A stretch of DNA of 64,000 nt from a virus. The position numbers were made by a program, and so were the translations under genes. Below, piece by piece: positions 1-64,000 of this stretch (positions are counted from its first letter, which is position 1; every line of letters starts with the position of its first letter). The notes beneath the pieces are model-generated. The model searched no databases, was not told where the DNA came from, and was given only the letters and a program-made list of their open reading frames with translations. Location of the stretch: IMG/VR virus record IMGVR_UViG_3300045988_109767, positions 1 through 64,000 of that record; one strand, written 5' to 3'.

Positions 1-8884: not shown

Positions 8885-10203
8885 ATTATGAATCTTTTAG
8901 ACATTTCCTCTGCAATATCATACACGACCGTATGATCCTCTTCATTGTACGGCTTATTGATATTCAGCACTCCTTTTCTCACTTTGAACTTCTTATCTTT
9001 TCTAAGGTGATTCAACATCCCTTGTTGGAACACACAGTCCGCCTTTTCAAGTGCTACACTATCTTCTGTCCATTCTTTCAGCGTATATCCTTTACTGCTC
9101 GTGCTTTTTGGAGAAAAGTTCATAATACGCGCGTCAATCCCATACCATGCTTTAACCATTCTTCTTTCAGCTTCTAATTGAAATGCGTATGATTCCCATA
9201 TTCCCCCTGATTTAAAGTCGAGAATAACCACTTCTTCCTTCTCCACGTCTCTTACCTCCTTCTTCGGATCACCTTTTTTGAACTGCCCCGTAGCCCTTTG
9301 ATACACGGCTCCAAAATAACCTTCTTCTTTGTATTTGAATGTCATTTTAACCATCGCATCTATCGGCGTAGCTACCAAATAATCTTCTAATGACAATATT
9401 CTTTCAATCATCATCGGCTTAACCTTATACTCCGAACAAAATTTAGCAAACTTCATAACCCTAACAATCATATCATCAAGATCATCTATGCTACCAAAGA
9501 ATTTGTCAAGATTCTTTTTTGATATTTTAAGCTTGCCTTCTTGCACTGTCTTAACTATAAAACTTCGATTTAAGACCATATCTCTACCTGTCAAGTACAA
9601 TCCGTATAGGTAGTGCATGATCGTTCCCTTATCGGCTTCATACTGCGCTATCTCTTCTGGATTGCGACCAAGCATCTTCATCTCTTGCTTCCATTCCTGA
9701 AGTGCTGTCTTATCATCTACATATCCGTCTTTGATTAAGGTTGTTACCGAAGCATATATCTTGGCTGTCCCATCATCCATCTTCCTTACATAAAAACGAT
9801 TGTCGTCTAATGTCAATCTTACGAATTTGGGAGTCTCGATCTTCTTTAACTCATCACAGATATAAAACGGCTCTAACGTTTCCTGATTTTCTGTAAACGG
9901 ATTCGAATCTTCCTCTCCAGGGTTAGGATCTGCTTCCTCTGCCGGAGCTTCCGGTTCTTCTCCCTGGGCCTGCTCTGGCTCAGGCGCCGGCTCTTTAACC
10001 ACTGGAACCTGTCCGCTTCTTTCTGCCATATCCTTGTTCTTTATCAAAGACATAACTTCTTTCTTTAATTGCTCTGGTGTTTGATTAGGATCTGATACCG
10101 ACATCACAACATCGTTCATTCTAAACAACGTATTTCCTTCTCCTTCCACCATAGGAATAAACCCTAAATCTGTCAATATTTTTATTTTCTGCTCCATCAT
10201 CAC
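8881..10203 (-). CDS. PD-(D/E)XK family exonuclease (RecB/YqaJ/Cas4-like fold) with acidic Pro/Glu-rich N-terminal linker
   Basis: VVILDFKSGG...YAFQLEAERRM matches the RecB-family motif III (hDYKtG) followed by the QhxxY motif. Confidence 0.5.
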   Translation of the reverse strand: MMMEQKIKILTDLGFIPMVEGEGNTLFRMNDVVMSVSDPNQTPEQLKKEVMSLIKNKDMAERSGQVPVVKEPAPEPEQAQGEEPEAPAEEADPNPGEEDSNPFTENQETLEPFYICDELKKIETPKFVRLTLDDNRFYVRKMDDGTAKIYASVTTLIKDGYVDDKTALQEWKQEMKMLGRNPEEIAQYEADKGTIMHYLYGLYLTGRDMVLNRSFIVKTVQEGKLKISKKNLDKFFGSIDDLDDMIVRVMKFAKFCSEYKVKPMMIERILSLEDYLVATPIDAMVKMTFKYKEEGYFGAVYQRATGQFKKGDPKKEVRDVEKEEVVILDFKSGGIWESYAFQLEAERRMVKAWYGIDARIMNFSPKSTSSKGYTLKEWTEDSVALEKADCVFQQGMLNHLRKDKKFKVRKGVLNINKPYNEEDHTVVYDIAEEMSKRFII

Positions 10204-10382
10204 ATTGTTTCAATTAATGCTTCTTTAACATAATACAATATAGTTTCAGCTTCATCCATATCTTGGACTGCCCCTTCAAAGTTAATTTCTCTCTCACTCT
10301 TTCCTCTTTTTATGTTGGCAATGAAAATGATTTCACCATCAGCTTCTATTGTAACCTTATATTTTTTTCTCATATTTGTCAA
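10200..10382 (-). CDS. hypothetical protein
   Basis: 60-aa ORF. Confidence 0.35.
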   Translation of the reverse strand: MTNMRKKYKVTIEADGEIIFIANIKRGKSEREINFEGAVQDMDEAETILYYVKEALIETM

Positions 10383-10881
10383 TTATTTCAATAATCAACC
10401 TACCTCTTTCTTTAATCATTCCCCTGCTTTCCATATCCAGTACCTTCTTTACCGCATATTTCCACACAAAAGGAAATTCTGTTTCAAGTTTATCAAATTC
10501 CATCCGGTCAAGATACATGTCGAATACCGTATGCTCCGATTCATGTAGAAAAACTATATTATCTCTGCAAGTGGCAACCGACTTATATATCCTTTTTGGA
10601 AGTATGTGACATACGTTACATACTGTAGGAAAATGAATAGCCTTACCAGTCATAGACATCCGAATACTATTCAGCTCTTCCAACATAAGACGAAAAAACC
10701 CGGATAAATCCGGGTTCTCTAACTTTTTCTTCTTGCTGCTGTTTTTAATGGATGTAATTCTGTTTTTTTTCTTCGGAGTCAACTCTTTGCTCCTGCAAGC
10801 CTGGCATAAGCCATGACTTCTTATCATCACTTTTCGTCCGCATCGTTCGCAGACGTATAGTTTCTTTTCCTTGCTTTCCAT
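10357..10881 (-). CDS. zinc-ribbon protein (CxxC...CxxC N-terminus)
   Basis: VCERCGRK...CQAC at the N-terminus; basic linker. Confidence 0.45.
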   Translation of the reverse strand: MESKEKKLYVCERCGRKVMIRSHGLCQACRSKELTPKKKNRITSIKNSSKKKKLENPDLSGFFRLMLEELNSIRMSMTGKAIHFPTVCNVCHILPKRIYKSVATCRDNIVFLHESEHTVFDMYLDRMEFDKLETEFPFVWKYAVKKVLDMESRGMIKERGRLIIEIIDKYEKKI

Positions 10882-11066
10882 TCGAATAATAATGATATTA
10901 TTGAAAAGAACAATCCCGCTGAAGCCAGTAGATAAGGTACGTTCATTAATAATTTAGATACCTCGTCTGTCTTAATCACTATCAGAAGGAAAGCGCCTGC
11001 TGAAAGCAATAATATTATCGCCACAACAAGCGCTATGTTGGAAACTACATCAGCCTTACTCTTCAC
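10827..11066 (-). CDS. small membrane protein (two TM helices)
   Basis: IALVVAIILLLSAGAFLLIVI and LLASAGLFFSIISLLF hydrophobic segments. Confidence 0.35.
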   Translation of the reverse strand: MKSKADVVSNIALVVAIILLLSAGAFLLIVIKTDEVSKLLMNVPYLLASAGLFFSIISLLFEWKARKRNYTSANDADEK

Positions 11067-11526
11067 TCTTCTTCTCGCCTAATTTTTCAGCTCCCTTCTG
11101 AAGATCGTATTTGAATACGTCAATGATCTTCGTTTCAGCAATAGCTTCGCAATTCCAGTCTCCTAACGTGCCCTGCATACCTTTAGTTAACACAGCCTCA
11201 GCGTCTTTCGGATTGCCGGCCTGGACATACATATAGCATGGCGTTTTCTTTTCTTTACCTTTCTTTTCATCCAGTGTAATGTAATTCACCTTACACTTAT
11301 ACCAGTACTCAGCTTCTCCGTTGAAGAAGATTTCCGACACTTTAATAGGATTTATTTTAACAATGTCGAACACTTGAAATAAATCCTTGAAAATCTCTAA
11401 AGATCTTGATTCTGCCTCTGTATAAGATAAGGCATCTACCAAATACTTTTCAGTTACTTTCTTTTTTTTGCCGTTCTCGATATTATCAATCTCGGCTTTT
11501 ACCGTAATTTCAAACCAGCGATTCAT
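11056..11526 (-). CDS. hypothetical protein
   Basis: 156-aa ORF. Confidence 0.45.
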   Translation of the reverse strand: MNRWFEITVKAEIDNIENGKKKKVTEKYLVDALSYTEAESRSLEIFKDLFQVFDIVKINPIKVSEIFFNGEAEYWYKCKVNYITLDEKKGKEKKTPCYMYVQAGNPKDAEAVLTKGMQGTLGDWNCEAIAETKIIDVFKYDLQKGAEKLGEKKSEE

Positions 11527-11537
11527 TGTATTAATAT

Positions 11538-11813
11538 TTAATTAGTTGATTTCTTTCCTTTCTCTATACTATTTTTAAATCTTTCAGAACACCACTGCAA
11601 AACGTCCATCATCATCATTTCATTATTAGATAAGATGCCTTTTATAATTAACGCCAATTGATGCTGTGACATTCTTAGGCTCATATCAAATCTTCTTTCC
11701 TCTTCATTTACTATCGTGGCTACGAAATACTTACACCCCTCTAAGTGCGTCAGGGCTTCAATCATAGCTTCTTTTATCTCTTTTTCTTCCATTCTGTTTG
11801 TTTTTTTGGACAA
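11538..11813 (-). CDS. hypothetical protein
   Basis: 91-aa ORF. Confidence 0.4.
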   Translation of the reverse strand: MSKKTNRMEEKEIKEAMIEALTHLEGCKYFVATIVNEEERRFDMSLRMSQHQLALIIKGILSNNEMMMMDVLQWCSERFKNSIEKGKKSTN

Positions 11814-11868
11814 AGATATGTCTTTTGATAATAAAAAAGATTCAAAATGATTTAATTTAGCTTAATTA

Positions 11869-12534
11869 CTACTCTTTTGATTCGTCCGGCATAGGCATGT
11901 CAAACTTTTTCCTGATAAACGATTCTGTTTCTTCATTGAATGGATAGGCCTCCTTAATAAAATTCATAGCTACCTCCATATCACCGTCTGCTATATCTTT
12001 ATACCTTTCAAAGATACCAACCAGGTCATTGTTATATGAACGCTCTTGTTTTATGTTGTACACGTATTTCAACACCCTGTCTTTAATTTCATTGGTTTTT
12101 TTCACAGTATCATTGAAAGAATTTATACTTTCCAATTCTGGATCTTCGTTTCCCTTGTTTGCCTTATCAAACTCTTCCTCGCTATATCCTGCTTCTCCTG
12201 TAATGGCCGGGCAAACACTTTTCCCTATGATCCAAAATTTTTCATACGAGCCTTTCAGATACCTTGATTCTGTTTTAAATGCATTATATTTAACAAGCAA
12301 ATTAGCCACCTCAGTTGCACCTTCTATGGTTCTAAAACCGATGCCGATATCTTTTAACATAAATATTGGAACTCCCGTTCTTGGATACACGATTTCTTTT
12401 TTGTCCTTTATATTCCAGTTTTTAGCTTCAATTGGAATACCTTTACCAGCAAGCTCTTTGTCTATATACAGATATATCTCTTTGCATGTCAATGACACAA
12501 TCTCATCTCTGCTTAAATCAAAAACTGTTTTCAT
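11869..12534 (-). CDS. hypothetical protein
   Basis: 221-aa ORF; the antisense 173-aa ORF 12029..12550 is judged spurious. Confidence 0.5.
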   Translation of the reverse strand: MKTVFDLSRDEIVSLTCKEIYLYIDKELAGKGIPIEAKNWNIKDKKEIVYPRTGVPIFMLKDIGIGFRTIEGATEVANLLVKYNAFKTESRYLKGSYEKFWIIGKSVCPAITGEAGYSEEEFDKANKGNEDPELESINSFNDTVKKTNEIKDRVLKYVYNIKQERSYNNDLVGIFERYKDIADGDMEVAMNFIKEAYPFNEETESFIRKKFDMPMPDESKE

Positions 12535-12733
12535 TTTTTTTATTCATTAAATTAAACAACTTACTTCTTTGTTTAGGCTCCGTATATTCCACCCATATAT
12601 CGGCTGCCACATTTCTAAGAAATTCCATAAAGTCTTGATGATCCCTGTATTCAGCAGAATCAACTTTTCTCACAAAACTTAGAATTTCCTTTAACATCTT
12701 GTTATTTTCTTCAAGAAGTTCTCTGTCGGTCAT
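12518..12733 (-). CDS. hypothetical protein
   Basis: 71-aa ORF. Confidence 0.4.
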   Translation of the reverse strand: MTDRELLEENNKMLKEILSFVRKVDSAEYRDHQDFMEFLRNVAADIWVEYTEPKQRSKLFNLMNKKNENSF

Positions 12734-12853
12734 AACCTTTCATATTTTCTTCTTAAGTCTTTACCTGCCCAGATATCATGATCTTTTTCTTGTTCTTGAT
12801 AAATCTTTGCTGCTTTTTCAATATCTTCTCTTTTCATAATTTTATACTTTAAT

Positions 12854-13108
12854 CTAACCTCCAATAAAATCATCGGGAGTTATATATCCTACTGATTCCA
12901 TACGGTCTATAATCTCATTCGCATTCATTTCTGAACCGTTCCATTCAAGTATGATTTCATTTCCTGAAGCCATGCTCAAATTAGGCTCATTATCTCTAAA
13001 TCCTGAGAAAGCAAGATGTCCCCAAATGGATTGCAGTGCAAGGTCCGCTTCGTTTTGTTTGTTTTCTGCTTTCTTTATGGCATTTTTTAATTTTTTATTC
13101 ATTATCAC
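12854..13108 (-). CDS. hypothetical protein
   Basis: 84-aa ORF. Confidence 0.4.
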   Translation of the reverse strand: MIMNKKLKNAIKKAENKQNEADLALQSIWGHLAFSGFRDNEPNLSMASGNEIILEWNGSEMNANEIIDRMESVGYITPDDFIGG

Positions 13109-13364
13109 CCCCCCCCTTTTTTTCTTCTTCGCATGGGAGCAAGTCCTCGATGTATGCCCAGCGCATATAATGATCCTTTTCTGAAAGTTCTTCCCATGGC
13201 TTGCTCTTGGTTAAATAGACCAAATCATAAGCACCGTCAATATCCTCCACAATGAGCAGCTTCCCTTTGTCTGGCTTTTCTCTTGCATCGTGCCACACGC
13301 TGTTAATGCGCCATTCTGCACCAGCTTTAAAAAGAGGAACAGCATATTCTATATCTTGTTTCAT
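13095..13364 (-). CDS. hypothetical protein
   Basis: 89-aa ORF. Confidence 0.4.
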   Translation of the reverse strand: MKQDIEYAVPLFKAGAEWRINSVWHDAREKPDKGKLLIVEDIDGAYDLVYLTKSKPWEELSEKDHYMRWAYIEDLLPCEEEKKGGGDNE

Positions 13365-13408
13365 GTCTTATTATTGTTTAATTAATTTAAATATTTTTAG
13401 TTTTGAAA

Positions 13409-13654
13409 TTATTTAATATGCTTATCGGCTGGATTGATTATCAGTCCATCGTCACATGAAGGGAATGATATGTTAGATTCTCCATTATCAAGATTAGTCA
13501 GTTTAACCGTTCCAGCATATTCATCATCCACAAAAAACAATTGACCCGAAGAAACCACAAACCTGCATTGATATGCATTCATCATTGCTCCAAGTTGTCT
13601 AATCTTAGTTTTAATCTCTAAAAGTTGAGCGTTGTTGATTATATTCTTATTCAT
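13409..13654 (-). CDS. hypothetical protein
   Basis: 81-aa ORF. Confidence 0.4.
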   Translation of the reverse strand: MNKNIINNAQLLEIKTKIRQLGAMMNAYQCRFVVSSGQLFFVDDEYAGTVKLTNLDNGESNISFPSCDDGLIINPADKHIK

Positions 13655-13807
13655 ATTTTATTAAAGTTTATCTATTATTTTGTCACCCATTTCCTGCCAT
13701 TCATCACTCACGCTTATAACCAATCCTATGACAGTGAATGATAATAACAATGTAAAAATAAGTCATAACAGAAAGCAGATAAAAACACATACATACCTCA
13801 TGATTTT

Positions 13808-14554
13808 TTAGTTGTTAGATAAAAGCAAAATCGGTTCATTTGACTCCGCAATTGCTTTTATTTGTTCTGGATTGATAAAACTCTTAACTTGTTCGCTTAT
13901 ATTACAAATGGACTTGATCATATCAACGAATAATTTCGAGGTACATTCGTTACACTCCACTTCCATTACCTGTTTATGTCTATTGTATGATATGCTCGTT
14001 ACACAATTCAGCCAGTGCGCATAAGTTCCTTTTTCTGTATTTAACCTGTCGTATTCTACTTTTGTCTCTCCATTTCCATATTCAATTACTCTTTTTAGAA
14101 ATGGTTTTGCATAAATACTAAAACCGAAAGGTTGGGGGTTTAAGGCATCTAAACTAGAAGTTCCATCCCTCCATTTTCCATTCTCATCATTTCCTGTCCA
14201 TTCCTTAGAGGGGTTAGGGACAATATTTCCGTTTTTGTCATATGAAAACGTGCAATTCGTTTCCAGTTGATACTTAATAACAGGCGCTTCTTCTACTATT
14301 TTATAACTCAAACATCTCTTCAGAACTTCCCTGATTTGACTTTCCAAATCAGAAAGTGCTATACTATTGAAATATCCTTCGTTGCCTAATCTGTTTGTAG
14401 GTAATTTGATCCTATAAGAATGAATCTTATCCACATCTTCTTTTGATAAAGTAGTGGTAAACACCCCTTCTTTGGTGACATTCACTTTAGCAGTTACAGA
14501 TAAACTGTTGTTAGCATTCTTTTCCGTTATATTTAGTGTTGTTAATGCTGCCAT
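13808..14554 (-). CDS. hypothetical protein
   Basis: 248-aa ORF. Confidence 0.5.
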   Translation of the reverse strand: MAALTTLNITEKNANNSLSVTAKVNVTKEGVFTTTLSKEDVDKIHSYRIKLPTNRLGNEGYFNSIALSDLESQIREVLKRCLSYKIVEEAPVIKYQLETNCTFSYDKNGNIVPNPSKEWTGNDENGKWRDGTSSLDALNPQPFGFSIYAKPFLKRVIEYGNGETKVEYDRLNTEKGTYAHWLNCVTSISYNRHKQVMEVECNECTSKLFVDMIKSICNISEQVKSFINPEQIKAIAESNEPILLLSNN

Positions 14555-14572
14555 AATCAGATCTTTTTAAAA

Positions 14573-14824
14573 TCAATTTGAATAAATATAATGCATTCCT
14601 GCTTCATACACCTTATGTACATCAGGGTCATTCTTGTCTTCCGGTTCCAATTCGCTCTCTTCACGAGTATAATCCCATTCAGAGTTGTAGTACATATCCT
14701 CGTTTGTTTTTTCCAAGGAACAATCTTTCATTAGATTCATATTTTCTCCCCATACTGCAACTTCTTGTCGTTGCTCTTCTTCCGTCATAAGGGATATTTT
14801 GTCTTTCAATTCTTTCCAGGTCAT
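14573..14824 (-). CDS. hypothetical acidic protein
   Basis: 83-aa ORF. Confidence 0.4.
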   Translation of the reverse strand: MTWKELKDKISLMTEEEQRQEVAVWGENMNLMKDCSLEKTNEDMYYNSEWDYTREESELEPEDKNDPDVHKVYEAGMHYIYSN

Positions 14825-14848
14825 GATTTTTAAAAGATGATTAATAGT

Positions 14849-15232
14849 TTATTCTACATCAAAAAGCTGATCTAACACCAACAATTCCGCATTCATATCT
14901 TCATCTTTCGGGAAACGAACTTTTATATTTCCAAACTTAGATGTCTTAAACAAGATGTAGGGGTTCATATCTTCGGCAGTCACCGGCTTATACTCCTTAA
15001 CTTCCGACATCTTGAGATACCAGTCACCTATTTTTACAAACCCAGAAAAGATAGAACACAGATGCGCTTTTACAGACTGTATCTCCTTTTTATCTTTGAA
15101 AGGTATAATTTCGTCCTTTCCCCTTATCCTGATTGACAAGAAAGGACGAATGTTATCTGTTTCATTTTGAAATTTGAAGCCTGTTATGGCTTGCTTGGGG
15201 ATTCTTCTTCCCATTAATATAAAATAGCTCAT
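14849..15232 (-). CDS. hypothetical protein
   Basis: 127-aa ORF. Confidence 0.45.
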   Translation of the reverse strand: MSYFILMGRRIPKQAITGFKFQNETDNIRPFLSIRIRGKDEIIPFKDKKEIQSVKAHLCSIFSGFVKIGDWYLKMSEVKEYKPVTAEDMNPYILFKTSKFGNIKVRFPKDEDMNAELLVLDQLFDVE

Positions 15233-15576
15233 TGTGATAAGTGATTTTGTTTTATATCAGGTAAGTAATTTGTAATAACATCAAGTGATATCCACAACTC
15301 TGGCTCTATGCTGTTTTTTATTCTATCACTGAAAAGAGAATTATCATCACAATCACAATGAGAGATTGTGACATAACAATCTTGATAATCCCACCAATGA
15401 GCCGATTTAAAATCGTCCCCTCCATTCCAGAATCCTATTCTTATACCTCTTGGGTTGAAATCTTCATCTATCCAACTTGGATGATAAGCCAACACTTCTT
15501 CTCCCTCTGAAGGTTTTTCCTCTTTGAATTTCTTCCAGTTCATATCACTTTTAATTAGTTGGACACAAATGTACAA
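15229..15576 (-). CDS. hypothetical protein
   Basis: 115-aa ORF. Confidence 0.45.
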   Translation of the reverse strand: MYICVQLIKSDMNWKKFKEEKPSEGEEVLAYHPSWIDEDFNPRGIRIGFWNGGDDFKSAHWWDYQDCYVTISHCDCDDNSLFSDRIKNSIEPELWISLDVITNYLPDIKQNHLSQ

Positions 15577-16352
15577 GTTTTACTAAGATACCCTTCTGTC
15601 ATCTCTATAAAGTTCACACAATCTAATTTGCTTAATTTGTAAATCAATGCCGGATTGTGTACTATGGCTATAATTTGTGTTTGTGGTTTATGGAATGACA
15701 ATACATTATAAATTTGCATTATATTGTCAATGTCAAGATTCCTGTCTGGCTCATCCATGAGAACCGTGTATTCAAAACTGCTTTTTGTTAATGTTATGCG
15801 ATTTCTTTTATAATACTTCAACAGATTATCAATTCTTTTAATCCAAAACGCATTTGATTTTTTCTTGTATTCTACAAGATCTTGTATTGGAAACGTATAA
15901 TCCTTTTGACCGAACATTAAATTGAAAAGTGATTCCAATGATAACACCACTTTCTCTCCATAAGATCTTCGAATATTATTCACATACAAATCTAAATTGC
16001 TGATGTTTTTCAATACACTATCTCGATTCATCTCCGCCGATGGCAATAAACGGAATACTTTCCCTATATAATCGGATGATATGTCAATCCCATCAAGAAC
16101 CTTGTCATCATCATCAAATATAGGCGGAAAATCCAGTGCCTCGGTCGGCATTTCAGAACACATGGACTTCTCACATAACGCATACATTGATATGATGTTA
16201 AGTAAGGTTGATTTTCCACTACCGTTTTTTCCTACAATCACATTCACTCCTGGCTTGAAAATAAATTCTCTACCATTTTCAAACGCTTCTATGTCAGAAA
16301 CGTATTCAAAAGGAGTTTTTGTATTGTCTTTTATTTTTACTGATGTTATCAT
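15555..16352 (-). CDS. minimal ABC-type ATPase (AAA_21/SMC-like nucleotide-binding domain only)
   Basis: Walker A VIVGKNGSGKSTLL; signature-like RSYGEKVVLSL; Walker B VLMDEPDRNLD; H-loop IAIVHN; all ABC motifs in 265 aa. Confidence 0.65.
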   Translation of the reverse strand: MITSVKIKDNTKTPFEYVSDIEAFENGREFIFKPGVNVIVGKNGSGKSTLLNIISMYALCEKSMCSEMPTEALDFPPIFDDDDKVLDGIDISSDYIGKVFRLLPSAEMNRDSVLKNISNLDLYVNNIRRSYGEKVVLSLESLFNLMFGQKDYTFPIQDLVEYKKKSNAFWIKRIDNLLKYYKRNRITLTKSSFEYTVLMDEPDRNLDIDNIMQIYNVLSFHKPQTQIIAIVHNPALIYKLSKLDCVNFIEMTEGYLSKTCTFVSN

Positions 16353-16363
16353 TGTAATCCTTT

Positions 16364-17218
16364 TTAAAAATCAATTACCGTCCGAACCATGTCTCCGATG
16401 TGCTTGTTGCCGGTGCCCGTGAGGCCACTGGAGAAGACCACGTACCACGCGACGGCCTGGCTGCTCTCAGTACTGGACCAATACCACGTCGAGGAGAGGG
16501 GAGATGCCGAAACATAAGCGAATGCTTTATTTAGTTCGTTCATATAATGGGCCATTAAATTTAATTGACCAAGAGATGGTATATACTCGCCATCTTCCAG
16601 CAGATTTCTCAATTTTGGATTTCTGGTTACAAGGCGTTCCGTATTGCCGCGTCCGTCAATGTCAAACAGCGCATCACATTCACGTTCGTAATATGTCCCA
16701 CTTCCGGATTCTTCACGGCTATCATCGTCAAGCAATTGTACGCTATCATGCTCCGTCAGTGAGATTGCAAATGACATGTATCTGTGCTTCAACCCGATGT
16801 ATCGTACACAATCTTTTGAGTTATGGCCGGTAAACGGCTCTGCATGTCCGTCTTTGTAGATTATATACAGTCCATCAGTTGACTCTTTCTTATCCTCTTC
16901 GGATGGCACTCTGTTTTCACATGTACATTTCTCACTTTTGGATCTTACGATTATATTCAACTCATTTAATACATGATCCCTGATGACGTTCTCGCACGCT
17001 TTTCTTACAAAATCATGATCTTTTCGTTTGAGTTCATCATTCACCATGCATCTGATCCAGTTTTCTATCTGGTTGTCACCTCCATATGTATTAACCATGT
17101 ACCGTTTTACGTGTTTCTCCAATAACGGCTCTATGTTTTTGATTATATCTTCTTTGGTAAGGTGAAGTTCATTTAATATACAGCTCCTTACTGCCTTGTA
17201 TTCTTTACTTGTGCTCAT
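16364..17218 (-). CDS. protein with C-terminal DUF1566/Fib_succ_major-like (C-type-lectin/FGE-like fold) domain
   Basis: C-terminal IPSLGQLNLMAHYMNEL...STWYWSSTESSQAVAWYVVFSSG...VRTV matches the LPxxxEL...YWSST...AWxVxF..G pattern. Confidence 0.4.
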   Translation of the reverse strand: MSTSKEYKAVRSCILNELHLTKEDIIKNIEPLLEKHVKRYMVNTYGGDNQIENWIRCMVNDELKRKDHDFVRKACENVIRDHVLNELNIIVRSKSEKCTCENRVPSEEDKKESTDGLYIIYKDGHAEPFTGHNSKDCVRYIGLKHRYMSFAISLTEHDSVQLLDDDSREESGSGTYYERECDALFDIDGRGNTERLVTRNPKLRNLLEDGEYIPSLGQLNLMAHYMNELNKAFAYVSASPLSSTWYWSSTESSQAVAWYVVFSSGLTGTGNKHIGDMVRTVIDF

Positions 17219-17229
17219 GATATGCCCAT

Positions 17230-17697
17230 TTAATACTGTGAATCATATTTTCTTTCTCTCCCGCTGTCTTCCCCTATAGGATTATCCCATCCGTATTTTA
17301 CAGCCGTAGCTTTAAATAGAGGTAGCCCGTAAAATCCATAATCATCCTCATCCCAGTCTTCAAGACCTTCTTCCAGGATGTAGTTCCACATCATCACACA
17401 TTCAAACATTAAACTGGCTGATATCCCTCTCTGATTTAATGCCTTTTCAAAACCGAATCTTACATCTTCTTCAAGCTGTTTCAAAACATTCTCCCTGGTA
17501 AATTCAACTACAGTACTATTCCACCTTTCTTCGTTATTGTATTCTTCGTTCGGCTCCATACCGAAATCCTTTATCATGTTATATGGGATAAATTTAGCCA
17601 GTCTGTTAAAATCTCTACCGTCTAAACATTTTGATGCTAATTCTTTAAGTTGTTCTAATGTTTTCATAAGCAATTTTGTTTTATAGGTTAATCCCAT
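17230..17697 (-). CDS. hypothetical acidic protein
   Basis: 155-aa ORF. Confidence 0.45.
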   Translation of the reverse strand: MGLTYKTKLLMKTLEQLKELASKCLDGRDFNRLAKFIPYNMIKDFGMEPNEEYNNEERWNSTVVEFTRENVLKQLEEDVRFGFEKALNQRGISASLMFECVMMWNYILEEGLEDWDEDDYGFYGLPLFKATAVKYGWDNPIGEDSGRERKYDSQY

Positions 17698-18350
17698 CCT
17701 CCAGTAGTGTACAAAGATACATCTTCCTCTTCTACATTTACACCTTTAAGAGCCTGTAGAAGTTTTTTCTTTGTCTCCCGGCACATATTGTAACCATATC
17801 CTTTATACCGATATGAGCGCTCCCATGTACTTACCGGAAAAGGAATATTTTCGTCAATGACCAGCCTCTTCATATGAAGATGTTCGAAGAATTTCTCATG
17901 ATAGAGTAGTTTGTACTCGTATGCTACTATACTTGCAGATGAGAATGGAAAATAATCATCTTCTTTTTCTTCGTATTTGGGCTCCTTATAGTAAGCCATT
18001 TTTGTCACAGTAAAATCGAAGCTCCTAAGAATCTCTTTCGGCTTTCCAAACTCTGACTCTATGAACTCTATCCATACCTTTTCTCCCTCTTTCTGGAACG
18101 CACATACCTTCTCATTTCTGTACTTAAATTTCCATCCTTCTTTCTGATGTTTTTCATCATTGAACGAATCAATAGCCTCCTGAAAATCGCTTTCACTTTC
18201 AAAGAAAATATCAATGTCTTTTACTCTTTCTCCGGAAAGGATATTTTTAAAACATCCACCAGCTATGAACCCTTTGTGACCTTCCATATACTTGTCAAGC
18301 CATCTTATTTGCCAGAAATTATCTGGAGTATCTATTACAAAATTATTCAT
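17688..18350 (-). CDS. putative nucleotidyltransferase (pol-beta superfamily)
   Basis: GFIAGGCFKNILSGERVKDIDIFF fits the [GS]-x(9-13)-DhD NTase signature; further acidic residues downstream (SFDFTV). Confidence 0.4.
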   Translation of the reverse strand: MNNFVIDTPDNFWQIRWLDKYMEGHKGFIAGGCFKNILSGERVKDIDIFFESESDFQEAIDSFNDEKHQKEGWKFKYRNEKVCAFQKEGEKVWIEFIESEFGKPKEILRSFDFTVTKMAYYKEPKYEEKEDDYFPFSSASIVAYEYKLLYHEKFFEHLHMKRLVIDENIPFPVSTWERSYRYKGYGYNMCRETKKKLLQALKGVNVEEEDVSLYTTGGWD

Positions 18351-18368
18351 ATCGTTTATGTTTTGCTA

Positions 18369-18623
18369 TTACCAAGCGAGATAAAAATTCCGCTTCACAA
18401 TAATACAGTGAGTGTAATTGCTTAGGTCGATTCCGTTGTCCGTAAATGCATCCAGGACCCGTTTTTCCACGTATTTGAGTTTTACTGTTATCCCCTTCTT
18501 AAACACTTCTATTAACTTCTCATTGCACTCAATAGGTCCAATAAGACAGTATCTATTCGAGGGACTGTCTGATATACAATATGTCTGACATCCTAGCATG
18601 TTGCTTAAAATATTCTCATACAT
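18369..18623 (-). CDS. hypothetical protein
   Basis: 84-aa ORF. Confidence 0.35.
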   Translation of the reverse strand: MYENILSNMLGCQTYCISDSPSNRYCLIGPIECNEKLIEVFKKGITVKLKYVEKRVLDAFTDNGIDLSNYTHCIIVKRNFYLAW

Positions 18624-18707
18624 ATTTTTATGATTTTAATATGATATTTACAAACGTCGAAACTGATAGTGACTCGCCGTATTTACGATCTTTGACAAAG
18701 CCCCTGC

Positions 18708-19460
18708 TTAAAAGCAGGGGATCAATTCTTCTGGATTTTCAACAGTTCCTAAAAGATATTCATTGCCCTCAAAAGGAATGCAACAATTCCACAGCGTTCC
18801 ATTGGAACATTCATACTTATAAGACAATCCATCAGAATCGTCCACAATTTCCCTTGCAAACAAGCTGATATGCCATTCTTTATCGTCCTCGTCTCTTACC
18901 AGCACTTTGTCAAACGGCTTAAAATCATATTTCGGCTTTTCTTCAATCCCAAAGAAGCGTTTCAGATACTCTTTAGCTTTAGGTTCTTTGCTTGCCTTTA
19001 ATGCGTCAACCAACTTTTGTCTTTCGGACTCAGTGGCAAATCTGTATTTTTCTATCTGATTTTCCCAAGCAGATAAACCATCTTCTATTTTAAGAATACC
19101 TTTTTGATTTAAAGAGGCATAAAAAGACGTTAAATATTTCCCATGTGTATTTAAAATAAAGATATAGCTACCATCTTTATTACTTAACACCTCTCCATCT
19201 GTAAATGTAATATATTCTGGAACTTCAAGAAGGAGGCGATTTTCGCTGCTAAGTGCTTTTCCTGTAGCAGAAAACCAGTCTGCCGATACAGAAATCGAAT
19301 GAATTACAACCAATAACGGACAATTTGACGAATTGTCTTCATATACGATTTCTGCTCTATTTTGTCCTTTCTCTGTCACAATACGACCTGTTATTTCCCC
19401 TATGTTTATTTTTTTCGCCGTTTCTAAATCAAACGGAATTGTTGCTGTTCTCTGTTCCAT
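18708..19460 (-). CDS. hypothetical protein, tandem paralog A
   Basis: Shares N-terminal IPFDLETAKKINIGEI and C-terminal DFKPFDKVLVR...WHISLFARE...YKYEC...CIPFEGNEYLLGT with the next gene. Confidence 0.5.
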   Translation of the reverse strand: MEQRTATIPFDLETAKKINIGEITGRIVTEKGQNRAEIVYEDNSSNCPLLVVIHSISVSADWFSATGKALSSENRLLLEVPEYITFTDGEVLSNKDGSYIFILNTHGKYLTSFYASLNQKGILKIEDGLSAWENQIEKYRFATESERQKLVDALKASKEPKAKEYLKRFFGIEEKPKYDFKPFDKVLVRDEDDKEWHISLFAREIVDDSDGLSYKYECSNGTLWNCCIPFEGNEYLLGTVENPEELIPCF

Positions 19461-19464
19461 GATC

Positions 19465-20268
19465 TTATTTGCTTTTATTAGTTCCTAAAAGATGCTCATT
19501 TCCTTGGTATGGGATACACTCTTTGTATCTCAAACCTCCCAAGCATTCATATTTATATTCTTCTTCTCTTACTCTGGCAAATAAGTGTAGATTCCAATTT
19601 CCCAAATTGCTTGCTCTCACCAAGACTTGATCGAATGGCTTAAAATCGCATTTCTTTTGTTCGCCAAGTAAATATTCGTACTTACTTAGATATTTTTTTA
19701 TTATGATTTTTGCTTTTTCAAGGTTTTCTGTATTAGCAATTCTTTCAGCAAAAGATTTTTTCTCTTCCTCTGTGGCTAATCTAACATACTTGGATTTATC
19801 CTTACTACACACACTTGTCCATATTGGAACTTCTTCAGATATAATCTCGTCATATGCCGATATACCATATATGCATCCCATATCTCCTTCTCTATTAATA
19901 ATACCATTATATATAAATGGGTTCCCAAGCGTGCTTATTAATATATCTCCTTTCTTGAAATACGCTCCAGCCTCTACTTCCAATTCCAGATCGCTGTTGA
20001 AAAAAGTACGACCTTCTGTATCGGCATATATAGCACTTATCCCAGATTCATCTTTTTTTACAAAAAGTAAATTATAAGGACCTGCACAGTTTTTCGACTC
20101 ATATACAAATTCTATTTCAATATTACCAATTAATACTGAACCTTCTATTTCTCCGCTTTTAATTTTTCTCGCCGTATTTAAATCAAACGGAACAACAATT
20201 GAATTTTTCATATTTTTCTTGTTTTTAATTATGTGATTAATAAAATAAGATGGGCTACTTACGCCCAT
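19465..20268 (-). CDS. hypothetical protein, tandem paralog B
   Basis: VVPFDLNTARKIKSGEIEG ... DFKPFDQVLVR...LHLFARV...YKYEC...CIPYQGNEHLLGT; paralogous to 18708..19460. Confidence 0.5.
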   Translation of the reverse strand: MGVSSPSYFINHIIKNKKNMKNSIVVPFDLNTARKIKSGEIEGSVLIGNIEIEFVYESKNCAGPYNLLFVKKDESGISAIYADTEGRTFFNSDLELEVEAGAYFKKGDILISTLGNPFIYNGIINREGDMGCIYGISAYDEIISEEVPIWTSVCSKDKSKYVRLATEEEKKSFAERIANTENLEKAKIIIKKYLSKYEYLLGEQKKCDFKPFDQVLVRASNLGNWNLHLFARVREEEYKYECLGGLRYKECIPYQGNEHLLGTNKSK

Positions 20269-21320
20269 CCCAGTTGTTTCGCAATACTTTCCATCTCACT
20301 ATATGCAATCCGGTGGCATCCGGCAGTCAGCATATCGTTTTCATAACGATTGAATGCCCATCTGTGACCGGTTACATCCAATGCCAAATCGTGCTGGAAC
20401 TGACCGCCATTATGGAAGACCTTAATCAATCTCCAAAGTCTTTCAGCTTCAGTTTGTTCTATTTTGATACCCTTACTGGTTTCGATTTTCCCATTTTTAA
20501 TACGTAACCATACGTTCGGCTGGTCATCCTCAAACCAACGACAATAATTCAAATGGGAAATCTCGCCAGACTTCCATATTCGTATCTGTTCTTCCAATGT
20601 TTTATTGCGCACCTCTTCCTGTTTTCTCGCCTCTTCAAGGGCTATAGCCTCTCTCTTTTCACGACCTTCTGTCCATCTTTGACATCTGATCGTATATTTA
20701 GCCCATGTTCCTTCACCACAAACTTCATCCACAACCACATTAACGGTTCCAAGGACTTCCAGTGCTTGATGATTCAGCAATATCTGAAAAATACGTTTCA
20801 ATTCACGGACGTGTTCACGTTTAATCTCATCTGATTTCCATGGTAATTCATGGTTAATTCCAAGCCATTCGTTTGCACTCTTTTTAAGAAGACGCTGGGG
20901 AGTTTCCATATCGAAGAACTCAATATAACCCATCAGATTTTTAAAAGCTCCCCAAACATTCTGATAAGGCAATTTAGTTCTGGCTTTCTTGTATTTTTCA
21001 ATAGCATCTTTAATGGATTCCAACCTACTGGTAACAAATGCCATATTACCAGTATTTGACATATTATATCCAACACTAAATACCTTTGAGCCAGTTGGTA
21101 TTGAGTTATGAACATAGCTTTGATGTTTACAGGTGGAAGAGGAATAATACTCATCGTTAATCAAATACGCCTTTTCCCCACGCTTGTTTCGCACGATTCT
21201 TCCAACCTCAAAATGTCTTCCATAAGAGTAAATGCTTTCACCTTCAAAATATAAGTTACTACCATTTGCTGATTCTCGTTTTTCGTTTGCCCATAAGTGA
21301 GCGACCATTGAATTGTTCAT
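20259..21320 (-). CDS. hypothetical protein
   Basis: 353-aa ORF. Confidence 0.5.
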   Translation of the reverse strand: MNNSMVAHLWANEKRESANGSNLYFEGESIYSYGRHFEVGRIVRNKRGEKAYLINDEYYSSSTCKHQSYVHNSIPTGSKVFSVGYNMSNTGNMAFVTSRLESIKDAIEKYKKARTKLPYQNVWGAFKNLMGYIEFFDMETPQRLLKKSANEWLGINHELPWKSDEIKREHVRELKRIFQILLNHQALEVLGTVNVVVDEVCGEGTWAKYTIRCQRWTEGREKREAIALEEARKQEEVRNKTLEEQIRIWKSGEISHLNYCRWFEDDQPNVWLRIKNGKIETSKGIKIEQTEAERLWRLIKVFHNGGQFQHDLALDVTGHRWAFNRYENDMLTAGCHRIAYSEMESIAKQLGWA

Positions 21321-21331
21321 ATGATTGTTTT

Positions 21332-21646
21332 TTAATTGTTTAACTTACTTTTATTGTATGGCATTCTCTTTTCGTATTTTTCAATACGTTCGGTTATCAT
21401 ATCGCAAAAGACTTGCCCTTCTTTTTCGGAACCTCTGAAGTAACCAACCATCTTCAGGATATTTCCGTCAAATTCATGGACAAACTTGTTATAATAATGT
21501 TCACCCATAACTTTCCCGTATTTTCCCATAAACAAATCCTTGTCTAACGACTCATCCTTGAAACAACGGTTGTAATCCCATCTTACGATACGAAACAATG
21601 TTTCAAAATTCAATCTTTCCATATCCTGTATTTTATTTAAGCTCAA
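21332..21646 (-). CDS. hypothetical protein
   Basis: 104-aa ORF. Confidence 0.45.
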   Translation of the reverse strand: MSLNKIQDMERLNFETLFRIVRWDYNRCFKDESLDKDLFMGKYGKVMGEHYYNKFVHEFDGNILKMVGYFRGSEKEGQVFCDMITERIEKYEKRMPYNKSKLNN

Positions 21647-22529
21647 ACTTGATGCCTTCCGGCAACTGAGAGCGGTCTACCTTATTCACAAAATCATCAA
21701 ACTCTTCCTGTGTGATTTTCTTTTCATAACCGTTCCAGTTGAAAGATAAAGTGTTCGTGTGAGGATAATATATAACATTATTAATTGGTAATCCATAATC
21801 AAACACGCAGAGTATTATCTTCTTTTCTGCTTCTGCTTGTCTGATTTTCTTATCGTATCGCTCACAAATTTCAGCACATTTTGCCGCCATCTTTGCTTTA
21901 TGGGCTTCCACTCTGCGTTTCTCTATATTTTCTGAGGAATAATGCCCGGCTTTAATACGCTCTTCAATAAGAGATCGTTCCTCGTCCGTTAATATCAAAG
22001 TAAACCTTTCCTTTTCTGGTGTATATGGATTTACCCATTTCTTGCCACACAGGTCTTCAAGTTCAACAAGAAGCTCGTCTGATTCACGTTTCCATCTATC
22101 CACAATTCCTAAATCGAAAAGCAGATACTTGAAATACATCTCATCGTCCACTGCTTCAGATAATTTGGAATATTCCTTGTCTGATATACGTAAATATTCA
22201 ATAGCCACAGACTTATCGCTATTCTTTATGTGATACATGCCATTTTCCACCGGATACATAGGAGCACCATAATGGTTACAAAGATGCAACGATATGAATT
22301 TCGCTAATTCCGGAAAATGTTTTGCGACTTCATCGTGGCAGCAGCCTCCCATATATTCCCCATACGTTCCATATTGATTTTTCTGTCTAATATCGGCCGT
22401 TACGCTCCAGTCACACATATTATTATGACAATCATCATCTAAAGATACCGTGACTGTTATTCTGTATTCTTCTTTGTTTTCTGTAAAGAATTTTGTACTT
22501 AAATAAGTTAGTCTGTTTGTAGTTTCCAT
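21633..22529 (-). CDS. hypothetical protein
   Basis: 298-aa ORF. Confidence 0.5.
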   Translation of the reverse strand: METTNRLTYLSTKFFTENKEEYRITVTVSLDDDCHNNMCDWSVTADIRQKNQYGTYGEYMGGCCHDEVAKHFPELAKFISLHLCNHYGAPMYPVENGMYHIKNSDKSVAIEYLRISDKEYSKLSEAVDDEMYFKYLLFDLGIVDRWKRESDELLVELEDLCGKKWVNPYTPEKERFTLILTDEERSLIEERIKAGHYSSENIEKRRVEAHKAKMAAKCAEICERYDKKIRQAEAEKKIILCVFDYGLPINNVIYYPHTNTLSFNWNGYEKKITQEEFDDFVNKVDRSQLPEGIKFELK

Positions 22530-22540
22530 GTTATTTTAGT

Positions 22541-22777
22541 TTAATTATTACACTTATGAAAAATAAAATCTGCACATTCTCCAGGAAGTGTTCCCGCGTC
22601 ATTACAACGGTAAAACCCTTGTGTTTCCAAATCTACATCTACCGGATAACCTTCTGCTTTTTTCAAAAAAGCATCTATTTCCTGTATTTCCTCTTCAGAC
22701 AGTCCTGAATAATCACCGTTTATCAGAGCGCAAGCCCAATAAATCGGAAGCCTGTATCTTATTACTTTTATGCTCAT
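22541..22777 (-). CDS. hypothetical protein
   Basis: 78-aa ORF. Confidence 0.4.
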   Translation of the reverse strand: MSIKVIRYRLPIYWACALINGDYSGLSEEEIQEIDAFLKKAEGYPVDVDLETQGFYRCNDAGTLPGECADFIFHKCNN

Positions 22778-23166
22778 AGTTTTATTAATCTACAATTACT
22801 ATCTTCAAATACAGGAACCATACCCTGTCCCCTGAAATAAGCAGTAGCTAACTTAAAAGCGTACAGCGGATTCACTTTCTCAATTTCTCGCTGTGATTTA
22901 TAGAAAGATAACGGCTGACATACATAGAAATTTTCATTGCCAAGACTCCCAAAAAGCCAATCCATACTACCTTCATCACAATTAGTGCCACCCAGTATTA
23001 TTAAATCACATCCGGTTTTCCGAGTCCCTAAAATGAATGCCTTATTTTCATTTTCTGGTCGCATAAATATCTTTTTATCAACTTCAAACCAATCATTCCG
23101 ACAAGTATCTAAATCTCGGATAACAATCTTGTCTATCTCACGTGCATATTCTTCTTGTGTTTTCAT
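22774..23166 (-). CDS. hypothetical protein
   Basis: 130-aa ORF. Confidence 0.45.
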   Translation of the reverse strand: MKTQEEYAREIDKIVIRDLDTCRNDWFEVDKKIFMRPENENKAFILGTRKTGCDLIILGGTNCDEGSMDWLFGSLGNENFYVCQPLSFYKSQREIEKVNPLYAFKLATAYFRGQGMVPVFEDSNCRLIKL

Positions 23167-23203
23167 AAGACATGTTATTAAAAATGATAACTACATATGT
23201 TTC

Positions 23204-23617
23204 TTAAAAGAAACTCCAACAAAATGTTACGATAAATTCTCCCATTCCGTATTCAGTAAGTTGCTTAAACGATTCTATCCCATTGCAATAATAAAAAACA
23301 TCATCATTGTCATCATCGTTAATGCCCAATGATAGTTTTATTGTCATTCTTTTATCGTTTCCTGTCTCTTTCCACACAATCTGACATTCTACGTATTCAG
23401 GTTCCTTACCTGTTTTTTCTACAAATTCATGAAATCTTAAATCAATTTCATATTTGACTGCTTCAACGTTAGATATTATTACCTCGTTTTCACAATCCCC
23501 GCAAATAGCATGCGCGAAAGATCCATCAAAATAATCTATTATTTTTCCAGTATTCGGATTTACTATGGCTTCACAGACAACATTTGTTCCACCACATCTT
23601 GTACATATATATCCCAT
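23204..23617 (-). CDS. zinc-ribbon protein (CTRCGG...CGDC)
   Basis: N-terminal CxxC...CxxC. Confidence 0.45.
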   Translation of the reverse strand: MGYICTRCGGTNVVCEAIVNPNTGKIIDYFDGSFAHAICGDCENEVIISNVEAVKYEIDLRFHEFVEKTGKEPEYVECQIVWKETGNDKRMTIKLSLGINDDDNDDVFYYCNGIESFKQLTEYGMGEFIVTFCWSFF

Positions 23618-23761
23618 AATTATCTGTTTTTAAAATGTTCAACAATTTCATCTACTGTAGCCTTACGCCACGCAAAGCGGGCCCCGTCTCCCCTGAACCG
23701 GAGCTCTTCGCACTTTACCCACCTTTCTCCTGTGGCGTCCGTTACTATCAGCCATTATAAC

Positions 23762-25042
23762 CTATTCTTCTAAGCCATTCTCTATCATAACTTCCTTTAT
23801 CAATTCATCTGTCTCCTCGTAACATCCCCAGCAAGAATCAACCTCTTCCCATTCTTCGCAATCTTCATCCTCTCTTGATTCGTCTTTGTATTTCTTGGTA
23901 AATGCTACCTTCTTTTCAAGAACGTACCCTTTTACATCTCCCCACATCCACATACCTATGGACTTTACCTCATTATCTATAATCTTGGCACAATCTTCTT
24001 TCCAGTCTCCTTCTTTGTTGCAGACTTCATTATCATATTTTTCTTTTGTAACGTATGCTATCCCTTTTATATAATCACCTTGATTATAACCCCTTGTTGA
24101 CCACTCTATGGCTACCACATCTTTCCCATATTTGGATATGATATCTAACAGGTTTTCATCATCCAGATCCTCTATTAATTCTCCTCTGCAATCAAAGTCC
24201 TTCAAATCACCTGGTGAAAACTCTTGACCTATATATGGACTTGTCTTATGCTTCAACTCCCATACATTGCCACCTCTGTTGTATGTGAATGAGATCCCAT
24301 TCGCTTCCCCTTTCTTTAAATATTTTACAATGTCTTTCTGTTCTATATGCTTCATTACAATAGCATCAATAACATCTCTAAGATTATGCTTGTTATCGTA
24401 GAAGAAAGTTTTCCAATTGCATTCATCATGCAATCGATGTGTATCTGAGTATTCAAAAAAGAATGACCCAAACAAACCCCAATTAGTTATAGGACATTCT
24501 GAATCACAGCAATAATACACTTTAATGCGATAATCGCCTACTTCTTTTGTTGTAATAAGATCGTCTTCCATGTCTTTATATTTTAAATAGTTCTTAATTT
24601 TTTCTTCGATAAATGCATCTATTTCATCATAGTATGATCCATCAAAATCACAATTCCCATATTCCTCTGCAAACTCTTTAGCCCACCCTTGAATGATGTC
24701 AAATGCCTCTTCCCTGCTACATTCTTTTAGTCCTGGTAGATACTCCACAGCTTCCACCGACATCTCTTGCAGATTTCGTAAGTAATTCAAACCTATGCTA
24801 TACGGTAGCTTGCCTACTTCTATACATACATAATGACCCTGTTTAAAGGTATCCTGTAAATCTTCAAGACTCTCTATCAATGACTCAGACTCATCATCTA
24901 CCCTCACCTTGTATAACTCAAAATCTTCATTTTCTGCTGACACCCATATCTTGTAGGCTTTTTCGTTGGACAATATTTTCCAAACAAATCCGTCGCTGAA
25001 TACAATTAGGCTACCTGTTACTATCGTATTTCCCATAATCAC
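23762..25042 (-). CDS. hypothetical acidic protein
   Basis: 426-aa ORF. Confidence 0.5.
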   Translation of the reverse strand: MIMGNTIVTGSLIVFSDGFVWKILSNEKAYKIWVSAENEDFELYKVRVDDESESLIESLEDLQDTFKQGHYVCIEVGKLPYSIGLNYLRNLQEMSVEAVEYLPGLKECSREEAFDIIQGWAKEFAEEYGNCDFDGSYYDEIDAFIEEKIKNYLKYKDMEDDLITTKEVGDYRIKVYYCCDSECPITNWGLFGSFFFEYSDTHRLHDECNWKTFFYDNKHNLRDVIDAIVMKHIEQKDIVKYLKKGEANGISFTYNRGGNVWELKHKTSPYIGQEFSPGDLKDFDCRGELIEDLDDENLLDIISKYGKDVVAIEWSTRGYNQGDYIKGIAYVTKEKYDNEVCNKEGDWKEDCAKIIDNEVKSIGMWMWGDVKGYVLEKKVAFTKKYKDESREDEDCEEWEEVDSCWGCYEETDELIKEVMIENGLEE

Positions 25043-25045
25043 TTT

Positions 25046-25360
25046 CTAATCTGTTACTCTGTAATAATAATCAAGTTCTTCTCCCTTAAAGTTGTTCATG
25101 GCATACTCGTCAGTTTCTCGCCATAACCGGTCATACAAAGCTGCCAGTTTACGATTGCTTTCATAATGTTGCCAGATTTTATGATTCAATACAAGCGTTA
25201 ATTCCGTGAAGAACTTATAATCGTCTTTCCATTCATTGAACGCACGTCTGTAGGTATCTTTGACACCTGCTATACCATACTTGTCGGCTATACTAAAATC
25301 TTCCCAAAAGGTAGTCAGTAGGTTATAGCCCACTTCTTTCATAAATTCTTTGAATGTCAT
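25046..25360 (-). CDS. hypothetical protein
   Basis: 104-aa ORF. Confidence 0.45.
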   Translation of the reverse strand: MTFKEFMKEVGYNLLTTFWEDFSIADKYGIAGVKDTYRRAFNEWKDDYKFFTELTLVLNHKIWQHYESNRKLAALYDRLWRETDEYAMNNFKGEELDYYYRVTD

Positions 25361-25376
25361 AATCTAATTGTTATCC

Positions 25377-26135
25377 TTATTTCTTCCAACACCAAAAATT
25401 TATAGCATATTTATTACGAAGAGTAATGAAAATTTTTTCTCCACTTACCTGAGCAAGAACTTTCTCGCCAAGTATCCTTTCAAGAAGAGGTGCGTATTTT
25501 GCGTCAACAGGGAGATCTCTTGTCTCCGTTATTGGCTTGTACGGAAAAAATATCCTGTTCCCATATACCATTTTTAAATATAATCCATCCGGCGATTCAA
25601 ATACGTCTTTCTTTGTTTGTCTCATCCCGGATTGTATTACCTTCTCTTTTAACGATCGGATATATGATTTCTCATTGACCTCATTTATCTTATTAATTAC
25701 CTCTTTCTTAAATTCGTAATACTCATATATACGACCTTTATAATCAGCCACCATTTCTTCAACCTTGCTTTTGGATGCCCATAGCCCGCAATACACATAG
25801 CAATCCAATAATCTATCTACTGAAGAAATGCCAATAAGCATCATCTCAGAAAAAGAATTTCCTTCTTTTTCTAATTCTTCTCTGGCTCTATCTGTCACCG
25901 CATCCCACCATTGTCCTTCACACTTCTCTACCTCTCCATTATCAAGTACGATATCGAACTTTCTGCCTCCGAAAGCTTCTCTTCGCTCATTTCTCTTTGC
26001 AAGGAAATCATAGAATATACCTCCTATCCTTCCAATAATGGTATCATCTCCGTACTTTGTGCTAATTTTATCAGGCATTTCGTCGAAGACAAGAAACTTC
26101 GATTTTCCTGATTCTACTAAGTATAATAGCTTCAT
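25377..26135 (-). CDS. hypothetical protein
   Basis: 252-aa ORF. Confidence 0.5.
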   Translation of the reverse strand: MKLLYLVESGKSKFLVFDEMPDKISTKYGDDTIIGRIGGIFYDFLAKRNERREAFGGRKFDIVLDNGEVEKCEGQWWDAVTDRAREELEKEGNSFSEMMLIGISSVDRLLDCYVYCGLWASKSKVEEMVADYKGRIYEYYEFKKEVINKINEVNEKSYIRSLKEKVIQSGMRQTKKDVFESPDGLYLKMVYGNRIFFPYKPITETRDLPVDAKYAPLLERILGEKVLAQVSGEKIFITLRNKYAINFWCWKK

Positions 26136-26146
26136 GATTTATCTCT

Positions 26147-26626
26147 TTAGATGTAAGTTATGCTGCCAACATTAATCTGCATTATATCGTTTTCCAGCGT
26201 AATGAAATTATTTTGTTTTATGGGTCCAAACATCAATCCATATACACTTACTGTATTAAACAGCCTAACAGTGTGAAAATCTTCATTTAGCTCTACCCTG
26301 TTTTTATCCCAATATCCCAAATCGTTGATAGTTGCCGGGAATCCTCCTACGTCGTTATACTTATAGTAATCGTTTTGATTAAAAACGATTCCCTTTATTA
26401 ACAGGTTCCCGATGCTTTTCATGTTGAATCCGGACAACGCGATCTGCTCTGAGATATAACTAATCAAACAGTTATGATACGTGTTTGGCTTATCTCCTCT
26501 CTCGTTAATAATTTTCTTCCATTTCTTCGTTAATGGAACCCTAATATCCATATATGTACCAAATACGACTATGTTAGGACATTCTCCTTCAAACTTCGTT
26601 AAATCTTCTACTCTCATAATTAACAA
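26147..26626 (-). CDS. hypothetical protein
   Basis: 159-aa ORF. Confidence 0.45.
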   Translation of the reverse strand: MLIMRVEDLTKFEGECPNIVVFGTYMDIRVPLTKKWKKIINERGDKPNTYHNCLISYISEQIALSGFNMKSIGNLLIKGIVFNQNDYYKYNDVGGFPATINDLGYWDKNRVELNEDFHTVRLFNTVSVYGLMFGPIKQNNFITLENDIMQINVGSITYI

Positions 26627-26719
26627 ACATTTGTATTGTTTTCGTTGTTCACTATCTGATTAATGTATGATCCTGGCCACGAACAGCCAGGCCGACCTCA
26701 TGGCAGGGCAGGCGCCGCC

Positions 26720-26917
26720 TCACTCTGGCTGTTCCGCCCATTCCCTGTACCCTACATTAAAACCAATAGGATCATACCTTTTGATCATAGTGCCATAATT
26801 CTCTCTACCGCAATACCTGTTCTTTCCTCCAATGATCCATGCCTCATCGTCTCTATCTGGAGATATTGAGTTAAGATACTTTTCATAATCCTTTCTGCTC
26901 TTTTTATTTATATCCAT
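26720..26917 (-). CDS. hypothetical protein
   Basis: 65-aa ORF; preceded by a GC-rich stretch 26663-26720. Confidence 0.3.
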   Translation of the reverse strand: MDINKKSRKDYEKYLNSISPDRDDEAWIIGGKNRYCGRENYGTMIKRYDPIGFNVGYREWAEQPE

Positions 26918-27507
26918 ATTCCACTATATTCCACTATATTTATGTTATCAAATTTTTCTTTTATAATATCCAAGACTCCGTACTCGTTTGTTATCATAAC
27001 ATGCTTTCCTGGCTTCATTCTCCACAAATTAAAATACCTTGTCACATTCATAGTGGCATTAAATAATGATATTTCATATCTTGTGTTTCCATTTTTATCA
27101 CGCCCTATGTTTTTAATATAACATATGTCTGGCTTGTATTTGAAATAATTAAAAAGCCTATACCAGCCTTTCCCATAACATGTTTCACGATTCCATATTC
27201 CAGCAAGCTTCCTATATCCCCTTACCGGTATTTTCTCTATTTCTTTTGGTACGATTTCAATATACTTTCCTTCTCCGATTGGTATAGTCATATTACCTGC
27301 CTCTTCCGTACAAAAGTATTCTATTTCAGATGCCATATCTTTATATACATAGAACCGGTATAGGTTCCCGTCAGGGTCTACCCGATCCATATAGTATAAT
27401 ATCACTTTGTCTACTTCTATTCTTATTTTCTCCATCTTTGTCCTCCTTCCTTGAATAAAAAAAACGACACCTATCTTCGCAGACCAGTGCCGGCAACTAA
27501 CTTGCAT
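26908..27507 (-). CDS. hypothetical protein
   Basis: 199-aa ORF. Confidence 0.45.
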   Translation of the reverse strand: MQVSCRHWSAKIGVVFFIQGRRTKMEKIRIEVDKVILYYMDRVDPDGNLYRFYVYKDMASEIEYFCTEEAGNMTIPIGEGKYIEIVPKEIEKIPVRGYRKLAGIWNRETCYGKGWYRLFNYFKYKPDICYIKNIGRDKNGNTRYEISLFNATMNVTRYFNLWRMKPGKHVMITNEYGVLDIIKEKFDNINIVEYSGIWI

Positions 27508-27513
27508 GGAAAA

Positions 27514-27918
27514 CTACTTAACTTCAACTAATTCTACAGAGTTGTAGAATTTAGTGAAGCTACCAACAAATTCTCTTATATTTTTATATTCTTCTGGTCG
27601 TTTTCTGTTACCATCTTTTATATAATTCACCCACAGTCTATCCTCTATGTTCTTAATCGCATTCTCTATCGTAAATTCGTCGCTGACGCACATTAAACAC
27701 GAAGACCCTGTTTTCTTATGCGGTTTATACACCCTTGAAAAAGACCACATTTTTATCCTGTCGTATATATATCCGTTGTTGGGATAAACGAATCCTATCC
27801 GGCTGTCACCTTCTTTAGCGTAAAACACACCTGGCTCCTTCCCGCCCTTTCTATATACTACAAATCCTTTTTCTTTTAGGATCTTAACCACTTTATCTAA
27901 TTTATTTTCCACGTTCAT
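27514..27918 (-). CDS. hypothetical protein
   Basis: 134-aa ORF. Confidence 0.45.
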   Translation of the reverse strand: MNVENKLDKVVKILKEKGFVVYRKGGKEPGVFYAKEGDSRIGFVYPNNGYIYDRIKMWSFSRVYKPHKKTGSSCLMCVSDEFTIENAIKNIEDRLWVNYIKDGNRKRPEEYKNIREFVGSFTKFYNSVELVEVK

Positions 27919-28375
27919 TTTTATGCAAAAATTTAAAAACGACCTTCATTACATTTTCGAAGTTCTCCACCTTAACCCACTCATGAGCTACTGCTCTAAG
28001 TACAGACGTTTCATATGTTGGAATATTGTCTTCTTCAATTACCTTACAAGAAGCCAGAACTCCTTCTGTCGGCTTTAGTCCGCTGTCATGCAGCTCGCAT
28101 AGACCGTCCGACCGGCGGAATGCGCACCACCCGTCTTTCTCTGTTGGTTGGATCATCGCTATTGGTTTTTCTTTCACTGCAAGATACCCCACCATCCACA
28201 TTGTCTCTTTTAACCTGTCAGCATATCCTGCATCTATGATAGCCTCTATGTCTTTTGGCGTACCAATACAAGGAACCTTACACATGTTCTTGCATTTATC
28301 ACATGTACAAGGTTGCTCCCATCTGTTATGATCTATGCCTACCAACTTCTTTATCCGTTCTACTTCCTCTTTCAT
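27902..28375 (-). CDS. hypothetical Cys-rich protein
   Basis: 157-aa ORF; CTCDKCKNMCKVPC cluster. Confidence 0.45.
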   Translation of the reverse strand: MKEEVERIKKLVGIDHNRWEQPCTCDKCKNMCKVPCIGTPKDIEAIIDAGYADRLKETMWMVGYLAVKEKPIAMIQPTEKDGWCAFRRSDGLCELHDSGLKPTEGVLASCKVIEEDNIPTYETSVLRAVAHEWVKVENFENVMKVVFKFLHKNERGK

Positions 28376-28376
28376 A

Positions 28377-28661
28377 TTATACTGTCTCTGTTAGTTTTTC
28401 GTAATACAACTTCATTTCCGGTGAAGCGTATTCCATGAATGCTTCGAATAAGCGAGGTACCTCTATTATCATATTCACATTGCAACCTTCTGCCTGTGAA
28501 AGCGATTCAAGATCATTGCTGTACGAACACGTTACATGAGCTCCTACATTAAACACATGCAAATCTAATCTTGCATATTCCATACATAAATCTAACGCTT
28601 TAAACAAGTTCTCTACCTCAATCTCCTGAAATAGGTCTATAAACATTCTTAAATCCATCAT
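28377..28661 (-). CDS. hypothetical protein
   Basis: 94-aa ORF. Confidence 0.4.
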   Translation of the reverse strand: MMDLRMFIDLFQEIEVENLFKALDLCMEYARLDLHVFNVGAHVTCSYSNDLESLSQAEGCNVNMIIEVPRLFEAFMEYASPEMKLYYEKLTETV

Positions 28662-29041
28662 TTTATCACCCTTTCCACGTGTTTAATTAATACTACTGCC
28701 ATTCCTTTGCCAGTCTTTATCGCACATTCCGATCCTTTTATCCATTTTACACATCCTACATACTTTTCCGTAGCATGAAATCCGGGATTGTATTTTCCAG
28801 ATGTACTGAACTCTACCGTATCCCCTACCTTCAGATCATCAAAAGCAATAGACCATGTGGTCCAAATTCTGTCATGTCTCCCAGGCTGAATGGCTCCGAT
28901 TACGCCCTTCTTACGACCGTTTTTTATTGCCCTTAGTATTATCTTTCTATCACCTTCGATAAGGCTGCAAAAGCGCCCGTAAAAGGTCAAATCAACCTGT
29001 TTTCCTCCTATTTCTTCTCTTATTTTTGTTATTCTGTTCAT
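28658..29041 (-). CDS. hypothetical protein
   Basis: 127-aa ORF. Confidence 0.45.
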   Translation of the reverse strand: MNRITKIREEIGGKQVDLTFYGRFCSLIEGDRKIILRAIKNGRKKGVIGAIQPGRHDRIWTTWSIAFDDLKVGDTVEFSTSGKYNPGFHATEKYVGCVKWIKGSECAIKTGKGMAVVLIKHVERVIK

Positions 29042-29285
29042 TTTCTGATTTTGTTTTATTTTTTTCTTTGTTTTTTCTATCTTCTATAGAAGATGATAAT
29101 AACATTATCTTTTCTATGTTACTTTTTGACTGTAAAAAAGAATCGCATTTCATTACTACTACCACCTTCTTAAGCTCCCCATTATCGTATAGCGATACAC
29201 GCATCATGTTTTGCACCTCGTCCACTATCAGACCTGGAGTAGTCTTAGCCATTTTGCGTAGCTTATTATACTCCGGTCTTTCCAT
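28992..29285 (-). CDS. hypothetical protein with basic low-complexity tail
   Basis: 97-aa ORF; its last 16 codons overlap the next gene out of frame. Confidence 0.35.
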   Translation of the reverse strand: MERPEYNKLRKMAKTTPGLIVDEVQNMMRVSLYDNGELKKVVVVMKCDSFLQSKSNIEKIMLLSSSIEDRKNKEKNKTKSENEQNNKNKRRNRRKTG

Positions 29286-29550
29286 TTCCTCTGTTTATTA
29301 CTCTATAGTATTTATCCTTATCCCCTTCTTTCAACTTCTCCAGATAGAAAATTCCATCATGTAAATGAGACAAACAAAACCTGTATCCGTATTTCTGTAC
29401 TCTTCTTACATGATCCCGCAGTCTTATCTCTTCACTTTTGTCTTGTACTTTGATTTTAATACTGTCTCCTTCTTTGATTGTGTATAAAATAGTTTGAATC
29501 TCTTCTTTTTTCATCTTATAAAATATTTTAACGGCAGCACCTATACTCAC
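29266..29550 (-). CDS. hypothetical protein
   Basis: 94-aa ORF. Confidence 0.4.
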   Translation of the reverse strand: MSIGAAVKIFYKMKKEEIQTILYTIKEGDSIKIKVQDKSEEIRLRDHVRRVQKYGYRFCLSHLHDGIFYLEKLKEGDKDKYYRVINRGNGKTGV

Positions 29551-29577
29551 GCACCACTACTGCCTTATGTTTAACAA

Positions 29578-30387
29578 TTAAATACTTAACTCTTCAATGG
29601 TCAAGCCTTTTTCTTTTGCCCACTTTAGCATCGCGCATAATTCTGTTTCTGACTTATATTTCGGATCACGCCACGCCCATCCGAATTTATCCAGGACATG
29701 ATGATATAATTCGTCGGCCTTTGCCGTGTAAATGTCTTTGAATAAATGCTCCGAACCTTCCGGTATAAGCATCTCTGTTGTTGCAAAATCAGAATACGAC
29801 AAACATCCGTAAGCATATTCTGTTATTTCACTCCATGCTTCTCCGGCTTTAAATCCAAATTCTTTTACAAAAGCCAAAGTTAGATACATATTTAATAATA
29901 TTGCTGGATCATATACTGAATCTGGCTTTCTCTCTATTATTTCCTTTTCAAATTCCTTTAAATCTTCAGGTCCTAAAAAGATATATCCTGCCACCGATTG
30001 ATAATTAGCTTCCGCATACTTCTTGCATTTATTGTTATCAATAATCTTACCAATGTTAGATAATATCTTTTGCCTCCACCCATCACAAAACTCCACCTCT
30101 ATATTCATCCAATCAGTATTATAATTGTATTCTCTCGGATGTCCTACCGATGTAACCCTTATACTATTCACACCATATCCATAAAGGCGTTCTCCTACCT
30201 CATTGGCCCATTCCTGTACAAAAGGAATAAACTTATCGCAATAAGAATTAAAATCAAAATCTAATTCCTCCTCATATTCCGGCATCTCTTCATAATCTTG
30301 TTCAAAGAAATATCGAGGATCTGTTATTGTTTCATAGAAACTTACGTTAATGAAACAAAACTCGTTGGTTGTCGTTTTTAATATCAT
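29578..30387 (-). CDS. hypothetical protein
   Basis: 269-aa ORF. Confidence 0.5.
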   Translation of the reverse strand: MILKTTTNEFCFINVSFYETITDPRYFFEQDYEEMPEYEEELDFDFNSYCDKFIPFVQEWANEVGERLYGYGVNSIRVTSVGHPREYNYNTDWMNIEVEFCDGWRQKILSNIGKIIDNNKCKKYAEANYQSVAGYIFLGPEDLKEFEKEIIERKPDSVYDPAILLNMYLTLAFVKEFGFKAGEAWSEITEYAYGCLSYSDFATTEMLIPEGSEHLFKDIYTAKADELYHHVLDKFGWAWRDPKYKSETELCAMLKWAKEKGLTIEELSI

Positions 30388-30638
30388 AGCTTTTTGTATT
30401 TACGTACATTTTTCTTGCCATAGAATCTACACATGGCACGAATCTGACTATAAAATACTTTTGTCCTCCTGGCCTCAAAGTATTTAAACATTTCTTCATT
30501 CTTTGTTTCCCACACGTAATCCGTTTGAGAACTCATGTGATTTTTGTCCTTGCGTGAATAATGGTAATATGATACCACAACACGTTTCGCACCATTCTTT
30601 ACAGGTACGATATTCACATCTATGTTATTATCTGTCAT
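30384..30638 (-). CDS. hypothetical protein
   Basis: 84-aa ORF. Confidence 0.4.
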   Translation of the reverse strand: MTDNNIDVNIVPVKNGAKRVVVSYYHYSRKDKNHMSSQTDYVWETKNEEMFKYFEARRTKVFYSQIRAMCRFYGKKNVRKYKKL

Positions 30639-30757
30639 ATTATTATCGTTTTATATATTATACAAATACAAAGAGCGCACACCTTCACAGGCCGGCGCTC
30701 TTTTCAATAAAAATGAAAAAACTAACATTACATAAACATATTGTTTTCTGCTCTTTA

Positions 30758-30991
30758 TTACAATACTTTTGTCCCACAATTGTTATATCGTCCGTACTCT
30801 TTTTTCGTATCATTCAAGATTTCAAACACCATCTTCTTATGATCTTTGTTTGGCAACTTGTCTTTAATAGCCGATATTACACCAGCTATAGACGTAAAGC
30901 CTGAATCCGTTATTGAACATAGTAATAATCCCCTGTCATCGCTGGTGCTTATCGCTGAAGCCTTTATAATATCATTCTTATATATTCTCAT
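30758..30991 (-). CDS. hypothetical protein
   Basis: 77-aa ORF. Confidence 0.35.
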   Translation of the reverse strand: MRIYKNDIIKASAISTSDDRGLLLCSITDSGFTSIAGVISAIKDKLPNKDHKKMVFEILNDTKKEYGRYNNCGTKVL

Positions 30992-31011
30992 AACTTTTTT
31001 GTTTTATTGTT

Positions 31012-31122
31012 TGTGAGATGCCCAGAATCGAACCAGGACCGGTACATACATGCCGGCACGCCGCGTCATCCCCCTATATGATACAGAAATAGGCATGCCT
31101 ATCCTCACGAACCGACATGCCA
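31012..31122 (-). other. degenerate tRNA-like element A (T-arm plus 3' acceptor-like GGTTCGATTC...ATCTCACA; not a canonical cloverleaf)
   Basis: Plus strand reads tgtgagatgcccagaatcgaaccaggacc; shares GAATCGAACC and the ATCTCACA tail with element B and the T-arm with the real tRNAs at 39.8 kb; I could not pair the 5' acceptor or build a D arm. Confidence 0.35.
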
Positions 31123-31167
31123 AAACCCAAAACTTAATTTGATGAATAAAATAGATTAACAAAAATA

Positions 31168-31482
31168 CTATTCTAATTCTTTTATAATATCTTTCACAAT
31201 ATTCAGCCTTACCTCCTTCGTTTCTGGACTAAGACAACCAAACCACCCATAAAACGTTCTTGTTTCCTCTGGTTCTGTGGCCATACTTATCTTCTCTTCC
31301 AATTCCGGGAAATATATTCTCACCATTTCGTCTGAACGAAACTCATAGATATTTTTATGTGTTTTGAAATACATAAACACTACATTTCTTAACGCAACAC
31401 ATATGTATTCCCCATCCTCTAACCTATCAATCATCTCATATACCTTTTTCCATATGAATAATCGCTCTTCTTTTGTAAACAT
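31168..31482 (-). CDS. hypothetical protein
   Basis: 104-aa ORF. Confidence 0.45.
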   Translation of the reverse strand: MFTKEERLFIWKKVYEMIDRLEDGEYICVALRNVVFMYFKTHKNIYEFRSDEMVRIYFPELEEKISMATEPEETRTFYGWFGCLSPETKEVRLNIVKDIIKELE

Positions 31483-31490
31483 ATTCTTCT

Positions 31491-31838
31491 TTATTTTTGT
31501 GGTATTATTTGACTGTATGCAGACTTTTCCATGTACACAACACTATGTTCCTGTCCAAGGATTTTCTTTGCTGCCTCTTTCTTTATCGCACAATATCTCC
31601 CTGTACGATACGGATTCTTTTGATCTGATCCATCCTCGACTTCGATAATAAAACAACCTCCGTCATCTATTATCTTTTTGCAATTGTCACATACTCCGCC
31701 CGTGCATATATGATGCGGCGCCTGCCCTTTGATGTTATTTCCTAATAAAGCAATCCCCATCTCTTCGCCACATATCATGCAGACTTCTATAGACGGATTC
31801 AATCCGTGTTCTGGATGTAATGTAATACTGTCTTTCAT
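31491..31838 (-). CDS. hypothetical Cys-rich protein
   Basis: 115-aa ORF; CMICGE...CTGGVCDNCKK. Confidence 0.45.
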   Translation of the reverse strand: MKDSITLHPEHGLNPSIEVCMICGEEMGIALLGNNIKGQAPHHICTGGVCDNCKKIIDDGGCFIIEVEDGSDQKNPYRTGRYCAIKKEAAKKILGQEHSVVYMEKSAYSQIIPQK

Positions 31839-31864
31839 TTTCTTTCCTCCTTTGTTTTTAATAT

Positions 31865-31940
31865 TGTGTGAGATCGCCGGAATCGAACCGACCTACCGCA
31901 CCATGAATCCCATAAAGCAAATGCTCCGATCTTCGCAGAC
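31865..31940 (-). other. degenerate tRNA-like element B (T-arm GTCGG-TTCGATT-CCGGC plus acceptor-like GATCTCA-CA)
   Basis: Plus strand reads tgtgagatcgccggaatcgaaccgacc; partial 5' acceptor pairing (GAAGATC) only; too short for a D arm. Confidence 0.35.
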
Positions 31941-32180
31941 GGGAGCATTCTGTCTAAAGCATAAGAAAATTAATGAAGAAAATCTTCCTCACTTACGCCA
32001 TAGCATCTAAAATAGCTATCAACACTATTTCTATGACAAGCATAATAGAGAATGTCTTAAATATCTTTTTCATATCTCCTCCTTTTTTATCTGTTCTTTT
32101 CACGTTCCACAATAAACTGTTCCGGCTCTGCTCCGACCTACGTTCCACCTACAACCGCAGGCCTTAGCCCAAGGCGCCGC

Positions 32181-32441
32181 CTACTCCCCCTCTATGGCAG
32201 CCTGTTCGTACCTACAAATCCAATCTCCATCTATACAACTATTACTACGCGATAACAAACATTTATCCTTATAACAATCATAAAAAATACACCTCTCACA
32301 ACTGTAATCCCTAATTTCTACACAGCTAACTACCTTAGCATATACTATACCATCACTACCTTCTATTCCTCTTACCCCAAAAATAGAACCTTCTCCCTCC
32401 TTACTCAAATCTAAGTCAGGTGCAAAATCATATACGTTCAT
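32181..32441 (-). CDS. hypothetical Cys-rich small protein
   Basis: 86-aa ORF. Confidence 0.4.
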   Translation of the reverse strand: MNVYDFAPDLDLSKEGEGSIFGVRGIEGSDGIVYAKVVSCVEIRDYSCERCIFYDCYKDKCLLSRSNSCIDGDWICRYEQAAIEGE

Positions 32442-32515
32442 GTTGTTTATGTTTTAATTGTTATACATTCCGATTACTACTAATCTATAGAATATAGTTT
32501 TCAACTCTCAACCTA

Positions 32516-32694
32516 TTGAATTTTGTAGAATAAACTCACATTATGCTGTTTTAAAGCACTGTAAGTCTTAATTTTGTAGGAAAACCCTACATAATGCTGT
32601 TTTAAAACGCTGATCTGTTGAATTTTGTTGGCAGGAACTACATAACGCTGTTTTAAAACGCTGTAAGTCTTAATTTTGTGGGAAGACAGTGCCC
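32516..32694. repeat. tandem direct repeats, about 3.5 units of 50-52 bp (TTGAATTTTGTAG...ATGCTGTTTTAAAGCACTGTAAGTC)
   Basis: Units at 32516-32567, 32568-32617, 32618-32669 and a partial unit 32670-32694, each 80-90% identical to the others; intergenic. Confidence 0.85.
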
Positions 32695-33410
32695 TCCCTC
32701 TCCCCCTCTCCAACCCCGGCTAATCCTCCGACTTTCTGCATAGAAACTGCGCTCTCGGCCTCACTACAGGCATACGGAGAGCGCTACAAGCTTATACTAT
32801 GGCATGGGATATGGGGTGTTTAGAGATAATATCATTCCATAGAGAGAATAGAGAGCCTTCAGCCCACGCCCTACCGTCTGCTCCTCCTATCGAGATAGAT
32901 ATTCAAACCTATAATCAAAGCCAAAAACGAAAAGCAAAAGATCATTACAATATTATACTGATCTGCTCCGTACTCTAACATAGAACGGATACCAACTGAT
33001 AAAAAATATAGGTCAGCGACTAATAAAAACCACCACATAGAATAAAAAAAAATACAATAAGTATGTCCGAAAATACGGGTATTATAAAACCTAACTAATT
33101 GATAATCAAACATACCTCATTTTTAAGAAAAATACAATAAGCCTAATTTTCAATCCATAGAGACGAAAAAGGCGGCATCCTACACCATATTTTGGGTCAG
33201 AAAACCGCCTCCAGTTTCGTTTTAGACCAATTTTAACGACAGGATATAGACAAAATACCGGCGTTATATCCGAATACTCCTATTTTTGTTTCGTTTTAGA
33301 CCAATATAGCTCTCATCCGCCGTTCACTCTCAGAATATCCTACCCGTAAATAGAAAGAGTAGGATACAAAAATAGGACTGCTCCGATATTCGGAACAACC
33401 CTATTCCTGT

Positions 33411-33617
33411 TTAAATACTGTTTATGTTCTCCTTCACGTATGTTCGTGATGTATGGACTTTACGTTTGCATTTGTCCTTTCCTGTATCGGCATGATACGC
33501 TTCTTTGAGATCACGATACAACATAAATTCACGATACGCTCTTTTCCGCTTTTCTTTAGCTTCTTTCCTGGACAGACCGCGGACGTCTACCATATGAGAT
33601 TTAAATTTCCTTTCCAT
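33411..33617 (-). CDS. small basic protein (possible)
   Basis: 68 aa, Lys/Arg rich; lies in the gene-poor region. Confidence 0.3.
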   Translation of the reverse strand: MERKFKSHMVDVRGLSRKEAKEKRKRAYREFMLYRDLKEAYHADTGKDKCKRKVHTSRTYVKENINSI

Positions 33618-33651
33618 TTTCTTTATGCTTTAATTATGATTAACCCCAGCG

Positions 33652-33810
33652 GTTAAGTGCTTCGATATAGAAACCTTCCGCCTCTTTGTACTCACTTTCG
33701 CTCAATGTTTCCACCGTCTCGATATAGTTACGCAATGTTATTTTTACGCAACTGTTTTTAGATTTATTGAACGCTTCAATTAAAGCGTTGATCATTGCTT
33801 TCTTTTCCAT
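33652..33810 (-). CDS. small ORF (52 aa) not in the ORF track
   Basis: ATG (rc of cat 33808-33810): MEKKAMINALIEAFNKSKNSCVKITLRNYIETVETLSESEYKEAEGFYIEALN. Confidence 0.25.
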
Positions 33811-33833
33811 GCTATTATATTATTTATAATTTA

Positions 33834-33897
33834 GAGGTTGCTCCGGAATCGAACCGGACACGCATTCCTATCCTATAGAGATTTTATGCTACAACCA
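33834..33897 (-). other. degenerate tRNA-like element C (perfect T-arm TCCGG-TTCGATT-CCGGA, six-pair acceptor stem, no D arm)
   Basis: Plus strand reads gaggttgctccggaatcgaaccggac...acaacca; acceptor TGGTTGT/GCAACCT pairs over six positions; only 64 nt. Confidence 0.35.
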
Positions 33898-34392
33898 ACA
33901 GCCCGTAATTAGTACGTAGTTCTTGCGTACAGGCCCGTACTATGTTGTTATTATATTTTCCGTCTGCTACACAACTTAGCCACAAATAAAGGCGATTGTG
34001 TCCTTGCGCTTTGATACGGCACGTCCCTACATGGTAGGCTACATGCTTGTACCCTGTAATTTAATCTACAGCCTTGTTCTATTTTTTCGTGTAAGCAAGT
34101 AAGACACGTTTCGATCTGGAGATAAACCTCGTACAACGGCATGTTTTCCAAACTGTAATCACATACCTAACATGAATCACGCCTATTCGGGTGATTCATG
34201 CAGTAATACCAGCCCTTTAATTGCCAACGGCAAGGGCAACGGTATATCTATCTCCAATATGTAAAATAACTCTCTTTTTGTCAGCTTCAGTCTAAAGCAT
34301 ACGCGGGACGTGCACCCACTGACACTGGCGTACAGGCGCGTTAAGGTACGCGACAAACCTTTGGAGAGCTTAACGGCGCTCTCCGTGCCTTG

Positions 34393-34932
34393 TTACTGCT
34401 GGTTGCTTTCATGTGCGAGATATTCACTTACACACTTTGCCACAGTGCGAATAGAATAATATTTGATCTTAACAGCCACATAAGTAGCTTTATACTCGTC
34501 GTTTTCTTTTATCAACCATTTAGTGCTTTTTTTGGTCTCCAATGATTCGGCAGTAGTAAAACCAAATGATTTATATTCGCTACCGTAAACCACATTCTCA
34601 GCGCACCAATCAGCCGTTTTAGCCTCAACGCCTTTCTCTTTGTCTGCATTGGTATCCTTATACACTTTAGAGTATAAAGCAAATTTAACAAATGTATCGT
34701 CAACTTTCGGTAACATTTGGCTACACACAGCTACCAGGCGTTTTTTATCCTTGGCGAGGGCTGCAACCTTTACGGCGTATTCTGCCGGTATTTCTAAGGC
34801 CTTGCAAATAGACTTAAGATCAGCTCCATTAGCAAATAGAGCGTTGTACAGTTTAACAGCACCTACCAAATTTGCAGCATTTTCTTTGATAACGGCATTC
34901 TGTAGTTTGTTTACATTTTTTTTCGTAATCAT
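34393..34932 (-). CDS. hypothetical Lys/Ala-rich protein, isolated inside the repeat-rich region (start taken as MITKKNVNKL)
   Basis: Track ORF 34393..34995; the internal Met at 34932 is preferred because the first 21 codons are hydrophobic junk. Confidence 0.45.
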   Translation of the reverse strand: MITKKNVNKLQNAVIKENAANLVGAVKLYNALFANGADLKSICKALEIPAEYAVKVAALAKDKKRLVAVCSQMLPKVDDTFVKFALYSKVYKDTNADKEKGVEAKTADWCAENVVYGSEYKSFGFTTAESLETKKSTKWLIKENDEYKATYVAVKIKYYSIRTVAKCVSEYLAHESNQQ

Positions 34933-35325
34933 ATCCCAATATATTTTAATTGTTAAACAAATGATATTCAAATTAATGACCCACAACGCAGGCAATTACA
35001 GATACATATATAGCCAGCCCAACGGGTACACTATATAGGTTCACTATGTTAACTCGTAATCTCTCTCGATCACGACGCAAATATACGACATTTATCAATA
35101 TTACATATATATATGCTATATTTTTTTTGTTAACTTGTATTAATTTCGATTCTATTATCTGATTATCAGTAAGTTACAAAAAAAACACAAGAGCAGTATT
35201 ACACGCGTACATTAATATGTAGGATATATTCTTATTTAAGTGGCTTATAATCAATAGGTTATAATAACACATTGATTATCAATAATTTAAATAAGTGATT
35301 GATAATCAGAGAGTTTGTGGGTTTG

Positions 35326-35382
35326 AGGTAAAACGCGTTTCCGGTTTTCCAGCGAAGGGGGTGTGGGGAAGAAAACGCGTTT
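35326..35382. promoter_or_regulatory. pair of palindromic sites AAAACGCGTTTC (43 bp apart) in a GC-rich island with G-runs
   Basis: taaaacgcgtttccgg at 35327 and gaaaacgcgtttcggg at 35370; AAACGCGTTT is its own reverse complement; GGGGGTGTGGGG and GGGGGCGGGAGG nearby. Confidence 0.4.
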
Positions 35383-35419
35383 CGGGGGCGGGAGGTTCGT
35401 GATAGGTACCCCCTCTCTC

Positions 35420-35524
35420 TCATCACATAAATATTTTTTCTCATATCTCTCATCACATAAACCTCTTTCTCATATCTCTCCTATCACATAAACATTTCAC
35501 CATTCCTCTCCCTCATCACATAAA
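35420..35524. repeat. four direct copies of CTCT-n-(T)CATCACATAAA with about 31-bp periodicity
   Basis: tcatcacataaa at 35420, 35450 and 35513, and tatcacataaa at 35482; each copy is preceded by a CTCT tract. Confidence 0.8.
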
Positions 35525-35574
35525 AATATGGGGAACCTATCCAAAGTTCCCCATACTTATTTTACGACCAGTAA

Positions 35575-35967
35575 TTATTTACTTTCCCATATTAGTTTAT
35601 CTTCGGCTATTCCGATCTTTACTTCCTCGCACTTTCTTCCTATCCATCCATTGAGATACGAGAATGGTTCTGAGTTTTTTACTTCTTCTCCTAAGAAATT
35701 AAAAGCTTCAGTAGAAACATGGGATGCTTCATGGCAAACTGTTTCAAAATCAATTATTTTCTTATTAATAAACCATATCAAAAATCCCGTATTAGGATTT
35801 AATTTACACCCTCCGTATGGAACGGATACAGTTACAGCCTTGCTATTATCTACGTAACTAAAATCGTTATTGAAACATTCTACCATGCCAGATACGTCTT
35901 TTCCTACGTATATCCACAGATTAAAAGGATAGACTTCCGGATAGAACTGATATAATTCACGCTTCAT
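35575..35967 (-). CDS. small protein with HExxH zinc-metallopeptidase-like motif
   Basis: VCHEASHVSTEAFNFLGEE: HExxH plus a downstream Glu. Confidence 0.4.
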   Translation of the reverse strand: MKRELYQFYPEVYPFNLWIYVGKDVSGMVECFNNDFSYVDNSKAVTVSVPYGGCKLNPNTGFLIWFINKKIIDFETVCHEASHVSTEAFNFLGEEVKNSEPFSYLNGWIGRKCEEVKIGIAEDKLIWESK

Positions 35968-36932
35968 TTCGATAAAAGTTTTTTACTTTCAAGGAAGTCC
36001 TTAAACTGGTCACTTGATACGTCTATGACGAATCCAGCAGCACCAGTATGTCCTCCACCACCGAATCTTTTACTTACCTCACAGCAATCTACGCTGTCTT
36101 CTACGCATTCATAAAGAGAGAACCGTACTTTACCACCTGGCATGATACAAAATGGCATAAGGGCTTTAATTTTTCTACCGTCTAACCAGTCTCGTGTAAG
36201 AGAATCAAATACCTTAGAACTAAATTCGGTGGTATTCATCGCCACGACCTTCACCTCATCAACGTACGCTTCGAACGAATACGCACTTACCTCTTGTTCG
36301 TTTTTACCAGCCATGTAGTTAATTATAGCACGTCCTTCTTTAGCGAGATCATAAAAAATAAGATCAATTTCATTGTCCTTCATATCTTCTTTAAAGTGAT
36401 CATACAAATACGACAATGCTATTAATACATTGAGTCTTATTTTTGATCTCAAGGCATACTGGATAGCTACTACCGTATCCCAGCCTAAACCGGATTCTTT
36501 ATTCCACACATCGTAGTCTGACAGACACCGGACGATCGCCGGCACCTTCCCCATCAGCAGGTCCGAGGCCAGAGCGCACGCACCGACACCGACTCTCCTC
36601 AACCCTGGAACTACGAACCCCCATGTTTTACTATCTTCGATAATTCCCTTATGGTGATCTATCCACATCAGGCTCTTTCCTTCATCAAGCCATTTCTTGA
36701 AAATCGTTTTAGAATCGGCTCCGAAAGACACGTCAAGAACGTAAACAACCCCACATTCATCTACTTTATCAATAACTTTCTTTACATCATCTTCATACGA
36801 ATACGGGATATAAATAACATCCTTGTTTTTACTGTTTTCGTACATGGTTGCGATGGCTGCCGACACAACGCCATCTAAATCCGATTTATGATAAACTATC
36901 GCCGTTTTATTCACCTTCATAATATTGCACAT
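35964..36932 (-). CDS. DHH-family phosphoesterase (DHH plus DHHA1; NrnA/RecJ-like)
   Basis: Motif I YHKSDLDGVVSAA; DHH motif LMWIDHHKG; C-terminal GGGH motif RFGGGGHTGAAGF. Confidence 0.7.
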   Translation of the reverse strand: MCNIMKVNKTAIVYHKSDLDGVVSAAIATMYENSKNKDVIYIPYSYEDDVKKVIDKVDECGVVYVLDVSFGADSKTIFKKWLDEGKSLMWIDHHKGIIEDSKTWGFVVPGLRRVGVGACALASDLLMGKVPAIVRCLSDYDVWNKESGLGWDTVVAIQYALRSKIRLNVLIALSYLYDHFKEDMKDNEIDLIFYDLAKEGRAIINYMAGKNEQEVSAYSFEAYVDEVKVVAMNTTEFSSKVFDSLTRDWLDGRKIKALMPFCIMPGGKVRFSLYECVEDSVDCCEVSKRFGGGGHTGAAGFVIDVSSDQFKDFLESKKLLSK

Positions 36933-36944
36933 AACTACCTAAAA

Positions 36945-37505
36945 TTATTTACCAACAAACGTGATAACGTCCATATAGTCAATACCGGCATTCTCAGAAC
37001 ATACCTTATCCGAATCAGAGAACTGCCCTGGCAGACCACTGGCGTCCCCGACCATCAACGAACATCCCTTAAGTTGACTAAAGTTCATACCACGCATTAC
37101 CGTGTCTTTACACTTCATAAGAATATCATCAATCATGCCCGTGTTAGGCTTCCTCATCGGATTTTGTTCGTCATTTGAATAACACAACCTTTTTTCATAT
37201 AGGACGCCTCTTATGCCACGTTTTACCGCCAGATCATGTACGGACCTCAGTACGTATTCTATCTTAGCTTCAATATCAGCTCCAGAAACAAACCCAGCTT
37301 CTACTCCTCCTTGATTGCTTACGATAGCAAACACCTTAACACCGTTCTCCTGCATGAGGTCAAGAGCCTTATTCACCACATCCATCTTAATCCTCATATC
37401 TGTCAAGTCTGTAGCGAACGTATTCCCAGAAGCGGTTTCTATAAGCGTCCCGTCAAAATCGAATAGCAGTATTCTTTTGTTTTTAATATCCAAATCGTTC
37501 ATCAT
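36945..37505 (-). CDS. HAD-superfamily phosphatase (subfamily III; GmhB or polynucleotide 3'-phosphatase-like)
   Basis: Motif I LLFDFDGTLI; motif III RKPNTGM; motif IV MVGDASG. Confidence 0.65.
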   Translation of the reverse strand: MMNDLDIKNKRILLFDFDGTLIETASGNTFATDLTDMRIKMDVVNKALDLMQENGVKVFAIVSNQGGVEAGFVSGADIEAKIEYVLRSVHDLAVKRGIRGVLYEKRLCYSNDEQNPMRKPNTGMIDDILMKCKDTVMRGMNFSQLKGCSLMVGDASGLPGQFSDSDKVCSENAGIDYMDVITFVGK

Positions 37506-37912
37506 TTTTCACTCCTACTCTTTTTTATTACCCTAAGCTGAAGACGGAATAGATTACTGTCTTCTTTTATAATATCATACACAGCATAAGAATTTTCTCC
37601 TATATCCCATCCAAGATAATCGAGCAGGTCTTTTAAGTAAACTCTCTTGTATTTTACACCAAGGTTATTTACCTTAAACGATCTCTCGTCTTCAACATCA
37701 GAAGCAGCCAGATAAAAGACCGTATTTTCAACTCCTTCAAATATCTTCCCTTCTTCTAAGCCGATAACAACCGCATCCGTTACCCCCATCCAATTCAAAT
37801 TATCGACAGAGATAGTCATTATCTTACTTTTGCTGATTGACAACTTCCGGATCTTGCTTTCTTTAGTTTTAGATCCTAAAAAATCATTACTGTTAAAAAA
37901 ATCTACTTTCAT
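37502..37912 (-). CDS. hypothetical protein
   Basis: 136-aa ORF. Confidence 0.45.
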   Translation of the reverse strand: MKVDFFNSNDFLGSKTKESKIRKLSISKSKIMTISVDNLNWMGVTDAVVIGLEEGKIFEGVENTVFYLAASDVEDERSFKVNNLGVKYKRVYLKDLLDYLGWDIGENSYAVYDIIKEDSNLFRLQLRVIKKSRSEK

Positions 37913-38058
37913 GGTTATAATGTTTTATATTGATGTTGCAAATATACATAATAAATAATCAACAAAGAAATAAATAGGATTAAAACATGATAAAAAAACC
38001 CATAGCACTACGTATTTAATAAAAATAAATCAATGACGTAAGATAATAAAAATAATCA

Positions 38059-38066
38059 TATATTTG
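38059..38066 (+). promoter_or_regulatory. Bacteroidota-type -7 promoter element TATATTTG (TAnnTTTG) upstream of the BACON gene
   Basis: Exact TAnnTTTG match 32 nt upstream of ATG 38098, inside an AT-rich intergenic region. Confidence 0.4.
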
Positions 38067-38097
38067 TCGGTATCTTAATCAATTAAAAATAAATGTC

Positions 38098-38754
38098 ATG
38101 GCAGAAATGAAAATAGGTTTTGTAACCTTCAATCCGGGATCAGGTGATGGTGATCAGGCGGTTACCGTATCAGGTGAAAAATACGAAGGTCGTGTACAGC
38201 GTACGTTACAAGTAGAATTTGGTGCCGAATCCGGTGGTGTTAAGAAAAGTGCTACCATAAACCAAGCTGCGGTAGCTGAGTTTGTAAAAATAGATCCTAC
38301 TGCATCAGTAGGAAAAGGAGGTGGTACTGTAACGATCAACGGTACAAGTAACTCAACTAAATTAACGTTCTCCTTAACTCCAGACGAGTCTCATCCTCTG
38401 GCGCTGGAAATACCAGCCTCCTATCAAGCAGCAGGCAAGGCTACCAACAACGGCGCTGTTATTGCCGACGACCCTGGTGCAACAGGGGGCTTTGCTTTCA
38501 GTATCGTATTCTCCGGTATTGCAGCGAACACTAATATAAACGATCTGGTAAATACTCTTAAGGTGACGGCCGCTGGTGGTCAGACAGCTAATACGGTTAT
38601 TACCCAGACAGCAGGTGATCCGTTCTTGGAAATAGACAAGAATGTAATCAACTTGGATGCAAACGGTACTCCTCAGACTATCAATGTTAATTCTAACATC
38701 AGGTGGACTATCACGCAAGCTGTTTCTAAGTTGGTAAGGACAGTAATGAAATAA
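38098..38754 (+). CDS. BACON-domain protein (three Ig-like BACON repeats)
   Basis: LDANGTPQTINVNSNIRWTITQ and FVTFNPGSGDGDQAVTVSG fit the BACON consensus (F.A.GG.QT..VTSN..W.VS); plus strand inside the minus block; about 45% GC against about 34% background. Confidence 0.6.
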   Translation: MAEMKIGFVTFNPGSGDGDQAVTVSGEKYEGRVQRTLQVEFGAESGGVKKSATINQAAVAEFVKIDPTASVGKGGGTVTINGTSNSTKLTFSLTPDESHPLALEIPASYQAAGKATNNGAVIADDPGATGGFAFSIVFSGIAANTNINDLVNTLKVTAAGGQTANTVITQTAGDPFLEIDKNVINLDANGTPQTINVNSNIRWTITQAVSKLVRTVMK

Positions 38755-38773
38755 CAATTACTTACAGAAAAAG

Positions 38774-38804
38774 AAAAGGGGCGTCTATTTGGCGTCCCTT
38801 TTTT
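38774..38804. terminator. bidirectional factor-independent terminator hairpin with a U-tract on both strands
   Basis: AAAAGGGGCGTC-tattt-GGCGTCCCTTTTTT: about 12-bp stem with two G-U pairs, A-run on the 5' side and T-run on the 3' side; the stop codon of the convergent minus gene lies in the loop. Confidence 0.7.
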
Positions 38805-39054
38805 CTATGCATTGTATGTAGTATTTATCTTTTTGCCTACTGACAAAAATCTTTTTTAAAATCATCTGTTTTATAATATGGACTCTTTTCCCGTCATCTA
38901 ATTCCCTCCATATTTCATTAAAGATCAAATCTATTAATTCCATAACCTTCTTATCGGAGACAAGATTCTTCCTACCGGGGCTGACCCATCCATCATCAGT
39001 CATCTTACCGGCTATCCTATTAGCTATTCTACTTAATTCACGTGGGGTGCTCAT
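38785..39054 (-). CDS. hypothetical protein
   Basis: 89-aa ORF whose last six codons are encoded by the terminator stem. Confidence 0.4.
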   Translation of the reverse strand: MSTPRELSRIANRIAGKMTDDGWVSPGRKNLVSDKKVMELIDLIFNEIWRELDDGKRVHIIKQMILKKIFVSRQKDKYYIQCIEKRDAK

Positions 39055-39743
39055 TTTAATTTGTTTTTAAATATTCTACCTTTTTCACACTGAAGAATGC
39101 AGTCTCTCATGGGATGATCTTGTTCGTGATCGTCACACATCGGAAATTCATTTCCATAGGGGAAAGCAATGTGCGGGCACTGCGCCCTGAACGCATCCCA
39201 GGCCGACTTCCTCACAGCCTCAGCCCCGGCACGCACGCCTTTCTCTCTTTCCTTGGCTGGGTCAGCATACACGTTTGAAATAGCTCTTTTCTTCCAAGTA
39301 AGCATATTGTAATAAAACTTATCCACCAGTTTCCTACCCACTACATCAAACTTCTGTCTATGAATTAAAGGTGCGACCTTAACGACGTTCTTCCTATTTT
39401 TACTAACATCGACATAAATCAGACCAGCATAAGACGGAACTTCACTTACGTCAATCATATTAGGAGGACAGGCGTAATAGAAATAGTTTGGAGGATAGCT
39501 TATGACACCACCTACCTTAATAATGCCGTCTTTAAGAACCTTATGTTTTTTATCCTTTTTGAAGTCGTTAAAGAAATCTTGTTTAGACATCTTGACCTCT
39601 ACTTCATAAGCGTACAATGATCTTGTTATGGCCAGGAAGTCAGATTCCCAATCATATATATGGAGATTGTTAATAACATACATCGGATTACTTAACAGAT
39701 CCCTATTAAGGATCTTAAGCATTTGTTGCTCTGGGTAGTTCAT
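39051..39743 (-). CDS. hypothetical protein (possible PD-(D/E)XK-like core WESDF...EVEVK)
   Basis: 230-aa ORF; D...EVK motif is suggestive only. Confidence 0.45.
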   Translation of the reverse strand: MNYPEQQMLKILNRDLLSNPMYVINNLHIYDWESDFLAITRSLYAYEVEVKMSKQDFFNDFKKDKKHKVLKDGIIKVGGVISYPPNYFYYACPPNMIDVSEVPSYAGLIYVDVSKNRKNVVKVAPLIHRQKFDVVGRKLVDKFYYNMLTWKKRAISNVYADPAKEREKGVRAGAEAVRKSAWDAFRAQCPHIAFPYGNEFPMCDDHEQDHPMRDCILQCEKGRIFKNKLK

Positions 39744-39759
39744 TGTCTTACTTTTTTAG

Positions 39760-39831
39760 AGGCTTGTGGCGGAATCGAACCGCCCTACGAGATTTTGCAG
39801 ATCCCTGACTAAACCACTCATCCAACAAGCC
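39760..39831 (-). tRNA. tRNA-Cys (GCA)
   Basis: Manual cloverleaf: acceptor GGCTTGT/ACAAGCC; anticodon stem GGGAT/ATCTC; loop CTGCAAA; T-arm GGCGG-TTCGATT-CCGCC; discriminator U. Confidence 0.7.
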
Positions 39832-39834
39832 ATG

Positions 39835-39906
39835 TAGCCCAACCGGGAGTCGAACCCGGAACTAAAGTTTAGGAAACTTTTGTTATATCCGTTTAACTAC
39901 CAGGCT
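39835..39906 (-). tRNA. tRNA-Arg (CCT)
   Basis: Acceptor AGCCTGG/TTGGGCT with three G-U pairs; D-stem GTTA/TAAC; anticodon stem AAAGT/ACTTT; loop TTCCTAA; T-arm CCGGG-TTCGACT-CCCGG. Confidence 0.6.
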
Positions 39907-39975
39907 ATTTAATGTTTGCTATGTTCACACACCGCAAACATTCAGATAATTAACATTTCCACAAAAACTTAATCG

Positions 39976-40046
39976 TTATCCAAGGAGGATTCGAACCTCC
40001 GCTAACAGAACCAAAATCTGTTGTGCTACCACTACACCATTGGACA
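39976..40046 (-). tRNA. tRNA-Gln (TTG), U1:A72 as in bacterial tRNA-Gln
   Basis: Acceptor TGTCCAA/TTGGATA; D-stem GTGT/GCAC; anticodon stem ACAGA/TCTGT; loop TTTTGGT; T-arm GGAGG-TTCGAAT-CCTCC. Confidence 0.65.
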
Positions 40047-40047
40047 G

Positions 40048-40120
40048 TGGTCCCGGAGGGATTTGAACCCACGATCTTGCGGTTATGAGCCGCCTGCTTT
40101 TACCACTAAGCTACAGGACC
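40048..40120 (-). tRNA. tRNA with CAT anticodon (elongator Met or Ile-lysidine type)
   Basis: Acceptor GGTCCTG/CGGGACC; D-stem GCTT/AAGC; anticodon loop CTCATAA; T-loop TTCAAAT; one mismatch each in the anticodon stem and the T stem. Confidence 0.5.
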
Positions 40121-40159
40121 TTAAAAATATGCAGGAGCCTTCACAGACGCCTGCATATA
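40121..40159 (-). terminator. hairpin plus U-tract on the minus strand, immediately upstream of the tRNA array
   Basis: ATATGCAGG-agccttcacagacg-CCTGCATAT: 9-bp perfect inverted repeat; minus-strand RNA continues UUUUUAA. Confidence 0.45.
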
Positions 40160-40264
40160 ACAGCTAAATATTAACCAATAATTATCCTAAAAACTCTCTC
40201 AACGCAAAGTTAAGTACTAACCTAAAATATGGCAAACTTTAAAACATAAAAAGGATTAAAATAA

Positions 40265-41002
40265 TTATTTCTTTTTCTTCTTCTTTTTAGTGTCTTTTAC
40301 TCGTTCAGCTTCGTTTTCGGGCTCCACAATGTCACCGGCTTCTTCCTGAATCACATCCGTCTCAGGAACAACATCAGACTTCTCTGGTTCTGCCACATCC
40401 TTATTCGACTCCTCATCTTTATCCAATTCCGGCTCAGCGACATCGTTTTTGTCTTTACCGATTATACCTATCTGGTAGCCTCTTAATTCTACTTGCATTA
40501 ATTTCAACTTCGATTCTAACTCCTGTATTGCCTTGGCTCCAACCGAAACCTCATTTTCCAAATCTCCGATTCTGATCCTGGCTTCAATCAATGCATTTGA
40601 TTTCTTTTTTAATTCAAATGATATACTGTTTTTCTTTTCTTCCAAGTTACTGATTTTGTAATTAGCCTCATCAAGATCGGACTTAGCTTTGTCAAGATCA
40701 GCCTTGGCCGCATCAAGTTCTTCCGTTTTCTTCTTGACGCTTTTTATCAGCTTTTTCTGATTTTCCTTCAAGGCGTCAATCTTTTCCTTAGACTCAGAAA
40801 GATCTTTGCCAATAGATAAAATCTCTTTATCCTTTGAAGCGATATCTGACTTAAGTTCGGAAAGCCTTTCCTTGTAAAAATCAGCCTTATCCTGCATTTC
40901 CTCAATTTCTTTTGCAAGATTTTCGGATTTAATAGCTTTCTCCCTGTACATTGACAGCTTGCTGTCTGTGATGAATGTAAAACCTAACATGCTCATTTTC
41001 AA
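40265..41002 (-). CDS. coiled-coil protein with poly-Lys C-terminus
   Basis: 245 aa, Glu/Lys-rich heptads, ends KKKKKKK. Confidence 0.5.
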   Translation of the reverse strand: MKMSMLGFTFITDSKLSMYREKAIKSENLAKEIEEMQDKADFYKERLSELKSDIASKDKEILSIGKDLSESKEKIDALKENQKKLIKSVKKKTEELDAAKADLDKAKSDLDEANYKISNLEEKKNSISFELKKKSNALIEARIRIGDLENEVSVGAKAIQELESKLKLMQVELRGYQIGIIGKDKNDVAEPELDKDEESNKDVAEPEKSDVVPETDVIQEEAGDIVEPENEAERVKDTKKKKKKK

Positions 41003-41014
41003 AATATTTAAACA

Positions 41015-41686
41015 TTACTTAACTCCAGAACTACCAAGACCTTTTTCTCCACGTTCATTTCCGTCTTCTACCTCAATATCTGTCACCTCTTCCAATACCA
41101 TTTTGTATTGTGGAACGATTTCCATCTGAGCTATTCGATCGTTTTTATGGATTACGGTCGGTTTTTTATTGATTTTAGTAAGATTAACCATATACTCTCC
41201 TTTGTAGGTAAATTCGCATTTACCGGGTGCGTTAGTAACTACCACTCCCTCGTCAAAAGAGAATCCTGATCTTCCTTCTACATTCGCACACCATCCTTCT
41301 GGGATATTCAACTTGAAGCCGGTTCCGATTCTAACAGAATAACCTTGATATAAGGTAATTGATTCAAAATCGGAAGGAACATCTATTTCCACTCCCATGT
41401 CATTCACCATCTTCACCACTCTATATGCACGAATATCACAACATGCATCTCCATCATGTTTGTATTCAGGTACCACTACATCAGGATAAAGTTTCTTAAT
41501 ACCTACCTGCACAGTCTTCTGATAACCTGGAGTCAAATAAGATTCAGGTATTTTATTAACAACCTTATCTTCTTTTTTATGTTTGTTGTTCTTTTCAGAA
41601 ACAGTATCCTTCTTGCTATCTTCTTTTTCAGAAAGAAGTCTTTCAATATCTTCTAACTTGTCCATGATCATATTTTTATAGTACAA
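41015..41686 (-). CDS. dut: dUTP diphosphatase (trimeric dUTPase fold) with about 70-aa basic N-terminal extension
   Basis: GDACCDIRA (motif I/II), GRSGF (motif III), DRIAQMEIV (motif IV RIAQ). Confidence 0.6.
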   Translation of the reverse strand: MYYKNMIMDKLEDIERLLSEKEDSKKDTVSEKNNKHKKEDKVVNKIPESYLTPGYQKTVQVGIKKLYPDVVVPEYKHDGDACCDIRAYRVVKMVNDMGVEIDVPSDFESITLYQGYSVRIGTGFKLNIPEGWCANVEGRSGFSFDEGVVVTNAPGKCEFTYKGEYMVNLTKINKKPTVIHKNDRIAQMEIVPQYKMVLEEVTDIEVEDGNERGEKGLGSSGVK

Positions 41687-41916
41687 TAAACAATACCTTC
41701 TTTTTTTATATCCTTCGTTGATTCATAGCACTCATGAAAAGTACTTATGTCTGCATCATTAGGATCATCGACCCACTCATCTCCTTGCTTATATTTTTCT
41801 CTGGTTTCTGAGTAGATCATACATAATTTATCCCCATGCTTCGCCATAATCCTTTCTTCTGTCACTTTCCTACGAAGTTTAATAAGGGGAAATCTTGTAA
41901 CTATTTCTACCATCAT
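41668..41916 (-). CDS. hypothetical protein
   Basis: 82-aa ORF. Confidence 0.4.
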   Translation of the reverse strand: MMVEIVTRFPLIKLRRKVTEERIMAKHGDKLCMIYSETREKYKQGDEWVDDPNDADISTFHECYESTKDIKKEGIVYCTIKI

Positions 41917-41971
41917 TCTACACTATCTTTAAAAGCCCAAGAGATGTTATTCTCCTGGGCTGATGTTTATA

Positions 41972-42919
41972 TTAAAATGGAAGGTCATCTTCTTCCATGG
42001 GAGGGAAGTTCGGCATCTGTGCTTGCGGCTGTGGCTGCGTCTGATGCTGAGGCTTGGTGCTCCTTGTGGTAGGTGCCGGGGCAGGTGCAGCAGGCTGAGC
42101 CGGTGCCTGATACTGTGCTGGCTGTTGAGCAGGCTGTTGGTAATTTTGATACGGAATAGCACTCGGAACAGACTGAGGTTGTTGAACCTGTTGAGGCTCG
42201 GCCGGCTGCTGGGTATAAGTCTGAGGAGCTGTAGGCTCTTGCTGAGTATTTCCTCCTAAACCTAATTTAGCCATTATACCGGCTCTGATGTCTTTAATAG
42301 AAGCATTGAACCTGTTTGAATATTCAGTAATCTTCTGATAAGTAAAGTTGTTTTGAGCTGAATAATCGAGGCTTTTCTTGCCATCAAATCCTGTAACTTC
42401 AACAGGGTCAGGCCAACCATTTACGCCTTTTTTATAAAAACGTTCAACAAGCTGATCTTTTTCTCCGTCTACTCCGGCATATGCGATAATAAGCTCCGAA
42501 GATCCAAACTCGTCATCTTTCTTCTTCTTAAAGACATTGAAATAAATTTCACGACTGAAATCGATGTTTTCGTAGTATTTTACGAAGCTCTTAACAAAGC
42601 CCTTGATATTTCCTTTTTGATTGACGAGAGGTATGGAAATACAATAGTTTTCATTAAGCTCGTAATCTTTCAACACGATAAGGAAATTAGTAACAGTATT
42701 TCCATTAGAGAAAGAGCTTGACTTTAACCCGATGTAGTTAATGTATCCAACTACTCCATTATAATACTCTTTCCAATATCCCGCCGGCTGACCGCTATTA
42801 GGATTTATGTGCTGAACAAAACCTTCTTTTGGTTCGTTACTTTTTTCATACAAGTTACCATCCGAATTAATATACAGATAATAAGTTGTACCAAAACTTC
42901 TGTTTTCTCTAAAAGCCAT
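41972..42919 (-). CDS. SSB-like protein: Gln/Pro-rich disordered linker and acidic C-terminal tip EEDDLPF; N-terminal domain not obviously a canonical OB fold
   Basis: C-terminus ...NFPPMEEDDLPF resembles bacterial SSB DDDIPF; linker of QQPAEPQQVQQPQ repeats. Confidence 0.4.
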   Translation of the reverse strand: MAFRENRSFGTTYYLYINSDGNLYEKSNEPKEGFVQHINPNSGQPAGYWKEYYNGVVGYINYIGLKSSSFSNGNTVTNFLIVLKDYELNENYCISIPLVNQKGNIKGFVKSFVKYYENIDFSREIYFNVFKKKKDDEFGSSELIIAYAGVDGEKDQLVERFYKKGVNGWPDPVEVTGFDGKKSLDYSAQNNFTYQKITEYSNRFNASIKDIRAGIMAKLGLGGNTQQEPTAPQTYTQQPAEPQQVQQPQSVPSAIPYQNYQQPAQQPAQYQAPAQPAAPAPAPTTRSTKPQHQTQPQPQAQMPNFPPMEEDDLPF

Positions 42920-42932
42920 ATTTTTATTTTTT

Positions 42933-44042
42933 TTATAGATTATACAATGTTTGATTTAAGACGTATGTTGATTCGTATTTAGGATTGAACATCTTTATCA
43001 TCTTATACTGATCAGACCAATCCATAACAACATCTCCTTTTATAAGTGATTTTACGGAAGACAGTATATTTTCCTTACCGATAGAAAAATTAAAACACGG
43101 GCCTTCCAGCGCATTAAAAGGCATTGATTCCATTATCTTTTTTCTATTTCCAAAATCCTCAGACATTACTGTTATGCCGTTTTCTTCATCTACCTTAACA
43201 TTGACAACATTATCCACTAAAGTCATGGAATTAAGAACCGATATAAGCAAATCCCTATCGAACTTAACACTCGAAGATTTTTCGAATTTATTACATACGT
43301 ATTCGTAGTTAGGATACTGTTGTTCTACGTTCATATCCGATATAATCACATTATCAAAACATAAAAACGTCCTAATACCATCTGTGGAAATACTGATCTC
43401 CGTATCTTTATCAGATAGAAAGCGGTATAAGATGGAAGCCGCGACCTCGCTTAGCATAATTGACCTTTCTGCTACCGCATTAGCATACTCTTTCCTGTTT
43501 ATAAACAGACGGAACATGTCAGTAGAAACAATGTCAATATAGTCCTTCTTCACATTAAGGAGAATCGAGCATATAGCCGGTCTAAACTCATCCGATCCAA
43601 CAAACGCAAAAGATCTTTTCATAGACTGAATGAAAGACGAGCTCATAACACGAATACCGTCACCTACAGGATAAAAGAAATCAGGGAAAGCCTTATCCTC
43701 AATCCAAGTAGAAGAAAAAGATCCTCTATCGTATTTAAAAACGATACTGTAATCGTTTTTAATCTCTATCTCTATATCCTGGTTATGATTTTTAAAAAAC
43801 GAAATAAGAGTCCCGGCATCTACTAAAAGAGAAAACTTATGGTCACAAGAAATATCAGTATTCACATCGAAAATATCATCCGTATATGTTATACGTTCGT
43901 TCATGGCTTGTATCCGGATATGATCAAAATATAAAGTAATTTTTATATTCGATGTGACACAATCCTTTAAAACCTTATCAAACATCTTTGAAATGTTTGA
44001 AAGTTTCTCATTCATTAGTATGCCAGGAACTCTTACTTTCAT
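42933..44042 (-). CDS. hypothetical protein; size (369 aa) and position suggest a possible sliding-clamp-like protein
   Basis: Only length similarity to DnaN (about 370 aa) and its place between the SSB-like and resolvase genes; no firm motif. Confidence 0.45.
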   Translation of the reverse strand: MKVRVPGILMNEKLSNISKMFDKVLKDCVTSNIKITLYFDHIRIQAMNERITYTDDIFDVNTDISCDHKFSLLVDAGTLISFFKNHNQDIEIEIKNDYSIVFKYDRGSFSSTWIEDKAFPDFFYPVGDGIRVMSSSFIQSMKRSFAFVGSDEFRPAICSILLNVKKDYIDIVSTDMFRLFINRKEYANAVAERSIMLSEVAASILYRFLSDKDTEISISTDGIRTFLCFDNVIISDMNVEQQYPNYEYVCNKFEKSSSVKFDRDLLISVLNSMTLVDNVVNVKVDEENGITVMSEDFGNRKKIMESMPFNALEGPCFNFSIGKENILSSVKSLIKGDVVMDWSDQYKMIKMFNPKYESTYVLNQTLYNL

Positions 44043-44138
44043 TTTTTAAAACTTACGATTATGACTATCTAACACTGCAAATGTATTATTTTAAAATCTA
44101 ATTACGAATTAATTGGATTTAAAATGATTTAAAATAGA

Positions 44139-44672
44139 TTAAATGGTTCTTCTTGCTGCTTCTGCTATAAGCATCGCATCGACTATACCGTCATGGGCTG
44201 TCTTACATCTTTCGTTTTTAACGAACGTATCGTTTGGCCACAGCCTTTTAGCGCAAGCCAATGACGTTTTCTTAGTATTTACCTTACTGGCTTCCATAAC
44301 CTTATCAGAATGCGTCCAAACCAATTTCTGCCATGTTTTAGGGGCTATGAAATTAACGGAGCAACTTATGTCCGTAAATGCCATGCAGAGGGAGAGGAAC
44401 AGCCCATGCAGTTGGCCTTTGTTCTCCATGAGGGAGGCTGTAGAGGACGTGCTGACCCCGTACAGTGCGTGGACGTCCTCTATGACAAATACTACCCTAT
44501 CAGGATTGTTTTCTACGATCGTATCTCGGCAAAAAACATATTCTTTAGTCAAGTCTACTGGTCCTGAAACTGATATTCTTGGAGTGGAGATTCTTGATAT
44601 TAGTTTACTGTCCTGATCGATGCAGGCTATGGCTCCATCTTTTCCTGGATCTGCTGCTATATATAATACCAT
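44139..44672 (-). CDS. RuvC-like Holliday junction resolvase (RNase H fold)
   Basis: N-terminus MVLYIAADPGKDGAIACID resembles the RuvC MIILGIDPG...G motif with the first catalytic Asp; further acidic residues downstream. Confidence 0.45.
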   Translation of the reverse strand: MVLYIAADPGKDGAIACIDQDSKLISRISTPRISVSGPVDLTKEYVFCRDTIVENNPDRVVFVIEDVHALYGVSTSSTASLMENKGQLHGLFLSLCMAFTDISCSVNFIAPKTWQKLVWTHSDKVMEASKVNTKKTSLACAKRLWPNDTFVKNERCKTAHDGIVDAMLIAEAARRTI

Positions 44673-44678
44673 AATATA

Positions 44679-45113
44679 TCAATTTAGATTCATGTCAATT
44701 TTGACAATGCCGTCATCATTGTCAAAACCGCCATTGTCTGTAAGTTCGTAATCAATAGCCACAGCACCGTTACCAAGAATGTAAAATTCTTTAAACATCT
44801 TTCCTATCTCAATAGGATACACGACATTTACGTCCCTTCCAATATCCTCAAACGGCATAGAGATATCTTCTGTTTCAGCTTCTTTTTGTTTTGCTAATAC
44901 ACCAACGGGTATATTTTTACCTTTTATAGATGCGTATGTAACCATATACAGAACATCGTTATTAACAAACGCCCTATCACTACTCACCTTATCCAAGCTG
45001 ACATATATAATGTGTTTTATAAAACTATCGATATCCCCACATATGTTAATAGCTTCTACTTCTTTCGGAATAACGACTTCCACTTCTTCTGGTTTTATAT
45101 TTTTCTTTTTCAT
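44679..45113 (-). CDS. hypothetical protein
   Basis: 144-aa ORF. Confidence 0.45.
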   Translation of the reverse strand: MKKKNIKPEEVEVVIPKEVEAINICGDIDSFIKHIIYVSLDKVSSDRAFVNNDVLYMVTYASIKGKNIPVGVLAKQKEAETEDISMPFEDIGRDVNVVYPIEIGKMFKEFYILGNGAVAIDYELTDNGGFDNDDGIVKIDMNLN

Positions 45114-45358
45114 TGAATTAACATTTTTGTATTTTGTTTTACTTCTTCAACAAGATCCTGATCTTTCATCATCTCTTGCTTAAGTTTCTCATTCTCCTTA
45201 ATTCTTTTCACCCTATCGGCAAGAATCTTTTTGTATCTTTTATCCGAGATCTTTATAAACCAAGGACAGTTCCTTGATGGAATCCTTTTACATGGATAGT
45301 CAGTGAGACCGTTCGGTCCAAACTGCTCGCATCGGTTACATTTCTCTTCGCCCGTCAT
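45110..45358 (-). CDS. hypothetical Cys-containing small protein
   Basis: 82-aa ORF. Confidence 0.4.
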   Translation of the reverse strand: MTGEEKCNRCEQFGPNGLTDYPCKRIPSRNCPWFIKISDKRYKKILADRVKRIKENEKLKQEMMKDQDLVEEVKQNTKMLIQ

Positions 45359-45363
45359 TGTAA

Positions 45364-45666
45364 TTATATTTTAGGAAAACATTCTTCAAGTTCTCTATAA
45401 GAGCACTCTACTACAACAGAATCTCCTTTAGGGAGAAATACCAAAATAGAATCTATAGAAAAAACGCTATCTACTTTCCTTACAAGTTGGCCATGTTTGT
45501 AAGAAGACATGACCAACCTGATTCCATATGAATCCGAATAAGATCCTTTCCTACATGGAAGTATGTTTTCAACAACATAATCAAAACCTCCGACATTAAC
45601 TTCATCGCCGGCACTGATTTCCATAATAGGAATCATTTTGGCTCTTCTATCTATGCTTATTTTCAT
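45364..45666 (-). CDS. hypothetical protein
   Basis: 100-aa ORF. Confidence 0.4.
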   Translation of the reverse strand: MKISIDRRAKMIPIMEISAGDEVNVGGFDYVVENILPCRKGSYSDSYGIRLVMSSYKHGQLVRKVDSVFSIDSILVFLPKGDSVVVECSYRELEECFPKI

Positions 45667-46535
45667 TTAGCTACTTCGAATTTTATTTGCTCCTTTGGTT
45701 CATAATTCCATACCTCAAAATCATCAGCCACAAAATCATAAAATCCTTTCCCTTCCATACGAGACGAGATAGTAACCTGTGGAACCGGCCCGAATAGGGA
45801 TCGACGGAGGAGCTCATTTGCCTGTTCTTCGTGACGGTCATACACATGCATATCTTGTATAAAATGAGTGAAAACTGCGGGCCTTAACCCAGCATCGTGA
45901 GCGAACATCATCATCAACGCCGCATATTGAGCTACATTCCAGTAAGAAGCTGTAATCATATCCTGGCTGCGCTGATAAAGCGTCATATACAACTCATCTC
46001 CTTTAACAGATAAATTGATCTGAAACGCACATTCTTGAAGAGGTTTTAGTCCATTGGTTTCAGGATCGAACATGGATGCTACTATTCTTCTTGACGAACG
46101 ATCATTCTTGAGTGACCAAAGAATGAAGTCTGTTTGGTTAAGAAAACCGTAAAGACCATCATGGATATCTGTCATACCCTCTGGAGCTTTTCCGGTTCCC
46201 ATATAAACATGTCTGTTCACCATATCTCCATAACATCCTTCGATCTTTCCATTATCATCAGCCCACTGATCCCATATATGAAGACCAAGCTCTTTTACGT
46301 CTACCGATCTTTTTTGCCAAATCCACAAAATTTCTTTTATGGAGTTTTTAAGATTAGTAGGTCTAAGTGAACCAAGAGGAAATTCCCGGCGAAGATCGTA
46401 CTGGTTACATACTTGTAGGATGCGCTTCACCTTGACGCCTGTCCCGTCACCGTAGACCGGTCGCTTTACCTCTTCCCACGGCTGGCTCATTATAAGAGCC
46501 AAATTGTCTTGAAATATTTTATCTACTCTTGCCAT
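45663..46535 (-). CDS. thyA: thymidylate synthase family enzyme (ThyA fold; dUMP-specific Asn present)
   Basis: Blocks SIKEILWIWQ, IWDQWADDNG..CYG, SSRRIVASMFD, PLQECAFQINL (catalytic Cys), LYQRSQDM, ASYWNVAQYAALMMMFA align residue for residue with E. coli ThyA. Confidence 0.8.
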   Translation of the reverse strand: MARVDKIFQDNLALIMSQPWEEVKRPVYGDGTGVKVKRILQVCNQYDLRREFPLGSLRPTNLKNSIKEILWIWQKRSVDVKELGLHIWDQWADDNGKIEGCYGDMVNRHVYMGTGKAPEGMTDIHDGLYGFLNQTDFILWSLKNDRSSRRIVASMFDPETNGLKPLQECAFQINLSVKGDELYMTLYQRSQDMITASYWNVAQYAALMMMFAHDAGLRPAVFTHFIQDMHVYDRHEEQANELLRRSLFGPVPQVTISSRMEGKGFYDFVADDFEVWNYEPKEQIKFEVAK

Positions 46536-46610
46536 ATTCTTATTAGGTACTTATATACTATAGTATCACCATCTCAAGGTTATGCCAACAAACAAGAATC
46601 ATTAAAAATT

Positions 46611-46811
46611 CTAAGAGGAATGGTTATAAAGACGATTAATTTCTTCTTGTTCTAAACACGGACCACCTACAACTTTCTCTGTCACTTTTCTTTGTCTAAC
46701 AAAATCTTCAGCTTCGGAAAAAGTTGTAGCATAAATATATCCACCATACTTTTCTCCATTGATTTCAAATTCTGTCACAAACTTCTTTTGTTTTTCTTCT
46801 TTTGTTTTCAT
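46611..46811 (-). CDS. hypothetical protein
   Basis: 66-aa ORF. Confidence 0.4.
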   Translation of the reverse strand: MKTKEEKQKKFVTEFEINGEKYGGYIYATTFSEAEDFVRQRKVTEKVVGGPCLEQEEINRLYNHSS

Positions 46812-46823
46812 AACTACATTTTT

Positions 46824-48251
46824 TTATAAATTAAACTCTTCAAAATCTATTTCAGATCCGGTTGACAAATTAATCATTGACTTTTCAAGCTCTTCCATTG
46901 GAACCGGTTTCACAATACCTCCATTACCAAGAGTCTTTTTATAGAAGTTTATCACCACCTGATCGCTGGTTTTTACCGTCTTAGGAATAGGTTGACGAAG
47001 ATATAATCCATCAAGAGACTTTACTCTTGAAAGAGCCGTATATAGCTGTCCTGTTTCAAAAGAATTAGATACATCCATCATAGCCGCATCCAATGTCAGG
47101 CCTTGGGCTTTATGGATCGTGATAGAATAACCTATTTTTATAGGATACTGAATAATAGCTCCTACTACTTCAGATTCTATCTTATATCCGTTTCTTACGT
47201 ATTTTACTTTCTCAAACGAACATGGTGTTATAACAACCTTAGTATGCTCATCATCTTTCGGTTTATCAAGGACTACTTCAATCTCACCCTTTTTTATAGA
47301 TAATACAGTACCAAGAGAGCCATTGAAGTACTCTCCTCCGTTTCTTGTTATCATAACTCTTGATCCCTCTTTCAAGAAAAGAGTTTTTTCAACCGGAGCA
47401 TCTTTAGGATAATCACCGTTTATAACAGCTTCTAATTTTCTTAAAGAGCCTGGTAACGATGATATTCTCATTTCGTTAATAGCCGTAGCTTTTGAGTTGG
47501 TAGTTACAATCTCAACATATCCTTGATTATTATCAGACTGAATACATCTGCTGTTTATTGTATCAAATACATCATCATCCATCTGCCCTTCACGCACCTT
47601 ATTAAGGACACTAATAAACTTCTCATCTTTCTGACGGTATATTTTTTCAAAAGAAACCATTTCCATACCAGAAGCCATTAGAGACTTGGAGCTAAAGAAG
47701 TAAGATGTATCGTATATTTCTCTAAAAAAATCCTCCTTAATTACTGGCGGAAGTTGAAATAAATCACCTACCATAATAAGTTTCACGCCGCCAAACGGGT
47801 CCTTGTCTCCTCTTGCATGACGAAGTATATCAGCTACGTTGTCAAGAAGATCAGGGCGAACCATAGAAATCTCGTCTATGATAAGATACTTTATATTCTG
47901 TAAAATCTTTTCCGAACCTCCGTTGAATTTATATTCGCAGTTATCCATAAACGCGCCTTTTCGTATTTCAGGTATATACGGCTGCATTCCTATTCTAAAA
48001 AATGAATGAATGGTTTGACCACCTGCATTAACAGCAGCAACACCTGTAGGAGCTACAACAACCGCATTTTTTAATGCCGGTATAATACGCTTAAGGAACG
48101 TTGTTTTTCCACTTCCTCCTTTACCGGTTATAAACAGCGGTTTTGGTGACTTACAAATAGACTTAATAGCCTTTCCTTGTGCGACATTACCTTCGGACAT
48201 AACTGAACGAAGAACGCACTCCATGATTTTTTTGTCGTAACTTATAGCCAT
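46824..48251 (-). CDS. PIF1/RecD-like SF1B DNA helicase
   Basis: Walker A LFITGKGGSGKTTFLK; Walker B/motif II YLIIDEISMV; later GDLFQLPPV (motif III). Confidence 0.7.
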   Translation of the reverse strand: MAISYDKKIMECVLRSVMSEGNVAQGKAIKSICKSPKPLFITGKGGSGKTTFLKRIIPALKNAVVVAPTGVAAVNAGGQTIHSFFRIGMQPYIPEIRKGAFMDNCEYKFNGGSEKILQNIKYLIIDEISMVRPDLLDNVADILRHARGDKDPFGGVKLIMVGDLFQLPPVIKEDFFREIYDTSYFFSSKSLMASGMEMVSFEKIYRQKDEKFISVLNKVREGQMDDDVFDTINSRCIQSDNNQGYVEIVTTNSKATAINEMRISSLPGSLRKLEAVINGDYPKDAPVEKTLFLKEGSRVMITRNGGEYFNGSLGTVLSIKKGEIEVVLDKPKDDEHTKVVITPCSFEKVKYVRNGYKIESEVVGAIIQYPIKIGYSITIHKAQGLTLDAAMMDVSNSFETGQLYTALSRVKSLDGLYLRQPIPKTVKTSDQVVINFYKKTLGNGGIVKPVPMEELEKSMINLSTGSEIDFEEFNL

Positions 48252-48508
48252 CTTTTTTCTGATTTTGTTCTACAAAACAAAAGTATGAAAATAAAATAAA
48301 ACCTAAAATATAAAATGAATTAATTAGGATTAAAAAGAAATAATAAGTTTGATAAGTAGTTTTAGATCAGACAGTAATATGATTTCGTATAGATATGGTT
48401 ATGGCATAGTGGTGGCTAACGGGTGTTTCCGTCGATGTTCTACGAGATTATCGTTTTTCGGCTCTGTCGGCGACTACTAAGAACAGACCCTCTCTCAAGT
48501 ACCAAACA

Positions 48509-50131
48509 TTACAATGATGAATACTGAGATGAAGGATAAAGATAGGTATCATTATAGAATGATAGCTCTTCTAATGGTATATCCTTGAATACGGATTCAC
48601 CATCTAATTCTTTATCATTATCTACTGTTGTACCAATATTAGGTAATGATTGGATAGATATATCCATATTCTCTATCTTTTCCTTAAACTGTTCTGCCTT
48701 AACATACGTATAGATATCTTCGCTTACCGATCCAACCGCTTTAGCCATCTCGCCGGCGAACTCAGCATACATATCCCGTACCTCATTAAAACCTGCCTTT
48801 TTGTCAGGAGCGGTATTGTTATAGGTTTTCATTCTCCTACTTACCCTACCGCAGACCCCGGCAACGGACGTCCCCACCTCAGCACAGCAGGCTTCCGCAT
48901 CAGCCATGCCTGCCTTTACTGTGGCTACCTTCTCCTTACTCCATCCACTAACCTTGTCGTATGATTGTTTAAGACAGTTTAAGAACATGTCCATTCTTCG
49001 CTTCTTATCTTCTGCTATGATAGCGCGATAATACTTTCTTACAATCTGATTTTGTGTACTTCGCTCATATCCGTCCCAGAAGTCTTTGTGCGCTTCTTTA
49101 GCCATAACAGAAGCCAATGATCTTGCTTCTTCTTCTTTTGTCTTTTTACGATCTATGCCAAGGATCTCCCCATCTTCGGAAACAACTTCTTCTGCGTTTA
49201 GGAAACGTAGGATATGAGTATTGTCTTTTAAGAAGAAATTGAAATCGTCTTTCTTACTCACTTTTTCTTTTTCTCCTTTCTCTATATCCTTCTCTCCAAA
49301 ATACCATCTGTTTGTTGCTCCTTTTTTATACAAGGTCCAGGTATTTGCTATTTGCCAGAAAACTGCCCCGTGCCTATATACCGGAATCAGCTTACCTATT
49401 GGGTAGTTATGTTCGTTTGCTTCAATGTAAGCACGAGGATTATCTACGTATGTTATAAATTGTACGTTTTCGAACCTTTTTACGAGCTTGTCTTGTATCG
49501 CCATACCGACAATCTCTTTCGCTTTTGTTAGTCCTACATTCAAGTACAAGGCAATTGTTTTGTTACTTATCGTCGAATCAATTAATCCATAATACGAGTG
49601 GCTTCCGTCTACGACCTCCGCCTGAGAGTTTGTCTCTCCACTGTTCAGTACAGACTCATTGTTCCTGACTAAATTAACAAACATCGCCTCTCTTATCCTG
49701 TCAAGGACCTTTTCATGGTTTGTTATTTCATTTTTCCTTATCTTAATTAAAATCCTATTCTTTGGAAGACTCACTTTTCCACATCCGAGAGTAAGTTGTA
49801 CGCCATTAACACGATACCTTCTTGCAACGAACGTACTATCCGTCATACGGAACAGTTCGTCAAACATCGGATGTCCTGTCATGTTCTTGAATTTCGAATA
49901 CCCGATCCCAAGCTTATGAAGAAGATCTTTCTGGTTTTTGAATCTTATTCTCGAATCCCGGCGGGAGATTTTTATCATACAGTATAAAGCGTACAGTTCC
50001 ATGAACAGCGAATCTGATGACCACTGTTCCAAAAGTCTGAGACTTATGTTAATATTTCTACCTAATTGTAGCTTCATAATCTGTAACAAAAAAAAATCGG
50101 ATGGATTTTTGGGGATATCCATCCGATTCAT
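48509..50131 (-). CDS. large hypothetical protein, first gene of the leftward block (candidate replication initiator or early regulator); start uncertain (alternative Met at 50077)
   Basis: 540-aa ORF; its 5' end contains an 11-bp perfect inverted repeat. Confidence 0.5.
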   Translation of the reverse strand: MNRMDIPKNPSDFFLLQIMKLQLGRNINISLRLLEQWSSDSLFMELYALYCMIKISRRDSRIRFKNQKDLLHKLGIGYSKFKNMTGHPMFDELFRMTDSTFVARRYRVNGVQLTLGCGKVSLPKNRILIKIRKNEITNHEKVLDRIREAMFVNLVRNNESVLNSGETNSQAEVVDGSHSYYGLIDSTISNKTIALYLNVGLTKAKEIVGMAIQDKLVKRFENVQFITYVDNPRAYIEANEHNYPIGKLIPVYRHGAVFWQIANTWTLYKKGATNRWYFGEKDIEKGEKEKVSKKDDFNFFLKDNTHILRFLNAEEVVSEDGEILGIDRKKTKEEEARSLASVMAKEAHKDFWDGYERSTQNQIVRKYYRAIIAEDKKRRMDMFLNCLKQSYDKVSGWSKEKVATVKAGMADAEACCAEVGTSVAGVCGRVSRRMKTYNNTAPDKKAGFNEVRDMYAEFAGEMAKAVGSVSEDIYTYVKAEQFKEKIENMDISIQSLPNIGTTVDNDKELDGESVFKDIPLEELSFYNDTYLYPSSQYSSL

Positions 50132-50135
50132 GTCT
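50098..50135. promoter_or_regulatory. perfect inverted repeat AATCGGATGGAT / ATCCATCCGATT at the edge of the divergent control region
   Basis: atcggatggat-ttttggggat-atccatccgat; 11-bp arms. Confidence 0.5.
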
Positions 50136-50402
50136 TTTTTTTTCGTCCGGAAAACTCCAAAATCCCGTTACAAATTTGAATCAATCCAAGTAGAAAAACA
50201 ACAAGACACTTAATATTTTATATTCTTGTTGTTTTATTTGAATTGACTTCAAATCTGTAACGTGCTACAAATGTAGAAACAAAATTCAAGAATCAAACAA
50301 CAAGAACTTATTTTTTTTAATGTTACAGTGCAAATATCGGGACAAATTCTGAATCCATTGTCATAAAATACGTTAATTTTAAATTTATAAATCTTTAATC
50401 CT

Positions 50403-50410
50403 TATCTTTG
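50403..50410 (+). promoter_or_regulatory. TAnnTTTG -7 promoter element (TATCTTTG) for the rightward block
   Basis: Exact motif 18 nt upstream of ATG 50429. Confidence 0.4.
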
Positions 50411-50428
50411 TATCAAAACGATAATCTC

Positions 50429-50869
50429 ATGAAAGAAAGTGATAATAAAGATGTTAGTAATAGAGCTTATAGGCTTTTAGTACCTTATTCCAATACGGTA
50501 GATATGGCGAAGAAGATACTTCTGTTTTATAACGGATACTTAATGGCTTCCGGCAATGAGAAGAATGTCATAGATGCGAGGCATTTAAATCTTCTTGCCT
50601 ATTATTTTGTGTTTGGATATTCGTATGAGACGAAGAAGAAGTTTTCTCATTGTTTCAGTACCGATCTTCAATATGTATCGGTTTTGGATACGGAGATGAA
50701 GAAGCGTGGTATTTTGATTGACCGTGAAGGGAATTACAGGACCAGGTGTTTGTGCCCGGATATAGAGAACATGCGCCGTCTTTTTGTATTGGAGGGTTCC
50801 AGAGATCAATGTGCGTTGGTTTCTTTATTTTACAGAAAGAAAACTTTTGAAGCCGATGGCGAAGAATAA
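50429..50869 (+). CDS. hypothetical protein (ATG start; the track ORF begins at an upstream TTG)
   Basis: MKESDNKDV...; first gene of the rightward block. Confidence 0.45.
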   Translation: MKESDNKDVSNRAYRLLVPYSNTVDMAKKILLFYNGYLMASGNEKNVIDARHLNLLAYYFVFGYSYETKKKFSHCFSTDLQYVSVLDTEMKKRGILIDREGNYRTRCLCPDIENMRRLFVLEGSRDQCALVSLFYRKKTFEADGEE

Positions 50870-51305
50870 TTTCCCTATATCATTTGAGTCACATATTATA
50901 GATGATGTGATGGATAAGACCGGGGGCGTTTACGACCGAAACCAAATACGTGACGTTTTCAGAGCCAGTATTTCTTATGCCAATAACTTATGTACGTACA
51001 CAGATAACGTGTCTGTATCGTTCCCGTATGTGGGTGATATGGTTTGTAACCTTCATGAGATGGAGAGGCGAAAAAACAACCTTGAGCGTCTTAAATCCAA
51101 GGTAGAAAAATTATCTAAGTATCAGGAAAAAGAACTTCAGTGCCTTGATATTAAGATAAGGATGATAAAGGATGCTTATGACTCAGGTGAGATAAAAGGT
51201 GGGGATATGTTGATAAAACACAACAAATTATCTATCTTTAAATCTCGTAAGGGTCATAGTTTTAGTGAAATACAAAATATTCAAGAACAGGAATTTAACA
51301 GATAA
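50856..51305 (+). CDS. hypothetical protein (start trimmed to MAKNNFPISF)
   Basis: Track ORF 50784..51305 overlaps the previous gene; the internal Met removes most of the overlap. Confidence 0.45.
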   Translation: MAKNNFPISFESHIIDDVMDKTGGVYDRNQIRDVFRASISYANNLCTYTDNVSVSFPYVGDMVCNLHEMERRKNNLERLKSKVEKLSKYQEKELQCLDIKIRMIKDAYDSGEIKGGDMLIKHNKLSIFKSRKGHSFSEIQNIQEQEFNR

Positions 51306-51308
51306 GTT

Positions 51309-52046
51309 ATGAAAAAGATTTTGCAAGCGGAAGTTATATACGATGCTTTTATGGATACGATATTAAAAAAACTTCCAAGAAAAAAAGAAGATTATCCTGA
51401 TTGGTACAAGGAACGTCTTGAAAAGTGTGAAGGATGTAAATTCAATACCAAGAACGTCCCTAACTCTATGCTTCCTCTTTCTTTGTACGTAAGCAAGAAA
51501 ATAGGTAAAAATCGTTGTTCGGTATGTACGTGCTTCATCAAGCAGAAGGCCTGGAGTAAGACAGAGGAGTGTGCGCTTGGGGAGGGGCTTCCGCGTCCTT
51601 CGTGGATGGACCGACAGTATTCTACTGATTTTTATGATGAGAAATCAAGGTGGAACAGATTAGAGCTTATTACAATGGATTCTGATGAGTTTAATGTTAT
51701 TTCTACAGATGACAAGCAGTATAATATTGACCTGTCTAAAGACGGTAAATCATTTGAAATAATTTTCGAACCAGTAGAGAAAGGAAACAGTATAAGGTTT
51801 TCATTCGTTCTTGAGTCGAAGCATGATATGAAGATAACAGCATCAGAGACATCTTGTGGCTGTACGTCTTCTAATTTGAATATCATTGATTCCCGTCACT
51901 TTAAGTTCAATATAGAGATACATACAGCAGGATTTGGAATAGGAAGATTCGTAAAACATATGACTGTTCACTATCAAAAAGATGGGTCTCAAAAAGAGGA
52001 AAAGATTCCGTTTAATTTTGAAGGTATTATAATCCAAAAAAGTTAA
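51309..52046 (+). CDS. hypothetical protein with CxxC...CxxC zinc-binding motif
   Basis: CEGCKF...CSVCTCF. Confidence 0.5.
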   Translation: MKKILQAEVIYDAFMDTILKKLPRKKEDYPDWYKERLEKCEGCKFNTKNVPNSMLPLSLYVSKKIGKNRCSVCTCFIKQKAWSKTEECALGEGLPRPSWMDRQYSTDFYDEKSRWNRLELITMDSDEFNVISTDDKQYNIDLSKDGKSFEIIFEPVEKGNSIRFSFVLESKHDMKITASETSCGCTSSNLNIIDSRHFKFNIEIHTAGFGIGRFVKHMTVHYQKDGSQKEEKIPFNFEGIIIQKS

Positions 52047-52051
52047 GTGTT

Positions 52052-52333
52052 ATGGGAGGATGTGGTAAAGCAAGGCATTTACAATGCGAAGATAAAAGGA
52101 AATCCTTATTTTCTATGTTGCAGGCATCTTGTGATGATCTCCCCGATTATTCGGCCGGAGACATTCTCTATGCTGTACTTAGGTCTTTTGCAAAGAAAAG
52201 AGGATTATCTGTTTCTTTTTTAAGGACGTTGACAGACAGCGAGCTTTTTGAAGTGGCTGATTATAATTTATCAATGGAGTTGATGGACGTTATTATTTAC
52301 GATAAAAAGGTTCTTGATAATGAAGAAGATTGA
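52052..52333 (+). CDS. hypothetical protein
   Basis: 93-aa ORF. Confidence 0.4.
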   Translation: MGGCGKARHLQCEDKRKSLFSMLQASCDDLPDYSAGDILYAVLRSFAKKRGLSVSFLRTLTDSELFEVADYNLSMELMDVIIYDKKVLDNEED

Positions 52334-52841
52334 TTTTGATTCAGATATAAAGCATCTTATTTCTTATTACAACCATCTACTGTCTGAGCAGGATAAGGTG
52401 GGAGAGGATATGGAAGAGCTAACTAAGGATATTATTAGGAAGAAGGAAGAGGAAAATGATATAGAGTTGGAAGACTTTATTGATTTGGAAGAAAAGTCGT
52501 TTATGACCAACTTGTATCAACAAGAGATAATGAAAGTATCTTCTTCTGTCAAGACCGTCTACAGGTTATCTATTAACGCCGGTCATGATCTTAATATAGA
52601 TAATGACAGCAAGAAGGTTCTTGACATGATAGTAAACGACGGAGAATCGGATTTTATTATGTACGTTGATAATAATACTGATTCTGTTGCGTTCAAGGAT
52701 GAATTTGTTGAGGAAGGAATAAAAAACATGTGTAAGTATCGTGTTGATCCATCTTCTCTTGAAGACAGGTTTAATATGCTTAAGTCTCAGTATGAGGCTT
52801 TTTTAAAAATAGTTAACAATGAAAGCAAGAAAGCCGACTAA
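52314..52841 (+). CDS. hypothetical acidic protein
   Basis: 175-aa ORF. Confidence 0.45.
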   Translation: MIMKKIDFDSDIKHLISYYNHLLSEQDKVGEDMEELTKDIIRKKEEENDIELEDFIDLEEKSFMTNLYQQEIMKVSSSVKTVYRLSINAGHDLNIDNDSKKVLDMIVNDGESDFIMYVDNNTDSVAFKDEFVEEGIKNMCKYRVDPSSLEDRFNMLKSQYEAFLKIVNNESKKAD

Positions 52842-53157
52842 CGATGATGTTTCTTACGTAGATCGGAAACTTCTTGTGCTAAGGGATCAGATAGATAAGG
52901 CTGAACGTTATCTATCTGAAAATCCTTGGGATAAAATAGAAGATTCCGATAAGAGGGAGAAAGAATTTAGGTTTCAAAAGAGCTTGTCTGATAGCTTAAT
53001 GCAATGGACTGAATCTTATATTAAGATGTGTGGAATAATGGATGTCTATAATCAGCTTGAGGCTGCCAAAAACAAGAAAAGCCTAAAAGGAGGACAAACA
53101 GTATCAGGTATTCAGTCTTTTGTTAAGAATGAAGCTAAGAACAAGCTCGATAAATAG
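52819..53157 (+). CDS. hypothetical protein immediately upstream of terL (the small terminase subunit usually sits here; no motif support)
   Basis: 112-aa ORF; synteny argument only. Confidence 0.4.
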   Translation: MKARKPTNDDVSYVDRKLLVLRDQIDKAERYLSENPWDKIEDSDKREKEFRFQKSLSDSLMQWTESYIKMCGIMDVYNQLEAAKNKKSLKGGQTVSGIQSFVKNEAKNKLDK

Positions 53158-53164
53158 TTTTGTC

Positions 53165-56100
53165 ATGAATATTAACAGTAAAGAACTTTATATAAATATG
53201 GGTAACGATATTCCGTTATGGAATGACCTTTATTCTTATGAAGAGCAAGACAATGATGTCAAGCAATTCTGGGAGAATGAGGCTATGAAACTCCTTAACG
53301 GTGTTACCATAAATGGGGTATTTATCCATCCTTGGCTATACTGGCATATCAATTTCTGGAAGATGATGATTGACGTAGGAGATGATCGTATTCCTGGAAA
53401 TTCGCAGCTTCGTGATAATGAATGGATGTTTGCCGAATTTCTAAAGCAGGCTGAAGAAGAGAATAAAGGAATATTCATGTTCGGGTGCCGTCGTTTTGGA
53501 AAAGCCCTTCTTGATTCTGAGATACTTTATCTTGAGGACCGGGAAAAGATGATAGGAAATATCGTTGTAGGGGATAAGATATATGACGATAAAGGGAATT
53601 TGGTAGAGGTCGTAGGTGTTTATCCCCAAGGAAAAGTAACTACCTACAGAGTCGTATTCGAAGACGGTCGTAACGTTATTTGCTGCGGTAATCATCAATG
53701 GCGCGTCAATCATGGAGGAAAATGGCATGTTAGGAGTCTTAGATCCATAGCCGGATTAGATTATAAGAGTATGTCTATTCCAGTAGGTGAGGCCCTGAAC
53801 TACCCTACGGCAAAGCTGCCGGTTCCTCCGTCAGCCTACGCCTCGATGCTGGCGGCTTATCTCGGTGGCTATGGTGGGGATATGTTTTTTGATAAATACG
53901 TTTGTAAGAAGTTTTTAAGATCGTCCATAGATCAAAAGAAAGATTTTATAGAAAACTTCATTCGTTCTTTCAGAAACGTAGTAACCGGAGAAGAAGAGCT
54001 TATGTTGTCTCATATTGATATGGATGTCATAAATTTTGTACAACGTATGTTTTGGGCTTCAGGTTGGTATGCTAAATTGGAGGGGAACAAACTTATACTA
54101 TCAAGGAATCGTAAGGAATTAAAAATAAGATCCATATCGATATACGGTAAGGAGCATGCCACTTGTATAACCGTTGATAATGATTCTCATTTATTTTTGA
54201 CCACCAATTACATCGTTACTCATAATACGGCCATAATGAGTTCTCTTCTGGCCCGTAATGCTACAATGACGTACAATTTGACGCATAATGTTATTGGAGC
54301 AAGTAAAGAAGACCTTGCCAATATGGGAGAGTATCTTGAGTTTGGACTTGATAATCTTCCTCCTTATCTTACTATAAACAGGACTGGTAACGACTGGACT
54401 AAAGAAGTTGTTTTAGGTACAAGAAACATCAATAATCAACGTGATGTTCATGCCAGAATAAGAATCACCAACGTTGATGATGGAAAGACACGAGGCTCAT
54501 TGAAGACCGCAGGCGGAACTCCATATACGTCTATATATGATGAGGTAGGTAAATTCCCGGTGCTTGGGGCATGGCTTGCCGGTAGGCCGGCTCATATGAT
54601 GCATGGTAGAATGAGGGGCGTTTGTTTGATGGCTGGATGTTGTTGTGCTGGTACAATAGTGTACAAATCAAACGGAGAACCGTGTAGGATAGAGGATTTA
54701 AAACAAGAAGATGGAATAATAGGATTCGATAATATATCATCAAAAGCTGTAAGTCAAGACATAACATGGATGAAACCCCCTGCCGAGAAAGAGTGTTATA
54801 GAATAACAACAAAAAGAGGAAGGGTACTTGAATGTAGTGGGGATCATCCCATATTGACTGTTGTAAAGAAAAGGAAGGGTAAATTTAGGTACTTTGGATC
54901 TGATTTTAGAAGGGCTGATTCTCTTAGAGTTGGACGTAAAATATGTGTATCAGATGGTGTGGATATATGGGGAGATAAAAAAATGTTTGATCCATACCTT
55001 GTTGGCATTCTAATAGGGGATGGGAGCTATGGTTTTGATAAGACTCCTATTGTGTCTACCAGTGATGATGAGGTGTATGATTATATACGATCTAAATATG
55101 AGTGTTGTATAGAGAAACAGTATAAGACTAAGGACGGAAAAGATTATAGGGAAATAAGAATAAAAGGTATATGCCATGAGTTAAGGGAACTTGGTATATA
55201 TGGTCAGACTAAAAAAAACAAAACACTTCCTTTAAATATACATTCATATAGAAGAGAGGATGTTATTATGATGATTAGGGGGTATTTTGATGCTGATGCT
55301 ACTTTTTATTCTAATAACAATAATAGGGATCATCGTATAAGTTTAGGATCTTGTAATAGGCATCTTCTTGAAGAAGTAAAGGATGTTCTTTTTAAATTTG
55401 GAATACATAGTACTATTTCTTATAGCCCATCTAAAAATCCAGCAGATAGATCAATTATTCTTGATTCATATGTATGTAATATATTGGATAAATTATCCAT
55501 GCTTAAATATTGTGATATAATTGGAACAGATATAGGATATAGAAGAGAGAAACTTGATTCTATAAGGAAATTCGGTTCTAATTTTAGCACATTTGGATCT
55601 TTTAGGTCAAAATATTTAGATGGAGTGATAATAGAAAGGATAGATAAGATAGAGTATATAGGAATTAAGCCTGTTTACAACCTCACTGCATCAGATACTC
55701 ACACTTATATAGCAAATGGTATTATAACTCATAACACTGGCGGTAATGTAGAAAAGTCTCAAGATGCACAGAAAATCATGAACTCTCCGGACGAATATGG
55801 ATTTATTATAATGAATTATGATATTCTAAATAAGAGAGTTATTAAACCAACATGGCGTATATGTAAATCTGGATGCTTTGTTCCGGCCCAGATGTCTCAT
55901 GCGTATGAAAAGAAAGAAACGACTCTTGATAAGTATCTTGGAGTAGAGAATGCTCCCGGTCTTAAGAAGATAAAAATAAAAGTTTCAGACTTTGATAAAA
56001 ATACTGGAATAATAAAATCACGTCTTGACGAACTTGTCAAAAAGGATAGGGCTTTATACGTCCAGGAACGAATGGCATTCCCTTTGTCTATAGATGATTG

Positions 56101-57031
56101 TTTCCTTAATACGAACGTAAATAGGTTCCCTGTAGAAGATGCGTTGAAGCACAAAAGCCGTCTTCTTGAAGAAGGTAGGCCTGGTAAAACAGTGGATATT
56201 TATCAGATAGACGGCATGAAAATGGGGTATAATTTTAGTGATAAGCAGCTTGCTGATTATCCGTTTCAAGGTGGTAACATAGATTCTCCTGTTGTTATAT
56301 ATGAGGATCCACCAGAAGAAGGAGGTGTTTTTGATTACACTTATGTTTCATCGCTTGACCCCTATAAATCTGACAAGGCTGATACTGATTCTGTTGGTTC
56401 GTTTTATGTACTTAAAAGATATGTAAAAATCAACGATCCATTTGCTTATTGCATAGTAGCATCATACGCATCACGTCCTCCATCTTCCGATGATTTTTGT
56501 AGGAATTGTGAAATACTTCAAGAAGCGTATGGGGCCAAGTGTCTTATGGAGAATGCCGACCGAATGTATGAATTTTATCTTACGAGACGAAATAAGCAGC
56601 TTATGTTGCTGGAAGATGGCGAACGTCTTGCCGGTAAGATTATTCGTGCTGGCGCCCGTCAGAACAACAAGCTCGGTTTGGCTCCTACGGTTCCCAATCA
56701 GCGTATGCTTTTCAATACCGTTATTCAATATTGTTGGGAGGATGTTGTTGTTGGGTATGATGATGATGGTAATGAAATAACACAGAAAGGTATTTACCGT
56801 ATCCCTGATATAGAACTTCTTGATGAGATCATAGCCTTCGGCCCTGGGGCCAACACCGACCGTATCATAGCCTTCGGCCACGCTCTTCTTCTGGCTAAGT
56901 ATTATGATGATATGGGTTACATGCCTGAAAGTACGACTCAGAAGGAGAATCAAAAGAAGAGAGAGCGCAAGAAGATAGAACAGGTCAAAGGATTTACGGT
57001 AAGAAGACATAACCCTTATAAAATGAGGTGA
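53165..57031 (+). CDS. terL: terminase large subunit precursor with two in-frame inteins (exteins 53165-53503, 54227-54637, 55736-57031; about 681 aa after splicing)
   Basis: Walker A GCRRFGK|T is restored across intein 1; Walker B SIYDEVG; the C-terminal nuclease-domain region is acidic; lies directly upstream of the portal gene; ATG at 53165 preferred over 53120. Confidence 0.8.
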   Translation: MNINSKELYINMGNDIPLWNDLYSYEEQDNDVKQFWENEAMKLLNGVTINGVFIHPWLYWHINFWKMMIDVGDDRIPGNSQLRDNEWMFAEFLKQAEEENKGIFMFGCRRFGKALLDSEILYLEDREKMIGNIVVGDKIYDDKGNLVEVVGVYPQGKVTTYRVVFEDGRNVICCGNHQWRVNHGGKWHVRSLRSIAGLDYKSMSIPVGEALNYPTAKLPVPPSAYASMLAAYLGGYGGDMFFDKYVCKKFLRSSIDQKKDFIENFIRSFRNVVTGEEELMLSHIDMDVINFVQRMFWASGWYAKLEGNKLILSRNRKELKIRSISIYGKEHATCITVDNDSHLFLTTNYIVTHNTAIMSSLLARNATMTYNLTHNVIGASKEDLANMGEYLEFGLDNLPPYLTINRTGNDWTKEVVLGTRNINNQRDVHARIRITNVDDGKTRGSLKTAGGTPYTSIYDEVGKFPVLGAWLAGRPAHMMHGRMRGVCLMAGCCCAGTIVYKSNGEPCRIEDLKQEDGIIGFDNISSKAVSQDITWMKPPAEKECYRITTKRGRVLECSGDHPILTVVKKRKGKFRYFGSDFRRADSLRVGRKICVSDGVDIWGDKKMFDPYLVGILIGDGSYGFDKTPIVSTSDDEVYDYIRSKYECCIEKQYKTKDGKDYREIRIKGICHELRELGIYGQTKKNKTLPLNIHSYRREDVIMMIRGYFDADATFYSNNNNRDHRISLGSCNRHLLEEVKDVLFKFGIHSTISYSPSKNPADRSIILDSYVCNILDKLSMLKYCDIIGTDIGYRREKLDSIRKFGSNFSTFGSFRSKYLDGVIIERIDKIEYIGIKPVYNLTASDTHTYIANGIITHNTGGNVEKSQDAQKIMNSPDEYGFIIMNYDILNKRVIKPTWRICKSGCFVPAQMSHAYEKKETTLDKYLGVENAPGLKKIKIKVSDFDKNTGIIKSRLDELVKKDRALYVQERMAFPLSIDDCFLNTNVNRFPVEDALKHKSRLLEEGRPGKTVDIYQIDGMKMGYNFSDKQLADYPFQGGNIDSPVVIYEDPPEEGGVFDYTYVSSLDPYKSDKADTDSVGSFYVLKRYVKINDPFAYCIVASYASRPPSSDDFCRNCEILQEAYGAKCLMENADRMYEFYLTRRNKQLMLLEDGERLAGKIIRAGARQNNKLGLAPTVPNQRMLFNTVIQYCWEDVVVGYDDDGNEITQKGIYRIPDIELLDEIIAFGPGANTDRIIAFGHALLLAKYYDDMGYMPESTTQKENQKKRERKKIEQVKGFTVRRHNPYKMR
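53504..54226 (+). mobile_element. intein 1 (241 aa) in the TerL P-loop, starting with Ala instead of Cys/Ser (class-2-like), with a degenerate endonuclease region
   Basis: Block A ALLDSEILYLED; block B CGNHQW; blocks F/G ATCITVDNDSHLFLTTNYIVTHN followed by the +1 residue Thr; LAAYLGGYGGD is a LAGLIDADG remnant. Confidence 0.6.
54638..55735 (+). mobile_element. intein 2 (366 aa) with a double-motif LAGLIDADG homing endonuclease
   Basis: Block A CCCAGTIVYKSNGEPCRIEDL; block B SGDHPILT; LAGLIDADG motifs YLVGILIGDGSY and IRGYFDADATF; blocks F/G PVYNLTASDTHTYIANGIITHN followed by the +1 residue Thr. Confidence 0.75.
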
Positions 57032-57073
57032 CGAGAACAAATTCCTTATCTTTGTGAAAAATAGGATAATAGG

Positions 57074-59833
57074 ATGGAATATTTCAATAGAGATCAGGCT
57101 TTTCCGGCCAGAGGAGTATTTTCAGGTTTGCCGGTACAGGCGATACCTACCAAGAGAAAAACCAAGGAGTGGTTTAAAGCCACTATGGATTCTCTTGAAT
57201 TGATTGGTTTGAAGCAGCTTGATGAGAACCAGAAGTTCAAGGATTTTTATAGAATGATGGAAGGTAAGTTATCCTTTATGGAGCTGAAAGACGTAATTCC
57301 TTATCTTAAGGATGTTCAGTCTATAAGGGACAATGTAAATATTCCATCATTCTTACGTCATTATGATATAATAGGTACGATCGTAAACGCTTTTGTAGGA
57401 TGGTTGGGCAACCTTTCTGACAAGTATAATGTAGTTGGATTGGACGAATCTGAAGTGAATCAGTATTCTGCCACGAAGGAGAATCTCCTTCATAATTACA
57501 TTAAAGAGGAATTGGACAGAAGGATTAGGCAAGAATTGTTAAATAGGGGATTGGATCCGGATTATAATAATTTTGCAAGCGAAGAAGAAAAGCAGGCTTA
57601 TGCTCAACAGATACAAGAGGTGAAAGCATCTATGACCCCTCCTGAGATAGAGAATTTCATGAATACAAAATGGAAGACTGCCGAGGTTATATGGGGTTCT
57701 CATACGCTTGAAGCAGACAGGGGGCGTTTTTACATGGATGAGATAGACACCGAGAATTTCATCGACTATCTTCTTACCGGTCGTTGTTTTAGAAACTATC
57801 ATGTAGGATACGACTATTATAAGCCGGAGAGATGGTCTCCGTTGAATACGTTTTATTCTAAGACATTAGATAGCAAGTATCCGCAGTACGGTGATTATAT
57901 TGGTCGTGTTCATTATTATACTGCCAATGATATTATAGTAAGGTGGGGGCATCTTCTTACGGCAAAAGACAAGCAAAAGCTTATAGGAGGTGCTGATAAT
58001 TTCAATGGTACTTATAACAATGGTGATAATGGAAGCTATGTAAGTTTATCCAAATCGGCGAGTGTAGGGATGTTATATCAGAATAAGGTAATACCTTGGA
58101 AAGGATATAATGATTATGCTTCTATAAAAGCTTATGAGGATTATTACGGTATTCCAGCCGGCACATATACCGGATACGATAGTAATGGCAACGAATATCA
58201 CAGAACCAGATTCATGCCAAATTTAGAGCATGGTAATTATTATAACCGTGCCCAGAGTTTAAGCGACGAGCATGTTCGTAGTGATTTGTATCAGGTAACT
58301 GAATCATATTGGGTATCCCCGGCTCAGGTGTATGTAATTACCTACCAAACTGAAACCGGATTAGTAACTACCGAAATGGTAACCGACGAGCTTCTTCAGG
58401 ACTTTTTACAGGAAAATGGTATTAAGAAAATTACCAGAACCATGAGTAAGGGAATGGAGAACCCGGAGATTAATACCTATTTCGTAGATTACGTTCCACA
58501 GGTAAGGTACGGGGTTAAAATCAGTGGAGGTGCCCTCGCTCAGGACAACCTGTATCTGGATGGAGAACCTATTGATCACCAGATAAAAGGGGATAGCAAC
58601 ATCTATGACTTTGTTCTACCCGTTGCCGGATATATTGGTACTTCTATGGCTAACAGGATTCAGCCATATCAAATATTTTATAATTTCTCCATAAATCAGA
58701 TAAATAATATTCTTGAAAAGGAGATCGGTAAATTCTTCTTAGGAGATATAAATCTGGTTCCAAGTGAATACAAGGATTTGGGTGAAGATGTGGCTGATAT
58801 ATGGGCTAATCTTCTTGATGTAGCTAAGTCTGTAGGTGCTCTGACATTAGATACCTCATCTCAAAACACGAAAGGTGGTGTCCCTTTCAACCAGTTTGCT
58901 GTCTATGATTTGTCCCAGACAGAGCAACTTAAAACAAGAATGGAACTTGCTGAATGGTCGAGGATGAAATGTTTTGAAATGGTTGGTATCACGCCTCAAG
59001 TAATTAACGGCCCCAACAGGTATGAGACCGCCACCGGGGTCCAGCAGGGCGTTACAGCATCTATGTTACAAACACAGATATACTTTGATAACTTCGGTTA
59101 CTTCAAGAAACGCGCTTTGGATCTTCATCTGGCTGTTGCTCAACAATGTCAGGAAGAAGGAAAGGATATTTCTGTAATGTACACAAAAAGTGATCTTACC
59201 AGAGCGTTTTTATCTATAGGAACCGACGGTCTTAGTCTAAGGCATCTTGGTGTTCAGGCATTATCTAATTCCAAGAAAAGGGATGAGCTTGAGAAATTTA
59301 AAACTTTCATGTTGCAGCTAAATACAGCCGGAGGCGATATTTACGATCTTGCATCTATCTTCACATCAGATTCTATGGTGGAACTTATACAGAATGCAAG
59401 GAATACTCGCGCATACAACGAGCGTCAGATGCAGCAGCAACAACAGAATCAGATGCAGCTTAACCAGCAACAGATACAAGCTGAAGCTGCTGAGAAGGAT
59501 AAGCAACGTCAGCATGAACTTGCTTTAGAAGACAAGAAAGGTCAATACCGGATACTTCAAGAGAAGATCCAGGCGGCAGGCAGGGCGGCAGACGCCAAGA
59601 GTGACGCCACCTCCCTCAACTTCCTGGCTTCTGTTTCAGATCAGACCGTAAGGCAAGCTGATATAGAAAGTAAGGAAAGGATAGAGGATAAGAAAATTGA
59701 AAACGATTCCAAACTTCATGATGATGAAATGAGAATGAAAATGGAAGAGTTAAAATTAAAATCCAAAGAGCTTGCTCAACGAGCGAGGGAAGACGCCACT
59801 AAAAGGTATGTAGCCGGAATCAATAAGAATTAA
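57074..59833 (+). CDS. portal protein (large, crAss-like size class)
   Basis: 919-aa ORF directly downstream of terL; Gln-rich, coiled-coil acidic C-terminus; assigned by synteny and size only. Confidence 0.5.
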   Translation: MEYFNRDQAFPARGVFSGLPVQAIPTKRKTKEWFKATMDSLELIGLKQLDENQKFKDFYRMMEGKLSFMELKDVIPYLKDVQSIRDNVNIPSFLRHYDIIGTIVNAFVGWLGNLSDKYNVVGLDESEVNQYSATKENLLHNYIKEELDRRIRQELLNRGLDPDYNNFASEEEKQAYAQQIQEVKASMTPPEIENFMNTKWKTAEVIWGSHTLEADRGRFYMDEIDTENFIDYLLTGRCFRNYHVGYDYYKPERWSPLNTFYSKTLDSKYPQYGDYIGRVHYYTANDIIVRWGHLLTAKDKQKLIGGADNFNGTYNNGDNGSYVSLSKSASVGMLYQNKVIPWKGYNDYASIKAYEDYYGIPAGTYTGYDSNGNEYHRTRFMPNLEHGNYYNRAQSLSDEHVRSDLYQVTESYWVSPAQVYVITYQTETGLVTTEMVTDELLQDFLQENGIKKITRTMSKGMENPEINTYFVDYVPQVRYGVKISGGALAQDNLYLDGEPIDHQIKGDSNIYDFVLPVAGYIGTSMANRIQPYQIFYNFSINQINNILEKEIGKFFLGDINLVPSEYKDLGEDVADIWANLLDVAKSVGALTLDTSSQNTKGGVPFNQFAVYDLSQTEQLKTRMELAEWSRMKCFEMVGITPQVINGPNRYETATGVQQGVTASMLQTQIYFDNFGYFKKRALDLHLAVAQQCQEEGKDISVMYTKSDLTRAFLSIGTDGLSLRHLGVQALSNSKKRDELEKFKTFMLQLNTAGGDIYDLASIFTSDSMVELIQNARNTRAYNERQMQQQQQNQMQLNQQQIQAEAAEKDKQRQHELALEDKKGQYRILQEKIQAAGRAADAKSDATSLNFLASVSDQTVRQADIESKERIEDKKIENDSKLHDDEMRMKMEELKLKSKELAQRAREDATKRYVAGINKN

Positions 59834-59838
59834 GGATT

Positions 59839-59895
59839 AAATATCCCCAAATTTCATTAGAAAATCTCTAATAAAATTTGGGGATATTTAATTTT
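59839..59895 (+). terminator. 16-bp perfect inverted repeat AAATATCCCCAAATTT / AAATTTGGGGATATTT followed by a T-run
   Basis: Arms at 59839-59854 and 59874-59889, 19-nt loop, then aatttttag. Confidence 0.55.
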
Positions 59896-59947
59896 TAGTG
59901 AAGATTAAACACTTATAAGTTTTTTATCTGAAATATAGGTATTTAAA

Positions 59948-59955
59948 TATTTTTG
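59948..59955 (+). promoter_or_regulatory. TAnnTTTG element (TATTTTTG) 4 nt before ATG 59960; the mRNA would be leaderless or nearly so
   Basis: Exact motif match. Confidence 0.35.
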
Positions 59956-59959
59956 CAGT

Positions 59960-61126
59960 ATGGGAAAATTAGAAAAAAATGGAATAGTAGAATTGGACGA
60001 TATTTTTAGTATCGGTCCGGTTGATGATGTTTATAATAGGGAAGAAGATATTCTGCCTATTAATGGTAATGAACCGGCTAAAAAAGATGAGAAGCCTGTA
60101 GAAGAAGGTTCTCAAATTAAAGAAGAGTCGGTTGTTGATCCTACTCCTGATCATAAAGAGGATAAAAAAGGAGAAGAGAATGTAGTTGATGTTAATCAGG
60201 ATCAGGTAGAGACCCCGGTTGTCAATTACAGAAAAGTATTGGATGCCCTTTCTTCAAGGGGAATCATTCCCGATTTGAAAGATGTGGTGTTTAGCGGTGA
60301 AAATGGCGAAGAGATTACTATTAATGATCTTGATTTTAGTAAAGAAGATTCGTTGTGTGATATACTGTCTACCGTCCTTGAAAGCCAGAAAGAGGATATT
60401 GTTAAGGATAAGATAGATGTTACTTCTGTTTCTGATATTACTAAGAAGCTTATTCAGGCCGATAAGGCCGGAGCTAATATCGTTGATATTCTTAAGCAAT
60501 ATGATACGAATGTAGCTCCTATAGAAAAGCTTGACATTGAAAACAAAGCAGATCAGATAAAGATCGTTCGCCATTATGTTGATCTTCTTGGGTTGCCCAA
60601 AGATGAAGCTGATGAGTTTTTCAAAGGCATTATCAATAAAGGCGAAGAGTATGTTGAAGCAAAGGCTATAAAGTACAAGGCTGAGCTTGATAAGAGAATG
60701 GATGATATTATTCAGCAACGTACTAAGGAGGCTGCCGACAAGAAGGCGAAGGATGCAGAAGATTTTAGAAGGTATAAGAAAGACCTTAAGTCTTCTATCC
60801 AGGCAAAGTATCAGCTAAATGACACTATGGTATCTAAAGCTCTTGATTTTGCTCTAAAACCTTCTGAATCAAATCCCGGAATTACTAAAGCATTTAATAG
60901 GGTAAGGGAGATGATGATGAATCCGGAAGAGGCGCCAGATTTGATTATGTTTCTTATGAACCCAGGAGAGTTCATAAAACAGAAGTCTAATCAAGCTGTA
61001 GTTGATGAGAAAAAGAAAATTTATAAGCTCATCAGCCACACGAATAAAGACAAGAGGGTGGCTCCGGTAGATGATAGAGGTGATCAAGTTCAAGGTGTGA
61101 AGTTCGATGAAATCAGTATAGATTAA
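59960..61126 (+). CDS. acidic, helix-rich protein between the portal and capsid-like genes (scaffold-like)
   Basis: 388 aa, rich in Glu/Asp/Lys; position typical for a scaffold gene. Confidence 0.4.
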   Translation: MGKLEKNGIVELDDIFSIGPVDDVYNREEDILPINGNEPAKKDEKPVEEGSQIKEESVVDPTPDHKEDKKGEENVVDVNQDQVETPVVNYRKVLDALSSRGIIPDLKDVVFSGENGEEITINDLDFSKEDSLCDILSTVLESQKEDIVKDKIDVTSVSDITKKLIQADKAGANIVDILKQYDTNVAPIEKLDIENKADQIKIVRHYVDLLGLPKDEADEFFKGIINKGEEYVEAKAIKYKAELDKRMDDIIQQRTKEAADKKAKDAEDFRRYKKDLKSSIQAKYQLNDTMVSKALDFALKPSESNPGITKAFNRVREMMMNPEEAPDLIMFLMNPGEFIKQKSNQAVVDEKKKIYKLISHTNKDKRVAPVDDRGDQVQGVKFDEISID

Positions 61127-61148
61127 AAATTAAAACATTTTTTCGTTC

Positions 61149-62849
61149 ATGGCTAATGTACTTTTAACAAAAAATTTCCCGGCCACCATGAATGGTGACA
61201 CGGTGATTGGATATACCGACGCTAAAGTCGTTAAGCAAAGTATCGTAGAACACGATCTTAGCTCTTTAGAAGATTGGTACTACGAAGATCCGGATAAGAA
61301 CCATCTGGGTATGCTTGAGTTGTTTTCTAACATTACAAACTATCCTCTGCCTATGTATATGGGTATGATCAAACAGGATGCTACTATTACCGTAAATGGT
61401 ATCAATGGTTCATTCCGTTATGATCTTCCGGTATCAGAAACGTATGAGGTGGTTACAGTAGAAGACACGTCTTTGAAATATGCAAAACCCGGTATTGATG
61501 AAAGCTTCTTCGAAATTGTGTTGAATGCACAATTTAAACAAGGAGATGTTATTACTTACGATGTGATTAACGGTTGCCAGGCTCTTATCTCTACAGAGCG
61601 TCCTCCTAAACAAGAAGGTGAAAACTGGAGATACTGGTGTAAGCTGTGGGGTCGTTCTCGTGCTAAATACTTCCCGAAAGACATGCTTCGCGCTGGTATT
61701 AAATACTGGAAGGTAACAAACGTTCTTGGTGAGTTCTCTACTCAGTTCTCTGGTGTAGGAGGTGCTTCTAAGGCCGGTTCTATGACTTGTGAATTTACGC
61801 TTGGTGGACACCGTGGTGTTGAAGGTGAAACGACTATGTACGCTGGTATTAAGTCTTTGGCTTATGCGGACGAACGTACACAGAATTTCATCGACAAGGC
61901 TTACCAGAAAGTTCGTCAGCTTTCTGAAATCAGAGGAGGTGATGCAAGTTATGCCATTATCGGTTCTCGTCTTGGTGACGGAAGCATTGATATGCGTACG
62001 GCACGTGTAGCCAATACAGTGTCTTTGTTCTGTTTGGCTGAGTTGGCTAAGATGGAAGCATACGAACTTATGTTCATGCGTGGAGGTAGAGTTAAGGGTC
62101 ATAATGGTGTTTTGATGAAAAACGAAGGTTTGTACCATCAACTTCGCCGTGGTTTCGTTATCTCATATGCACGTCCGGGCGGTATCAAGCGCGAACACTT
62201 CCTGGCTGCTGCTGACTATATTTTCCGTGGTCGTAGCGATATGCCGATTGAAAATCGTGTAATGAAATTCAAGGTAGGTGCTATGGCTTACAAGAATATC
62301 GTTGAGATTTTCCGTGATGAGTTCTTCTCTCAATTAGGCGCCTTAGCTCCGCTTATGGGTACAGAACGTATCATCAATAACCCGGTAACAGGATCAAATG
62401 ATGCTCTTGAATTAGGAACTGTAAAGATCAAGGGCGTTACTATTCCGGGTATTGGTAAGGTCATTGTAGAACACGAACCTTCTTTGGATTACGTTGATAT
62501 GGTAGATAGAAGCCAGTTGGTAGACGGTATGACTCCTATCACATCATATTCATGTATTATGGAAGACTTGACCGCTCCTGAATATTCCAATGCATTCGCC
62601 GGTATTCCTGCTTCATCCGAAGCTCGTATTGGTAATATCAACAGCAACGTATTCTACGTTAAGCCTGATATCGGTTCTATGTGGTGGGGTTACGAACAAG
62701 GTAGATGGTCATCCAGAGTATCGGCTCAAGAAATTGTATCCAGCCATCCTCGTATGTCAGAACAATTCTGGTGCCACTCTGTATCGGCTTGTTGGGTAAA
62801 AGATACCAGCCGGTTCGTAACAATTGAATTGTTACCGAGTTCTTTGTGA
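61149..62849 (+). CDS. major capsid protein candidate
   Basis: 566 aa; follows the scaffold-like gene; immediately followed by the strongest intrinsic terminator in the window. Confidence 0.4.
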   Translation: MANVLLTKNFPATMNGDTVIGYTDAKVVKQSIVEHDLSSLEDWYYEDPDKNHLGMLELFSNITNYPLPMYMGMIKQDATITVNGINGSFRYDLPVSETYEVVTVEDTSLKYAKPGIDESFFEIVLNAQFKQGDVITYDVINGCQALISTERPPKQEGENWRYWCKLWGRSRAKYFPKDMLRAGIKYWKVTNVLGEFSTQFSGVGGASKAGSMTCEFTLGGHRGVEGETTMYAGIKSLAYADERTQNFIDKAYQKVRQLSEIRGGDASYAIIGSRLGDGSIDMRTARVANTVSLFCLAELAKMEAYELMFMRGGRVKGHNGVLMKNEGLYHQLRRGFVISYARPGGIKREHFLAAADYIFRGRSDMPIENRVMKFKVGAMAYKNIVEIFRDEFFSQLGALAPLMGTERIINNPVTGSNDALELGTVKIKGVTIPGIGKVIVEHEPSLDYVDMVDRSQLVDGMTPITSYSCIMEDLTAPEYSNAFAGIPASSEARIGNINSNVFYVKPDIGSMWWGYEQGRWSSRVSAQEIVSSHPRMSEQFWCHSVSACWVKDTSRFVTIELLPSSL

Positions 62850-62861
62850 TCATAACTTTTA

Positions 62862-62912
62862 GTATTAACTTGCGGTCGGCTTTAAAACCGGCCGCAAATT
62901 TTATTTTTTAAG
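62862..62912 (+). terminator. rho-independent terminator: 10-bp GC-rich stem plus U-tract
   Basis: TTGCGGTCGG-ctttaaaa-CCGGCCGCAA then attttatttttta. Confidence 0.7.
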
Positions 62913-62923
62913 GATATATAAAA

Positions 62924-64000
62924 ATGGGAAAAAAGATTTTTGAAGAAAGCCATGAGTCTAAGAAACTGCTGGCTACCGTAGGAGGAATGAAGATATATTC
63001 CGACTCTATTTATGTTATAACAGGTAAGATGGATGAAGAAGCTCCTTCCGGATATCAGGAAAGAGGCATTTCCAAGACTCCTTTCCCTGGTAACAAGACA
63101 GTATCTTGTTGTGGATGGGATAAGGATCTTAGGGTGTATGATACCGGTTTCTTCATCAATTCAGCATGTTATAAAGGTTACTCACTTGAAGACAAGAAGA
63201 ATGAAATGGATATGCGTATTAAGAATATTCGGTATCCGTTTGAAGAAACTGTCAATGAGGACCTGGATCAAAAGAACTTCGATTTCTGGGATTCTTACAG
63301 AATTGACTTGTATGATGGTCGTCTGTTCTACACTAATGACGTTCGTGATTTATTTGAGCTGTATATAGCTATTTTATCCAAGTCTCTTACTCCTAAAGAG
63401 GAAGACGGTAATCCGATGTATGTCGAATCTTATTATTGTGTAGAAGACAAGACTACGGCCGTAGATATCAGGAAACAACGTCAGATTGACAAGGCTGATA
63501 TTTTATACGAGTTCATGAATAAACTGAAAGGGTCAGAGGCTGAAAGGAAAAGCATTTACGATCTGCTTTTGTATCTTGACATCATATATAGCGTAGAGCT
63601 TGATCAGAGCATGGTTCAATACATATTTACTAATTGGATTGATGCCAAGAATACGAACGTCGACATGTATAAAGAAGCAAGCTCAAGGTTCTTATCTGAC
63701 GACGAATCTTCCGAAGGGATGCAGGTGATTAAATTCCATCGTATGATCAGGGAAATGATCGAGGGCCTGGCTGTCACCGTCAACACCGACGGACTGTATC
63801 TGAATGGCGAGCTCCTGGGCGCCGACGCCATCTCTGCATCTATGGCTCTTGCTTCCAATAAGTCGATGTTAGAAACCAAGTCACGTGTTCTGGAAGCGTA
63901 TAATGCTTTAAAGAACAAGCATAAAAAAATAGAAGGAGATAAGTCTGACAAGAAGAAAAAGGAAGACGAAAAAGGTTTTGATATTGATCAATACGCTGAT
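62924..64000 (+). CDS. hypothetical structural-block protein, 3'-partial (runs off the window end)
   Basis: ATG at 62924; open reading frame MGKKIFEESHESKKLL... continues for more than 358 codons to the window end. Confidence 0.45.
   Translation, partial: MGKKIFEESHESKKLLATVGGMKIYSDSIYVITGKMDEEAPSGYQERGISKTPFPGNKTVSCCGWDKDLRVYDTGFFINSACYKGYSLEDKKNEMDMRIKNIRYPFEETVNEDLDQKNFDFWDSYRIDLYDGRLFYTNDVRDLFELYIAILSKSLTPKEEDGNPMYVESYYCVEDKTTAVDIRKQRQIDKADILYEFMNKLKGSEAERKSIYDLLLYLDIIYSVELDQSMVQYIFTNWIDAKNTNVDMYKEASSRFLSDDESSEGMQVIKFHRMIREMIEGLAVTVNTDGLYLNGELLGADAISASMALASNKSMLETKSRVLEAYNALKNKHKKIEGDKSDKKKKEDEKGFDIDQYAD

Follow-up and report, generated by a model that had tools for sequence, protein, structure and literature searches.

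The large terminase gene (TerL) considered here raises the question of how a packaging ATPase can function when its Walker A motif is split by a 241-residue domain that begins with Ala rather than with Cys or Ser. The gene lies in a window (the whole stretch of DNA analysed) of 64,000 nucleotides from the IMG/VR record IMGVR_UViG_3300045988_109767, and the source is an Epsilon crAss-like phage of the human gut. The original prediction read the domain, intein 1, as a class 2 (KlbA-like) intein in which the +1 residue attacks directly, with a splicing-dead intein as the alternative. On the evidence given below, intein 1 very probably belongs to class 3, is able to splice and has become fixed in the Walker A P-loop of TerL. 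The following features of the gene are needed at the outset.

53165..57031, + strand: TerL gene with two inteins (ORF reading; spliced product against PHROG 6681; TerL of OR575929.1)
53483..53503, + strand: N-extein part of Walker A, G-C-R-R-F-G-K (sequence reading; contiguous in intein-free homologs)
53501-53503, + strand: Lys, residue -1, codon AAA (sequence reading)
53504..54226, + strand: intein 1, 241 aa (723 nt), class 3 by signature (sequence, PDB profile match, AlphaFold2/Foldseek)
54227..54229, + strand: Thr+1, codon ACG, first C-extein residue, Walker A Thr and predicted acceptor of the N-extein (sequence reading)
54638..55735, + strand: intein 2, 366 aa, Cys1...His-Asn/Thr, class 1 with a LAGLIDADG domain (Pfam; alleles without intein 2)

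The open reading frame at 53120-57031 (+) encodes 1303 aa without interruption. Its mechanical start is the TTG at 53120; the TerL start is probably the ATG at 53165 (MNINSKELY...), and the equivalent Met is also where the homologs P0002 and P0003 begin. After removal of both insertions, the product matches phrog_6681 (terminase large subunit) with E = 7.5e-81 over residues 7-666, i.e., nearly its full length, and its Walker A becomes contiguous, as expected of a large terminase of the crAss-like/Cellulophaga phage type (PHROG 6681). A tblastn search with TerL returned annotated TerL of Cellulophaga and crAss-like phages, and the nucleotide identity of the TerL region to the annotated TerL of OR575929.1 is 93%.

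The insertion splits Walker A between Lys and Thr (GCRRFGK/T), and the precursor reads ...FMFGCRRFGK / ALLDSEILY...TTNYIVTHN / TAIMSS.... The same region is uninterrupted in the intein-free terminases of Leptolyngbya phage Lbo-JY46 ('GARRLAKTQFI'), Cellulophaga phage phi17:2 ('AATRRLFKSTGL') and crAss001 ('AKRGCAKSYSL'), and Walker A is contiguous in intein-free homologs as GARRLAK-T and AATRRLFK-S. By this comparison, both boundaries of intein 1 are confirmed, and the original reading of an Ala-first insertion at 53504-54226 between the Walker A Lys and Thr, with the terminal HN and Thr+1 intact, is upheld.

That the insertion is an intein is established well beyond chance. Solved inteins matched a profile of it and its homologs with E-values from 1.3e-12 (6riz) to 5.5e-05 (6riy), the closest solved relatives by sequence being the gp41-1 inteins (wild type and WCT-engineered), followed by the class 3 DnaB inteins. 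Pfam, applied to intein 1 alone, gave only sub-threshold matches (Hom_end_hint 0.022, Intein_splicing 0.069), so that Pfam alone would miss it and PDB sequence and profile searches are needed. The AlphaFold2 model has a pLDDT of 96.1, and at E <= 0.001 Foldseek paired it with 53 solved structures; every one of the 50 listed has a HINT fold, most of them being inteins, and the target-normalised TM scores to 6bs8, 6rix, 6riy and 6riz are 0.78-0.84. Intein 1 thus combines a HINT fold with a C-terminal Asn (Asn241), which is invariant. Its catalytic positions are as follows.

53504..53506, + strand: Ala1, codon GCC, block A:1, non-nucleophilic (sequence reading; conservation in the family and across loci)
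53693..53701, + strand: His64-Gln65-Trp66, block B:10 to B:12, Trp66 being the W of WCT (HMMER alignment with the HQW of 6bs8)
54164..54166, + strand: Cys221, codon TGT, block F:4, the C of WCT and predicted initiating nucleophile (aligned with the catalytic Cys of 6bs8 and 6rix)
54218..54226, + strand: Thr239-His240-Asn241, block G, with Thr239 the T of WCT (G:5) and Asn241 the predicted cyclising residue (sequence reading; conservation)
54221-54226, + strand: codons CAT AAT of His240-Asn241 (sequence reading)

Class 3 inteins are defined by a non-nucleophilic residue 1, the WCT triplet (B:12, F:4, G:5) and Thr or Ser at +1, and they occur mostly in the ATPase P-loops of helicase-like proteins, phage large terminases included (PMC2807308). 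The Lys/Thr P-loop site is itself a 'classic' intein insertion according to PMC5050341, so the arrangement is not the rarity it had been taken for. Intein 1 carries the full class 3 signature: position 1 is Ala and holds no Cys, Ser or Thr nucleophile, Trp66 stands two residues after the block B His64, Cys221 (in ATCITVDN) occupies F:4 and Thr239 (in VTHN) G:5, His240-Asn241 closes the domain, and Thr+1 is the first C-extein residue. Since the complete WCT triplet together with Thr+1 is what defines the class, intein 1 is assigned to class 3. Tori and Perler reportedly widened this definition in 2011.

In the HMMER alignment, the HQW and the Cys of the query fall on the HQW and the catalytic Cys of the class 3 inteins 6bs8 and 6rix. 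Block B:7 of intein 1 is Cys where Thr is usual, and the class 3 prototype does without B:7 (PMC2807308). It should be noted that grafting WCT and C1A onto the class 1 intein gp41-1 gave no productive splicing (PMC7664689); the triplet alone is therefore necessary but not sufficient.

The signature is conserved well beyond close relatives. In a family alignment of 19 members, with identity down to 24%, the columns invariant in 19/19 include H64, Q65, W66, C221, H240 and N241, while G:5 is Thr in 18 members and Ser in one (relative P0005/P0014). Position 1 holds Ala in 16 members and Asp in the other 3, and never Cys, Ser or Thr; an intact Cys1, part of what would have counted against the original prediction, thus occurs in none of the 19. 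Among 230 related intein copies, taken from the top 150 representatives of 11,094 hits, Cys at F:4 is present in all 230 and the full WCT in 216, and position +1 is occupied by Thr in 170 copies, by Ser in 53 and by Cys in 7 (Thr/Ser in 223/230).

Based on this signature, we infer that intein 1 splices through a Cys221 branched intermediate, by the class 3 route established for the MP-Be DnaB intein (PMC2807308). The Cys221 thiol would attack the Lys(-1)-Ala1 peptide bond, with His64 and Trp66 activating the junction, and the product would be a thioester-linked block F branched intermediate. The N-extein would then be transferred to the Thr+1 hydroxyl, giving the block G branched ester intermediate, cyclisation of Asn241 would free the intein, and an O-to-N acyl shift would join Lys to Thr and restore GCRRFGKT. 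Because splicing would recreate this motif, TerL would bind nucleotide only afterwards. Intein 1 has lost its homing endonuclease activity and is passed on vertically with the gene. The loss of activity concerns the middle of the intein.

53801..54103, + strand: central insert, approximately residues 100-200, LAGLIDADG-fold homing-endonuclease remnant

This insert is a remnant of about 100 aa that appears to have no catalytic acidic residues. An active LAGLIDADG endonuclease has two helices, each with a catalytic Asp or Glu at its end and each followed by a four-stranded DNA-binding sheet. Intein 1 does not qualify as an active enzyme of this type: Phe156 aligns with PI-SceI Asp326, the first motif is GGYGG versus the expected GDG, at a position that varies among homologs, and Pfam gave no LAGLIDADG match for the central insert of the window sequence, in agreement with the degenerate endonuclease region described originally. 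The segment LAAYLGGYGGD lies within the insert at residues 116-126 (53849-53881), and the second motif helix is DFIENFIRSFRNV. Since an hhalign comparison of the insert profile with intein 2 was not significant (probability 0.6%), LAAYLGGYGGD may be likened to the first LAGLIDADG motif by position and pattern only; a Foldseek search with the central insert alone gave no significant match. The remnant is itself under purifying selection, with a pN/pS of 0.10.

The distribution of intein 1 was followed in 157 locus retrievals covering the site (77 + 80, from two overlapping IMG/VR scans). The intein is present in 157/157, always 241 aa long and with unchanged catalytic residues; HQW and Cys221 are invariant, and the Ala1 codon, compared across related genomes as had been proposed, is GCC or the synonymous GCT throughout. 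Many of the 157 intein-bearing viral contigs are near-complete genomes of 130-150 kb. A junction-spanning IMG/VR query returned no empty-site allele among the best 80 of 177 hits. We observed a high correlation between intein and extein divergence (r = 0.94), and intein 1 and TerL have co-diverged down to approximately 28% identity. All of this bears out the original view of an old, fixed intein. Relative to crAssE-Sib, the dN/dS of intein 1 is 0.026 (19 synonymous and 2 nonsynonymous differences), within an overall range of 0.026-0.06, and the population pN/pS across three intein regions is 0.04 to 0.10, all of these estimates being based on pairs of related sequences that are mutually non-independent.

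These data also bear on the alternative of a splicing-dead intein or a decaying gene, in which the insertion is retained and the terminase is either inactive or works with the insertion in place. The lack of a canonical N-terminal nucleophile and the dead endonuclease would fit such a state, but 241 residues lodged between Lys and Thr of Walker A would break up the loop with which this essential packaging ATPase binds nucleotide, and every catalytic residue is intact. Together with the low dN/dS, the length of exactly 241 aa kept in all 157 related contigs and the co-divergence with TerL, this makes a dead intein very unlikely.

Under the class 2 mechanism, the +1 residue would attack the Lys-Ala1 bond directly and lead straight to a block G branched intermediate, with no internal nucleophile involved. 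Intein 1 does share with KlbA inteins Ala1, that is, the lack of an N-terminal nucleophile, as well as the intact HN and a +1 nucleophile. However, class 2 is defined without WCT, and its known members attack with Cys+1, helped by an Asp at F:4 (PMC2807308), whereas intein 1 has the full WCT, Cys at F:4 and Thr+1. A Thr hydroxyl is far less able to attack an amide directly, and the invariance of Cys221 and Trp66 in the 19 diverged members and the 230 related copies would be left unexplained. Moreover, the KlbA intein is absent from the PDB sequence matches at E <= 10, from the profile matches at E <= 1 and from the 50 best Foldseek fold matches. We regard the class 2 assignment as extremely improbable and replace it by class 3.

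The N-terminal boundary could also be placed elsewhere, e.g., at the Cys that precedes Ala1 by six residues (in GCRRFGK), which would yield a normal class 1 intein, but this reading has practically no chance of being correct. The RRxxK residues belong to the extein, as RRxxK-T/S stays contiguous in intein-free homologs, most relatives have Thr in place of that Cys (FGTRRFGK), and block A aligns from Ala1 in 33/33 directly aligned relatives, with GK preceding it in 27.

Intein 2 of the same gene serves as an internal control for the class 3 reading of intein 1: it starts with Cys1 and lacks both the Trp of B:12 and the Cys of F:4. Its Pfam matches are Intein_splicing (4.1e-14) and LAGLIDADG_3 (6.2e-12), and its boundaries were set from alleles that do not contain it. 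The site of this class 1 intein is still polymorphic, being empty or occupied by a full-length intein or a mini-intein.

Apart from the difficulty of removing it precisely, a further reason for the retention of intein 1 could be its action as a post-translational switch on DNA packaging, an idea that we put forward by analogy with the redox-trapped class 3 intein Msm DnaBi1 and consider unlikely. Block B contains a Cys-Cys pair, Cys60 (B:6) and Cys61 (B:7), in the same active site as Cys221, and Cys is the commonest B:7 residue among relatives (80/230). Oxidation could lock the terminase precursor, and packaging would then be confined to the anaerobic host's reduced cytoplasm.

The published analysis of crAssE-Sib, a 93%-identical phage, does not mention inteins (PMC11054128). 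According to a later paper, Epsilon crAss-like genomes contain no mobile elements (PMC12386605), a statement that needs correction. The Epsilon crAss-like terminase is a precursor, and its P-loop would exist only after the predicted splicing. As a class 3 intein now fixed, stripped of its endonuclease and diverged in step with its host gene, intein 1 offers a clean natural case. It does not imply a new mechanism, since the class 3 pathway, the preference for P-loops and the occurrence in phage terminases have all been published.

Among known systems, the class 2 KlbA intein of Methanococcus jannaschii has Ala at position 1 in common with intein 1, but it is an archaeal intein in a non-ATPase extein, without WCT and with Asp at F:4 and Cys+1 (PMC2807308), and its sequence shows no detectable similarity. 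The best solved sequence matches are gp41-1 (6QAZ, E = 1.7e-10) and its engineered WCT variant (6RIZ, E = 1.3e-12); gp41-1 resembles intein 1 in the block B neighbourhood, the THN terminus and the P-loop context of a phage helicase, whereas its natural form is split and of class 1, with Cys1, Phe at B:12 and Asp at F:4.

Inteins, class 3 ones included, are documented in the large terminases of mycobacteriophages (PMC5050341), where TerL1-a is the P-loop intein and class 3 is named for TerL1-c, -d and -e. These belong to actinobacteriophages and have terminase_1 exteins, whereas intein 1 is found in a crAss-like terminase (PHROG 6681) from the human gut.

Msm DnaBi1 (6BS8/6OWN) and Mch DnaBi1 (6RIX/6RIY) share with intein 1 Ala1, HQW, Cys at F:4, the terminal THN and insertion into a P-loop after Lys, and they match the family profile with E = 2e-05 to 5.5e-05. 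They differ in being bacterial helicase mini-inteins of 139-146 aa without an endonuclease remnant, only about 15% identical to intein 1; Msm DnaBi1 is, in addition, regulated by a Cys48-Cys118 disulfide (PMC6195587).

The class 3 prototype, the MP-Be DnaB intein of mycobacteriophage Bethlehem (PMC2807308), is compared with intein 1 here by published features. It starts with Pro, resides in a helicase and is 341 aa long, whereas intein 1 starts with Ala, resides in a terminase and has 241 aa with only an endonuclease remnant. Both have a non-nucleophilic residue 1, WCT at B:12/F:4/G:5, a C-terminal His-Asn, Thr+1, a phage origin and an insertion in a P-loop motor ATPase, and intein 1 is predicted to follow the same pathway, by way of a branched intermediate on the block F Cys.

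The large terminase (TerL) gene of the window is an uninterrupted ORF of 1303 aa (53120-57031, + strand) flanked by a putative gene for the small terminase subunit and a portal gene. It contains two insertions, intein 1 (723 nt, 241 aa) and intein 2 (54638-55735), and after removal of both the remaining 681-aa TerL gives a near end-to-end match to PHROG 6681 (terminase large subunit, E = 7.5e-81) with the Walker A motif GCRRFGKT. Across intein 1 the protein reads ...NKGIFMFGCRRFGK / ALLDSEILYLEDREK ... LFLTTNYIVTHN / TAIMSSLLARN..., and codon reading of the junctions gives the following:

53501-53503, + strand, Lys(-1), codon AAA
53504-53506, + strand, Ala1, codon GCC
54221-54226, + strand, His240-Asn241, codons CAT AAT
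54227-54229, + strand, Thr+1, codon ACG

Intein-free homologs are contiguous at this site, namely Leptolyngbya phage Lbo-JY46 (GARRLAKTQFI), Cellulophaga phage phi17:2 (AATRRLFKSTGL) and crAss001 (AKRGCAKSYSL), and the boundary is therefore correct. The original prediction was thus exact as to coordinates (53504-54226) and length, and right in placing an insertion with Ala as its first residue between the Walker A Lys and Thr; the N-terminal boundary, which it allowed might lie elsewhere, stands. A Cys six residues upstream of Ala1 was considered as part of intein 1 and rejected: it belongs to the extein, as the contiguous homologs indicate, and is replaced by Thr in most relatives.

With regard to the TerL start, the mechanical ORF (53120) and the GenBank annotation of a relative both use a TTG start that gives an overlap with the upstream gene. 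Metagenomic homologs begin instead at an ATG 15 codons downstream (53165, MNINSKELY), and this ATG is the more probable start. The window also carries a cluster of four tRNA genes on the minus strand (39759-40120; Cys-GCA, Arg-CCT, Gln-TTG, Met-CAT).

Pfam barely detects intein 1, and the evidence from other sources that it is an intein is strong. A phmmer search of PDB sequences matched gp41-1 inteins and class 3 DnaB inteins, and a four-sequence profile matched 6riz (E = 1.3e-12), 6qaz (1.7e-10), 6bs8 (2e-05) and 6rix (2.7e-05). The AlphaFold2 model, with 19 family members as input, has a mean pLDDT of 96.1 and a pTM of 0.92; Foldseek found 53 solved structures at E <= 0.001, and the 50 matches listed are all HINT-fold proteins, inteins for the most part.

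In known class 2 inteins Cys+1 attacks the N-terminal junction directly, and in class 3 inteins a non-nucleophilic residue 1 co-varies with Trp B:12, Cys F:4 and Thr G:5 (the WCT triplet), with Thr or Ser at +1 (PMC2807308). All class 3 defining features that we tested are present in intein 1: block B is ...NVICCGN-H64-Q-W66-RV, block F is HAT-C221-ITVDNDSHLF, and block G is IV-T239-H-N followed by Thr+1. In the HMMER alignment, its HQW lies opposite that of the Mycobacterium smegmatis class 3 intein DnaBi1 (6bs8), and Cys221 opposite the catalytic Cys of both 6bs8 and 6rix. We consider it highly probable that intein 1 is a functional class 3 intein. The class 2 (KlbA-like) label, originally proposed from Ala1 together with HN and Thr+1, fails on two features that define this class, the lack of WCT and Cys+1, since the full triplet is present and residue +1 is Thr. 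Intein 2, an internal control in the same protein, begins with Cys and lacks both Trp at B:12 and Cys at F:4, and is therefore an ordinary class 1 intein. The triplet is required but not enough by itself, since gp41-1 with a grafted WCT failed to splice productively (PMC7664689), and the class 3 argument is carried by natural WCT conservation and purifying selection, not by the triplet alone.

At the same P-loop site, Ala1, His and Trp are conserved in metagenomic homologs of 64%, 61% and 41% identity, as is Cys wherever the C-terminus is present. Searched with a profile, 1.84 billion cluster representatives gave 11,094 matches at E <= 0.001; the whole 241-aa architecture, ...GK/A(D)L...THN/T(S), was found in 17 of the top 150, at least 12 of which are terminase-like proteins of ~910-1320 aa. 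In the family alignment of 19 sequences (identity down to 24%), the invariant columns include H64, W66, C221, H240 and N241, T239 occurs in 18/19, and position 1 is Ala (16) or Asp (3), never Cys, Ser or Thr; an intact Cys1 in homologs, envisaged earlier as a counter-indication, was found in none of the 19. Among 230 copies with both halves parsed from the same top 150 representatives, Cys at F:4 is universal (230/230), the full triplet occurs in 216, and residue +1 is Thr in 170, Ser in 53 and Cys in 7; position 1 is Ala in 33/33 directly aligned copies, 27 of them with GK before it. Intein 1 therefore belongs to a large, common class 3 family, and its arrangement, originally supposed to be rare, is not.

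Asp at position 1 (...K/DLLN...), unusual for an intein, occurs in the representatives P0120, P0160 and P0040, which retain His, Trp, Cys and THN. Four others (P0076, P0146, P0053 and P0118) have the 241-aa-type class 3 architecture, including the endonuclease remnant, after the P-loop GK of other host proteins, for which BLAST similarity to the window terminase is absent; thus, the family has moved between different P-loop hosts. A Cys60-Cys61 pair (53681-53686) occupies B:6 to B:7, the place of the block B Thr in class 1 inteins; at B:7, Cys occurs more often than any other residue among the related class 3 copies (80/230, top 150 representatives), and the pair could form a putative redox trap with the catalytic Cys221.

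The 241-aa domain between the Walker A Lys and Thr must leave for the packaging ATPase to work. The nearest GenBank genome is that of phage crAssE-Sib (OR575929.1, deposited under the name 'csAssE-Sib'), at 93% nucleotide identity. In a comparison with it, 19 differences in intein 1 are synonymous and 2 nonsynonymous (dN/dS 0.026; N-extein 0.136, C-extein 0.167). Among 63 distinct intein-1 DNA sequences, pN/pS is 0.04 in the N-terminal Hint part, 0.10 in the central insert and 0.056 in the C-terminal Hint part. The intein is present at a length of 241 aa in 77/77 and 80/80 site-covering loci of two overlapping IMG/VR scans, with Ala1, H64, W66, C221, THN and Thr+1 unchanged and the Ala1 codon, whose comparison across related genomes had been suggested, being only GCC or synonymous GCT. 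With the junction-spanning query of the second scan, a contiguous intein-free allele would have ranked best, and none was found among the best 80 of 177 matches. Across 12 terminase representatives, intein and extein identities to the window change together (59/77, 54/70, 46/49, 43/43 ... 28/29%; r = 0.94), consistent with long vertical co-inheritance. Low dN/dS and pN/pS, fixation and co-divergence make a splicing-dead element, the other reading offered originally, very unlikely, and the unchanged catalytic residues also stand against it; the description as an old, fixed intein holds.

By homology to characterised class 3 inteins (PMC2807308) and from the class 3 signature, Cys221 is predicted to attack the bond between Lys(-1) and Ala1 at a junction activated by His64 and Trp66, which would give a thioester block F branched intermediate. 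Trans-esterification would then transfer the N-extein to Thr+1, Asn241 cyclisation would release the intein, and an O-to-N shift would create the Lys-Thr bond and complete Walker A.

Between the two Hint halves the model has an alpha/beta insert of ~100 residues. Pfam gives no match for the window insert and Hom_end in 2 of 19 homolog inserts (best E = 6.7e-4). Foldseek with the whole model places PI-SceI first among the matches listed (query-normalised TM 0.70; mini-inteins ~0.45), and with the insert alone finds nothing significant. The insert profile matches PI-SceI 310-364, the second LAGLIDADG helix, at E = 0.017, with window DFIENFIRSFRNV opposite TFLAGLIDSDGYV and Phe156 opposite Asp326, the catalytic Asp of that motif. 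LAAYLGGYGGD (residues 116-126) lies at the expected place of the first motif with Tyr at the expected acidic position, and is variable among homologs (SGTICE, CGSTDR, AGSEPE); since hhalign was not significant for this equivalence, it is one of position and pattern only. Only a short helix separates the two motif helices, so the first half-domain is mostly gone. The two substitutions and the largely missing half-domain mean that the endonuclease is degenerate, as originally predicted; purifying selection nevertheless acts on the remnant, which the intein probably needs for folding.

The intein 2 site, in the C-motif region (...CLMAG/C...HN/TGGN), varies among close relatives: 56 of 77 loci (within L006-L085, retrieved viral loci) are empty, 15 carry the 366-aa LAGLIDADG intein and 6 a related mini-intein of 144 aa that shares its termini. 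Compared with the crAssE-Sib allele, which lacks intein 2, the sequence is 96-99% identical in nucleotides but drops to 69-77% over ~600 nt around the insertion (flanks ~54320-54637 and 55736-56020), a pattern suggestive of a co-conversion or recombination tract imported with intein 2.

The window comes from an Epsilon crAss-like phage near crAssE-Sib, whose GenBank TerL CDS (OR575929.1; locus L001, 4119-6932) includes intein 1. The word 'intein' has zero occurrences in the crAssE-Sib paper (PMC11054128), a later paper describes Epsilon genomes as free of mobile elements (PMC12386605), and inteins in the Delta and Zeta groups were described by Yutin et al. (PMC7886860); the intein 1 family in Epsilon crAss-like phages appears to be unreported. 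Our results correct its mechanistic label from class 2 to class 3. Class 3 inteins are for the most part P-loop insertions in helicase-like proteins, phage large terminases included (PMC2807308), and account for 287 of 784 inteins in an actinobacteriophage survey (bioRxiv 10.1101/2025.01.02.630785); PMC5050341 calls the Lys/Thr P-loop insertion site 'classic' and places class 3 inteins in mycobacteriophage TerL.
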